A DNA stretch of 64,000 bases, from assembly GCA_027923505.1 (NCBI GenBank), contig BROI01000012.1, positions 868,001-932,000 of the forward strand, in the 5' to 3' direction. Position 1 is the first letter of the stretch. Every line of letters starts with the position of its first letter. Below, piece after piece: positions 1-64,000 of the stretch. The position numbers and the translations under genes were made by a program. Under the pieces are notes generated by a model. The model was given only the letters and a program-made list of their open reading frames with translations, did not search any database and had not been told where the DNA came from. Source of the stretch: Mayamaea pseudoterrestris. Its lineage: Eukaryota.

Positions 1-3000
1 TTCTGGCTGCGCTACAAGTTGGTATGCCTGGCTAGTGTCTCAGGGGACGGCAATGATATTGGTGACAACTTGTCACCAGTCTCAGCCTGCCGATGCCGTG
101 ACATTCAAACGCCCTACAGCAATACACCAAATGACACAGAATGGTGCCCAACATCATTTTCAGCTGTGCAACAATGGTATCCTGGCTTCTCAAATGTTAA
201 ACATCTCCACAAAGCCCCCATCTGTGGTGCAAATGCAGAATCGTTGCCTATTCAGGCTGCGCTACAAGATGAGTTTCCTGCTTGTCAATGATATTGGTGA
301 CAACATGTAACCGTCTCCCAGCCTGCTACGTGACATTCAAACCCGCCTTAGGTACACCAAAATACACCCAGAATGGTGCCAACATCATTATTCAGGCTGC
401 CCTACAAGATGGTATGCCTGGCTGAGTGTCTCTCAGGGGATGGGGTGTTGGCGACCAACTTGTCACCGTCTCTCAAGCCTCGAATCGTGACATTCACCCA
501 CCGCACGCAATGACACTTCAGAATGGTCCATCATCATATTCGTTAACATGGTATGCTGGTATGGTGTGCTCGGGGATGGCAATGATATTGGTGACAACTT
601 GTGTCACTCCTTCTCGTGCCTGACATTCAAACCCCACAGCCCATGTAGGTACCCAAAAACACACCAGAATGGTGCCAACATCATTATTCAGGCTGCGTAA
701 ATGGTATGCCTGGCTAGTGTGTCAGAGGTGGCAATGATATTGGTGACAACTTGTCCCGTCTCAACCCAGATCCGTACATTCAAACGCTACAAAGCCATGT
801 AGTACACCCAAATGACACCAGAATGGTGCCAACATCTGATTCAGACTGCGCTACAAGATGGTGTATGCCGTAGTGTCTCAGGGGACGGCAATGATAGTGG
901 TAACAACTTGTCTCCAGTCTCCAGCCAGGGATCCGTGACATTCAAACCCCTAAGACAGCCTTTGTACACAAATACACCAGAATGGTGCCAACATCATTTC
1001 ATGCGCTTCGCTCGTTGGGGACGAATGATATTGGTACAACTTGTACGTCTACCTGACATTCAAACCTACACATGTAGTACCAAGAACAAATTGCAACATC
1101 TTATTCAGACTGCGCTACAATGTCCTGGTGTTCTAGAATATAATGGTGACAACTTGTCACTCTCCTGAACCGCCCAGCCATGTATACACCCAAATAACAC
1201 CAAATGTAACATGTTTCGGCTGCTTACAAGATGGTATACCTGGCTAGTGTCTCAGGGGACGGCAATGATATTGGTAACAACTTGTCACCAGTCTCAGCTC
1301 GATGCCGTGACATTCAAACGCCCCTACAACAGGCCTGTTGCCCCAAATACACCAGAATGGTGCCAACATCATTATTCAGGCATGCGCTACAAGATGGTAT
1401 GCCTGGCTGGTGTCTCAGGGGACGAGATATTGGTGACAACTTGTCACCTCTCACACATTCAACGCCCCACGGCCCTGTGTACCCCAAATAACACCAGAAT
1501 GGTGCCAAAATCATTATTCGAGGCTGCGCAACAAATGGTATGCCTGGCTGTGTCTCGGGGGATGTATTGGTGACAACTTCTCCTCCTACACACCCCTACA
1601 GCAGCCATGTATACACCCAAAACAATTCAAATCATTATTCAGGCTGCGCCAACGAGATGGTATGCCTGGCTGGGTGTCTCAGGCGGCAATGATATTGGTG
1701 ACAACTTGTCACGAGTCTCACCTCACCGACATTCAACCCCTCAACAGCCATGTTACACCCAAATGTCACCAGAATGGTCCATCTTGCGTCAAATGTATCC
1801 TGGCTAGTGTCTCAGGGGTTGGCAATGATATTGGTGACAACTTGTCACATCTCGCCCGCAGATCCGTGACACAAACCTGTGCACCGTCTCACCTGCAGAT
1901 CCGTGACATTCAAACACCCTACAGCAGGCCATATATACACCAAATGACACCAGAATGTGCCACATCTATTCGCTGCGCAACAGTTTCTTTCTCAGGGGAC
2001 GGCAATGATATTGGTGACAACTTGTCTCCAGTCCTCAACCTGCAATCCATACATTCAAACCCCCACTGTAGTACACACAAAATACACCAATGGTGCCAAC
2101 ATCATTATTCGGGCTGCGCTACAATGGTATCCTCTCGTAGTGTCTCAGGGGACGGCAATGATATTGGTGACAACTTGTCACCAGTCTCAGCCAGCAGATG
2201 CCATGACATTCAAACGCCCCTACAGCAGGCCACATATACACCCAAATGACACCAGAATGGTGCCAACATCATTATTCAGGGCTGCGCTACAAGATGGTAT
2301 GCCTGGATAGTGTCTCAAGGGACAGCAATGATATTGGTGACAACTTGTCCCCAGTCTCAGCCTGCAGATGCCATGACATTCAAACGCCCCTACAGCAGGC
2401 CATGTATACACCCAAATGACACCAGAATGGTGCCAACATCATTATTCAGGCTGCGCTACAAGATGGTATGCCTGGCTAGTGTCTCGGGGGACGGCAATGA
2501 TATTGGTGACAACTTGTCACCAGTCTCAGCCTGCAGATGCCGTGACATTCAAACACTCCTACAGCAGGCCATGTATACACCCAAATGACATCAGAATGGT
2601 GCCAGTATCAATATTCAGGCTGCGCTACAAGATGGTATGCCTGGCTAGTGTCTCAAGGGACAGCAATGATATTGGTGACAACTTGTCACCAGTCTCAGCC
2701 CGCAGATGCCGTGACATTCAAACACCCCTACAGCAGGCCATGTATACACCCAAATGACACCAGAATGGTGCCAACATCATTATTCAGGCTGCGCTACAAG
2801 ATGGTATGCCTGGCTAGTGTCTCAGGGGACGGCAATGATATTGGTGATGTCACCAGTCTCACCTGCGACGTGACACAACCAAGTGTAACACCCAAATGAC
2901 CCAGAATGGTGCCAACATCTATTCAGACAAGATGGTATGCCTGGCTGTGTCTGGGGACACAATATATTGGTGACACTTATTCATCTCTGATCCTGACATA

Positions 3001-6000
3001 AAACCCACCTTGGGCACCAAATACACCAGAATGTGCCAACATCATTATCTCGCATTGCCTGCTTGTCTCGGGGACGAATATAGTGGTGACAACTTGTCAC
3101 CGTCTCAGTCTTGTGCGCCCTACAAGCCAGGTTACACCCAAATGACACCAGAATGGTGCCAACATCTGTTCCTGCGCTACAAATGGTATGCCTGGCTAGT
3201 GTCTCAGGAGCTGGCAATGTATTGGTGACAACTTGTCACCAGTCTCAGCCTGATGTACAAATTCAAACGCCCTACAGCCGCCAGTACACGAAGTCCAACA
3301 TCATTATTGGTCTACAAGTGTATCCTGTGTGTTCTCGGGACAATGATATTGGTGACTTGTCACTCCTCACCTGAGATCCGTGACATTCAAACGCCCCCGA
3401 CCCTGTGTGCCACACCAGAATGGTGCCAACATCAATTCAGGCTGCGCTTCACAATGGTAATGCCTGAGCTAGTGTCTCGGGACACAATGATGTGGTGACA
3501 ATATCACCCAGTCTCAGCCTGCAGATGCGTGACATTCAGCCTTCCCTACAGCAGGCCATGTATACAGCCAAACAACCTGAATGGTGCCAACATCATTATT
3601 CAGGCTGAGCTGCAAGATGGTATGCCTGGCTGGTGTCTCAGGACGGCAATGATATTGGTGACAGCTTGTCACCAGTCTCCAGCCTAGATGCGACATTCAA
3701 ACCTTTCTGGCGTATGCCCCCCAAAACTGTTCCGGCGTTTGCCAACATATCGTTCAAACTACAGTATTACTGGCTGTGTCTCAGGACGTAATGAGATAGA
3801 TAGCACCAGTACTCGGCCTGCAGATGCGGTGGCATCCATCAATGAGCCATAATATACTGATAGCGCCGAATGGTGCCAACGTCAGTTCTTCAGGCTTGCG
3901 CAACGGATGGTATGCCTGGCTAGTGTCTCCGTGATAATGGTGACAGCATTCACTGATCTCAGCCTACCAGAATCTGATATTCAAACACCATGACTATACT
4001 CCAAATGACACCAGAATGGTGCCAACATCATTATTCAGGCTGCTGCACATAGCATGCCTGGCTAGTGTCTCAGGGGACGGCATTCATATTGTGACAACTT
4101 GTCACCAGTCTCAGCCTGCAGATGCCGTGACATTCAAACAACCCTACAGCAGGCCATGTATACTCCCAAATGACACCAGAATGGTGCCAACATCATTTTT
4201 CAGGCTGCGCTACAAGATGGTATGCCTGGATAGTGTCTCAAGGGACAGCAATGATATTGGTGACAACTTGTCACCAGTCTCAGCCCGCAGATGCCATAAC
4301 ATTCAAACACACCTTCAGCAGGCTATGTATACACCCAAATGACACCAGAATGGTGCCAACATCATTATTCAGGCTGCGCTACAAGATAGTATGCCTGGCT
4401 AGTGTCTCAGGGGACGACAATGATATTGGTGACAACTTGTCACCAGTCTCAGCCTGCGGATGCCGTGACATTCAAACACCCCTACAGCAGGCCATGACTA
4501 TACACCCAAATGACACCAGAATGGTGCCAACATCATTATTCAGGCTGCGCTACAAGATGGTATGCCTGGCTAGAGCCCCAGGGGACGGTAATGATATTGG
4601 TGACAACTTGTCACCAGTCTCAGCCTGCAGATGCCGTGACATTCAAACAACCCTACAGCAGGCTATGTAACACCAAATACACCAGAATGGTGCAACATCA
4701 TTATTCAGGCTGCGCTACAAGATGGTATGCCTGGCAAGTGTCTCAGGGGACAGCAATGATTTTGGTGACAACTTGTCACCACTCTCCGCCTGCAGATGCC
4801 GTGACATTCAAACGCCCCTACAGCAGGCCATGTATACTCCCAAATGACACCAGAATGGTGCCAACATCATTATTCAGGCGCGCCACAAGATGGTAGCGGT
4901 GGCAAGTGCCCAGGGGACGGCAATTGATATTGGTGACAACTTGTCACCAGTCTCAGGCCCCGAGTGACATTCAAACCACCCCCTACAGCAGGCCATGACT
5001 ATACCCAAATGACACCACAGAATGGTGCCAACATCATTATTCAGGCTGTGCCACAAGATGGTATGCCTGGCTAGTGTCTCAGGGGACGGCAACGATAATG
5101 GTGACAACTTGTCACCAGTCAGCCTGCAGATGCCGTGACATTCAAACAACACCTACAGCAGGCCATGTACAACACCCAAATGACACCAGAATGGTGCCAA
5201 CATCAGTGTTCAGGCTGCGCCACAAGATGGTATGCCTGGCAAGTGTCTCAGGGGACAGCAATGATATTGGTGACAACTTGTCACCACCCTCAGCCCGCGA
5301 GATGCCGTGACATTCAAACGCCCTACAGCAGGCCAGTGAATACTCCAAATGACACCAGAAAGGTGCCAACATCATTATTCAGGCTGCGCTACAAGATAGT
5401 ATGCCTGAGCTAGTGACTCAGGGACGGTAATGATATTGGCGACAACTTGTCACCAGTCTCAGCCTGCAGATGCCGTGACATTCAAACACCCCTACAGCAG
5501 GCCATGTATACACCCAAATGACACCAGAATGGTGCCAACATCATTATTCAGGCTGCGCTACAAGATGGTATGCCTGGCTAGTGTCTCAGAGGACGGCAAT
5601 GATATTGGTGACAACTTGTCACCAGTCTCAGCCTGCAGATGCCGTGACATTCAAACGCCCTTTCAGCAGGCCATGAATATATCCAAATGACACCAGAATG
5701 GTGCCAACATCATTATTCAGGCTGCGCTACAAGATGGTATGCCTGGCTAGTGTCTCAGGGGATGGCAATGATATTGGTGACAACTTGTCACCAGTCTCAG
5801 CCTGCAGATGCCGTGACATTCAAACACCCCTTCAGCAGGCCATGTATACACCCAAATGACACCAGAATGGTGCCAACATCATTATTCAGGCTGCGCTACA
5901 AGATGGTATGCCCTGGCTAGTGTCTCAGGGGACGGCAATGATATTGGTGACAACTTGTCACCAGTCTCAGCCTGCAGATGCCGTGACATTCAAACGCCCC

Positions 6001-9000
6001 TACAGCAGGCCATGTATACACCCAAATGACACCAGAATGGTGCCAACATCATTATTCAGGCTGCGCTACAAGATGGTATGCCTGGCTAGTGTCTCAGGGG
6101 ACGGCAATGATATTGGTGACAACTTGTCACCAGTCTCAGCCTGCGGATGCCGTGACATTCAAACACCCCTACAGCAGGCCATGACTATACACCCAAATGA
6201 CACCAGAATGGTGCCAACATCATTATTCAGGCTGCGCTACAAGATGGTATGCCTGGCTAGTGTCTCAGGGGACGGCAATGATATTGGTGACAACTTGTCA
6301 CCAGTCTCAGCCCGCGGATGCCGTGACATTCAAACACCCCTACAGCAGGCCATGACTATACCCAAATGACACCAGAATGGTGCCAACATCATTATTCAGG
6401 CTGCGCTACAAGATGGTATGCCTGGCTAGTGTCTCAGGGGACGGCAATGATATTGGTGACAACTTGTCACCAGTCTCAGCCCGCGGATGCCGTGACATTC
6501 AAACGCCCCTACAGCAGGCCATGTATACACCCAAATGACACCAGAATGGTGCCAACATCATTATTCAGGCTGCGCTACAAGATAGTATGCCTGGCTAGTG
6601 TCTCAGGGGACGGCAATGATATTGGTGACAACTTGTCACCAGTCTCAGCCTGCAGATGCCATGACATTCAAACACCCCTACAGCAGGCCATGTATACACC
6701 CAAATGAGACCAGAATTGTGCCAACATCATTATTCAGGCTGCGCTACAAGATGGTATGCCTGGCTAGTGTCTCAGGGGACAGCAATGATATTGGTGACAA
6801 CTTGTCACCAGTCTCAGCCTGCAGATGCCATGACATTCAAATGCCCCTACAGCAGGCTATGTATACACCCAAATGACACCAGAATGGTGCCAACATCATT
6901 ATTCAGGCTGCGCTACAAGATGGTATGCCTGGCTAGTGTCTCAGGGGACGGCAATGATATTGGTGACAACTTGTCACCAGTCTCAGCCCGCGGATGCCGT
7001 GAGATTTAAACGCCCCTATAGCAGGCTATGTATACACCCAAATGACACTAGAATGGTGCAAACTTCATTATTCCGGCTGCGCTACAAGATGGTATGCCTG
7101 GCTAGTGTCTCAGGGGACGGCAATGATATTGTTGACAACCTGTCACCAGTCTTAGCCCGCGGATGCTGTGACATTCAAACACCCCTACAGCAGGCCATGA
7201 CTATACCCAAATGACACCAGAATGGTGCCAACATCATTATTCAGGCTGCGCTACAAGATGGTATGCCTGGCTAGTGTCTCAGGGGTTGGCAATGTATTTG
7301 GTGACAACTTGTCACCAGTCTCAGCCCGCGGATGCCGTGACATTCAAACACCCCTACAGCAGGCCATGACTATACCCAAATGACACCAGAATGGTGCCAA
7401 CATCATTATTCAGGCTGCGCTACAAGATAGTATGCCTGGCTAGTGTCTCAGGGGACGGCAATGATATTGGTGACAACTTGTCACCAGTCTCAGCCTGCAG
7501 ATGCCGTGATATTCAAACACCCCTACAGCAGGCCATGTATACACCCAAATGAGACCAGAATTGTGCCAACATCATTATTCAGGCTGCGCTACAAGATGGT
7601 ATGCCTAACTAGTGTCTCAGGGGATGGCAATGATATTGGTGACAACTTGTCACCAGTCTCAGCCTGCAGATGCCATGACATTCAAACACACCTTCAGCAG
7701 GCCATGTATACACCCAAATGACACCAGAATGGTGCCAACATCATTATTCAGGCTGCGCTACAAGATGGTATGCCTGGCTAGTGTCTCAGGGGACGGCAAT
7801 GATATTGGTGACAACTTGTCACCAGTCTCAGCCTGCAGATGCCGTGACATTCAAACGCCCCTACAGCAGGCTATGTATACACCCAAATGACACCAGAATG
7901 GTGCCAACATCATTATTCAGGCTGCGCTACAAGATGGTATGCCTGGCTAGTGTCTCAGGGGACAGCAATGATATTGGTGACAACTTGTCACCAGTCTCAG
8001 CCCGCGGATGCCGTGACATTCAAACGCCCCTACAGCAGGCCATGTATACACCCAAATGACACCAGAATGGTGCCAACATCATTATTCAGGCTGCGCTACA
8101 AGATGGTATGCCTGGCTAGTGTCTCAGGGGACGGCAATGATATTGGTGACAACTTGTCACCAGTCTCAGCCTGCAGATGCCGTGACATTCAAACACCCCT
8201 ACAGCAGGCCATGTATACACCCAAATGACACCAGAATGGTGCCAACATCATTATTCAGGCTGCGCTACAAGATGGTATGCCTGGCTAGTGTCTCAGGGGA
8301 CAGCAATGATATTGGTGACAACTTGTCACCAGTCTCAGCCTGCAGATGCCATGACATTCAAATGCCCCTACAGCAGGCCATGTATACACCCAAATGACAC
8401 CAGAATGGTGCCAACATTATTATTCAGGCTGCGCTACAAGATGGTATGCCTGGCTAGTGTCTCAGGGGACGGCAATGATATTGGTGACAACTTGTCACCA
8501 GTCTCAGCCCGCGGATGCCGTGAGATTTAAACGCCCCTATAGCAGGCTATGTATACACCCAAATGACACTAGAATGGTGCAACCTTCATTATTCAGGCTG
8601 TGCTACAAGATGGTATGCCTGGCTAGTGTCTCAGGGGACGGCAATGATATTGTTGACAACTTGTCACCAGTCTCAGCCCGCGGATGCCGTGACATTCAAA
8701 CACCCCTACAGCAGGCCATGACTATACCCAAATGACACCAGAATGGTGCCAACATCATTATTCAGGCTGCGCTACAAGATGGTATGCCTGGCTAGTGTCT
8801 CAGGGGTTGGCAATGTATTTGGTGACAACTTGTCACCAGTCTCAGCCTGCGGATGCCGTGACATTCAAACGCCCCTACAGCAGGCCATGACTATACCCAA
8901 ATGACACCAGAATGGTGCCAACATCATTATTCAGGCTGCGCTACAAGATGGTATGCCTGGCTAGTGTCTCAGGGGACGGCAATGATATTGGTGACAACTT

Positions 9001-12000
9001 GTCACCAGTCTCAGCCTGCAGATGCCGTGATATTCAAACACCCCTACAGCAGGCCATGTATACACCCAAATGAGACAAGAATTGTGCCAACATCATTATT
9101 CAGGCTGCGCTACAAGATGGTATGCCTAACTAGTGTCTCAGGGGACGGCAATGATATTGGTGACAACTTGTCACCAGTCTCAGCCTGCAGATGCCGTGAC
9201 ATTCAAACGCCCCTTCAGCAGGCCATGTATACACCCAAATGACACCAGAATGGTGCCAACATCATTATTCAGGCTGCGCTACAAGATGGTATGCCTGGCT
9301 AGTGTCTCAGGGGACGGCAATGATATTGGTGACAACTTGTCACCAGTCTCAGCCTGCGGATGCCATGACATTCAAACACACCTTCAGCAGGCCATGTATA
9401 CACCCAAATGACACCAGAATGGTGCCAACATCATTATTCAGGCTGCGCTACAAGATGGTATGCCTGGCTAGTGTCTCAGGGGACAGCAATGATATTGGTG
9501 ACAACTTGTCACCAGTCTCAGCCTGCAGATGCCGTGACATTCAAACGCCCCTACAGCAGGCCATGTATACACCCAAATGACACCAGAATGGTGCCAACAT
9601 CATTATTCAGGCTGCGCTACAAGATGGTATGCCTGGCTAGTGTCTCAGGGGATGCAATGATATTGGTGACAACTTGTCACCAGTCTCAGCCCGCGGATGC
9701 CGTGAGATTTAAACGCCCCTATAGCAGGCTATGTATACACCCAAACGACACTAGAATGGTGCCAACATCATTATTCAGGCTGCGCTACAAGATGGTATGC
9801 CTGGCTAGTGTCTCAGGGGTTGGCAATGTATCAGGTGACAACTTGTCACCAGTCTCAGCCTGCAGATGCCATGACATTCAAACACACCTTCAGCAGGCCA
9901 TGTATACACCAAAATTACACCAGAATGGTGCCAACATCATTATTCAGGCTGCGCTACAAGATGGTATGCCTGGCTTGTGTCTCAGGGGACTGCAATGATA
10001 TTGGTGACAACTTGTCACCAGTCTCAGCCCGCGGATGCCGTGAGATTTAAACGCCCCTATAGCAGGCTATGTATACACCCAAATGACACCAGAATGGTGC
10101 CAACATCATTATTCAGGCTGCGCTACAAGATGGTAGGCTTGGCTGGTGTCTCAGGGGTTGGCAATGTATCTGGTGACAACTTGTCACCAGTCTCAGCCCG
10201 CGGAACCGTGACATTCAAACGCCCCTACAGCAGGCCATGACTATACTTAAATGACACCAGAATGGTGCCAACATCATTATTCAGGCTGCGCTACAAGATG
10301 GTATGCCTGGCTAGTGTCTCAGGGGACGGCAATGATATTGGTGACAACTTGTCACCAGTCTCAGCCTGCAGATGCCGTGACATTCAAACAACCCTACAGC
10401 AGGCCATGTATACACCCAAATGACACCAGAATGGTGCCAACTTCATTATTCAGGCTGCGCTACAAGATGGTATGCCTGGCTAGTGTCTCAGGGGACGGCA
10501 ATGATATTGGTGACAACTTGTCACCAGTCTCAGCCTGCAGATGCCATGACATTCAAACACACCTTCAGCAGGCCATGTATACACCCAAATGACACCAGAA
10601 TGGTGCCAACATCATTATTCAGGCTGCGCTACAAGATGGTATGCCTGGCAAGTGTCTCAGGGGACAGCAATGATATTGGTGACAACTTGTCACCACTCTC
10701 AGCCTGCAGATGCTGTGACATTCAAACGCCCCTACAGCAGGCTATGTATACACCCAAATGACACCAGAATGGTGCCAACATCATTATTCAGGCTGCGCTA
10801 AAAGATGGTATGCCTGGCTAGTGTCTCAGGGGACTGCAATGATATTGGTGATAACTTGTCACCAGTCTCAGCCTACAGATGCCGTGACATTCAAACGCCC
10901 CTACAGCAGGCCATGTATACACCCAAATGACACCAGAATGGTGCCAACATCATTATTCAGGCTGCGCTACAAGATGGTATGCCAGGATAGTGTCTCAGGG
11001 GATGGCAATGGTATTGGTGACAACTTGTCACTAGTCTCAGTCTGCAGATGCCGTGACATTCAAACAACCCTACAGCAGGCTATGTATACACCCAAATGAC
11101 ACCAGAATGGTGCCAACATCATTATTCAGGCTGCGCTACAAGATGGTATGCCTGGCTAGTGTCTCAGGGGATGGCAATGATATTGGTGACAACTTGTCAC
11201 CAGTCTCAGCCTGCAGATGCCATGACATTCAAACACACCTTCAGCAGGCCATGTATACACCCAAATGACACCAGAATGGTGCCAACATCATTATTCTCAG
11301 GGGATGGCAATGATATTGGTGACAACTTGTCACCAGTCTCAGCCTGCAGATGCCATGACATTCAAACACACCTTCAGCAGGCCATGTATACACCCAAATG
11401 ACACCAGAATGGTGCCAACATCATTATTCAGGCTGCGCTACAAGATGGTATGCCTGGCAAGTGTCTCAGGGGACAGCAATGATTTTGGTGACAACTTGTC
11501 ACCACTCTCAGCCTGCAGATGCCGTGACATTCAAACACCCCTTCGACAGGCCATGTATACACCCAAATGACACCAGAATGGTGCCAACATTAGTATTCAG
11601 GCTGCGCTACAAGCTGGTATGCCTGGATAGTGTCTCAAGGGACAGCAATGATATTGGTGACAACTTGTCACCAGTCTCAGCCTGTAGATGTCGTGACATT
11701 CAACGCCCCTTCGACAGGCCATGTATACACCCAAATGACACCAGATTGGTGCCAACATCAGTATTCAGGCTGCGCTACAAGATGGTATGCCTGGATAGTG
11801 TCTCACGGGACAGCAATGATATTGGTGACAACTTGTCACCAGTCTCATCCCGCGGATGCCGTGACATTCAAATGCCCCTACAGCAGGCCATGACTATACC
11901 CAAATGACACCAGAATGGTGCCAACATCATTTTTCAGGCTGAGCTACAAGATAGTATGCCTGGCTAGTGTCTCAGGGGACGGCAATGATATTGGTGACAA

Positions 12001-13144
12001 CTTGTCACCAGTCTCAGCCTGCAGATGCCGTAATATTCAAACACCCCTACAACAGGCCATGTATACACCCAAACGAGACCAGAATTGTGCCAACATCATT
12101 ATTCAGGCTGCGCTAAAAGATGGTATGCCTAACTAGTGTCTCAGGGGACGGCAATGATATTGGTGACAACTTGTCACCAGTCTCAGCCTGCGGATGCCGT
12201 GACATTCAAACACCCCTACAGCAGGCCATGTATACACCCAAATGACACCAGAATGGTGCCAACATCATTATTCAGGCTGCGCTACAAGATGGTATGCCTG
12301 GCTAGTGTCTCAGGGGATGGCAATGGTATTGGTGACAACTTGTCACCAGTCTCAGCCTGCAGATGCCGTGACATTCAAACACCCCTACAGCAGGCCATGT
12401 ATACACCCAAATGACACCAGAATGGTGCCAACATCATTATTCAGGCTGCGCTACAAGATGGTAGGCTTGGCTGGTGTCTCAGGGGTTGGCAATGTATTTG
12501 GTGACAACTTGTCACCAGTCTCAGCCTGCAGATGCCCTGGCATTCAAACACACATACAGCAGGCCCTGTAGGCTGGGGATGGCAATGTATTTGGTGACAA
12601 CTTGTCACCAGTCTCTACGGATGCCATGACATTCAAACACACCTACAGCAGGCCCGGTAGGTTCCCAAAATACACCAAAATGGTGCCAACATCATTATTT
12701 CAGCTGCGCTACAAGATGGTAGGCTTGGCTGGTGTCACAGGGGATGGCAATGTTTTTGGTGACAATTTGTCACCAGTCTCAGCCCGCAGATGCCATGACA
12801 TTCAAACACACCTACAGCAAGCTCTGTAGGTGCCCAAACTACACCAGAATGGTGCCAACATCCTTTTCAGGCTGCGCTACAAGATGGTATGCCTGGATAG
12901 TGTCTCAAGGGACAGCAATGATATTGGTGACAACTAGTCACCAATCTCAGCCCGCAGATGCCGTGACATTCCAATCCAACTACAGCAGTCCCTGTAGGTG
13001 CCCAAATTACACCAGAATGGTTCCAACATTGGTTTTGAGGCTGCACTACAAGATGGTAAGCTTGGCTGGTGTCTCAGGAGATGGCAATGTATTTGGTGAA
13101 TAGCAGGTATGCAACAGAAAGTAGTATCACTATGCCGTTAAAAG

Positions 13145-13203
13145 TAGCGCACCTCGGAATCGAACCAAGGATAACCGGCTATATCACCTCTAAACACGCT
13201 GCT
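13145..13203 (-). ncRNA. tRNA-like Pol III module within the LTR (copy 1)
   Basis: The minus strand reads AGCAGCGTGTTTAGAGGTGATATAGCCGGTTATCCTTGGTTCGATTCCGAGGTGCGCTA, followed by CTTTT. It has a perfect B box GGTTCGATTCC in a T-arm (CTTGG/CCGAG), an A-box-like TGTTTAGAGG, a truncated anticodon arm and a T4 terminator. Confidence 0.7.
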
Positions 13204-13614
13204 ACTTTTCCGTCTGCTAGTGTACTATATGCTGCATACAAGGCACCATGCACTATGACAAGTAAAGGTATCGCTCTGGTTGCTGTTTTTCGTGTGCAAC
13301 CTGCTACTCCCCTAGCTTTGCGCGTCATAGTGCTAACTCGTCTTCCGTTTCAGCTGGCATTTTCGTCTCGCGGGGGAATGTCACTTTTCAGTTTTTCCTG
13401 CGGCGTTTCGGGCTCGGCGCATCTTTGTGCACTCCCCAGGGTCCGCGACTCCCCATCGTTCGTTCGTGACAAACCCGTGCAACCAGTGAATTTTTGCTTT
13501 TTCTTCGCTTGATTCGATCGCAACTCGAACCAGCAGCCTCAGTCCAGATCTCTCGATAGGGACGCTACCATAGCAGGTATGCAACAGAAAGTAGTATCAC
13601 TATGCCGTTAAAAG

Positions 13615-13673
13615 TAGCGCACCTCGGAATCGAACCAAGGATAACCGGCTATATCACCTCTAAACACGCTGCT
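13615..13673 (-). ncRNA. tRNA-like Pol III module within the LTR (copy 2)
   Basis: Identical to copy 1, shifted by 470 bp. Confidence 0.7.
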
Positions 13674-15403
13674 ACTTTTCCGTCTGCTAGTGTACTATAT
13701 GCTGCATACAAGGCACCATGCACTATGACAAGTAAAGGTATCGCTCTGGTTGCTGTTTTTCGTGTGCAACCTGCTAGTGACACCTTGTCACCAATCTCAG
13801 CCCGCAGATGCCGTGACATTCAAACGCCCCTACAGCAAGCCCTGTAGGTGCCCAAAATACACCAGAATAGTGCCAACATCATTATTCAGGCTGCGCTACA
13901 AGATGGTAGGCTTGGCGGGTGTCTCGGGGGATGGCAATGTATTTGGTGACAACTTGTCACCAGTCTCAGCCCGCAGATGCCATGACATTCAAACACCCCT
14001 ACAGCAAGCCCTGTAGGTGCCCAAATTACACCAGAATGGTGCCAACATCATTATTCAGGCTGCGCTACAAGATGGTAGGCTTGGCTGGTGTCTCAAAGGA
14101 TGGCAATGTATTTGGTGACAACTTGTCACCAGTCTCAGCTTAAGATGCCATGACATTCAAACACCCCTACAGCAGGCCATGACTATACCCAAATGACACC
14201 AGAATGGTGCCAACATCATTATTCCAGCTGCGCTACAAGATGGTTGGCTTGGCTGGTGTCTCAGGGGATGGCACAGTATTTGGTGACAACTTGTCACCAG
14301 TCTCAGCCCGCAGATGCCGTGACATTCCAACCCCCCTACAGCAAGCCCAGTAGGTGCCCAAATTATACCGGAATGTTGCCAACAACATTGTTGAGACTGC
14401 GCTACAAGATGGTAGGCTTGGCTGGTGTCTCAGGGGATGGCAATGTATTTGGTGACAACTTGTCACCAGTCTCAGCCCACAGATGGTGTGACATTTAAAC
14501 ACACCTACAGCAAGACCTGTAGGTGCCCAAAATACACCAGAATGTTGCCAACAACAGTTTTGAGGCTGCGCTACAAGATGGTAGGCTTGGCTGGTGTCTC
14601 AGAAAATGGCAATGTATTTGGTGACAACTTGTCACCAGTCTCAGCCCGCAGATGCCTTGACATTCCAACCCCCCTACAGCAAGACCTGTAGGTGCCCAAA
14701 ATACACCAAAATGGTGCCAACAACAGTTTTGAGGCTGCGCTACAAGATGGTAGGCTTGGCTGGTGTCTCAGGGGATGGCACTGTATTTGGTGACAACTTG
14801 TCACCAGTCTCAGCCCGCAGATGCCGTGACATTCCAACCCCCCTACAGCAAGCCCAGTAGGTGCCCAAATTATACCAGAATGTTGCCAACAACATTGTTG
14901 AGGCTGCGCTACAAGATGGTAGGCTTGGCTGGTGTCTCAGGGGATGGCAATGTATTTGGTGACAACTTGTCACCAATCTCAGCCCGCAGATGCCTAGATA
15001 TTCAATCGCCCATATAACACGCCATGTATACACCCAAATCACACCAGAATGGTGCCAACATCTTTTTCAGCCTGCGCTACAAGGTTATATGCCTGGTGGG
15101 TGTCTCAGTAGACTGCAATGTGACTGGTGACAAGTTGTCACCATTCTTGGTATGTATGCCATGGTTTCCAACAGCTCATTCTCAAAGCTCTGCCACTGCC
15201 TGCGTTCAATGAATCAATGTAAATATTGACAACAGCGAGGATTATAAAATATTCTGCAAAAGACTTGTTTGGTAGCCAAACACCAGTGGATTGGGCACCA
15301 TATCTAAGAATTTGCGCTTTTGGCACCTTTTTTGGGCCAAAAAAGAGTTTTTCACCAAAATTCTTGACAAAATAAAGAGCTATTCTCCTCCAATGCAAAA
15401 AGA

Positions 15404-15476
15404 TTCCGATACAGGGACTCGAACCCTGGTTTCCTGCGTGAGAGGCAAGTGTGATCACCACCTACACTATATCGGA
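15404..15476 (-). tRNA. tRNA-Glu (anticodon CTC)
   Basis: The minus strand reads TCCGATATAGTGTAGGTGGTGATCACACTTGCCTCTCACGCAGGAAACCAGGGTTCGAGTCCCTGTATCGGAA. It has a 7-bp acceptor stem, a CTTGC-CTCTCAC-GCAGG anticodon arm, a GTTCGAG T loop and a downstream T5 terminator. Confidence 0.96.
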
Positions 15477-15579
15477 GCACATGCGCCATATTATGATAGT
15501 GTAATAGGTACGCAAAAATATTTAAACAGGATACAACCGAGCTACCCGAACATCAATACATGATCCTACTGCAAATCGA

Positions 15580-15747
15580 ATGATTACATAATATACTCCT
15601 GTATATCTGTTAATTAAACATATTTCTCATTGTCACTGATAATGAGGTCCGCAACGTATCTGCATCAATGATGAAATGCGCATGATTACATAATATACTC
15701 CTGTATATCTGTTGATTAAACTTATTTCTCATTGTCGCTGATGATGA
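15580..15747. repeat. AT-rich ~66-bp direct duplication (period 102 bp); the second copy has box C/D-like architecture
   Basis: ATGATTACATAATATACTCCTGTATATCTGTT...TATTTCTCATTGTC.CTGAT occurs at 15580 and 15682. Confidence 0.85.
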
Positions 15748-16856
15748 TCCCAGTATCTTTCAACGATGGGATACGCAAGTTAAAGAACCAACGGCAAAAG
15801 CCTTTTTTGACATTGCGTTAACCGACTCTCGCGAAGATGACAGGAATGTGGCCGTGATGCAAGCTGCAAACAAAACGAAGAACAATCCGCAAGAATTGAC
15901 GGTTGAAAATGCATGTGAGTCAACCATCGAAGATGGGACGCAGGCACAGACTGCATTCACAGTCATTCAGCTTTGAAAAAGCCACCTTTTTGAGGACGAT
16001 CGTAAAACTGCCAATATCAAGGGAAGGGCACTTTCAGATCCTCATAAACGTGTTTCAAATAGCAACGAAAGCGCCTTTATAATCATCATTATCTGGCCGG
16101 CAGTAGGGGTCGTAATACAGCATTCGCTTGTCTTTCAAAATCGGCATATACGAGCACCCAATGATGGCGTCCAGTGAAATGATAAACGACCCATGCATCC
16201 TTTATGCTTTATTTGAAAGCGTGCATCTTCATTTATCGCAGCTGGGGACTGGTCGTATTCAACCTTTGCCATGGCGACATGGCGACGGCGACGCGGCGAC
16301 GGCCGAGCAATCGTCTTGAGGCTTCGATTTGGCGTTGCTGCCAAATGAGCGAGCCCGGCGATGAGCACCAATCCTTATGACGTTTTAGTTGCATCCAGTA
16401 GACATCGTTTCAAACCAACATTAAATGATAATGTTCCAGCCTCGAGCACAGTGACGCCTTGCTGCTTGCTATTGAAGGACTTTGGAGGTAAGGGAGAAAG
16501 CCCTTGTCGTTGTCGTCGCGGAAGCATAATGATTCACTCATTCATCTCGATTACAAATCGACATACATATCAGGTCTTCGATAGCGTTGATTGCTATTTG
16601 GGGAAACGATTCTCAGCTTTGGATATACGCAGCGCAATCCTCGTTCCATGTTGGTTGTGACGACGTGACGACCATAGAAGCCCGCATGTCTCTGAGTCCC
16701 GCACCGACGTCGTTTGTACCGCTACGACATACGGCCCCTAGCTCCACGATCCTCGCGATGGCGAAACTTCTTGCTCGCGGTTCATTCTCCGCCGCTCGGA
16801 ACGCATGCAACGGACCTCACGTACTGCCATCGCCTTTAAAGCTTCTTCCATTCAAC

Positions 16857-17576
16857 ATGAGTACAAGCGCTCGTCGTCGTCTCCTGCGCGACTTTAAAAG
16901 GTTTGTGGAATGAATTATTTAAAACGAGAGTGAACTGGAGAAGCGTAGTGGACGGCCACGTGTCGCGTTGGAGCGGCATCACGATCAATGCTCAACAGAT
17001 ATGAAAGACTTTGTAGTCGGCATGGCATCATGAGACTCTATAAATATTATTGTTTTCCTGCTACTGCTTTGGAACCGTTCCCGTCGTTGCCGTATCTATC
17101 TTTTTCGCCGACTCCTTTGCTCGACTAACTCCCATTTTGTTCGTTTCCCTATCAATAGACTCCAGAATGATCCACCAACTGGCATCTCAGGTTCACCATT
17201 GGATTCCAATATCATGCTATGGCAGGCTGTTATTTTTGGTCCGGACGATACGCCGTGGGAAGGAGGAACCTTCAAGCTCGTTTTGGAATTTTCGGAGGAG
17301 TATCCGAACAAGGCTCCCTCGGTTCGCTTTTTGACCAAGGTCTTTCATCCAAACATTTACAATGATGGCCAGATTTGCTTGGACATTCTCCAGAATCAGT
17401 GGTCTCCTATTTACGATATTTCGGCCATTTTGACCTCGATCCAGTCCTTGCTGTGTGACCCCAATCCGGCGTCACCGGCCAATTCGGAGGCGAGTCGTCT
17501 CTACAATGAGAATCGTCGCGAGTACAATCGCCGCGTCCGGGAAGTCGTTGAGCAGAGCTGGGTGGATGATTCGTAG
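16857..17576 (+). CDS. UBC2: Ubiquitin-conjugating enzyme E2, Rad6/UBC2 type (exons 16857-16900, 17159-17576)
   Basis: [21 protein letters not shown]..., [20 protein letters not shown] catalytic motif; GT-AG intron with CTAAC branch point. Confidence 0.96.
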
Positions 17577-17780
17577 AGAGCGGTGACGATATATGACGAT
17601 GATGATATTGAGTATTGTGGATGGTGCAGGAGACGACGATGGAGGTGATTTTGCGTCAATAATTTGGTACGGAGGGGGCAAACTGTTTGACTTTGAACTA
17701 TAAGAAAAACAAGCATACCAACTTATTTCTATAACGTAGGTTAGCGATACTATTGGATTGTAGCTGCCGGCAAGCTTCAA

Positions 17781-18440
17781 CTACCTACTGTTGGAATAAT
17801 TTGCAACGAGGTTGCTGCGAACAAATGTGACAAATGAATCAATTCCATCGTGTACGTCGCCACTATGATCATCCATAGTTTCTCCAGCAGCGACCGGACA
17901 TGAACTTCTGCTTGTAAACAATATGATTGAAGCTCGTCGAATCCCAATCATTTTTCCCAGTTTTATGCAGCAAGCGGCTGGCAGCAAGAGTACTGGAACT
18001 TTCATTTGTTCCGCATACACTGGAACATGAGAAAGAAGACTTGGAATGTCGCAACAGACAATAAGCGCAATTGTGACTTTTGTAGGAGTAGATTTGCATT
18101 GTTCCAGCGCGTCTTGCAGTCGCTGGGTGCACGCATTAACGCCGACAGTAATGCGTTCCTTCAAGGCAGCGGAAGGAGAGTTTGTCGCTTTCTCACCAGA
18201 CAATGCCGTTTGATTAGATGGCAGGGATCCCAAAGACGTCTTTGCAGGCAGTGCCAGTGAATACTGCAAGCGTTCAACAATCTCCTTTTGGAAGCGCTCC
18301 AAGAAAATGTCTTGCGTCGATTGGTCGGCCACCAACGTGTCGATAAAGTGCCCGGACGTAGTCGGCACTCGAGCTAGCGACTCGCAGTCCATCCACGATA
18401 GAGGGCATTCTAGTCTTTGGCGTTTTGTTTGACGAAGCAT
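17781..18440 (-). CDS. L7Ae/Gadd45-family RNA-binding protein, RNase P/MRP Rpp38/Pop3-like (start uncertain)
   Basis: ITVGVNACTQRL...ALIVCCD...HVPVYAEQMKVPVLLL...LGKMIGIRRAS matches the L7Ae fold pattern. The start is placed at MLRQTKRQR. Confidence 0.65.
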   Translation of the reverse strand: MLRQTKRQRLECPLSWMDCESLARVPTTSGHFIDTLVADQSTQDIFLERFQKEIVERLQYSLALPAKTSLGSLPSNQTALSGEKATNSPSAALKERITVGVNACTQRLQDALEQCKSTPTKVTIALIVCCDIPSLLSHVPVYAEQMKVPVLLLPAACCIKLGKMIGIRRASIILFTSRSSCPVAAGETMDDHSGDVHDGIDSFVTFVRSNLVANYSNSR

Positions 18441-18923
18441 GCGAGCTGTTGTAAATGAGGTGTCCGGTTTTGTGAGGATATATCCGGACAGAGATGGGTG
18501 TAACTTGGTGCGACATGCGTATTCTTGGGCAGTATAATGCCATAAATGAGTATTGACAGTAGTTGTCAATGTAGGAGTCGTGACATTGTTCCCCGCCCCG
18601 CGAATGTGTTTCAAATGCGAGATGAGGCCCCGGTTAACCATGTCGCACAGCGATCGCATTGGTGAAACGCTGCGACATATCTTTAAAAGCCAACCATCAA
18701 CTCGAGCAACCATGACGAACATCTGCAAGAAAGCAATCGCCTCTGGCACGACAACCAAGTGCTTGCATCGTTTCAAGATTTACAACAGAAAAGACAGAAT
18801 ACTGCATTGTTTTTACGGAAGTCTCGGAAAGCTACCGGACTATTTAGCTCCATCTCTGCACTCGCTATCTTGGCTTCTTGATTCTTCGACCTACAATCAG
18901 CTAAATTACACATCACACCCATC

Positions 18924-19871
18924 ATGACTTCACCAATCGCCAACCTTCCATCCCAAGATTCAAACAACATTTCAAATCACTACATCGTTGTTCCAGGCCA
19001 ACTAATTGCCTCCGCTCCACTCGATGCGTCAGAATTCTTACGCGGACATGGCACATACCTGGAACGAACGTCGACACACGAGCACTTGATTGCATCGGTC
19101 GTCGGCCGCGTCCAGCGAGTCAACAAACTCATTCGCGTTGAGAGCGTTTCTGCAAATACTTATCAAGGACAAGTAGGAGATTTGGTCGTTGGCCGCATTG
19201 TATCCGTGGCTGCCACACGCTGGAAGGTGCAATTGCTGCAGAATGGCCGCTACGCATCACTGCCACTATCCGGCGTGCACTTGCCGGGCGGCATTCAACG
19301 AGTTCGAACCGCGCAGGATGCCCGCGATATGAGTCAGTGGCTGCAGACGGGCGACTTGGTGTCGGCCGAAGTGCACAAGGTGCAAACGGATGGATCCGTC
19401 ATGCTGCATACGCGGTCGCATAAATACGGCAAGCTTGAAAATGGATGCGTTGCCATTGTTCCACCAGCGCTGGTGGCAAGACGAAAGAACCATTACGCGA
19501 CATTGATGAACACATTTGACGTATTGTGGGGATGCAACGGCATGATTTGGATGCAGCGCAAGCTGCCAAACAGCGATAATGGTCAAGATTCATCGCGCAT
19601 GATGATTGGACAACAAGAACTGGCCGAGCAACAGGAGCGTCGTCGACAGGAACATGCCGACATGCCGTACTCACCAGACGAACGGCAAGATGTGGCGCGT
19701 CTACGAAATTGCATTGAATGTTTGCGGCTGACTCACTCAATGATAACGGACGAAGCGGTCGAAAGTGTATACATGCAGAGCTTGGAGCAAAATCTGACTC
19801 CAGTACAAATCATGGATCCAAGCAACGTAGTCGCGTTGACGGAAGCTGTTCGTCTGTCGCAGAGGCGGTAG
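18924..19871 (+). CDS. RRP4: Exosome complex component RRP4
   Basis: IVVPGQLI...FLRGHGTY...VNKLIRV...YQGQVGDLVVGRI (S1 domain), HTRSHKYGKLENG and WGCNGMIW (KH domain). Confidence 0.95.
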   Translation: MTSPIANLPSQDSNNISNHYIVVPGQLIASAPLDASEFLRGHGTYLERTSTHEHLIASVVGRVQRVNKLIRVESVSANTYQGQVGDLVVGRIVSVAATRWKVQLLQNGRYASLPLSGVHLPGGIQRVRTAQDARDMSQWLQTGDLVSAEVHKVQTDGSVMLHTRSHKYGKLENGCVAIVPPALVARRKNHYATLMNTFDVLWGCNGMIWMQRKLPNSDNGQDSSRMMIGQQELAEQQERRRQEHADMPYSPDERQDVARLRNCIECLRLTHSMITDEAVESVYMQSLEQNLTPVQIMDPSNVVALTEAVRLSQRR

Positions 19872-20088
19872 TCGGCGTTAACTATGCTAAATCAGTATTC
19901 GGGATGCAACGACGCAAAAGTGATATGGTGCCCTTGCTATATATGTCACTCCTCTATGTATTCCGAGTAAATATGGTTTTAGCTAGCTAGCGTATCAACG
20001 TAGAGAGTTTATAAATATATGCTTGCAACGCATTTCTATTTGGAAACATTGTCATGCTTCTTCTTATGATACATCCGTTTAGACTAGA

Positions 20089-22626
20089 CTAATGATACCT
20101 CCGGCGCACCTGCTTTAAGCTCTGCCACATTTCCATGATTGCGTCCGCTTTATTTGTGTCGTCAGCCGCTTGATATGCATCGGCAACGCTTTGAAAATGT
20201 TTTCGATCTGGTGTAAATCTACCCTTTTTGCATTCTTCATACAGCAAATCAAGTACCTTTCCAGCTCGATGCAAGTTTCCATTTGCCATCCAGCAGTTCA
20301 TCACCGACACGTAGCTGATGTAGCTGGCTTTGTTGGCTGAAATCATTGACTGCAAGACGACTTCGGCTTTTTCCGCCGCATCCGGAATTTTGGTGTTGCG
20401 AGCAAAGCATTGTAGCAGATTGTTGTAGGAAATTGAGTCTGGTTCCACAAGCCAGCCCTTGTCACACGACAATGTCTTCATGAGCTCTATCAATTCTTGC
20501 ACTCGCTCAACGGCACTGAGTGCATTGACGCGTGACCAGGCCAACAAGACAAGATTGAAACTTGTCACGTCGGGATCGACCGGTCCATCGGTAATCATAC
20601 TGCTGAGAAGCTCATCGGCTCGCTTCAATTTCCATTGCCGAACCAATGCCGTCAGTACTTTATTATAATCGCCAACGTCGGTCTCTGGATGGTGCTTCGC
20701 CATTAAGCTAAGTATGCTTGAGGCACGAACGTGTGAATTCGTGGAGCGAGACTTGCTCCAACATGCCAGTCGGGAGCGCTGGAGCCTATAGTCGGGTCCT
20801 TCGGCTAGAATTCGACGCTGATGCAGTTCTTTCAGCCACGAATAAATGGATTCTGCATGCTCAGCAGCAGCGTCAGAATTACTACGAGCAAATGATGCAA
20901 CCACCGATCCAAAGCTGGCAATATCTGGCTTTATTGCATTTGTAACCTGTGGATCGCACAGACGTTCGCACATGCGTGTGAGGAGCTTGGCCGCAGCCTC
21001 CGGCGCTTCAGCGCGGCAAAAGCACCGAATCAATTGATTCATGCTCCTTTCGTCTGGTCGACAGGCAACATCACCCTCTTTGAATCGCACCCGCACTTCC
21101 TCCATCAGTTCTTCGGCCCTTCCAACCCGTCGCTGTCGAAGCAACAACTGAATAAAAATGGAATATGTGGCAAAGTTCGGTTGATGGTCGGTTGACTGCT
21201 TCATGTTCTGCAGCAACTTTTCGGCGCGTCCCAACTCGTCATCAGTTGTTGCGCATCGTCCATAGACATCCATCATGACGTTATAGACAGCGCGGTCCAG
21301 CGGCGCTTCAAGAAAATATCTGGCCCAATCCTTTAAAAATTCAAAGAACTGTTCCGCTCGTAAAAGTCGATCCACCGCATCACTCTTGCTCCAACCTTCC
21401 ATTATCGGCGTAAGCAGCTTCACATTTGGAACAAGTGTGTGGCTGTTGGACGCGTCGCCGGGTTGCTTCATGTATTGCTGATACATGTTTTGCACCAATG
21501 TTTCCGCCTGCTCCACTTGTCCACTGACACAGAGCGCATGAATAACAGTTCCATACGTAATAACGTCGGGCTCCACGTTCATCATGCCGGCCGCTGACCA
21601 AGCTTGTAGCTCCTGCAACCAGTCCAGAGCTCGCTGACCGGCTTGTGGACTTCCGGATCGCGCCCAGCAGGCCAGGACAATGTTTACAGTAGTCGTGTCG
21701 GGTCGAACATTCAATGCGCCCCAGTCATATGGGTCATAGAGGCGAGCAAGTATTGCTTCAGCTCGCTCGGGCTGACCGCTATTGGCCAAGGCATGCAAAA
21801 CGGCGTGAAAGGTCCATTGATTGGGAGTGACATGATAGACGCCGCGACAAAGATCCTGTAGATATTGCTCAGCAAGGTCCGGTTGTTGATTGTTAGCGAG
21901 GCATGAAAGAAAAATGTTGTAGCTATTGATATCGAGTGGCAGCTCCAAGTTTTGAAAATCTTGAATGAGTTGCTGTATTTTGAGTGGCTGATTCACGTTG
22001 CTGTACCCTTGCAGCACCGTATTCAGCGTATGCGTGGAAGGAGCAAAGCTTTGCTCGTAAAGTAAGCGTCGCAGGAGCTGCTCCGCCAGTAACGCTTCGT
22101 CGGATTGCACTGCAACATCAATAAGCATGGAAATGGCCTTGCCGGATAGCGAGAATGTTGGACAATCGGTTGCAATGTCATCCAATTTTTGTAGCATTCC
22201 ACGAGGTGAAAGCGTCGTTTGACCGTCCTTGTACACTGCTTGCCAATTAATGACAATGGCATTGACCATCTTTCGGTCGAGATGCGCATCTTGTACTTCA
22301 ATTGAAAGTTCGTGTCGTGCCATTTGCTGCAGAATTTGCATTGATCGCGCGACTGACTCTGACGTTCGTTGGTGGGCCCACCAAAGAAGCACTTGCTCCG
22401 CATCCATGAACGAGTCCCGAGAGGACTTGATTAGTTCAAACGCTCTCATTCTTGCAGTCTCAGTATCTGATGGTGCAATATTATCGTGATGAGACGAGCC
22501 AATGGATGAGTAGCATTTGATTTGAGGGACGAATTGGTAGGCAGCAGGTGGAAAAACGTTCATGATAATTGAGTAAGGCAGAAGTCTTCTAGCCCTTCGA
22601 ACGGCAACTAAAGGTATTCTGGACAT
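20089..22626 (-). CDS. Pentatricopeptide repeat (PPR) protein, probably organelle-targeted
   Basis: 845-aa ORF with many ~35-aa repeats (PDVITYGTVIHAL, PDVTSFNLVLLAW, PDSISYNNLLQCF) and an Arg-rich N-terminus. Confidence 0.9.
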   Translation of the reverse strand: MSRIPLVAVRRARRLLPYSIIMNVFPPAAYQFVPQIKCYSSIGSSHHDNIAPSDTETARMRAFELIKSSRDSFMDAEQVLLWWAHQRTSESVARSMQILQQMARHELSIEVQDAHLDRKMVNAIVINWQAVYKDGQTTLSPRGMLQKLDDIATDCPTFSLSGKAISMLIDVAVQSDEALLAEQLLRRLLYEQSFAPSTHTLNTVLQGYSNVNQPLKIQQLIQDFQNLELPLDINSYNIFLSCLANNQQPDLAEQYLQDLCRGVYHVTPNQWTFHAVLHALANSGQPERAEAILARLYDPYDWGALNVRPDTTTVNIVLACWARSGSPQAGQRALDWLQELQAWSAAGMMNVEPDVITYGTVIHALCVSGQVEQAETLVQNMYQQYMKQPGDASNSHTLVPNVKLLTPIMEGWSKSDAVDRLLRAEQFFEFLKDWARYFLEAPLDRAVYNVMMDVYGRCATTDDELGRAEKLLQNMKQSTDHQPNFATYSIFIQLLLRQRRVGRAEELMEEVRVRFKEGDVACRPDERSMNQLIRCFCRAEAPEAAAKLLTRMCERLCDPQVTNAIKPDIASFGSVVASFARSNSDAAAEHAESIYSWLKELHQRRILAEGPDYRLQRSRLACWSKSRSTNSHVRASSILSLMAKHHPETDVGDYNKVLTALVRQWKLKRADELLSSMITDGPVDPDVTSFNLVLLAWSRVNALSAVERVQELIELMKTLSCDKGWLVEPDSISYNNLLQCFARNTKIPDAAEKAEVVLQSMISANKASYISYVSVMNCWMANGNLHRAGKVLDLLYEECKKGRFTPDRKHFQSVADAYQAADDTNKADAIMEMWQSLKQVRRRYH

Positions 22627-22840
22627 GCCTCTCCAAATTCGAACTTTACTAGGAAGAGTTGTTACCGCTTAAGCTGCGGATAAGAATAGAATAAATGGTT
22701 TGTTTCATAGCCATGGTGAGACCGACATACCGACCGACACGGCGAGGTTGATCTGCATGTCGCAGCGAAACCCCGTCACTTCGCCGCGACGGCGCGCGTC
22801 GCACATCACACGACACAAATGTCTCCAAGAGAAGGAAAAG

Positions 22841-23665
22841 ATGCGATTACTTTGGAACATATCGTTGATAGCTCTTCTTCTAGCTGCAATATCGCTTCAA
22901 CAAAGCCGGTGTTATGACTTGTTACTCGATGAAGACACGGAGTTTCACCACAACGAGTTTTTGGACGATGAGGCCGACGAAGAAGCAGAAGCAGAGGTTA
23001 TCGATCATTCACCACCAGCCAAAGATCTTACGAAGATACAGGAGATACTAGTAGAGAGTTCACCATCAACTTCTCCAAAAACCTCCAGTGTCGCTGCAAC
23101 TGATTTACAAGTCATACAACTAACGTCAAGGACATTCAGCAAGGTTGGAAACGACGAAAATATATGGCTCATTGAATTCTACGCAGATTGGTGCAGTCAC
23201 TGCACTTCTTTTGCTCATACATACTCTGAAATTGCACGTCACTATCACAGTCAGCCTCAGCTGAAAGTCAAGATAGCTCGCGTCAATGTCGAACAGGAGC
23301 GGGCACTCGCACTGCGATTTGGAGTCAACAGCTTTCCATCGTTTTACGTTATAGATCAATGGTCGGCATATCAGTTTGGGCAGCCGCGATCAAAGAAAAA
23401 TCTAATGGAATTTGTTTCTGGTAAATACAAAAAGCAAGAGCCCTTGCCGTTCCATTCGTCACCCATGGGTCCAATGGGACTGGCACAAGGGGCCCTCGTC
23501 AATGGCGGGTTGCAGCTATCCAATGTATTTTACTGGCTGCAGGACAAGTTTGGGCTATCTTCGCTTGTGGCTGGAACGTTAATGTTTGGAACATTCTTTT
23601 CAGGATGCTTCTTTTGTATTGTCTTTTGCGCCATCGCACTTACTCCCAAGGCCAAGGTTGACTGA
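22841..23665 (+). CDS. Membrane-anchored thioredoxin-domain protein (TMX/PDI-like)
   Basis: Signal peptide MRLLWNISLIALLLAA, WLIEFYADWCSHC active site, FGVNSFPS and a C-terminal hydrophobic helix. Confidence 0.88.
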   Translation: MRLLWNISLIALLLAAISLQQSRCYDLLLDEDTEFHHNEFLDDEADEEAEAEVIDHSPPAKDLTKIQEILVESSPSTSPKTSSVAATDLQVIQLTSRTFSKVGNDENIWLIEFYADWCSHCTSFAHTYSEIARHYHSQPQLKVKIARVNVEQERALALRFGVNSFPSFYVIDQWSAYQFGQPRSKKNLMEFVSGKYKKQEPLPFHSSPMGPMGLAQGALVNGGLQLSNVFYWLQDKFGLSSLVAGTLMFGTFFSGCFFCIVFCAIALTPKAKVD

Positions 23666-23808
23666 CGTCTGGTGTAGGTCGAAGTTAAAGCGGTGTAGAG
23701 CTTACTGTTAGTCACTGAAGTTTACATACTACATCTATAATCACCATCGTCTTCCGCTGTATGAGAAGATGAAATTGTATATGAGTAAGCACGAAGAAAG
23801 CAGTGTGG

Positions 23809-24471
23809 TCAAGAAACATTAAACGTACCATCCTCGTCGACGCTAAAGAAGTGATCCAAATCGATCCAGCCCTTGTCTTTGTACACAATGTCAGGCTTGA
23901 AAGGTATCCTCAAGCCCTCTGCTCGCTTAACATCAGCAGAAATGAATCGCTGATAGTCTTCCATCGACTTGAGACAGAGTACATTTTGGACAATGTGGCG
24001 AGTATCCTCATACGTTCGCATTATGCCAAGAAACTCCTCCCACGACACCCAGTCTTCGGCATACATTTCATCTGGCTTGTTTGGCAGATACTTGTTGCGA
24101 TCAACTCCGTCTTGCAAATAGTCGTTCCATTCTTCCTTGGTCCGTAGGCCCAATTTCATGGCCTCGTTCCGGGCCCACTGGTACGGTAGAAGCCTTCTGT
24201 ATCTTCGAGTCCAAGCCAGAGATCTGTTCCCATATGGTTTCTCATAATATTCATCGTCGTCATCGTCGTCCGCCTCATGACTAGCGCTGCCAAATATGGG
24301 ATGGTGAAACATTTGTGATGGATTTGTGGTTGATGTACTGCCGCCACTGATGACTCGGGCCGACACGAAATGCCTAGGAGAATTTGTCATCAATGCAGCG
24401 CATGAAATAAAGAGGTAGCTCACTGTCAGTATGAGGACATACCGAAGGCTCAGGTATGCCGCTTCCTTCAT
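23809..24471 (-). CDS. Signal-peptide protein with two 'phage-integrase repeat'-like units
   Basis: Two units Y..AR....KLGL....EW..Y...LP.KPD.MY...WVSW.EFLG and Y......LCLKS..DY...IP.KPD.VYKDKGWID...F, plus a hydrophobic N-terminus. Confidence 0.7.
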   Translation of the reverse strand: MKEAAYLSLRYVLILTVSYLFISCAALMTNSPRHFVSARVISGGSTSTTNPSQMFHHPIFGSASHEADDDDDDEYYEKPYGNRSLAWTRRYRRLLPYQWARNEAMKLGLRTKEEWNDYLQDGVDRNKYLPNKPDEMYAEDWVSWEEFLGIMRTYEDTRHIVQNVLCLKSMEDYQRFISADVKRAEGLRIPFKPDIVYKDKGWIDLDHFFSVDEDGTFNVS

Positions 24472-24950
24472 GAGTACGGTATGCTACAACTTAGCAATCA
24501 AAAGGTAGAAAACATGTCACGTCGCGCGAGAATGCAATGGACTTTCAAGGTGAGTACCGATAAGACATCAAGTCGTTCTTCGCAGTGGACAAACTCGTCA
24601 CTCTGTGCAAAACAGTGGCGGATGGGTCGTGTTTAATTTGTCATATTTCTCCGGTGACGTGTGGTGGGAACATGACATGGTCATAGGCAGAAATTACGTC
24701 ACGAAATTGAGTCATTGTGCGTCGCAGTTTGAGACACTCATCGCTTTCATGACGCCTGATAGTCCCGACCGGTACTCACGTTCCGTGATTTTTCGTGCGT
24801 CATTTTCCACGCACTGTGCTCTTAAGAGTGATTGAGGAACAACCAGTCGTTGACAGCTGCCTGCTCAGACGACGTTTGGTTTCCAAGAGACTTGACCCTT
24901 CGTGCGAGATCGCTTTTGGCCTTCCATCATAACCAAACAGCAGCGCCACC

Positions 24951-27447
24951 ATGAAGAACAACAACGGGAATTACTCTCAACAAACAAACAATAGCGTAGA
25001 CTTGAATGCATCATTGAATATAGGACAATCCGCGCAGCAATTATCGCAGCAGGCTCAAGCAGCAATCAACATCCACGTACCTCAGCACGTCCTACCTCCG
25101 CAGTTGATGGCACCTCTGTTTCCAGCCGGAAGTATGCTTGGTAACGCAGCAAATAGCATTGTATCGGGTGATTTATACTCGCAAATAAACCTTGCTAACG
25201 CAAGAAACGCAGGCTCTTTGCCGACACCGGATGCTTACCAGCAGATGGTGGTTCCTCCCACAATGCCCGGTCCCGAGTCGTACGGCACTAGTAGACGCGA
25301 CAAGGGTAATAGCGGTGCAAGTGTCACCGATTTTGGATCATCCGATCGAGCGAAACAGAACCGTGACCGCAACCGAGAGCATGCGCGATCGACTCGTCTC
25401 CGCAAAAAGGCGTACGTTGCGAAACTCAAAGACTTGGTGGAAGGTCTTCACTCGCAACGGACCGAAGACATGCGGCAGCGCCGCGTCGCCATTCAGCACC
25501 TTTCCGAAGTCCAAAGCGTTCGACGAAACGTTGTGCGCACCTTTCTGAACCACTTTTCCACGTACGAGCGAGACGACCGCAAGTGGGCAACCTTGATGGA
25601 GGATTCGTTTTGGTTAAAGGAACCAGTTACGCCATATCGATCCTTTCGGAGAGCAGAGATTGAAAAGGTATGCAGCACGACCCGATAATGATTGGCAGAT
25701 GGGTACTTCCTTTTCTCTGCTTGTTCTCACGCCATTCGCGTTCATCTCCATTATCACAGGACTGCCACATTTCCAAGGGGCTGAGCTCCATCATGTGCAA
25801 CTCGGCGAGTCTTGCCGTCATGGTGGAAAGCATTGGCTCTCGAGGCTCCCGATGGATGCAACTCAAGCGGCAGGAGGTCATTATTGCCGAGGAGGCGCAG
25901 CGAGGAAGCAAGCAAAAGCCGCCATGTCTAATCAAGCAGCCCAGCCGGTTGCAACACGCCATTTCGAGTCTCTCATCAAGTTCAGAGATTCTTAGCGGAG
26001 AAGACTGCACCAGCGTCTCTGACGAAAAGGTTGAGTTAGTATCAGCCACGCAAGATGACAAGACATTCACCACCCAGGAAGGACTGCAGGATGAAGCCGC
26101 GAAAGTGAGCTGCTCCAGCGAGAGTAGTAACGAGGATAGCGACAAGAAGGAAGATGCCTCCAATGTCTACCATGACTACAACGCCAAGCCGCTTCCGGAC
26201 CCAAAGCTCGACGAAGAGGAGAAACGAAGCTCCTCTGGAGATGGTTCGGCCGACGATTATGTTAAACAAGGAGACAACTCGGCAGATAGCTACTCTGGCG
26301 ATGAGGCCGGGGCTGATGCTACTGAAGATGGTCCACTGGCCAAGAGGCAAAAGGTTGATTCGGATGCGCACTCGTCTGCATCAAATAGTTGTGACGTTGC
26401 TGCTACGCAGAAGGCTTTAGGTCCATCTATTGCCAAGAGGGGCGGTATACCGCACAACATTGTCCCAGTCATGACCAAGGTGTCGTCCACTGGCAGCACC
26501 AGCAGTCGATTGGAGAAGGCTCCAGCCGTAGTTTTACCCCCATTTACGGGGTTAGGGAAACGCTCCGGCGGTGGTTCTATGAAGCAAATGAAAAGGTCAG
26601 GCAGCGACATGACTGCTTCAAACAGCAACGGAACTGTCACTAGCAATGCCGATGCGGAGTCATCCTTGTCGTCGGAGTCAAACAAGTTGCCGCGAACATC
26701 GGCTCGCTTTCATATAAATGAAGACGACATGATTATGATGGACAGTGTCCTCATGTGCCCGTTCGTAATGCGCTCGTCCGATGCCGTACTGTGCGGTGCA
26801 CTGGCTGAGTGCGTCATGCCTGGGATGCTTCGTGCTCACTTTTCCCCTCGTAACAAGCTGCTCAGCTTGGAGTTGGTGTACGACTCCATGGGATTTATGC
26901 AGCAGCTAGAAAGAGCAAATGGAAATGAAGGGGCGGCCCAGATTGTTCCTGGCAGCCTGGAGATGGCCTTGACGCCATCGTCAGCCGAAGCTCGAGTCAT
27001 TACCTTGGCCAAGTCACCTTTTCTGATCGTCAATGTGAATGACCTTTGGACTCAGACGACGGGCTACACACAAATGGAGGTAGAAGGCAAGCCATACCTC
27101 TCGCTGTTGGATGGCGAAGCTACGCTGAAACCTGCGTGCGACAAGTCGGGCAAGCCGCTCTACGACCTCGAGGAAGTTGCAAAAGGTCGATCCGCTTGTA
27201 TCGCTAACATCCACTACGACAAGCACGGGAAAGATTATATTGAATACGTTTGTTCCTATCCGCTGACAAAGTAAGTCTCTGAAGTCATAGAGCGTTTTGC
27301 ATGCGTAAGATTTTTCTGATTGGCTGACACCTTTGCATCGTTCCCTCTTTACCGTACAGCTCAAACGACGAGACGACCCATCTTTTGCACGTGAGCAAGG
27401 AGCTTCCGTCGGAACATGGAGGCTCAAACGCCCTCATTACAAGATGA
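24951..27447 (+). CDS. bZIP-PAS transcription factor (exons 24951-25667, 25760-27270, 27360-27447)
   Basis: bZIP basic region RDRNREHARSTRLRKK plus a zipper, and a C-terminal PAS domain (PFLIVNVNDLWTQTTGY...NIHYDKHG...YPL). The GT-AG introns keep the frame. Confidence 0.88.
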
Positions 27448-28759
27448 TTTCATACGACGTGTACTGTATATAAACACGCAAAGATTCGTGCTGCACTCGA
27501 ACTGCTCGATCGCAGCACCCTTAGCTAAAGCCTGGCAACGTCGACCCGGCAACATAATGAACAAATGAACTAGACTTTTTAAAAACCAAAATAGATTGCG
27601 CGCTCCTATGGGCATCCACCGGTGCAAGCATACTTTGACTAAGAACTGAAACATGCTGTTGCACCCTCATCAAGCATCAGTGCATTATTAGCTACTGCAC
27701 TCAAGTAGGAAAGGTCAAGCCGATTCGGAAATTGTGAGGCAGCTGTTTGATGACATCATGATGACGCCCAATGGGATTCAATTGCTTCAACCTGTTCCAT
27801 AGTTCGGCAAGCCAGCTGTTAAGTGACGTCGGATCAGATCGTGTCTTCCGACCTTCACCGCCGTTCTTTCCGCTCACAATTCCAGCCACCAAACTCGAAG
27901 TTGAGACTTCGACAGAGTGTTAGTCAAGTCAAGGGAAATACAAAGATACTCTAGAAGCTTTGGTTCCATGACTTATAATAAACTTACTCGGAGCAAGGGA
28001 GAGGCATCGAGAGCTGGTGATAAGGTATGTTTCTTGGTACTTGGCGGGGTTTATCGTTTTTGTCGAAAGCTAATCGTCGAGTCATCGGCTTGCAGTCGTG
28101 CAGTGCAATTACATATATGCAAAGCAGTGCCTGATCGCTCACAATTCTTTCTATCAGAAACAACAGTCGCTTCTCCCATCCATGACTGCCATCTCAGGGC
28201 AGCAAGCACGCAGCTTCTCTGGCTTTATACCATCGTCTGCTGGCTCGACGAACACGTACTCGCTCGAAGGACACTTTATCGTTTACGAGCAATGCCTGTC
28301 GCATCCTCTCGGACGCCAGAAGCTCCCTCTCTCGGAGCGTTTGGAGCGCAGGTAAGTCATTCGTGTTTATCTGGAAGCATCTGCAGCTGTCGAGCTTTCT
28401 TCGTCACGCCATGGTTGTTGAACAAGAGAGGCGCATCATCGTGGACGACTGCGACTGCAGTTGGCAATTGTCGGAGCGGGTTTGGTTACTTTTATCTGAT
28501 TGACTTCTTTTGGACGCGTCATTTTGGGTGACGCACTAGCTGTTTTCTGCTTAACGAAACTCGCGGCCGTCGTTCGTCATTGGTCATTCGAACGTTGTTC
28601 CTCGCGCCTGCCAAGCACGCGCTGTTCTGATGCCAGGCGGCGTCGTGAAAGGGCTTCGCATGCTCCGTGACGAACAACTTGTGTGCTTGCTCTCCATTCC
28701 TTCGACTCTTTTCTCACTCTCTTCCCATTTTTCTTCATTGACGCAACTACTCCATCTCC

Positions 28760-29773
28760 ATGCCTCGCACTGCAAACACGAAATCAACCGAGTTCAGTCG
28801 CGAGCGGAATCGGATCCATGCGCAGCGAACTCGTCAGCGGAAGAAGGAGCAGTCAACAAGCGTGCAAGCACTCGCTGACGAGTTAAAGAAGGAGCAACTG
28901 CGTCTCAAGCAGGTTATTACGGAAAAGGTTACAGCCAACATTCTCCTGGGACTCTTTGCCAAAAATAGCGGAGCTGACGCTGATGGTTCCGACGATCCTC
29001 GGATTGACGAAATACTCCGGCGACCTGCGGAAGACATTCCGAATGTTTCGCAAATGACTGAGCTGTTGCCTCCGCTTATCCTTCCTGGCCAGCATGCATC
29101 CAAGAAAATGAAGGAAGCTGCTCCTCTCGACGGTTTCGACCATGATTTGCTTGGGAAGGACAGATCGAAATGCTCGTCGAAAGAGCTCGACCTAATTCGT
29201 CGGGAGCGTAACCGCATGCATGCGAAACGCACGCGGGAGCGCAAGCGTCTCTTCATGGGCTCCATGACGGAGATTTGCCGGGCTCTCGAGGAGGAAAACG
29301 ATTTATTGCGTACGCACTTGCGGTCGATTGACCCAGAGCATGAAGCATGCACTCGAGCGCCAACGATGACGACGGCAACTACGCTGATTGCAACATCGAC
29401 AAAATCGACCAAGACGAAGCTAATGTTGACGTCCTTTTCCGAGGATCATACAGTGACAGCCTCCGAGACAAGCACGCCTGCTCTTTCTCCTCATTTGCTG
29501 CCGATTTCTCCAAGTTTCTCCTGCACTGCCGACCAGCTCGACTTGAACGCAACGACCGCCGCTTCTAGCTGCAAAGCGAGTCAGCTCGACATGCGTTTAG
29601 GTGAAATTTCTGTAAGCGACATCTTCAGCTCGCTTTTGGAAGCGGCAATGTTGGAGGAAGTCAGCAAGAAGCGTGTGTACCCATCAGTTTCGTCGGATGA
29701 TTCCAACGATGATGACGATGCGACCCGCCCGCGCGGCATTGCAAACAAGCGGAATCGCATGGTCGAGTTGTAA
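28760..29773 (+). CDS. Transcription factor with two bZIP domains
   Basis: RERNRIHAQRTRQRKK and RRERNRMHAKRTRERKR, each followed by heptad leucines. Confidence 0.88.
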   Translation: MPRTANTKSTEFSRERNRIHAQRTRQRKKEQSTSVQALADELKKEQLRLKQVITEKVTANILLGLFAKNSGADADGSDDPRIDEILRRPAEDIPNVSQMTELLPPLILPGQHASKKMKEAAPLDGFDHDLLGKDRSKCSSKELDLIRRERNRMHAKRTRERKRLFMGSMTEICRALEEENDLLRTHLRSIDPEHEACTRAPTMTTATTLIATSTKSTKTKLMLTSFSEDHTVTASETSTPALSPHLLPISPSFSCTADQLDLNATTAASSCKASQLDMRLGEISVSDIFSSLLEAAMLEEVSKKRVYPSVSSDDSNDDDDATRPRGIANKRNRMVEL

Positions 29774-30251
29774 CCATATTACACGATGTTTCTTCGCAAC
29801 GACTTTCTACATTATTTCTACCATTCCCGTACGCCTTCTCCCACGGCCCGAAGCATCTGACGGCTGGCTTGCTTCCACGAAGACGAAACAATACATATTC
29901 ACAACTTCCAGTCACTCAATTTCGATTCAATACTTCCACTCATATCTCCCTTTCCATCGATCAATGGTTTGTTTGCTCGCTTGCCCAAACGATCAACTGG
30001 CATTTTCTGCTCTGGTCCGACCGAATTGCCTGTCACGCACTTACACAAAATAATCGCACTAATAAAGCATACAGAAAGATCACGACTATCTATTAGTTGT
30101 CACCTTTAGGTAGTTGGCTGGCTGTCTGCTTGTATAACTAGTAGGAAGTATAAATAAATCGCGTTTGCTCAATTGAACACTTTCGCTATTAAACATTAGC
30201 ATGCATCCACACTTCATTATGTACACCTTTAAATATTACACTCTGTTGCTC

Positions 30252-31612
30252 TCACGACCTCATGTCGTCATCGCTTATATCTGTTGAATCGCAGCAAACC
30301 ATTCGTTCCAAACGCTCCGTTAGCTGACGCTCGTTCAAATGTATATTCTCCTTTTCGAGATACGCAACGGCACATTGTTCCGCTTGCTCGGCGTTGATTT
30401 CGAGGTCAAGAATGGATTGGCTTTCGCAGACAAACTGCATGTGCTCAGTCAGCATGACTAACTGGCCCACGAGTTGCGAAGGCGTTGGTGTTTGCACGAA
30501 CATGACACTCTTGGGCATGGCTCCTAGCTGCTCGGACACGATACGGACGGCTGTCCGTTCCTCCGTCGAGTCGCCAAAGGAAATAATTTGTTTTGTTGAC
30601 GAAACTGGCCGAGTTGATGGTTGTTTTAGGTACAGAGATTGGGATGGAGCTTCGAATTCAGTGCTCGAATCGTCTGAGGAAACATCTGTTGACTCGAGGC
30701 TGGTGGTGCCATCATCGTCAACTGCACAAGAATCGAAATACTCATTAACTTCATGAGCAAAAGCTGCAGCTTTCCAGCAAAGAGGTTGGCTTGGATAAAA
30801 CCGTTCATAGCCTGTTCGGGCGGACACGATGCGGTACTTTTCCATGATGGGTAGTAGTTGAGGAAGATATCTTTCGCAGCTGTAATTGACCCAGCCATCA
30901 TCCGAGTTAGTTATGATAATCACCTAGGCAACGCAAAATGGCAAGGGGAGGAAGCCGATGTTGTGTTAGCTATTTTGTAAGTGTGACCATTTCCGTTCAC
31001 ATCGCGTGTGACAAGTTCAAGGGACAGAAACATAGGTAGGCACACGATCGAGCCAAGCCTACTTAACAACGGAGGCAGCAGTATAACCGCCGCATAACGT
31101 ATTTCGTCGACCCGACTGGTCGGCCGGGACCTCTTTCGCGATGTTTCGACATTTCCAAGTACAAAGACTGTTCTTACCTGGCCATGTTTTGATGCTTCAT
31201 GTAAGCAGGCTTCAGCTGCTTTGGCAATTTCGATAAAGACATGCTGGAACTGGCAGGAGAAAATGGCGAGGGATTGTGTGAGCGTATGACGACAGTGAGC
31301 GGTGCGTGAGTTGCAACTCGTTTGCTTTGTCAAAACACGACGCAGACATCGCAAAGATGATCAACGGATTAATCACGTGTAGCAGCCATATAGGCAGAAA
31401 AGTAAAGGCTCATTGTAACCTCTTCGACTCGAATTTCGCCAGCGGTTAGCTTCCGCGCACGATCGTCATTGTCATTCGAAAGGACGTACCGGAACTGGAA
31501 GCTCCGAAACATGATCTATATTGCATCTGTCCACAAAGGAAGATGGACAGATGGTATCATCCCAGTCAAAGATGATAATCTTTTGCTCGTCCTGCTGCTC
31601 CGTCACCGCCAT
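30252..31612 (-). CDS. HAD-superfamily protein (FDWDDT family) (exons 31612-31490, 31249-31178, 30923-30252)
   Basis: IIIFDWDDTICPS (motif I), IIITNSDDGWV (motif II), WK, IISFGDS..ER (motif IV); two in-frame GT-AG introns. Confidence 0.85.
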
Positions 31613-31892
31613 CGTCGTCCTTTCTTCTTTGTGCGAAATGAAACAAAAATGAAGAGAAAATTTGCGCTTAAATTTTGAAAGGCGCGGCACGCTCGGATGC
31701 ACCATATTGGGGCTTAACTACATGTCATTGGCCCGCGAGGCTCGCCGAAATAGTTGACTCACGGCTTTCTCGACTAACAGAGTAACTACGGTACTTGTAG
31801 TAGTATTACTGTATCTTACCGTATCCTACTCACATTAGAATACATTTTATTAAACGAGATAATTAAAGTGTATTGAGAACCTAAGCAGGTCA

Positions 31893-34787
31893 TCATTTTC
31901 GAGCTGAACGAAGTCGTTCATATTCGCGGCGTTGACCGCGATGAGTCAGTTTTTTAGGGATCGTGGGCTGCCCTATGTGAAATCGGCCTTGAGCCTCTTC
32001 TCTGTTTTGTTCAGATATGTCTGCATCAGGAACATGGAACGGGCGAGGAGTATCCATCTCTAAAGTGTTTTCAGCAGCGGTGCCAAAAATGAAGCATGGT
32101 GTTGTCGCGGCGCCTATAGCGGCTGCTTCTTGGGGTCGGCCAAAGTTTTCATCTCCGGACAAGTCGGATGTCGTTGACTGGGGACGAGCGGGCGATCGCA
32201 AGGGGGAGGTGCTCACTGGTGGTTCAAAAGTCAATGTCAGTCCAATTAAGGATGTTTCAACAGCCGAACGACTCAGAGAATCGTGTCCAGAGAACAGACT
32301 TTGCGACGCACCAGTTATAGCGTTCAAAGTAGCGCGTTTATTGTCAGTGGAAGGGACTGGATGCGAGGGGCTGGGCTCGTGAATTGCGATACCACTCAAA
32401 TTCAAGCAAAGGTCTCTCTCAGCAAGGTCTTCAGCTACCAAGACGGAACTCGAGGCATTTCGCATTTTGTTTAAATCTTTGTCAACGAAAGTGGCTGCTG
32501 CACGAGACACAGCTTCGTTGAGTCCGAAATCATTGTTGGCTGCTTCGGATAAGCGGCTGATTAACCGAACAACTGGCAGATCGGCACATCCGAACGGCGT
32601 CGTTGTCATGTGACAAGTAATTTCTGTTGGCGATCCATTTGCTGCTGTAGCTTGAGCGCCAGTACAGTTGTCTTCATAGATATCACTCAAAGCATCGACG
32701 GCCTCATTTATTGTGGGCAAAGCAGACCTGATAGCAAGAGTCGAGTCCAGGAATGGTGCGGTTGAAACTGCTGATTCATCAGCAGCACTCGCCGCCACGG
32801 CTTGATCCCCTGGCATTCGTACTGTAGTATCACTCAGCGGGGACGCGTAAGTATTCATGTCAGGCGACGCAAGTGTGCCCGACGCCGTCGGCATCGCAGA
32901 GTGCCCCGTCTGCGTGCTGCCATCTACTCCAACATCCGAGAGACTGCTATTCATGCCGCTTCCTTGTGTGTAACTGTACTTGGTCGGATCGAAATAAAAG
33001 TAAAAGGATTGCTGCCAAGCCGCTGATGGGTCCATAGATGTATCGTCTGTTAGCCCAAAACGGAAAATGGCACCAGGCGGAATGAGGCTGCTTTTTACGT
33101 GAGCAGCAACATTAGAGGCTGATGTCGATTCGCTTGACCATCTGGCATTTCTTGTGTTTATTCGTGAAGTACCCGATCGAACTCGTCCCTTGCAACGAGT
33201 CTTGGGTGTTCGACGGAGCGCAGTGCCTAAAGTGAACACGACTGGCGTCGGATTGCTGTTTTTATCAGCTACTTGCAGATGGCTTTGCGTAATATTTGAC
33301 CCCGCGCTGCCAGTAGGCAGGGATGTTGGGTCTCCCACAATGGCACTCAGGTCTTGACGAGCTCTGGCATCCATCGGTAAAGGGACTCTTCCTTTGACAA
33401 ACAGACGTTCTGCCAGAGTTGCAGCAGTTGTTAAAATTGGGCTCGAGCCATGTCGAGAACCGCCGCAACAATTATCCTGTTGCATGGGCAGCTTCCCGCC
33501 TGTAAAGGGCTGGCGGCGGTTGATCACCGTCTTGGCTGCCGAGTCATTCGTATCACAATCGCTTGCTCCGAAAGCAGCAGGAGATGAAAGGTGCACCATA
33601 TTACGATCGTAATGTTGCAAGCGCCGCTCCTCAAATGAATACTTTTGGTGTCGAACCGTCGCTGCCACGCTTGGGGATTGCCATGGGGATTGCCATACGC
33701 GTGGAGAAATCTTAGTTTCGGTTGTATGCGGCTGCACAGACGCTATGTCATGTACGCTCGAGGTTTGTTGCCGAGGTTGTGGACGTGCACTTGGACCACT
33801 GTCACTTGTTTGTATGCGATCATTTTCCGGCATAAAGCCGATGCCGTTATCTCGTAGACGTATCTCTTCAAAAGAAGAGTCTTCATATGCCGGCATGGCA
33901 GTGATGCTTTGCATGGAAATGAAACCGTTACCCTCGCAAACTGGAGTAGGCGTGAAACGAGATGGACGCAACGTCGCATCCGGCGACGGATCGAGCTCCA
34001 ACGTGCCAATACTAGGTACCTGACGCAGCACTCCGTCATCTTGGTCCCCGGGATGCGTGCCTAATAGTAATGCAGGGACTGTGGGCACTGATTCTACTTG
34101 ATTCGATACTATCGCCGTTGATGATGCAGACAGTTGGCTCGTCGCAGAGAATGCATTAGTCATGATGGTACGTCCACTTATGGACGGGCCGTCAAGGTTG
34201 GCAAGCGTTGTAGAGTCACTTTTCGGCAATGACACATCGCTTGGCCTCGACAAGGAAAGCGTCGAAGCTTCTGCTGCTGCTGGCAATGGTTGGAGAGCAC
34301 CGAGTGCATCAACCGATACGCCACAGAGACGTAGCATGACTTGTGCAAATCGCAAAGCAATCTGTGCATCATCTCGGTGTTGCTTTATAATCGAGAAAAC
34401 GGTAGAAAGATAGCTGCTATTGAGCAAGTTTGCGACAAACGAGTCATCCACAAGCATGCATTCAAGCGAGTCCAAGGCGTCTTGTACCGTCTGACGCGTA
34501 GAACTAGCCAAGGCTTGTAGAATGGGTTGAAAGAATTCGTCCTCGTGAAGATAACTATCGCCAAGGTCAACGTGAATGCGCCCACTGGAAGTCACCGTCT
34601 GCCGACAAATGCAACATTCGTAAAATCCATCATTGTCCGACGGAGTTTTCCGGACATAGCGGCGATAGCATTTCTCATGGAAGACATGACCGCAGGGGAG
34701 GCAAGCAAGAGTCTTTCCAGTGCTCAAATGTAAAAGACAAATGGAGCATTCGTTCCGATGCAATTCGCTTGTATTACGAGTACTCAT
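31893..34787 (-). CDS. RING-H2 protein with GLEBS-like motifs and a low-complexity, FG-like C-terminus
   Basis: CSIC...LPCGHVFHEKC...CCIC RING-H2, QSITAMPAYEDSSFEEIRLRD (Nup98 GLEBS-like) and a ~964-aa open frame. Confidence 0.78.
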   Translation of the reverse strand: MSTRNTSELHRNECSICLLHLSTGKTLACLPCGHVFHEKCYRRYVRKTPSDNDGFYECCICRQTVTSSGRIHVDLGDSYLHEDEFFQPILQALASSTRQTVQDALDSLECMLVDDSFVANLLNSSYLSTVFSIIKQHRDDAQIALRFAQVMLRLCGVSVDALGALQPLPAAAEASTLSLSRPSDVSLPKSDSTTLANLDGPSISGRTIMTNAFSATSQLSASSTAIVSNQVESVPTVPALLLGTHPGDQDDGVLRQVPSIGTLELDPSPDATLRPSRFTPTPVCEGNGFISMQSITAMPAYEDSSFEEIRLRDNGIGFMPENDRIQTSDSGPSARPQPRQQTSSVHDIASVQPHTTETKISPRVWQSPWQSPSVAATVRHQKYSFEERRLQHYDRNMVHLSSPAAFGASDCDTNDSAAKTVINRRQPFTGGKLPMQQDNCCGGSRHGSSPILTTAATLAERLFVKGRVPLPMDARARQDLSAIVGDPTSLPTGSAGSNITQSHLQVADKNSNPTPVVFTLGTALRRTPKTRCKGRVRSGTSRINTRNARWSSESTSASNVAAHVKSSLIPPGAIFRFGLTDDTSMDPSAAWQQSFYFYFDPTKYSYTQGSGMNSSLSDVGVDGSTQTGHSAMPTASGTLASPDMNTYASPLSDTTVRMPGDQAVAASAADESAVSTAPFLDSTLAIRSALPTINEAVDALSDIYEDNCTGAQATAANGSPTEITCHMTTTPFGCADLPVVRLISRLSEAANNDFGLNEAVSRAAATFVDKDLNKMRNASSSVLVAEDLAERDLCLNLSGIAIHEPSPSHPVPSTDNKRATLNAITGASQSLFSGHDSLSRSAVETSLIGLTLTFEPPVSTSPLRSPARPQSTTSDLSGDENFGRPQEAAAIGAATTPCFIFGTAAENTLEMDTPRPFHVPDADISEQNREEAQGRFHIGQPTIPKKLTHRGQRREYERLRSARK

Positions 34788-35447
34788 TTTGATAGTCTGC
34801 CAAGTATCCAATGCCAATGTTCTGCGAAAAAAGGATATATCCAAGCAGTTTAAGAACACACACCTTAATCTCTGGTATATTATCAAGCAATTGTTAACCA
34901 AATTCCTTTAAATTATTGTTTATCGCAAGTCGATTCGTGACAGCACTGCAACAAATGCATGAGCAACCCATCATCGCTCGCCGTTCGGCGCATCGCGACG
35001 GCTCGCTAATCGACGCACTTACACACTTACATTGTTATCAGCACCAAGACCGACTATTATATATAAAAGATGGAATGCGTCTTTCAGATTTAGTCAGAGC
35101 AAGTGCTCGAGTTGCACGCCGCGAAAGCCGACTGGCGGTTTCGCGGTTTCTGTCATCGCTTCGATCGCCAAGAATGTCGCATTGGTTGTCAAGGGATCCG
35201 AGCTACCGGAATGTCACCAATGCCTGCACAGCCATGCGACTGGGGGTCTCAATGATCCATACTTGCGATATATATACACTATTTTATATTAACAGCTTCA
35301 GCTGCTCGACTACTTGGTATTACATAGTAGAGACGGCGGTGCGTTAATAAGCCCGACGGCATGAAGTGTGTGGTGCGGTGCAGTGTGTTGCGGCATATCT
35401 GTTTTACTACAAAAATGGCTCGCCATCCGACGAACATACGTTCTTTT

Positions 35448-36380
35448 TCAGTCACCCTCTTCGCCGCACTCCGAGGCATCGCTTGTGCCTTCACCACTAT
35501 CAGAGGAAATCGATTCATCACCGTCACTGTCTGAAAGTTCCTCGTTCTTTTGCAGCAGCGTCTCGAGAGCCGGTCGCTTTCGCTTGGAAGGAAGCGATTT
35601 CAAAACCAACGGTTCCATAACAGCCGACTGCCGCAACCAAGCTTCGGTATCAAGTGCTGCGATGCCGCCACCATCTTCACCATGATTTGTTCGTTGCACA
35701 ATGCCAGTCACAAGCAGCAGCTTGTCAATAAATTGCCGAAAGTCAGGGCTGGCTTGCTTCAATTGTTCCAAGCAATCTTCCTGCAACGTTGTGTCCTTGT
35801 TGCGTCTCGTTAGGTTGGGTGCTTTGACAATGCTGGTGATGACGTGACGAAGTGATTCGTCGCTCAACTGTTCGCGGAGCCAGCCCGACGAGTGCATGGC
35901 GTCAGTCATGTCGGCAGTAATCTTCCAGTCATTGTCCTGAGCATCATGAGAAGGGTGAATGCTTTTAACATGTTTAGGAGGAGCTGACAGCTGCATTGCT
36001 GGTGCAATGCTTGCGTCAAAATACTCTGCAGTGGCAGCAAATCGGCTTTTGCGAGGATGAGCATTGGCGGTTGATGCTCCTGCTTCTTGCAATGATTCGG
36101 ATGGTACTAGACATAATCCAACTTCCTCCTTGTGTCGTTTGCAGCATACTATGCTGCAATAGGACGAGCGGCACTTGGGGCATTTGTACTTTGGTTCGCC
36201 CTCGTGACAGACGGAACACTTCGCTGCAGGTATTTCGACGGCAGCAGTAGCGTTTGGTTTTCGATTCCTGGTTCGGTCATTATGTTGGTTGTTGGGTCTC
36301 CTTTTCTTTCTTTGGTTTCGATGGTCTCTGCTGTTGGGCGCTGGGTTTGCTAAATTACTTGCGGTTGACAGCGACGCCAT
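35448..36380 (-). CDS. zf-HIT domain protein (ZNHIT3/Hit1-like)
   Basis: CSVCHEGEPKYKCPKCRSSYCSIVCCKRHK, followed by LREQLSDESLRHVI...FRQFIDKLL as in the Hit1 C-terminus. Confidence 0.85.
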   Translation of the reverse strand: MASLSTASNLANPAPNSRDHRNQRKKRRPNNQHNDRTRNRKPNATAAVEIPAAKCSVCHEGEPKYKCPKCRSSYCSIVCCKRHKEEVGLCLVPSESLQEAGASTANAHPRKSRFAATAEYFDASIAPAMQLSAPPKHVKSIHPSHDAQDNDWKITADMTDAMHSSGWLREQLSDESLRHVITSIVKAPNLTRRNKDTTLQEDCLEQLKQASPDFRQFIDKLLLVTGIVQRTNHGEDGGGIAALDTEAWLRQSAVMEPLVLKSLPSKRKRPALETLLQKNEELSDSDGDESISSDSGEGTSDASECGEEGD

Positions 36381-36476
36381 GGTGAGAAGGAAGGAAATGG
36401 ATCGGTGGACCGCGCGACGATGCACCCGTGTCGCAAAGAGACTGAGATTGTCGCGGATGCGGCAATGAAAAAACGC

Positions 36477-36800
36477 TTGCCCTCCCATATCTTCCAGGCT
36501 GCATGCAGTGAGCTACAAATGAGGCAACTGCACCAATCTCACCGCAAACTACTCCCAAAGCATAGCCAGCATAGAATGATTGGTATTGGACTACAGGAGA
36601 TAGAGATTGGAGGCTACACTATAGCACCATGAGGCTGGTTACTCGTTGGGCATTTGCCCTCCCAAATATTTCAGACTATGAGTGAGCTACAACAGAAGCA
36701 ACTGCACCAATCCCACCGCATACTAGTCCCAAAGCGTAGCCAATGCAGAAATGGATGTAAATGGACTACAGGAGATAGTGGTTGGAGGCTACGCTTAGCT
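36477..36800. repeat. Degenerate tandem dimer, period ~177 bp
   Basis: TTGCCCTCCCA...AGTGAGCTACAA...GCAACTGCACCAATC...GGACTACAGGAGATAG..TTGGAGGCTAC occurs at ~36477 and ~36654. Confidence 0.85.
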
Positions 36801-37159
36801 CACGCCTTTGCTTGTCCGTGCGGTACTGCTGCGACGTCTTCGTTTCGCGTCACGTTTCTCGGCGACGAACAGCCCGCCATCACCATGGCCTTTTTCAAGT
36901 CAAAGAGGCCAAACATATCCAAAACGGGCACATTTTTGAAGTGCCATCAAGCCAATTGCTCATCACAGGCGATAAGATGCTTGTGAAAGTGATTAGCTGA
37001 ACGGATGAGGTGACATCATCATCGCGCATGTGACATGTGACGATGATGCATGATGCAAGCGAGCACGAACACAAAGCAAGTGTTGAGTGCTATTTGTTCT
37101 TCCCATCGACAAGTCCGTCGGGGATTAAAAGATAGTTTTGCAATAGAGACTGCTTCAAA

Positions 37160-38124
37160 ATGGAGGTGATACTGAGGGCATTCTTGCTCATTGCGTTCAC
37201 TACAGCCGTCCAAGCAGAATTTATTTTCGACGCACAAATCAGGAGGGATATTGGTGCTGCTTATCAAGGCGACCATCAAATTCGTCGACTACTAGTAGAC
37301 AAGAAAAAGAAGAAGGATCGGATCCATAGTCATCCGGACATGCATGTTGAGTCAAAGGGGCAAAGTGCTTCGAAGAGAAAGCCGAAAACAATTCACGACG
37401 AATCGGGAAAGCGCAAGGTCGGTTCAAGTAGCAGCAAGAACGTCAAAGGGGTTTCAAAAGCAACAAAAGGGGCATCATCAAAGATGGCTAGCGATGGATC
37501 GGTTGGAGGTGGAAGGAAAAGTGGCCTTGATCGTTTGATTGTTCCGACTGTAGCACCCACGCGACGACTCGCGTCGCCGACATTAGGTTCGCATGTTCCT
37601 CCTTCTACATCATCGCCTCATTTGTCGACACTTGAGCCAACAATAACACCATACGAGGCAACAGAACAACCTGCAGTGCCATTCTCTGCCAATCATGCTG
37701 CTTCACGGGGAGCAGAGTTGGACGAAACGACCTCGTCTTCATTTTTATCGTCGACTTGTCAAGGCATTCAAACTTCACTGGAATCTTGCTTTGCAACCAT
37801 GAGCGTTGTTGAAGCTCGTGCTTGCAAATTGTAAGTATGCGGACAAGGAGAAGCGTTGTCTGAATGGTTGGTAAACCATGCTAACATAAATTTCCTCGCA
37901 GATGCGTTGTAAACTCCATACCCGTCAACGTTACTAGTTGCAGCGAGTTTGAAGCAGAATCTTGCAGCGCCATTGCTGATGAATGCATGGCGTGCTCAGA
38001 CTGCCGACGGGTCGTTGGCAATTTCATGACGTGTGCGTTTCAGCAAGCCTTGGGTTGCGCCATTTCATGTGACGTGCAAACACATGCATCGCAGAATGCT
38101 GAACACTCCAGAAGTACGGACTAA
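37160..38124 (+). CDS. Secreted Lys-rich/Pro-Thr-rich protein with Cys-rich C-terminal domain (exons 37160-37830, 37902-38124)
   Basis: Signal peptide, RRL motifs, a K-rich block, PT-rich spacer, intron GTAAGT...CTAAC...GCAG, and exon 2 adding about 9 Cys. Confidence 0.8.
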
Positions 38125-38385
38125 ACTGTACTGCATTGTTCATATTTCGATGTTGCCAGCGCTCGAGGTGGTTAACCAGGTCTCAAGGACTGCTTTGGCA
38201 TCGTCATTTAATGCATTCGAACTACATATGTGTATGAAAAGCTCTTCCTTTCTGAAGACGGTGATGCACTATTAGTTGCTAGTTGAACATCATATATAAG
38301 CGAGAACTACGACATGTTCTATGTTTCGTTACATAAGTAGGATTTATAGCAACCGACAATTGCAAATCCACGCAATTTTCCTTGC

Positions 38386-40833
38386 CTACTGTGACACAGC
38401 ATGCACACTATCCAATAACCCAGGTGGCCCATACGGTGAGAAGGGAGCAATAGTTCCATCAGCCAGCACAGCCGGCCCCTTGGGCATGAGCTGGCGTTCA
38501 CGAAGAACCTTGTCAAACGTCTCCTGCTGATAATCCTCCAAACGAGCGCGGAAAATAGATGGGCCGACAAACTGAGCCAAGTCTTCTGCGCATTGACCCG
38601 CCGCATGAATGGATAGCTGTGACGCAGACTTTGATTCCAAGTTTGAAAACATGAGTTCCATAAAGACATCTAGGTAGAGCTTCTTAAAGCGATTCTTGCC
38701 AATCGCATGAGCCATGGAAGGGAGCTGTCGCCAAAGGGTGGCACGTAGCTCGCTCGCCTGAGGGAAGTGCGAAACGCGGCAGACATCGGCCAGCTCTTGC
38801 AACAAAGGCAACAATTCATCGTCCTTGATTTCCAAGGCGGTACCAATTGCTTCGTCGCTGCAGCAGCGAATGCAGAGCTCTCGAATCAGGTAGATGCATC
38901 CATCGGTTGCTTCCCATGGCGCCTTTGGGCGGTCAATACCACAGTTGGAGCAACCGATGCGCCCGGCACCGCCCTTTCGCAATTTGGGAGCCAAGGATCC
39001 GCAACTGTACAACTGAGAGTCCGTGTGCTGCTCCACGTCATTAACATGAGCCTTATACGCATCCTGGCTCATGGCCGGTTGATCCTTCGCTGCCGGCATA
39101 ATCTTCTTGACAAGCTCTCGAACCTTGACCAAAAACTCTTCGCCGTATGCTTCAAGGGCGTCGCCCAACGCTACAGCAGCATCCTCCCGCACCGACCAAA
39201 TCTGATCCGTCAGCTGTTCGGTCCACCTCTCCCAAAGAACATTTAGCTCCGGGCGGCACTCATCGGGGTACGCCTTGCAGAGCAGTCCACACGCCAGGCA
39301 AGCTTCATCACGAACTGGCCACGATTCATCATGGAAGCACATGAGTAGGGCCTGGATCAGCATTTCCAAATGTCCGGGAAGCAAATCGTGGTACTCGGTC
39401 GACGAGGATCCTAGTTTAGTGGCAAGCTCGGCAATGGCTTGACAAGCTCCTTCGCGGACAACGTGATTGTCCGCATCCGCCATTTGTACATAGTAACGGC
39501 AAACAGCTGGCAAGTACTTGGCCACCAAGTCAAGTCCTTGATCCTTAACAACCAATTTCCACGACTGATGCGAGTACAACTTGACTCCCTGCGCCAAGTA
39601 GAAGCGGTTCAAGCACATGCGCGGAAGAAGAGTCGGATACAAGTCTTCCACCGAGCATCCATTTTCCTGCAGATTGACAAACAAGACGCGACAAAGCACC
39701 GACGCCGCCATGCGCACCTGACTCCAATTGTCGGCAAGTCCAGTCTTTAAGACGGCCGCAACAATCTTGCGCAAGGGCGCCGTCTGCTCGAGCAGCAACT
39801 CCTGCGACAAGTCCTTGCTGGTACCTTTGGTAGCCACTGTCGCCACCACCCACTGCTCCAAGACTGCCATGGCTGCCGCTCGCACGTGACGATTCTTGTG
39901 CGTCACGGCGCAATACTCGCAATTCGTCAAGACCACTTGCGGTAATCCAAACTGCTGCACGTAGACTGGTCCCATGGCGCTCACGAGAGCCGCAAGACAC
40001 TGCCAGTTGGTTTCCAGCGCTCGCCAACCCGTGGTATCGTCCAAGGCGCCCGTCGAGTCGCGCGAGTACTGCAAGTACTTTTGAGCCGTCAAGTGCGAGT
40101 CCTCTTGGTCTAAGTGTTGTAACCCAACAGCTGCCGTCTCCTTTGTTTCTTCCTTTGCGTCAGCAGCAGCAGTTGCAGCAGCATTCTCCGGCCGCCCTTC
40201 CTCCAAATGTTTGGTAATGCTGCTCAGCAGCTGCTCATGAATCTCACGCTGCATGTCTTGAACCTTGTTTGACGCATTCGTGACTTGCAAGTAGGCGCCC
40301 ACTACCTTGGCCACGTACGTGCGAACGCGCGGCTCCAAATGCTCCATGTGACGCAAGGCAATCGCGTGCAGCAACTCTTGGAGCGACGCAATGCAAGTCT
40401 TGTCTGAGCCGTCTAGCAGCAGCGGCGGCAGGCATGTCGTGTTGGAGGCGTCAAACGTTTCCTCGGGAACGCGTGGGCCTTCCATGTAGACGGGACGCGT
40501 GCTACTTCCTGCAGTCGTGGTCGTGGTTGGTGTAGTAGTCGTGCTTGGCGCTTGAGCGGCGGCGGCTTGCTGCTGCTGAAGCAACTGCGTGGCGACAAAG
40601 AGGCCGACAGCGAGCGGCTCCCAGCGGACCGTCTTGCTTGCATTGCTATTAGCAAATGGCGCCAAGAGTTCCATCAAGTGATTGTAAAAGGAAACTGCGT
40701 TGGCTTGATCACTTGACGCGGAGTCAATGAGCTCGGATTGCAGCTGCTCGGCCAGCTTGACGACCGCATTGTCGAGTGGCGGCTGACGGCGACGAAGGCT
40801 TTCGATGGAACGAGGTACGGAGGAAAAGTCCAT
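38386..40833 (-). CDS. HEAT/ARM-repeat protein of unknown function
   Basis: 815-aa ORF with repeated HEAT-like units (DNWSQVRMAAS, DESWPVRDEAC, DQIWSVREDAA). Confidence 0.85.
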   Translation of the reverse strand: MDFSSVPRSIESLRRRQPPLDNAVVKLAEQLQSELIDSASSDQANAVSFYNHLMELLAPFANSNASKTVRWEPLAVGLFVATQLLQQQQAAAAQAPSTTTTPTTTTTAGSSTRPVYMEGPRVPEETFDASNTTCLPPLLLDGSDKTCIASLQELLHAIALRHMEHLEPRVRTYVAKVVGAYLQVTNASNKVQDMQREIHEQLLSSITKHLEEGRPENAAATAAADAKEETKETAAVGLQHLDQEDSHLTAQKYLQYSRDSTGALDDTTGWRALETNWQCLAALVSAMGPVYVQQFGLPQVVLTNCEYCAVTHKNRHVRAAAMAVLEQWVVATVATKGTSKDLSQELLLEQTAPLRKIVAAVLKTGLADNWSQVRMAASVLCRVLFVNLQENGCSVEDLYPTLLPRMCLNRFYLAQGVKLYSHQSWKLVVKDQGLDLVAKYLPAVCRYYVQMADADNHVVREGACQAIAELATKLGSSSTEYHDLLPGHLEMLIQALLMCFHDESWPVRDEACLACGLLCKAYPDECRPELNVLWERWTEQLTDQIWSVREDAAVALGDALEAYGEEFLVKVRELVKKIMPAAKDQPAMSQDAYKAHVNDVEQHTDSQLYSCGSLAPKLRKGGAGRIGCSNCGIDRPKAPWEATDGCIYLIRELCIRCCSDEAIGTALEIKDDELLPLLQELADVCRVSHFPQASELRATLWRQLPSMAHAIGKNRFKKLYLDVFMELMFSNLESKSASQLSIHAAGQCAEDLAQFVGPSIFRARLEDYQQETFDKVLRERQLMPKGPAVLADGTIAPFSPYGPPGLLDSVHAVSQ

Positions 40834-41050
40834 GGCTAGTGTCTATTAACAATGAAAAGAAGAATATATTGATTCCTTGCTGCCTGCTCTGCAGATCGTT
40901 TTTGTTTGTGACGCGACGAAAGAGCGCGGCGCGGCGCGGCGCGGTGGAAGGCTCACTCGTCTGTCCGTCGCTCGGAATGGCGCGCCACGCCACGAATCTT
41001 TTGCATCTGCGTCAAAAATGATCGTCGCATTTTTTATTCTCCTCGTCACC

Positions 41051-43070
41051 ATGGCGTCGTCGTCGTCGCAAGTTTCCTTTCTCGAAAAGCTCAATGCTCG
41101 AATAGCAGAGACAGACTCACTGCTGTGCATTGGCTTGGATCCGCATGAATCAGACTTGTTTCCAAACGAACATGCCAGCGTGGCGAATTCCTTGTCATCG
41201 GAAGTACGCTGCGACGCCGCCTTTACCTTTTGCAAAACCATCATTGACGCAACCATTCCCTACGCCGCCTGCTACAAGCCCAACGCAGCTTTCTTTGAAG
41301 CCCTTGGTGATGGCGGCGCCGCTTGTTTGGCGCGCGTCTGTCGCGAGATTCCGACGCAAATTCCAATACTGCTGGACGTGAAGCGCGGCGACATTGGATC
41401 GACGGCCGAGGCGTATGCGAAGGCAGCCTACGAACATGTTGGAGCGGATGCCGTGACATTGTCGCCGCTCATGGGATGGGATTCTGTGAGTCCCTTTGTG
41501 ACTGGTGAGTATTATATTATTGGATGGTGTGTCTGTAAGTTTTCAAGCATGATCGTCGACTAACTCACACATGCGGTGCTTGTCCTTCCTACAGACAAAT
41601 ATAGCCACAAGGGCGCCTTTCTTTTATGCAAAACTTCCAATCCAGGCAGCAACGACTTGCTTGCCTTGCAGCTGCAATCAGGCGAAACCTTGTACAGCAA
41701 AATTGCGCATCTCGTGGGCCACCAGTGGGCCGCACAAACACCAGCCGCCCTTGGACTTGTCGTTGGCGCCACGGACGCGCAAGCCTTGATGAATGCGCGA
41801 AGGGCGGCTGGTCCAAACGTTTGGATTCTAGCGCCAGGAGTTGGAGCGCAGGGTGGAGACTTGGAAAAGTGCTTGCGTGCTGGCATGAACGAGCATGGAG
41901 GCAACCTTTTGATTCCAGTGTCGCGCGGCATTTCTCGTGCCAATGATCCTGCAGATGCTGCCAAGAAACTTGTGGAACAAATCCGTGCCGTACAATCTAC
42001 CTTTACTTGTGCAGCAGCTGAGAATAGTGCTTGTTCCATTGCGCCATATCAACGAGACTTTATCGAGTTTAGCCTTTCGCAAGGTGTGCTCAAGTTTGGT
42101 TCCTTTGTGTTGAAGAGCGGCCGAACGTCTCCTTACTTTTTTAACGCTGGCTTGTTCGCCACTGGAGCTTCCCTCTTTCGTCTCTCAAAGGCATATGCAT
42201 CGGCAATCATGGCGTCTCCTGATCTGTACGTATATATTTTGGCGTGTGTTGACATTTTGATCGTGAACGTTGAGAGGAAAGGATGAGCTCTATCTTGGTC
42301 CGTGTTATTGATCCGCCCCCATGCGAGTGGCGATGAAGTTAAATCAAGATTCTGATCCTCTCGAGTTATGTGTTACCGTGCTATATGTTACCGTGCTTGT
42401 GCAAATGAGTCGATGATGATTTGGGTGGTCTTCTTTCACCTTAGGCCCTTTCGGGCTGATGCTGGTCAACCTCCAATTCGCTGATTCGATAGAATGGCTG
42501 AGACTTGATTGCACAGTGTACAAGTGTCAATTGTAGAACGCTTAAGACCAATCGATTCTGACCATTCTTCTTTTTTGCAGAGCGGAGGGAGGCATTGTCA
42601 AGTTTGACGTAATTTTTGGTCCTGCCTACAAGGGTATTTCGCTCGGCGCCCTTGTGAGCAGCGCTTTGTACAGCGACTTTGGCGTTGATGTCGGTTTTGC
42701 ATACAATCGCAAGGAGGCCAAGGATCATGGCGAAGGAGGAACGCTTGTTGGAGCTCCCATGCAAGGCAAGCGCGTCCTGGTGGTTGATGATGTAATAACG
42801 GCAGGAACTGCAATTCGTGAAGCGTATACGCTACTGAAAGGTGTCGACGCTGAACCAATCGGTGTTGTTATTGCCCTTGATCGAGCTGAGATCCGATCGT
42901 TGGACGATCGGATATCAGCAGTGCAAGCAGTCTCGAGAGACTTGGGCTTGCACGTCGTTTCTATTGTCAGTTTGCCACAACTACAGGAATATCTGCAGCT
43001 AAGCAGCGAATTTGGTGACGCAACAAGGGAAGCTATATCCGCCTATCGACGAGATTTTGGTGTTGAGTAA
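41051..43070 (+). CDS. UMPS: UMP synthase, ODC-OPRT (inverted) fusion (exons 41051-41504, 41595-42225, 42581-43070)
   Basis: [16 protein letters not shown] and [11 protein letters not shown] (OMP decarboxylase), then [22 protein letters not shown] and [11 protein letters not shown] (OPRT). Introns are in frame. Confidence 0.96.
42272..42362 (+). ncRNA. U18: Intronic box C/D snoRNA, U18/snR18 homolog
   Basis: 7-bp terminal stem GAGAGGA/TCCTCTC, C box AGGATGA, guide CTTGGTCCGTGTT before D' TTGA (complementary to conserved LSU rRNA AACACGGACCAAG), C' CGATGA and D box CTGA. Confidence 0.85.
42409..42490 (+). ncRNA. Second intronic box C/D snoRNA candidate
   Basis: C box ATGATGA (42413) and D box CTGA (42481). 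GGTCTTCTTTC is complementary to conserved LSU GAAAGAAGACC. An internal GCCC-TTTC-GGGC hairpin lies between the putative D' and C' boxes. Confidence 0.65.
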
Positions 43071-43229
43071 TATTGTATAAAATAAATGTCGAATAAACTG
43101 TAGACTATATTGATCTTTATGCACGTATTACTATAGACGCCGGCACTGGAATCCTTGATGACATCATCTTGGTAGCAAGTCATCCTCCGCGCACAAAAGG
43201 CGTTCCTTTACCACACATCACATTGAGAT

Positions 43230-43827
43230 TTACATCAAGAGCGTAATTAGTCCAAGAGCAGCCGTTGCAGACAAAGCAGCCTTCGTTGCCGAGCTTTCTC
43301 CGCTTTGGATACCAGCGGCATCGCGGTCAGTCGGCTCGGACAGGGCCAGTGTAGGCAATTCTGTGGTCAAGGACAAAGGCATTGAGCTTGGAATATCAGA
43401 AGGCGAATCTAGAATTGCATCAAGGAAAGGAAGACGGCATGAGCGAGAGTTCATCCAGCAAAGGACTCGGCTCGCCAGCGATTCGAGGCTGCGACGAGAC
43501 AACAACAGATACGACGTCTCACGCAACCACTCGCACCTGCACTTGCACTCAATTTAACGTACCAGATGAATATGCCGATGGTGCCAAGCTGGGTACATCT
43601 GATGGGGCTAGAGAAGGAGAATCGCTTGGGACAAACGATGGCGCGTCGGAAGGAACCAAACTTGGGGCGTCGGAATTGGCGGCAGCAAACTTTTCGCCAG
43701 TTGCAATGTTGAGCTTGCTCCACATTTCTTCCGTCTGCCCCTGCCCAAATACAAAACTAGTAGCGCAGAGCTGCAGAGCGAGGAGTTGAACGATCATAAT
43801 CATGTTTCTCATGGTTGAATTGTACAT
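43230..43827 (-). CDS. Small secreted xxPS-repeat protein, possibly GPI-anchored (probable exons 43827-43563, 43408-43230)
   Basis: Signal peptide, DAPSLVPSDAPSFVPSDSPSLAPS repeats and a hydrophobic C-terminal tail. The splice acceptor is inferred from frame. Confidence 0.65.
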
Positions 43828-44467
43828 CGCTGAATTATCGAATTGATTTTGTTGTGGTGTGAATGGAGAAGAAAAGTGTGACGGGAGCAAGTGCAAGAGG
43901 CGTTATATATGCCCTTTTGAGCGAGCCAATCGGCTGACTCCTCGTCCAGCGATGAAAGATACCATGCGATGACAGGCTCGCTCGATCAAGACACAAAGCC
44001 AATTGCATCACAATTTCGCCATGGGAAGATGACATTGAGAGTCAAGTGATGGTCGCCCCACCAATTCTATCGGCAGCCACAATGATACAGTAGTTCTAAG
44101 ATCCTGCATGTCCATCCATGTGACTTGATAAATATAGTCAACACATCTCAATATCCTAGGAAATTTCGTGGTTTAACAACGCTCAATGCATCATTTCCTC
44201 GCGACGCCATGTCAAGAAATTATGCACGCATACACCTGCGCGATGCTCGCCATACGTGGAGGAAAATGGAAGTGAAGCCGTTGAACCCTTTGGTAATTAG
44301 TAATTTCGTTGTTCGTATTAAATCTCACTGTTTTTCTCGGCACCACGTATGCCAATCTGTGAGCTACTTGCGATGCTGGAACCTAGAACTACTCCTACAA
44401 GTTTAGCAGTACGATGATGCTGTAATACAGAATGGTTATCAATCCCCATCATGCACGACTCGTTGAC

Positions 44468-46185
44468 CTATTTCTTCTCGCGACGTGTAATTCTCATGGG
44501 TAAACAGTCATCGGGATGCTGTACCACCGCCACTTTGCCCGGCAAAAGTTTGTAGTTGGGCAAAGTATCAAAGCGCAAATGTTTCAGTAGCCCAGCTAAA
44601 ACAATCGTAGCTTCTTGAAGCGCAAAGCGACCGCCTGGGCAGTTGCGCGCGCCACCGCTAAACGTGAAAAATGCATGCATGTTGGCTGCCGGAACATCTC
44701 CATCAGGACCTGTCGTTGTCGAATCGCGCTCCACCCACGTTCCCTGTTTATTCATGACAACCCATCGCTCCGGAATAAAGTCATTGCCGCGCTCAAAGTT
44801 GTGTTCCAAACGCTGAATCATCCAAATGGGAATGTAGACAGTCGTGCCCATTGGAACGACAAAGCCGTCGTGAAGCGTGACATCCTTTCGCAACTTGCGC
44901 AGCGTCGCTGGCGCCGGAGGAAACAGACGCAAGGCTTCCCGCACCACGGCATGGCAGTATTGTAGCTTGTCAGTGTCAATTAGATCCGTACAAGCGTCAA
45001 TCTCCTTCAAGCAACGTTCATACGCTTGATTGTCCTGGCTGACAAGGTACAAGGCATACGAGAGCGTAATTGACGTTGTATCATAACCAGCAAAGAGGAG
45101 CGTCATCATGATATCCGTCAAAACCTCATCAACGTTTGTTGATTCAGCAGCAACTGACTCGTCCTTATCCTTGCTTGATTCGTGGGCGTCGCACATGTAG
45201 GCCAGCAAATCCCGCTTGCCGTTGGCAAACGTGACAGTACCGGCATGTCGTTGACGAACTTGCTCCACCAAAAACTCTCGCAGCAGGGTCTGAGATTCCT
45301 TATGCTGGCGATTCAACTCTGTCGGATACGAGTAAAAGTAGTTGCTTGGACGCAACGGATTAGTGTTGAACCGCGTTGTCATGCCGGCAGCGAGTGTGTC
45401 AAAGGCCGTGGCAAAGGGCGACGAGACAAGCGTCTTGGAGCTTCCAAAGTCACAGGAAAATGCGGCAAGGCCAAATACATCCATGGTAATCATCTTCATA
45501 AGGGGCTCTACCTTTGTTTCGTAGCATTTGTCGTCGAGCGAGTCAATCTTGTGCAGCAAGGACTTGCACATGGTGTCGACAACTTTGACCATGGCTTCCT
45601 TGTACGATGCCAGACCAGTAGGGGTAAATGTTTTAGCGATCTGATCGAAGAGCATTGAAAGGTCAAAGTAAACAAGTATGAGTTAAGCGTCTCACGTCAT
45701 GTTTCAAATTCACAAATCCAATTATCACAATGTCGTCTGTATCAAGCACTCACCGCTGACCGATGATGCTTCCAAACCTTGCCATGTAGTATGAGTAAGT
45801 TATTATAACCCAAGAATTGCTTCAAATGCTTGTCCAGAATCTTGATCGGCTCCCGATACTCCTCCACCATGAGTACTTGCCGCGCATCCTCCCAGTGGCT
45901 CACGCTCAAGCCGGGCGAAAAGACGTGCCAATATCCAGTCCGCCCATTCTTGTCGGCACTGTCAACAGATACCCATCGTTGGGCCTCCTGAAAGTCTGGA
46001 TTCAAATAGGGTAAATGACCGTATAGCAAGTGAAAGCCTGGGCCTTGTGGCGTTGGAAGTGAGTCAAATGGTTTGACGAATCTTCGACGGCAAAGAGAGT
46101 GGTAAACGTAGGTGACGAGCGCCAAAGCGAGACCGAATCCAATCGACAGCCACAACGGCGAGAACAAGACTCCAACGAAACTCAT
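44468..46185 (-). CDS. Cytochrome P450 (exons ~46185-45754, 45640-44468)
   Basis: N-terminal TM anchor, AGYDTT I-helix, EALR, PERW and FSGGARNCPG heme motif. Confidence 0.95.
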
Positions 46186-46535
46186 GATGCGGCTCCTGCT
46201 GTTTATTAATGACTTGAAAGTGTCAGAAGCGAACGTGGAATTGGCAACCAGGATCATCAAACCCATCATTGATCTCGTTTTGATCGCTAGCGAACCTCCT
46301 GGATCAGAATTCCGAGTACCGTTCCGACGTTTTTCGATGATTGGATGACTCATCGGATCCTTCGTCACGCGCGTCACGCATTCGACCATGGCATGAACTG
46401 CTACAAACTGAATGTATGTAGTAGCTGCTAAAATGCAACCCTTTCGTCATGGCAAACTCAGGAATAAATGAGAACGAGGCTAGATGTTATTAATCATATT
46501 ATAGAGGACAAAAAAAATCATTTGGCTCAAGCAGC

Positions 46536-48971
46536 ATGAAACCTCCAAGATGTGTTTCCATCTCGGATCTTGTTCGCATCTTTGGAGCTGCTGGAATTAT
46601 TCAAGGGATTGGAAATGAACAGATTAAATCGACAAAATGCCAGCAATATACAAGGAGAAAGGAGTCAGGCTTGTCCGTGTCGAAATGCGCTACCAAGGAC
46701 GCCGATGCTGATCGAACTCTTTGCAAGCGTCCGACGACGGAACGAGTCTCGCCTTTGACCGCATCGGTCGTTCTCGCGCAGTCTCCATATGCTGCTCCAA
46801 GCCCAACGACCAAGCAAAAATGTGAGAGCAATTCATCAGATAAAGCTCATATAGAACGATACGATTTTGTCGTTGTTGGAAACGGACTGGCTGGTCAAGC
46901 AGCCGTGCAGGAATTGATTCGTCAATGTCCAAACGCAACGATTGCCGTTATTGATCCCTTGTACAATGTACAATCTGCCATGAGAAGCAAGAGTCAGCAA
47001 GAAGAAAGCAATAGATCGAATGTTAAATATCATGCAAAGGCTGCAAACTTTTTAAACCCGCGTCAACGGACGATCCGACTGGCAGCAACTGCCGACGGTG
47101 AAGACGAATGTTTAATTTCCTATCGACACGCTGTGTTGCTCGCTACTGGCGCGCGAGGAGCTCCCATTCCTCACTACATATACGACGAGACGGCAAAATC
47201 TCGCATACTGACGTTGCGAATGCGAACTTTGACACCCAACGACGAAAAGAGCACCTCCGCGCTCATGTTGCCGGAGCAAATTATGCATCATGCGCTTCAG
47301 TCGGCGAGTCGCGGACAACGAATTGCCATACTTGGCAGTGGATGGGACGCAGTCGCCCTGGCGCTCCAAGTTGGAGCTGCGAGTCTGCGCAACAAGCGTC
47401 CCATGCTCATCATGGGCGCGTCGGGTCCGCTCAGTCATGTGCTGCCAAACTACTTGGTGACGGCTGTTTCCAAGCGTTTGAAGAGCAAGCATGTATACGT
47501 CAAGGATCGAACGCTGATTCGATATATTTCCGAAGCAGCTCAAGATGAAAGTAACGGCAAGCAGCAACCACAACTGCAAATTTACACTGCCAAATCGTTT
47601 GACTTTTTGGATTCGCGTGTGGATGCAGCTGACTGGGTCGTTGCCGCGCCTGATGCGACTGGTCCTCGTGGATCGGCGTCACTTGGAAGTGGTTTGATTC
47701 CGGACCATTTGAATGCTACAATTAATGGTCGAAGCTGGTACCAAAGTTGGTCCGACATGACAGTGTCGTCCGAAACGGATCCCATGTCCCTTGCCTGCTA
47801 TCAGGAGGATGGCCGCATAGCAGTGAATGCCGAGCTCTGCGCCTGCACTGGTGTGTTCGCGGCTGGATCCGTGGCCAAGCTTCCCAACAGCTTCACTGGT
47901 CACGCTGACGTAGCTGGGGAAGGTGCAGACGATGCCATCAACGCTGGTCGAGTCGCTGCGCACAACATGGCGCTGCATCATCAAGCGTACGGCAACCAAT
48001 CCACGAGCACCTTGTTTCGAACTAGCAATTCACTGGTAGCGCCGGCAACTAAAGATCCGACACCGGTGTTTCGAACAGACAATGTTTTGAATGGAACAGA
48101 TAGTCGCTCCATCCTATCTGAGAATGGAATTAATGCTTTGATGGTCGGTCATTGTGACGCGGAGCGGTTTACGACCATTGGAGTTTGGTGGACGAACCAA
48201 GCAACGCAGCGGCGGGTGCTGGCTGAGACGGACGACGCTCAGCAGCCCACGCTTCGTCACCGTAAATCGATCCCAGACTCGCTGAAATCAGTCTATGGGC
48301 TCGGCATTGTTTACTATTTTGATCGCAATGGACATGTCCGCGGCATTACGACATGGGGTCTACCTGTTGCAACGAAAGATTCGTCAAGCTCAGATCTTGT
48401 AGAAGAAATGAAACACATGATACGAACCAATGGCGGGTTTCAGTCGGTTGGATCCGATGTTGAGCAAATGAGAATGATCCACTACCTGACCGAGTCTAGT
48501 CGCAAGCTAGTCAGTAGCTGTTTGTCATCCAGTCGGCCAAGCAACGGAAGGATTGCAGACGACAATGAGCGACTACAACTTGCCGCCGATCTACCGAAAC
48601 CGCTAATTCGCTTCACGCAAAGTCGCCGCAATAGTATCCGTACTGGCTTGTTAAAGCGAAAGGAAGGTCACTCTTTTGGAGTCTTGGGTGAAGACTTATT
48701 CGCGCGCTACCAACAAGCTACCCATGAAGTAAGCTTGACCAAGCCAGACATGAATTTGAACGTTGGATACGCAGCGCAGCAGGCGCAGGACCGGTACGAT
48801 TGGAGCGTTTGGGAGCAAAAGGAGATGCAGTGGGAGGAGAATGAAGCAATAGCTCGTCCTCCCCGAGAAGATCCACTATGGATCCGCAAGGGCGACGAAG
48901 TCCGACAAACTAGCGCCAAGGACAATTTGTTGGCTGCGTTCAACAAGGCGCTGTGGGGTCATTCCGGGTAG
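46536..48971 (+). CDS. FAD/NAD-dependent oxidoreductase, apoptosis-inducing-factor-like
   Basis: VVVGNGLAG, LLATGA, ILGSGW, VNAEL...VFAAG, and a C-terminal GIVYYF...VRGITTWG similar to the AIF C-terminus. Confidence 0.75.
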   Translation: MKPPRCVSISDLVRIFGAAGIIQGIGNEQIKSTKCQQYTRRKESGLSVSKCATKDADADRTLCKRPTTERVSPLTASVVLAQSPYAAPSPTTKQKCESNSSDKAHIERYDFVVVGNGLAGQAAVQELIRQCPNATIAVIDPLYNVQSAMRSKSQQEESNRSNVKYHAKAANFLNPRQRTIRLAATADGEDECLISYRHAVLLATGARGAPIPHYIYDETAKSRILTLRMRTLTPNDEKSTSALMLPEQIMHHALQSASRGQRIAILGSGWDAVALALQVGAASLRNKRPMLIMGASGPLSHVLPNYLVTAVSKRLKSKHVYVKDRTLIRYISEAAQDESNGKQQPQLQIYTAKSFDFLDSRVDAADWVVAAPDATGPRGSASLGSGLIPDHLNATINGRSWYQSWSDMTVSSETDPMSLACYQEDGRIAVNAELCACTGVFAAGSVAKLPNSFTGHADVAGEGADDAINAGRVAAHNMALHHQAYGNQSTSTLFRTSNSLVAPATKDPTPVFRTDNVLNGTDSRSILSENGINALMVGHCDAERFTTIGVWWTNQATQRRVLAETDDAQQPTLRHRKSIPDSLKSVYGLGIVYYFDRNGHVRGITTWGLPVATKDSSSSDLVEEMKHMIRTNGGFQSVGSDVEQMRMIHYLTESSRKLVSSCLSSSRPSNGRIADDNERLQLAADLPKPLIRFTQSRRNSIRTGLLKRKEGHSFGVLGEDLFARYQQATHEVSLTKPDMNLNVGYAAQQAQDRYDWSVWEQKEMQWEENEAIARPPREDPLWIRKGDEVRQTSAKDNLLAAFNKALWGHSG

Positions 48972-49176
48972 TGTAGCTCGCTCGTTGTAGTGGTCGCAAA
49001 ATTGCAAGCTTTCGGACAATGCCTTGAAAGCTTGTGTAAATACAGAACTAGTAGTAAACACCATATAGATGCAGCTTGCACAGTTACAGTAATTGCTCAA
49101 AGTTACAGTTTATAATATAGTTTATGAGTGAGTGCTTGCGATTTTTTGCAAACGCGAAACAGCGCTTGTTTTTGTT

Positions 49177-49968
49177 TTACGCTTCCATTGCTAGCCCATG
49201 CCGCAGCATACGCTGCTTCCACTTATGCTCCTGTTGTCTATTGCGATATTGCTCACGCAACCAAGCATGCTTCTCCTTTGACATGAAATGAGCTGGATGA
49301 ACAAATTGTCCCGTTGGCAGTTGCACAAACTGAGCTTCCTCCGCCGCCATGCGCCAGTCAAACTGCTCGTAGGCATATTCAATGGTATTGCGTGACGCTT
49401 GGCGCTTGATTTCGCGCTGCGAGTTCCAAATCATCGACTTTTGCTCGTAGGAATCGCGGTGAGGAATCTCATACACCTTGACCTGCGGGTCAAAGGAAAC
49501 TTTGTAGGTTCGTCCCTGTTGCTGCTGCATGGACGCGTCATCGTCTTGTGAAACAACGCTCGCGTCGTCTTCGACAATGGAAACAACCGGAAGTAGACAT
49601 GGGATCTCGTCACTTTCAGTTTCGTGTAGCAGTGTGATTGGACCATGCTCATTGTAGTAGTGTTCGTCTTGTTGCTGCATTGATGCATGCATTGGAAGAT
49701 GCCGACGTGCCATTGACTTGCTGCTGCTGCTTGTTGCTGTAGGTGGCGGAGCAAAGCTGCTTCCGGGCCGACGATGGAAATCCATCTTGCGGTTCAAACG
49801 TTGGCGCAGCACATTCTTACTGTTTGCTTCTGGTGAGTAGACGGCATACTGATGAGATTGGTAGCAGCAAGGAACGACAAAGCCGTGGTGGTACGCCATG
49901 GCTGGATGATATTGTTGATAATGTCCTGGTCTCGGGCGAATGGGATGAGGGTGCTGAAGGACTGTCAT
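49177..49968 (-). CDS. Hypothetical protein with KVSF..V.V..IP motif
   Basis: 263-aa ORF. KVSFDPQVKVYEIPHR...IW resembles an RVxF-type motif common in diatom hypothetical proteins. Confidence 0.65.
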   Translation of the reverse strand: MTVLQHPHPIRPRPGHYQQYHPAMAYHHGFVVPCCYQSHQYAVYSPEANSKNVLRQRLNRKMDFHRRPGSSFAPPPTATSSSSKSMARRHLPMHASMQQQDEHYYNEHGPITLLHETESDEIPCLLPVVSIVEDDASVVSQDDDASMQQQQGRTYKVSFDPQVKVYEIPHRDSYEQKSMIWNSQREIKRQASRNTIEYAYEQFDWRMAAEEAQFVQLPTGQFVHPAHFMSKEKHAWLREQYRNRQQEHKWKQRMLRHGLAMEA

Positions 49969-51697
49969 AATGTGGTTTGTCTTTTTTAAATCGTCTCGTT
50001 TCAGTCGTTGTCAAGATTGTGATGAAGGAAAGTATTGGCTTGTTCCGACTGTGGGTCGTGTCTTTCGTGTGAGCCTCGGCGACGCGTAACGAAGAAGAAA
50101 CGTGCCTCCGCGCAAGCATGGTTCGGATCGGCAAATAGCCGTTAAACGATCCGTTAAGAATCGTGTGGAAGCCTCGTGGTATGACGTGGTGCGACATGAG
50201 GACGTTCTAAGAGGCCGCATCGGCTGTTTTGGCGAGAACAAGCACCTCTTCGAAGCAATTTGACAATGGACACACAAAATGATGCTAAATGGCGAGGGAT
50301 TTACGCTGGTCCGATCCTTCATAGAAGATATGCATCGGAGGGAGATAAAAGACTCATCGACGAATGACGTTCTCGGCTTAACTCAAATACGCATCGGCTA
50401 AACTAAAAGAGTATGCACGACGCCTGATGGCCGAGGTACGCATGGCGAAGTCAAAACCAATAGGCACAGCAACTAAATGCTATATAGACAACAACCAACA
50501 AGTATACTACTGCGACAATTTTATTGCACCGATACATACGGCAAACTGAGTCGTTTTTGACTGTTGGTTCAAGTTGAGGGAGCGGCAACTAGGAATTACT
50601 CAGTACGCATAAAGCGTCTGTTACTTGTTGCTTGTAGGCTGTCGCGCGGACACTGGCCGTTATCAGAACACCAGAGTTATGCACCGTGCAACGATTGCCG
50701 GGCATCAACGGCGTTTCAGCTCATCGTCATTACCAAAATGAGTCAAAGCTTTGGGTGCTCCCAGATATCAGTTCTGAAAGCGTGTGGTGCAAGTGAAATG
50801 GGACACGCTGTAGATGGCAAAGCATCTACGTTGGATATCAAGTAGTTCCGGTTATTACAAAGCGACGCGTCCATGAAATATGACACTATGGAGTAGGACG
50901 CGTACGTTGACTTGACGCGCTCGTGCTCTTCTTTTTGCTACCATCACCAAATGAACAATACGCAAAACCATAAAGCGCACCGACGATTATGTAAACTTAA
51001 TCTACTCGAACATTGACAAAGCGACATCCTCCCAGTCTAGCGACGCCTGATTCGAGCTGAGTACAAGTCAACATCGGTGACAATTAAGCGACGACGGTGG
51101 AGTCGACGCCTCCAAATGATCCGGTTGACCTTACAGCACCGACCTTGGGTTCAGGCGTTTCGACTCCAACGTACAATCCATCTCGGCGTTCCCGACGTTG
51201 AGTTGCCAACAATTAAGTTGTGTAGCCGGGTTCTTCTTGAGCGCCCAGCAACTCCTTGATGCGACCCTTATGAGAATCGATTACATTTACAGTGCTCAAC
51301 AACAATCCACACTCGAGGGCATCGCTGGCGCAACATCTCCGCGTAATCTGGCCTTCGTCATTCACGCTCCTTTTCACAACTTCTGCCACGTGTATGCCGT
51401 GCTGTATGAGATTTCTAATAAGCTGCAAACCAGCTTCATTTTAGTAGCAAGCCTAGCCGGTTGTTTTCGATTCCTTTGATGTTGTCGCTTTACTGTATCT
51501 TCAAGCACAGTCTATTCATGTTATATCTTCGCGCCGCTTGGAGCATGCATCGCCGCAATGGACTGACGCGTTACGTCAACCAGTAGAGTTTCAACTCGAC
51601 TACTTTTACCGGGTTGCATGTCAAATGAATTGGCCGACAGGGACTCGCGCTGTCTTCGTGCTGGCAATAAATGCTTTGGTAGGCTGGTATCGATTTG

Positions 51698-54600
51698 CTA
51701 TTTCTTAAACTCAAACATTTCCGAGACGGCTCTCCAGTCAACGGACTCAACAGTATTCGAGCGTTCGCGGCTAGGGAGTCGTTCGTCATCCTCGCCGGAC
51801 GGTCTGGGAGACGGGCCCTGCGAGTTGTTCATTAATTGATCAATCTGACTATTCCAGCCAGCACCACCCATGAAATTAAGATCTATCGGCATGGGTGGTG
51901 AACGGAATCTCATGTTCATCTTTTTCGAAAGTTCCAGACAAAAGCTTGTGAGATCAGCCTTACTATTGTTAACCATAGTCAGATGCTGCCAACTCTCGCG
52001 GTGTTCAGCACAAACCGAATACTCAACAAAGCCAAAATCGACTTCTACCCGATTGGCCCGAAAGGCCACAAGTGATCTCCATTCTCTTGGTCGTGCCTTG
52101 ATGAACTCTTCCACGGCGCCTTTGAAAACTTGAGTCTTTTTGTAGGAAACATCCATTGGGAACTTTATGGTAAAATTGACAGAGGCTTTCGGTGACCGTG
52201 CACCGTTGATGATACGACAAGATGCCAATGTGCTGTTGGAATACGTTGCCACTTCGTTCGTTGATCCGTATAAAACTGTTGTTGTAAAGAGATCCACGTC
52301 CTTTACGATCCACCCAGGCGACCCCGATGACGGTGTATCAACCATTGGATTACTAACGTTAATGCGATCACCAATATCGTAAGGTTTCCGCACGACGATG
52401 AACAGACAGCCTTCGAAAAATTGTGCAGCGGCACTACCGATCATAAAGGCGAATCTGAAAAGAGGTGGAAGACACGAAAGTGACTATGAGCAATGGTGTC
52501 GCGGGTGTTAATTGAATAAGTCAACCCTTGCACTGACGTACCCGATCACAAATCCGCTAATGGAGGCGAAGAGGACAATCGGATCAATCCCAAGGATAGA
52601 CAAGACAATGCATGCCAAGATGAAGTAGAACATGACGTTAAAAATCCTCTCGAAAGACGCGTCCATTTTTGTTGAATTTGCGACGGAAGCCCGAAGAAGA
52701 CGGAGCTCTTTGTAAACTGAGTCAACACTGCGAGCAAAGTCAACAAGAGTCAAGGTCCCGTTGCGCTCTGGACGGAAGAGCTTGATCAATGTCTTCAGCC
52801 TTTCTTCGTCCAGCACCCCGTTACGACGCACCGCAAGCGACGCGACCACGTCAAAGTTAAGAATCAAATCAGAGCCGACAAGTCGGCGATATACTTCCTC
52901 GATGGATGACACACATTCTTTCCGGGTAGATGCGGGGCCGAAGGCAACCGAAAATGGAAATGCCGTGTTCAGGTATGATAATGACTGCCGAAATTGTATA
53001 ATAGCAGCGATGGGTGCTCTGGACTCCTTTCCGCGTGAAACGTCGGGCTCCTCCCATGCACCCAGTAACTCATTGATGCGTATCTTTTGAATGCTGGAAA
53101 GGTTTGCTTGCTGCATAAGGGAGCCACCACCTGCAGACGCAATACTGGGCCCAGCTCCCTTACTTGGACTTCGGACATAATCTCGGGAAGCATTACTGCT
53201 CTTGCTACCGTTATCGCCGTTGGCATCGTCTTGCATGTCGTATCTCCCCACGTCGAACCCGAAATCATGCGTCTGCAAGCCAAGTTCCTCTTTGTCACGA
53301 GCCAAGCTCGCAACCTGCCCGATGATTAAAGATTTCTTCATAAGTGAGGTAAGGTCCTCGGCATACCTGTAGTATGTCTTTTGCCCGAACCAAATCCCGA
53401 CTGCGAAACGCTTTATTGACACAACAAGGGAGACCACTAAAGCAAGTATTAGTAATGTTCTGTACTCGGGCGTCGATGTGAATGATCCGCTTGGATTTTG
53501 GTCGTTGAAGACGTCCAGATATGGCTAAGAGGGGGAAACATGTGAGTGAGAGGTTGTCAAGAAGATTCGCTGGCCATTATGCTCGCAGCTCAACAAAACT
53601 TACCTGCCAAAAGAGCCAGTGACGAGCCCACCGACTCGGCCCATAAAGTAGCATAAAATCATAGGCGCCCCACCAGAAGAGTATAAATGGCCAACCCTTG
53701 CTTTGCACGATGAAGAGCGTCACAAAGGGGCCAACGGTTTTTACTACCCACTTGGTTCGAAGCGCCAAGAACTCAATGACGAAGGCCTGTGTCGCAAGGG
53801 CTAGCGACAAGGTGATTGGTTGCCGACAAAAGACAAACAATACCCACCAAGAGGCACTAGCCTGTGTGAATAATTCTTTCGTGATGGACACGATATCTGT
53901 CTCGGCCGACGTCGAATTGGACGTCATGCCGGTAACATTCGCTTGCTTTGGTTGCATCGCATCGTTACACTGCGCACTCGTCCCACAAGGAGGATTTCCC
54001 ACCAAGTAGTATAGAATTGAAGCCACACCAAGGGCTGGCATTATGAGGAAGAAGAACATGAACTTGACATAAGCATACATGCTAATCTTTTTGAACCGAA
54101 GCCAGTCCTCAAAATCCTTGTAGCGCGACTTTAGCTTTTGCCGCGCTGTTGCACGCAACGGATGGGACCGACCTGGACCAACGCTGCTTGTTCGCATTGT
54201 TTCAGTGTCATTATGCGTCGAATGATTATCATCGTCGTCGTCCTTGTGCCGGTGGCTGGACTCAACGTCGTGGTCAATGGGCGAGCGGCCTTCCGTATCA
54301 TGCTCGTCCGTCTTCTTCTTCATGGCGACTGCGCTAGTTGTTTGAACGGTGCTCTTGAGGGCCGCCCATCTATCGGTAGCAGACTTTGGCTTTGAGCTGT
54401 CGTCAGGATTATGTTCGGCATCCGTCGTGGAGCTTGTATCGCTAGAGTCCTTTTGAACTAATACATTGTTGCGCTTCAGCAAAGTTGCAGCATTCTTCAT
54501 GAGCAAATCTTGGTCTGTCAATATTGATTCCCTGCTACTTTCCATGTTGATGGTGTCGCCCAAGTTGCGTATTGACGAAGACATTCCATGATGCTGGTTC

Positions 54601-55408
54601 AAATTACTCAAGTCGTTTGTGAGCTGGAAAAGGTCTTCTGCAGTGCTCTTCGTTCTACCATGCGTCCGACTCGCCGTCGTGGCCGATCGCTTGAGAATGG
54701 GCTTGGGTAAAAGCTTGGGCGCGTCTTCAAAGGCTTCCGGTCCCGCGTCCTCTGGGACATGGCCAAGAATGGTTTGCTGCGCGTCGCTTGGACCAGACTT
54801 TGTCGGGTCAAGCTCATCCAATGACAACTGGATGAACTTCTCCGCCTCTGACTCCATTGGATTCGCCAGGTCGTTAATTGTAATGTTTCGCTTGGGTGGC
54901 GACGTTCCTAGCAGCCTAGAGTCGGTATTCGACATGTGGGAAATCTCTTCATCTTCGGCATCCTTGCGTACGACTGTCATCATTGGCGGCGGACCAGCAA
55001 CGCCCCAAGATACGGTTCTGCGAGCAAAGTTTTTATAAGATGCATGAGAGAGCACATTCGATGCATGCATACTTGGCGCTAGAGACCCAATGATGCATCG
55101 GCTTACCTGTCTTGACGACTTGACAATGGTGGAGGACGAGGAGGAAGACGCATAGGCATTGACTCGTTTGGTGTCAATCCTGGCGCAGCTGCTAGAGGAT
55201 GTTCTAAGCCGGTGATGTTTCTTACGTTTGCCGCATTTTCTAGTGGCTTGGAGGCATCCTTCGTTCCAGGCGACTGGCCCGGCGATAGTGGCGAGAGCGA
55301 CATGGAATCATTGAGATATGGCAGATTAAGGCCTTCAAGCGTATCGCTAAGGTTTCCAGCGCTGTCTTCCTTGTTCATTTTGTTTCTTTGATCGCCGTTT
55401 TGTGCCAT
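51698..55408 (-). CDS. MscS-like mechanosensitive channel (exons 55408-55107, 55017-53604, 53524-52542, 52454-51698)
   Basis: Several TM helices, an EF-hand-like LFRPERNGTLTLVDF, FAFMIGSAAAQFFEGCLFIVVRKPYDIGDRI and INGARSP. Three in-frame GT-AG introns. Confidence 0.9.
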
Positions 55409-55878
55409 GGTGGTGCGTGCGATTTACTCGATTGAAACTGTGAGGATGATGGCGCATCCAGTCCTTGGTTGATGTTCGAAAGCGATCATGACGAAAGCGG
55501 ACGCGCGCCTCGTGGCTTGCATCCGTTGGTTCATTACGCGTCTCATCGGTACAAGGCAGTACCGGTACGTCTCATTTGTTATTAGCAACCGCATTGCGCA
55601 GATCGCATCCTTCGCCGGCGGTGTAACAAGAACAAGGTCCTCAGCCATAAACTGCGGACGACTAATAATTGATGGGGCTGCATTCGTTCATATGCCATGC
55701 GGCCATTTGTCACTTGCAGCTGCCAACTATCTGGGGTGCACAGTACCTTCTTTGTGGACTCGAGATGACTTAGCTAATCCAGTTAGAAAATTTGTTTAAT
55801 GAGTGATGTCTAAGAAACTTAATGACAACAATACGTCTTTATAAACAATTATACCATTCAAAATTCTATACATAAGCT

Positions 55879-57870
55879 TCATGCTGCGACAGCATTGCCA
55901 CAATGTGGAAGTGTCAAGACATCGCCGTTCGATAGTTGGCGCGTGATCGATGTTGCAGCACCGTTCAGTGCAAAGCCACTATTCGAACCAGTCAGTGAGC
56001 AGCCAATTGCCTTTTCGCCCTCGCGAAGTGCGTCCAGCACGCATGCTCCAGCCGGAAGTGTCAAGACTCTGCCAGATGCATCCCTCTTGTCTGAAGGCGT
56101 CAAAAAGACAAATACATAATCTCGCGCCAAGTTGGATTGAGCCTCAGTCAACGCTTGGATGTAAGGTTCAAGCTGTTGCGACCGATCCTTGATGCGCCTC
56201 TCGCGAATCGAGTTCTGCCATACATCGTTCAAACTGCTAGCCGGCTCTGTCGATGAGACTGATGCCTCCGAATGAGACGCGCCGCCATGCTGTTGCCAAT
56301 GCCACTCTTGGAGCTTGCAAAGGTATGCATTGGAAGAAAGGTCAGAGTTGCCACTGCCAACCGATTCAAGCTTGTGCAGCGACACCTTGCCGGCCTGCTT
56401 GGCCTTGTAGTCCCAGTGGCTCGCGAGACCAAACTCGGCCACTCGATGCATTTCTCCGCTGCGGACTTGAATCTCAAGCATCCAAGTCTTGTCGGCAACA
56501 TGGCTCTCGGCCGTATAATGGAGTGACTGGTACCCATTCTGCTTTGGACGCTCAATGTAGTCTTTGAACCGCGGTTGCGACGCCATAGGATTCCATCGCG
56601 TCATGCAAACCTTTTGGGCGTAGTAGCACAAAGCACGCTCACGAGCTTGTAAGACAGCAGATGGCTCGTTCAACCCAAGTCGCTTGCCGTTTAATACGAG
56701 GCGGAGCGCAATGGCATCGGGCACTTGAAGAATGCTCTTGTAACCATATCGAAGCATCTTCTTCCACAATGAATAAGGCTCCTTGACACGAGCCGTCACT
56801 TTAAAGTCTTGTACAAGGTCGCTAAATTCCTTGTCTTGCAAAAGCATGTCCTTCATGTCGACTTGTACTTGCTTGAGAACAGTTTGCATCGATGCGGCAA
56901 TGTCCGTTTGCGCACTCACCGCCTTGTACTGGCGCTTGTACAACAATTTGAAAGCAGCTCCTTCCAGCTCATTCTTTAGTCGATGCATACCCAACCGACT
57001 GGCCAATGGTGCATAAACGTGCAAGGCGTCGCGTCCGCAGGAAATGCTTTCGGGTGTCAACGAATCCGACTCGCATCCTCGCATGCGATACAAGCAGGCA
57101 GCCGAGCGAATCGCCAATGCTCTCCAATCCTTGGTTTCGCTCAGTAGTAGCTTGCGGACAGTCTCGGCGTGGATAGAGTCTGGTCGAGCGCCCATGTCGA
57201 CGCGTGCCGCCAACACTTCCAACTGCTTGAGTCGCGACGCATCACGCGCAATGCTTCGAATAGACTCCTCGACCGAATGCTTTCGCAGCAGTTCCTCCAC
57301 CAAAACAGTATGATCAACTTGATGATTTTCCGATTTACGCGCATTGACGCATGCGTAATAGTGAAAGGCAGCCGCCATGATTGCCGAAAAGCCCATTTCC
57401 ATCTGATCAACAAGAATTCGGCAAAACTCCGCTGCTCCAGCTCGTCTCTGCAAGCTTCCTTCCGACAGTTCCTCGATCGTTTGCAGTAGTCGCCTCGTCT
57501 CTGAACCAGTAAAGAACCGTGATTCGAACATGGCTCGCTCCAAAGTTTGCATATTTTCAAAAGCCAAGTGACTCTTGGGGGTTGACAGCCATGGCGGCAA
57601 GTCGCTCAAGTCGCTTGCAGTAGTTGATAAGTGTTGCGTCGATGACGGAAGGATGAAAGACGACGATTCGATCGAATGACCTTCCTCGTTATCGTCGCGA
57701 AAGAAAATTGTCGTCATGGTCGGTCGAGAAAACGTTGCAGCCGTGGACGCGCTAGACGTTGGCTGGACTCCGGTGAATCCAGAACAACACAAAAATTGCT
57801 GCGCCACGACAAGCGCCACCATGGTCGTCCGAGGACGCTTGCGATGAGTCTTTGATGGTATAGAAGACAT
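55879..57870 (-). CDS. RSH: RelA/SpoT homolog, (p)ppGpp synthetase, probably plastid-targeted
   Basis: YAPLASRLG, ARVKEPYSLWKKM, KDYIERPKQNGYQSLH, EIQVRSGEMH.VAEFGLASHW.YK and a C-terminal TGS-like region; signal peptide ending CSG-F. Confidence 0.93.
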   Translation of the reverse strand: MSSIPSKTHRKRPRTTMVALVVAQQFLCCSGFTGVQPTSSASTAATFSRPTMTTIFFRDDNEEGHSIESSSFILPSSTQHLSTTASDLSDLPPWLSTPKSHLAFENMQTLERAMFESRFFTGSETRRLLQTIEELSEGSLQRRAGAAEFCRILVDQMEMGFSAIMAAAFHYYACVNARKSENHQVDHTVLVEELLRKHSVEESIRSIARDASRLKQLEVLAARVDMGARPDSIHAETVRKLLLSETKDWRALAIRSAACLYRMRGCESDSLTPESISCGRDALHVYAPLASRLGMHRLKNELEGAAFKLLYKRQYKAVSAQTDIAASMQTVLKQVQVDMKDMLLQDKEFSDLVQDFKVTARVKEPYSLWKKMLRYGYKSILQVPDAIALRLVLNGKRLGLNEPSAVLQARERALCYYAQKVCMTRWNPMASQPRFKDYIERPKQNGYQSLHYTAESHVADKTWMLEIQVRSGEMHRVAEFGLASHWDYKAKQAGKVSLHKLESVGSGNSDLSSNAYLCKLQEWHWQQHGGASHSEASVSSTEPASSLNDVWQNSIRERRIKDRSQQLEPYIQALTEAQSNLARDYVFVFLTPSDKRDASGRVLTLPAGACVLDALREGEKAIGCSLTGSNSGFALNGAATSITRQLSNGDVLTLPHCGNAVAA

Positions 57871-58841
57871 CTGACACGATAAAAGTACAAGAGAGCGTTA
57901 GAAATGCAGTTCTCCGATGGAAAATGACAGGTTCCGGTTTTTTCGGCTGCAGGATCGATAATCGGAATTTGAACGACAACTCGCTATATATATCCGTTTC
58001 TGGTCCAGCCTCTCTCAACACAAGTTCCTACGTTAACAAGACACACCTCCGAATGCTTTATATGGCTAGTAGCAATGCTTCCAATGCAGTCCGAGCGTGA
58101 AGTGCGAGTGTCAAGGCCGGCTGTTGATGCATTGCGCCGCGATGATGCGAAAGGAAGCGGAACTTTCCAAGTCGCGTCATGTCGCAGTTGCGCGCCAGCC
58201 GGTCAAGAACCACGAACGAATCGCGATTTCGCACCTCTCTCTCGCCATGGTGGCAATGTTGCTCGATTGATTGATGCTTACCTTATACGTTTATAATTTT
58301 AATGTTGTAATTGAAGCGACTGTCGCTTTTGAAAATTACAAAAGGAAGCAATCAATCAGGAGGGTGATCGAAGCCTTGGATGTGTCGAGATTTTGTGCGA
58401 AGCGGTCTTTCCTAGAATTCTCATCCGGGTTATTCTCCCAAACGTGTCCTCGAATTCGAGGCGCCGTGCGTTTCTGAATGCTTCCAGGTGCTACTCGGCG
58501 TTCGATAATCACGGAAATGTGTTGGAATTATTCCGGGATGATGAAACACCCGAGAGCAAGAAATGTCATTGCGGAACAGGCCCATCTGTGACACGCATTC
58601 GTCGCACGCCGCAAGGAGGTGCGCGCTGGATTTCTTCCGTCGGCCACAAGCCGGAAGCTACCGCCCCGAGGAACAATGCATGCATTGTTACCTTACATAC
58701 AGTACTGAATGGTGTCAATTATATACAAATACCGGGGTAATAGGATTGGAGCTACAACAACTACGCTCGGCTGTATATATTATGTTATTTTTCGCCAATG
58801 CTACCCGTTCTGCTAACTTGAGGATCGTCAGTCAGGCAATG

Positions 58842-59989
58842 TCACCTTTTGCCCTTGGCGGCAGCCAGATAGTCGGCAAAGACAGTCTTATAGTCGGGAT
58901 GCCAGCGCGAAAGTGGCTGCCGATTCTCTGTAACATCCTGCATGGCCCAAGTCATGCGTAGACAGTCCGTCTCGCGGTCCACTTCATTGTCGGGACACAA
59001 AATGTAGAATGATTTACAATCCAGTTCCTGGATCATGAAATCAACCACTTGCACAGGCATCCACGCTCCAGAATGAGGCTTCTCTTCATGAAACATTGCA
59101 TCGTCTGTATTGTAAATTGTTCCGCTGGCGACAGCCTTGGCGCGCTCGGCTTTTAGATGAATGCTCGTATTGACCCAACCAGGAATCAGCAACGCGGCTC
59201 GCAGCTTTCCCGTTCCAGCAAACCGCTCAAGCATGAGCTCGTGCTCGAGCCCTTCCGTGTAAACCTTCAAAGCTGCTTTGGAAATGTTGTACGATAGGTT
59301 GCCTGGTGGGCATGTGATTCCTTGCTTGGAACCAGTATTGATAATCAAGCCTGGCTCGTTGGAATCTTTCATCCTGGGGACAAACGCTAGACATCCATTG
59401 ATCGGTCCAAATGTATTGACATTGACGACTTGCTGGAGCGTCGTCAGGTCTGCCAGAGCGCCGCCGCCAAGGCCAATGCCCGCGTTATTAAAAAGAATGT
59501 GAACCGCCCCAATCGCTTTAAAAACTTGGTCGGCAATCTTTGTCATCATGACAGTGTCTGCAACATCGGCAACTTCTGCTAGAATCAGTTGATCACTCAA
59601 TTTTGACTTGCTTTTCACCCACTTCTGTGCCGAGAGCAGCTCCTCGCCGTCAATGTCAAGCATCCAAACGTTCATGCCGGCCTCGGCAAACTTGAGACAC
59701 GCGGCGCGACCGATCCCACTGCTGGCTGCGAGACGAGACGATGCTTCAAGCTTGAGTTGAAATTGAAAACAAACGGAGGAAGTATCTGTTATCGTACAGT
59801 AAACAGAAAAAGCGTGCGTCTCTCGAGTGTGGCTCAGGTCGCTAATGCTGTTGGTCGGATCCTCAAAAGTCGCCGGCGTCGAAACCGAACGTCGAATCGC
59901 CATCAACAAGTGCTCTTACCGCCGGTCACGACCGCCGTATTCCCGGCTTTCATCAGACTGGATATACTGATTGGATCAGTTTCTGGCAT
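58842..59989 (-). CDS. Short-chain dehydrogenase/reductase (exons 59989-59920, 59725-58842)
   Basis: Spliced VVTG|ASSGIG, LFNNAG, NTGS and the YNISK catalytic motif. Confidence 0.92.
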
Positions 59990-60937
59990 GTTCGTTAGCT
60001 TGAGTGGGATATAGCGATGCAGGTAGTATCATACACAAATGATATGGCAACGACAGCAAGGCGTCGCCGTCGTCGAAAATGATGTGTGTGTCACGTGTCG
60101 TAGTGGTTTTCTGTCATGCAAGTTAGCGTTTGCAAGCGACCGGTAGTATACTGGTTCTTTAGTGCTTGTATCGTAGCTATTGATGTTTATTGTTACTTAT
60201 TACTTCTCCGGTACGCAATTATGATCCAGGGTGTAGGTGCAGATGTCGATAGTCGACCCTAGCCTGTCCTTTTAGCTTGCAAAAATCTGGGAAGCCATGA
60301 GCTACAATTTAACTCGTTAGCGACCCAAGCCGACCTGATACGAATACAGCAGCGGCGTCTGCCTCGTTTGTCCGGGAATGTGTGCACAGTGCAGCAGTAG
60401 GTTTGAATTCGGCACAACGCTCAATTTTCGCGACGGCGTTGCACAGACATTTCCTCACCGTTGGGGGTCCAACATATGCCACGATTAAAAGACCTCTGAA
60501 TCGCCAATTACCGGTGTGTTGGAACCAGCGTTTTTCGGTTAAACAGGAGGGAGGCATCCGATATAAGAGCGTTTGGTCGTGAGTTTATAACATTGGATGT
60601 CCCATGGTTCGATCAATGTCTCAAAATGACTTAGATGACGTCGACAATGACCAACGATGCAACGTGGCGCTCATGTTGGGCATAAACTGAATATTGTCCA
60701 GCACGAGGGCATCTCAATTTATAGCCAACGAAAGATGATCAAAGTTTGCTGGGCCTTTACTATGGATTGTTGTGTGGATTCGACTTCATCTCCAATTCGG
60801 CCCAACATGACTTTCTCGACCAGTGAAGCTTCGAAGAAAGCCGGTGCAACCCCGCCACAGATTATCGACCACGCAGCACAAAACGGAATCCGACTTAGCC
60901 ACACATCAATTATTGATTTCATAATAAAGCAACAACC

Positions 60938-61408
60938 ATGTCGCCCTCATCATTGCACCAGAATGAGCCTGCAATTGGTTCGCTTGAGGCCCGCAGAGAC
61001 TCGCCACTCAAGTCGTCGCTGTACGCAAGCACATGCCCGGACACTCTGTCGCTCAACCGCATGATGATCAACCCATCCACCTTTTCGGCTGCACACTCTG
61101 CGCTAGTCAGAGATTACACGCGTCAATCAGACAAGCCAAAGAAGATATGTTTTGAGGTGGTTGATTATGGCTATGGTGACACAGCAGAAGCTGCACCGGC
61201 TCCCTCCAAGAAGAGGAGGTACGAGCGACGCAACAGCAAAACGCCTGCCATGCTACTGGCTATGAATGCCGCATTAAATCTCGACTTTATGGAAGATCCT
61301 GAGGAGACAGAAAGGGATTTCAGCACTAGCAGCGAGGATGATGCGTGGGATGGAGGTCTTGAGATTGCCGAGGAGCTGGTCAAGCAGTTGCAAAATCGGC
61401 GGCGATAA
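60938..61408 (+). CDS. Small hypothetical protein (start uncertain)
   Basis: ORF with a basic KKRRYERRNSK segment and an acidic C-terminus. Confidence 0.55.
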   Translation: MSPSSLHQNEPAIGSLEARRDSPLKSSLYASTCPDTLSLNRMMINPSTFSAAHSALVRDYTRQSDKPKKICFEVVDYGYGDTAEAAPAPSKKRRYERRNSKTPAMLLAMNAALNLDFMEDPEETERDFSTSSEDDAWDGGLEIAEELVKQLQNRRR

Positions 61409-61956
61409 ACTCGACCTTTCCGGCATATTCAAAGTCTCTTCCATCTCTCGAACGGCTACATAATAATTTATACAAAACTATAGATCACCGTTTTACATTC
61501 TATTATCATTAGTACTATATTTTGGGTCCGTTGTTGATCATGGATGGGTCATGGTTGCTTCCGGCTTGGTCAGGAGCAAAACTCTCGTAGAGATGCGTAG
61601 AACGTAGTACTGGGCGATGGTGGAGGCCAAGAAAGCACGAGAGAAGTTCCTGTGAACGCCAAGGGCCTTTGTATGTACACTAGTCACGATAGTGATAAGG
61701 AAAGGGGTTCACCTATCTGTCCCCATCCTGCACGTGTGAGTCTTGTCATCCTTCGCAAGCGGTCGCGACGTTTTCGTTATCGACAACAGCACTTCAACTT
61801 TAACTACTGTAGTGGTACCTATGATCTCAGTACTGTCATACAAGTACTGTTGTTGTATTTATTGCTTGCTTGCGTGCTGTAATTCGATTCAACACACCTT
61901 GGGGCCCGGCTATCGGGTTTTTCGGTGGGAGGCCCTGCCTATGCTACACTCAAGTC

Positions 61957-62220
61957 ACTCTGGAGCTGGGCTAGCCACGTCCAATTCATTTTCAACTATT
62001 GCATTACTGTAGCTGCTAACTCTACATCCAAGACACTCTGGTGCTCCAAGGATGAGCTGAGCTGGCCAGCAAAGCCTTGTCCTTTTCATTCTATCTGGGC
62101 CAGCCGCCAATGCTCTTCACTCTGGTATTTCAAGAATGAATTGGGCGAGCCACCAAAGCTTCGTCCTGGCCACTCTATTAGTCCCAGAATGAGTAGGGCT
62201 AGCGACCGAAGCTTCTTCAT
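61957..62220. repeat. Degenerate ~53-bp minisatellite, 4-5 copies
   Basis: CACTCT(GG)...AGAATGA...GGGC.AGC...AAAGC units at ~61957, 62034, 62118 and 62171. Confidence 0.6.
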
Positions 62221-62261
62221 GTCACTTGGTAAACATAACAAAACACAACACGCAGCTACTA

Positions 62262-64000
62262 TTATTTTATAAATGCTCCAGACACAGTTCCCTTTAACCC
62301 CTGCGCTTCCACGTCCATGAGTATATGATCGTAGCCTTTCTTCTTTAAATATGGCTGAAGTCTTTTGGCGTTAATTGGATTGTACCAGCAGTGTGTGCAT
62401 TGGACAATCGTGTCGAGATTGTCAGGATTGTTGTGCATATCGTGCTTCTTGCGGTTCTCGCGAATAGCCGTGCGCATTTGATCCTTGATTGCGGGTGTTA
62501 TAGTATGCTCCGACGCATACATATGCGTGATTTTAGTGTCCCTCAAACCCTTAGTAAACTTTTCCCACGTCTTCATTTTGACTTGGTAGTTCTCGCCGAT
62601 ATTTAGGCACCAAATCTTGCATGACGGCAGCTGTAAAATTTTGATGAGTCTCATAACTTGCTCATCGCGCATGCCTTGATTAAAATTCTAGATTGGCATT
62701 GACAAAGTTAGATATGACAAAATTAAAATGTGACTCAATTAGCTTACGGTCGCAGCGCTTACCTGAATGTAGAGTGCCTCACAATTCGTGTTGACCTCCA
62801 GGGCATCGAGTGCTGCATCAATCACCATGGGAGGAGTATCGGGATCGTTGCAGTATTTCTTCATTTTCAAAACAATCATATCTGTGTCGTTGCTTTGCAG
62901 TTTCTCGATCAACGATCGAACACCATGCGTGCTGAGAGCGGCACGGTTGGGCTGGCGCACCGAGCGCCGAACATAGTTCGAGCCATCAACAGCATCGTTA
63001 TCTTCTATTCGCAGTATTTCCTGAATCTCTGTACGTGTCAAGGGACGATTTGCTTCGCGTCTTCGCCGCTCCGCTGCGTCTGCCTCCTGCGCAGCAATCG
63101 CCTTCTTTTGTTTCTTGCTTATCTTTTTCGAAACACAAACCATTTCAGAGCCCTCCACGTAAGTCTGTCGCCGTCGCTTCACCTTTTCAGATATTGGAAC
63201 CTGGAAGCTTGAAAAATGGTAAAAATCTTCAATGCCACATGGTGGGACTCTAGGAAGGCTAGTGGCGGTTGACGCGGTAGGTGTAGCGATTGGTGGCGGT
63301 CGGATTCCAAACATTTTCGCCGCCCAATCGCGGACTTCCTCTTCGTCCGTTTCTGAGTCCGAGTCTGATCGCTTCACCGATTCCTCCACCCAGTTTGATG
63401 TCTGATTAACGGTTGTCTCCGAGCTTGCCGTGCTGTGAGGCATTGCTACGGCGGAGTGTGGATGCGAAGACGGTGTGGTAGTTGGCAACACCGTATCATG
63501 CGAAAACACACTCTTGGTTGAAGCACTTAATTCCGGTGAGGTTATCTCTTGCTCCGTCAATACACGCCGAAAGGATGAAGCCGCTAAATCGTGTCGATCC
63601 CGTTTCGTTTTCCGAACTTTCGGAATACCGCCGTTTCGGCTTGCATCTTTGCTTTTAAAAGTCTCACTTTTCGATGCTGTTGGTGATTGCTGGTTCTTGA
63701 CCTTCTTTCTTAAGAATCGAAAGTTTTCTTTGGCAAGGCTAACCCACTCCTTGTCCCCATCATCATACGCAACAAAGTATGGTCGCTTGCGCTCAAGACG
63801 AATCTTCTTGACAGTGCCAGCAAAGTACGTCTCCTCGCCGTCCCAATAAATGGCAATTCGCGATCCTTCTTGGACGCGTTCCAAACGCGATGCTGCTTTC
63901 GACGTTTGCGAAACAGCAGCGCTGCCGCTACCGGTAGAGGTACTCTCGGGTGACAATGAGCTTTTCGACGTGGCATGTGGATGCTCCTGCTCCCTCTTTG
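62262..64000 (-). CDS. Tudor-like domain protein with LRR-like C-terminal domain, 5' end outside the window (exons >64000-62763, 62687-62262)
   Basis: GSRIAIYWDGEETYFAGTV...YFVAYDDGDKEWVSL (Tudor-like) and NCEALYIQ|NF...IWCLNIGEN. The frame stays open to the window edge. Confidence 0.8.

Follow-up and report, generated by a model that had tools for sequence, protein, structure and literature searches.

TRIMs with tRNA-like LTRs were named "Helenus" (TRIMp3) by Kojima in 2024, with fungi, six animal phyla and Selaginella as hosts in the host table of PMC10886601. Helenus elements were described as having conserved boxes A and B, a primer-binding site (PBS), a polypurine tract (PPT) and target duplications of 4 or 5 bp, with box A given as TRGCY ... 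YGG, and use of the tRNA-like unit as a Pol III promoter was proposed (PMC10886601). Complementarity between the tRNA-like module and the PBS was found in no Helenus family of PMC10886601, and the words 'diatom' and 'stramenopile' had 0 occurrences in that paper. Two related designs carry 5S-derived units. In Cassandra, each LTR carries a small-RNA gene unit that includes a Pol III promoter and a terminator (PMC10853983, PMC7215508), and the transcripts are described as starting and ending in the LTR 5S units, and Ajax is a 5S-type TRIM of two nemerteans (PMC10886601). Plant retrozymes are non-autonomous TRIM-like elements with an RNA motif, the hammerhead, in each LTR (PMC5680766).

The element at 13100-13776 of the window (the whole 64-kb stretch of DNA that was analysed) is a recently inserted, 677-bp, non-coding and non-autonomous LTR retrotransposon (TRIM) with the minus strand as sense strand (Table 1). 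This confirmed the earlier note, which had reported a non-coding TRIM with LTRs and a PBS here. Repeat comparison of the window showed that the two LTRs were 100% identical over their 207 nt. The host site was a 169-bp satellite in which the unit spacing at the insert was 850 bp (169 + 677 + 4). The satellite register was restored once one GTGA copy was removed, and ...GGTGACAAC... was the uninterrupted reading in the neighbouring satellite units. The 4-bp length of the duplication fits a diatom Copia-type element, as in Blackbeard, a diatom Copia element with target duplication TTCC (PMC2806351). No sense-strand ORF of at least 30 aa, the lower limit listed, was present within the internal region. 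The two listed sense-strand ORFs (49 and 56 aa) were mostly inside the LTRs, and the 3 ORFs scanned out of 5 listed produced no Pfam match. The features that define a TRIM were found together, namely short LTRs, a length below ~1 kb, a PBS and a purine tract, no gag/pol and a target duplication. The LTR termini were TA...AT, compared with the usual TG...CA.

Table 1. Features of the diatom element and its flanks, in positions of the window.
Feature	Position	Strand	Remarks
Target-site duplication, left, GTGA (+ strand)	13096..13099	.	4 nt repeated at 13777-13780
3' LTR	13100..13306	-	207 nt, identical to 13570-13776
T4 run (Pol III terminator-like), 3' LTR copy	13140..13143	-	one base past discriminator A
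tRNA-like module, 3' LTR copy	13144..13226	-	relaxed ARAGORN, 83 nt; B box 13166->13156
Partial A box TAGCAGACGG, 3' LTR copy	13219->13210	-	read by eye
Internal region, non-coding	13307..13569	-	263 nt
Polypurine-tract-like AGGGGAG	13313->13307	-	adjoins 3' LTR; short; putative function
36-nt stretch: PBS core + last 25 nt of LTR	13560..13595	-	exact in another, different element
PBS TGGTAGCGTCC(C)	13570->13559	-	first T is last base of 5' LTR
5' LTR	13570..13776	-	207 nt
T4 run, 5' LTR copy	13610..13613	-	sequence reading
tRNA-like module, 5' LTR copy	13614..13696	-	relaxed ARAGORN; B box 13636->13626; partial A box 13689->13680
Target-site duplication, right, GTGA	13777..13780	.	matches left copy

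On the sense strand, the module of each LTR showed a B box in a T-arm, a closing stem, a discriminator A and a T4 run, in this order. The B box GGTTCGATTCC was present in both LTRs within a 6-bp stem and 7-nt loop and included the GGTTC of Helenus box B. In its short form (13203->13145) the module ended in ...GGTGCGCTA, followed by C and then by TTTT (13143-13140). For the cloverleaf unit that had been placed at 13203-13145, the sequence, B box, T-arm and TTTT all stood, whereas its A-like box was only partial and ARAGORN drew a cloverleaf of 83 nt (LTR 81-163) instead of 59 nt, in which the variable arm was long. The box A candidate TAGCAGACGG at LTR 88-97 contained TRGC and CGG with A, not Y, as its fifth base, a second candidate TAGCAGCGTGT was located at LTR 103-113, and at least 3 registers were possible for the 5' half of the module. 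Runs of at least four T on the sense strand of the element numbered one per LTR with no others. The T4 was spaced 1 nt past the module discriminator, and the nearby real tRNA-Glu had a T5 run 2 nt past its own. The B box, partial A box and T4 bore out the Pol III-type signals previously reported on the LTR sense strand. The T4 of the 5' LTR lies 45 nt upstream of the PBS, so a Pol III transcript would have to read through it to serve as template. A TATA-like CATATAG at LTR 76-82, just upstream of the module, would suit Pol II equally.

The perfect B-box consensus occurred 3 times in the window (the two LTRs and the real tRNA-Glu) versus 1 across 30 dinucleotide-shuffled windows. Relaxed ARAGORN over the 64 kb called the two LTR modules and the tRNA-Glu only, with 5 calls across the 30 shuffled windows. 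At default settings ARAGORN made no call on the module, and the Rfam tRNA model did not report it at E <= 10, also when the search was confined to 81 nt. The module as a genuine tRNA gene was rejected on these two results at normal thresholds. The folds of the module alone (z = -1.45) and of the module-to-leader stretch (z = -0.17) were both not significant. When the module was globally aligned with two initiator-type tRNAs, tRNA-Asn and tRNA-Glu, z ranged from -0.6 to 1.7, also not significant, which leaves descent from an initiator tRNA without support among these four. The only two matches of the Rfam scan in this region, a sno_ncR3 look-alike over the module at 16.4 bits (gathering score 88) and RMST_1 at 14.3 bits, were treated as chance. 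The same scan contained no 5S match at E <= 10 and no ribozyme match, and membership of Cassandra or Ajax and of the retrozymes was rejected, respectively. The element was represented by one full copy in the window and one low-depth diverged LTR contig. A contig scan for the T-loop/acceptor end of the module produced 2 matches, one without a tRNA and one in an 85-nt ARAGORN tRNA-Glu of a viral contig, and was uninformative.

The PBS implies a primer ending in GGACGCTA-CCA with an A1:U72 acceptor pair. This pair is a hallmark of the eukaryotic initiator tRNA. Two initiator-type tRNAs of public contigs (L001 and L002) had the acceptor AGCGTCC/GGACGCTA and paired with the PBS over 11-12 nt without mismatch (-26.0 and -22.2 kcal/mol), their source contigs being AT-rich and probably viral, not diatom. 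The module with CCA added paired over 8 Watson-Crick pairs and 1 G-U before a mismatch (-19.8 kcal/mol), and direct re-reading agreed with the earlier note on these pairs. The duplex of tRNA-Glu with the PBS reached -5.6 kcal/mol. A search of metagenomes for this acceptor in initiator tRNAs gave 2 matches, L002 as a real tRNA and L003 as a chance match without a tRNA, and the junction of LTR end and PBS had 0 matches in viral contigs. As literature strings, the PBS and its complement hit topics unrelated by title among the matches listed. Overall, the host initiator tRNA would be the most likely primer judging from the PBS, and the module-PBS complementarity is curious and probably incidental. 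It is not reported for the published Helenus families as far as PMC10886601 covers them, so the match is not generic to the class. The short PBS (11-12 nt) facing the 3' end of a tRNAiMet acceptor resembles that of Ty1/Copia, where the Ty1 PBS to tRNAiMet is 10 nt (PMC4974528). Unlike in Ty1, extended pairing with the T- and D-arm was not detectable, and the primer here was deduced from non-host tRNAs. Primer-leader pairing of the Ty1 kind was not significant, as it was equally good in 74/300 shuffles for the module and in 181/300 and 128/300 for the initiator-type tRNAs.

A second element on a different contig, known from 30-letter contig ends alone and present in 4/4 sequencing runs, shared the 11-nt PBS core (13570->13560) and the last 25 nt of the LTR. 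A further 10-mer common to both was seen by eye 6-7 nt past the PBS. At the position of the module 3' end and T4, the second element had unrelated sequence. The PBS would accordingly belong to a wider family that is primed by something other than the module. In the assemblies of runs X3, X4 and X5, loose ends of 255 nt flanked 13560-13595 on both sides, and in X1 they were present on the PBS side. Read depth approximately doubled in bins 13559-13594 in 4/4 runs. The LTR and internal part assembled as a 470-nt cycle in 4/4 runs, which an ordinary LTR-internal-LTR copy gives as well. In addition, a diverged LTR contig (X1 record 2, depth 2.5) had lost the T4, and 6 of the 9 changes listed for it fell within the module.

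Compared with the described systems, the diatom element is supported as a member of the Helenus/TRIMp3 type, an assignment by layout as Helenus is described. It is a non-coding TRIM, as are the Helenus elements of 311-1263 bp, and both have LTRs that contain a tRNA-like unit with box B and a candidate box A. Its PBS faces a tRNA 3' end, it has a PPT, its target duplication is within the 4- or 5-bp range, and its putative autonomous partner shares the PBS region and differs over most of the LTR (PMC10886601). It differs in its diatom host, in its partial fit to box A and in being represented by a single full copy, and also in the partial complementarity of its module 3' end to the PBS, which is reported for no Helenus family in PMC10886601. 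The analogy to Cassandra drawn in the earlier note holds at the level of a small-RNA gene unit in each LTR, 5S-derived in Cassandra and tRNA-like here, and the architecture is that of the published Helenus/TRIMp3 class. Ajax is similar as a TRIM whose LTR contains a small-RNA-derived Pol III promoter and differs in that this is a 5S promoter fragment. The assignment of tRNA-derived LTRs to Ajax of molluscs in the earlier note has to be corrected, since the tRNA type is Helenus and Ajax is the 5S type of nemerteans (PMC10886601). The retrozymes share a functional RNA motif per LTR, but that motif is a hammerhead (PMC5680766). The literature searched contained no report of Helenus, TRIMp3, a tRNA-like LTR or TRIMs in a diatom, and the host table of PMC10886601 lists none. 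The sole related item found was the annotation of 27 'putative TRIM/LARD' in Phaeodactylum (PMC5859163).

The explanation we favour, at somewhat better than an even chance, is that of a trans-mobilised TRIM of the Helenus/TRIMp3 type that is primed by the host initiator tRNA, with the module as a Pol III promoter and the PBS match as a by-product. A protein-coding relative, probably of the Copia type, would copy and integrate the element in trans and would share its LTR tip, its PBS and part of its leader. The host initiator tRNA-Met, with a predicted 3' end of ...GGACGCTACCA, would prime reverse transcription. The LTR module would act as an internal Pol III promoter, with transcripts starting at the 5' LTR module, reading through its weak T4 and ending at the T4 of the 3' LTR. 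Such a start and end would make the module itself the terminal repeat R used for strand transfer, as in Cassandra. This Pol III start, read-through and R step, drawn by analogy, is the least certain part of the explanation. The 9-pair module-PBS match would follow from an initiator-like A1:U72 acceptor end of the module (...CGCTA), reached by chance or by descent.

An ordinary Pol II-transcribed TRIM with a now idle module, left from a piece of a tRNA or SINE that had been picked up by an LTR, is rather unlikely but carries appreciable weight. The degenerate 5' half of the module, its absence from the Rfam tRNA results and its fold z-score point in this direction, as do the TATA-like motif, the T4 directly after the module that would halt Pol III ahead of the PBS, and the loss of T4 and the concentration of changes in the module of the low-depth diverged LTR. 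However, the flawless 11-nt B box, the intact T-arm, the discriminator A and the T4 in order look maintained, and the layout is kept across hundreds of Helenus families (PMC10886601). It is improbable that the module has no tRNA origin and is a B-box-like hairpin arisen by chance in an ordinary LTR. The silent Rfam tRNA model, the lack of significant similarity to the four tRNAs and the 5 false calls of relaxed ARAGORN in 30 shuffled windows would agree with such a hairpin, but a B box, 6-bp T-stem, 7-nt loop, closing stem, discriminator A and T4 follow each other in tRNA order within 207 nt, and the B box alone appeared only 1 time in the 30 shuffled 64-kb windows.

The self-supplied primer suggested in the earlier note was not supported and is very improbable. 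A module RNA made by Pol III would be cut behind the discriminator A, receive a CCA tail, anneal to the PBS of the element and prime the minus strand, or sit there as a decoy that tunes priming. The gene-like layout with a discriminator A and then T4 is consistent with this, and with bases taken as uniform, the match at the five positions past the universal CCA would arise by chance at a nominal ~1 in 1000. Among known systems, mascRNA is a short tRNA mimic that is cut and CCA-tailed and Tf1 is an LTR element that primes itself with its transcript 5' end instead of a tRNA mimic; neither combines a tRNA mimic with self-priming. The 8 Watson-Crick pairs and 1 G-U at -19.8 kcal/mol also come near the 10 nt of the Ty1 PBS (PMC4974528), and no equivalent match is reported for the Helenus families covered in PMC10886601. 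However, the module match breaks after 9 pairs where the initiator-type tRNAs pair perfectly and better, and with LTRs 100% identical a selected primer would be expected to pair perfectly. The second element has the same PBS with unrelated sequence at the module 3' end and T4, and the extended module-leader pairing was equalled in a quarter of shuffles (74/300). The slightest probability is given to a processing signal, in which RNase P and RNase Z would release the tRNA-like fold of each LTR from a longer transcript and so set the ends of the element RNA. A T-arm with a closing stem is what these RNases recognise, and the module has both. The hammerheads of retrozymes (PMC5680766) and MALAT1/mascRNA offer parallels, and the 470-nt cycle would fit, although an ordinary copy gives the same. 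The Rfam scan of the region, however, showed no ribozyme or known processing motif, and a cut at the module would remove R/U3 needed in strand transfer.

The design of a TRIM with tRNA-like LTRs was already published in 2024, when its hosts were fungi, animals and a single plant (PMC10886601), and what is new here is the diatom host. The recently defined Helenus/TRIMp3 class, whose members are TRIMs with a Pol III promoter taken over from a small RNA, would extend to diatoms and thereby to stramenopiles, and a diatom member would support the view that the design arose repeatedly. The element also provides a concrete case of module-PBS complementarity, so that the priming idea, which was dismissed in PMC10886601 for want of an example, becomes accessible to bench experiments. 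If true, self-priming would make this the first retroelement known with a gene for its own reverse-transcription primer. The annotation of tRNAs in diatom genomes calls for caution because relaxed tRNA finders call such LTRs. Finally, the absence of TTTT from the rest of the sense strand was not significant as a Pol III signature (2691/5000 shuffles were also without TTTT), and A-runs were enriched, with 7 observed versus 2.3 expected, a number reached in 8/2000 shuffles.

The 677-bp insert within a satellite array is near certain to be a TRIM, a non-coding LTR element. One satellite unit was split by a 681-bp interruption, and satellite copies began at 13035 and 13885, a spacing of 850 that equals 169 + 677 + 4. 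GTGA bordered the insert at both ends, and deletion of the insert with one GTGA gave the same satellite register as in the adjacent units. The two LTRs were 100% identical. The sense strand had just two ORFs of at least 30 aa (49 and 56 aa); of the five ORFs listed for the TRIM as a whole, three were scanned against Pfam without a match. The TRIM call of the earlier note was upheld by the identical LTRs, the target duplication, the primer-binding site (PBS) and the Pfam result for those three ORFs. No second copy was found within the window. On the sense strand the LTR ends read TAGCAGG...CCTGCTA(T) (window 13100-13107 and 13769-13776) compared with the usual TG...CA, and two further TAGCAG copies (sense positions 88 and 103) lay within the LTR. 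The host is a diatom, as judged from a neighbouring PPR protein whose named relatives are diatom proteins and which is 54% identical to its closest relative.

Coordinates of the TRIM and neighbouring features in the window
Feature	Position	Strand	Remarks
Satellite array	about 2067-15147		13 kb, 169-bp units
Insert (TRIM)	13100-13776	-	minus strand = sense
3' LTR	13100-13306	-	207-nt direct repeat
5' LTR	13776->13570	-	207-nt direct repeat
PBS, TGGTAGCGTCC(C)	13570->13559	-	first T is the final base of the LTR
TRIM internal part		-	263 nt, after PBS; terminates in AGGGGAG, then 3' LTR
Partial A box, TAGCAGACGG		-	first part of module, in each LTR
tRNA-Glu(CTC) gene	15404-15476	-	1.6 kb from TRIM, ~260 bp past array end

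Both LTRs carried a tRNA-like unit, the module, at LTR positions 81-167. On the sense strand it consisted of a partial A box, a degenerate middle part, a T-arm of textbook form (CCTTGG-TTCGATT-CCGAGG) which includes the B box GGTTCGATTCC, the strand GTGCGCT with a discriminator-like A, and lastly a single C ahead of TTTT. Counting with the B-box consensus gave three perfect matches in the window (the two LTRs and tRNA-Glu) compared with one in 30 dinucleotide shuffles. ARAGORN at default called tRNA-Glu alone in the window, and its relaxed switch added the two LTR modules and nothing else, with five matches among 30 shuffled windows as its false-positive rate; each module was drawn as an 83-nt cloverleaf whose variable arm is long and whose anticodon loop has 8 nt. 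The Rfam tRNA model did not list the module at E ≤ 10 even with the search restricted to 81 nt, its overall similarity to four tRNAs was not significant, its fold was unremarkable (z = -1.45), and three or more registers were possible for the 5' strand of its closing stem. Its 3' end was arranged similarly to that of tRNA-Glu, where T5 starts 2 nt past the discriminator. Overall, the sequence argues convincingly for a tRNA origin of the 3' half, and a tRNA derivation of the module is likely. With its degenerate 5' half, the module does not constitute a functional tRNA gene. The ~59-nt cloverleaf-like unit proposed previously was retained in its T-arm B box and TTTT; its A box proved only partial and the relaxed drawing covered 83 nt. 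A TATA-like CATAATATGG was seen about 14-23 nt upstream of the tRNA-Glu gene.

Contigs of four sequencing runs were aligned to 13307-13840; X1, X3 and X4 come from a single study, a possible source of the assembly, and X5 from another. The LTR and internal part (13307-13776) formed a 470-nt cycle with no differing letter in all four runs, which indicates either strains of one species or very recent spread; these runs carried four coded organism labels from two studies. Another contig in each run matched 13560-13595 alone, namely the 11-nt PBS core and the final 25 nt of the LTR, with 255 nt of different sequence on either side in X3, X4 and X5 (the PBS side alone was listed for X1), and depth in the two bins covering this stretch was about doubled in 4/4 runs. 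Of each 255-nt flank 30 letters were visible; those on the LTR side were unrelated to the module 3' end and T4 occupying the same place in the TRIM, and an exact 10-mer 6-7 nt past the PBS was common to both elements by eye. From these matches, the second element is a candidate autonomous partner or sister family of the TRIM. Since it has the same PBS and is unrelated at the module 3' end, the PBS appears to be a family trait independent of the module. A contig from X1 only held an LTR piece ~11% diverged (151 nt, depth 2.5, 14 differences over 13570-13696); in this single, low-depth contig, which proves nothing, the T4 was lost, the B box was consensus-compatible with G to A at its purine position, and the T-stem had a G-U.

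Satellite contigs of X1, X3 and X4 added up to depths of thousands to tens of thousands, compared with 16-39 for the TRIM. The reverse was seen in X5 (15.7 million contig letters in total), with a depth of 871 for the TRIM contig, ~680 more for the second element and a satellite sum of 22-135. At 13491-13540, adjoining the A-rich tract of the TRIM, X5 also had long-T-run contigs, and depth there rose to as much as about 3400. This pattern would fit an oligo-dT cDNA library internally primed on minus-strand RNA, but the record gives no library type for X5, and contigs cannot show expression.

With CCA added after its A, the module ends ...GCGCTACCA and forms a duplex with the PBS (-19.8 kcal/mol) of 8 Watson-Crick pairs and one G-U before a mismatch, a pair count in which the earlier note was right on recount. 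Three of these pairs are the universal CCA/TGG; for the five remaining matched positions, our own estimate of the nominal chance is ~1 in 1000 with uniform bases, which overstates the surprise, A being the most common discriminator base. The PBS implies tRNA acceptor strands AGCGTCC/GGACGCT with discriminator A and an A1:U72 pair. This pair is the hallmark that sets eukaryotic initiator tRNA-Met apart, and Copia-type elements usually take that tRNA as their primer. Public collections (IMG/VR and JGI metagenomes) were scanned for initiator-type tRNAs with the PBS-implied 3' end. Two matching contigs, L001 (IMG/VR) and L002 (JGI metagenomes), held complete tRNA-Met(CAT) genes bearing the implied acceptor, with mismatch-free PBS duplexes of 12 nt (-26.0 kcal/mol) and 11 nt (-22.2 kcal/mol), respectively, compared with -5.6 kcal/mol for tRNA-Glu. 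Both contigs were AT-rich and probably viral. Initiator tRNAs with a PBS-matching end exist, which says nothing on the host diatom's own set. In L001 (70 kb, positions 269-428) a tRNA-Asn followed the tRNA-Met 15 nt later in AT-rich surroundings, and the 2.1-kb L002 had a near-identical tRNA-Met; L003, a second metagenome match, was a chance match without tRNA.

On this complementarity, a host initiator tRNA probably primes the TRIM. The self-supplied primer of the earlier note, in which module RNA primes on its own PBS, was not supported, because initiator-type tRNAs match the PBS better and the PBS is common to the second element. It is required by none of the evidence and is very improbable, keeping a slight chance because its 9-pair duplex is close to the usage of Ty1, for which a passage of PMC4974528 gives a 10-nt PBS to tRNAiMet. 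The underlying observation was sound, and the interpretation survives for the TRIM and its tRNA-like module.

The TRIM is a new member, from a diatom, of a class reported in 2024, in which Helenus, Ajax and Cassandra form TRIMp3, with a Pol III promoter role proposed for the small-RNA unit (PMC10886601). Helenus families are TRIMs whose LTRs are tRNA-like; their hosts are rust and agaric fungi, animals of six phyla (bivalve molluscs among them) and Selaginella (PMC10886601). The 5S-type TRIM of two nemerteans is Ajax (PMC10886601), and the tRNA-type Ajax in molluscs of the earlier note had mixed the two names. Fungal Helenus families have Copia partners and 5-bp duplications, and animal families have Gypsy partners and 4-bp duplications (PMC10886601). 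A tRNA-like sequence as primer was considered there and PBS complementarity was found in no family (PMC10886601). The partial complementarity of the diatom module to its own PBS is one unusual, testable detail of this TRIM. 'Diatom' and 'stramenopile' are absent from the text of PMC10886601, and no later diatom report of Helenus, TRIMp3, tRNA-like LTRs or TRIMs was found in the literature searched. Related items were limited to passages of two diatom papers, which give 27 annotated 'putative TRIM/LARD' in Phaeodactylum (PMC5859163) and a 4-bp duplication for the Copia element Blackbeard (PMC2806351).

In the proposed mechanism, a relative sharing the LTR tip, PBS and leader would mobilise the TRIM in trans, a host initiator tRNA would prime reverse transcription and, as the most tentative step, Pol III would transcribe the TRIM from the LTR module. 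Such transcripts would pass the weak T4 of the 5' LTR and stop at the T4 of the 3' LTR. The module would in that case be the terminal repeat for strand transfer by analogy with Cassandra, whose LTR unit is so described in a passage of PMC10886601. Trans mobilisation, host priming and Pol III taken together are slightly favoured, and for a Pol III role of the module the chances are about even. The T4-free sense strand gives no support to Pol III because 2691 of 5000 shuffles were equally without TTTT. Transcription by Pol II is the alternative, and a TATA-like CATATAG lies directly upstream of the module.
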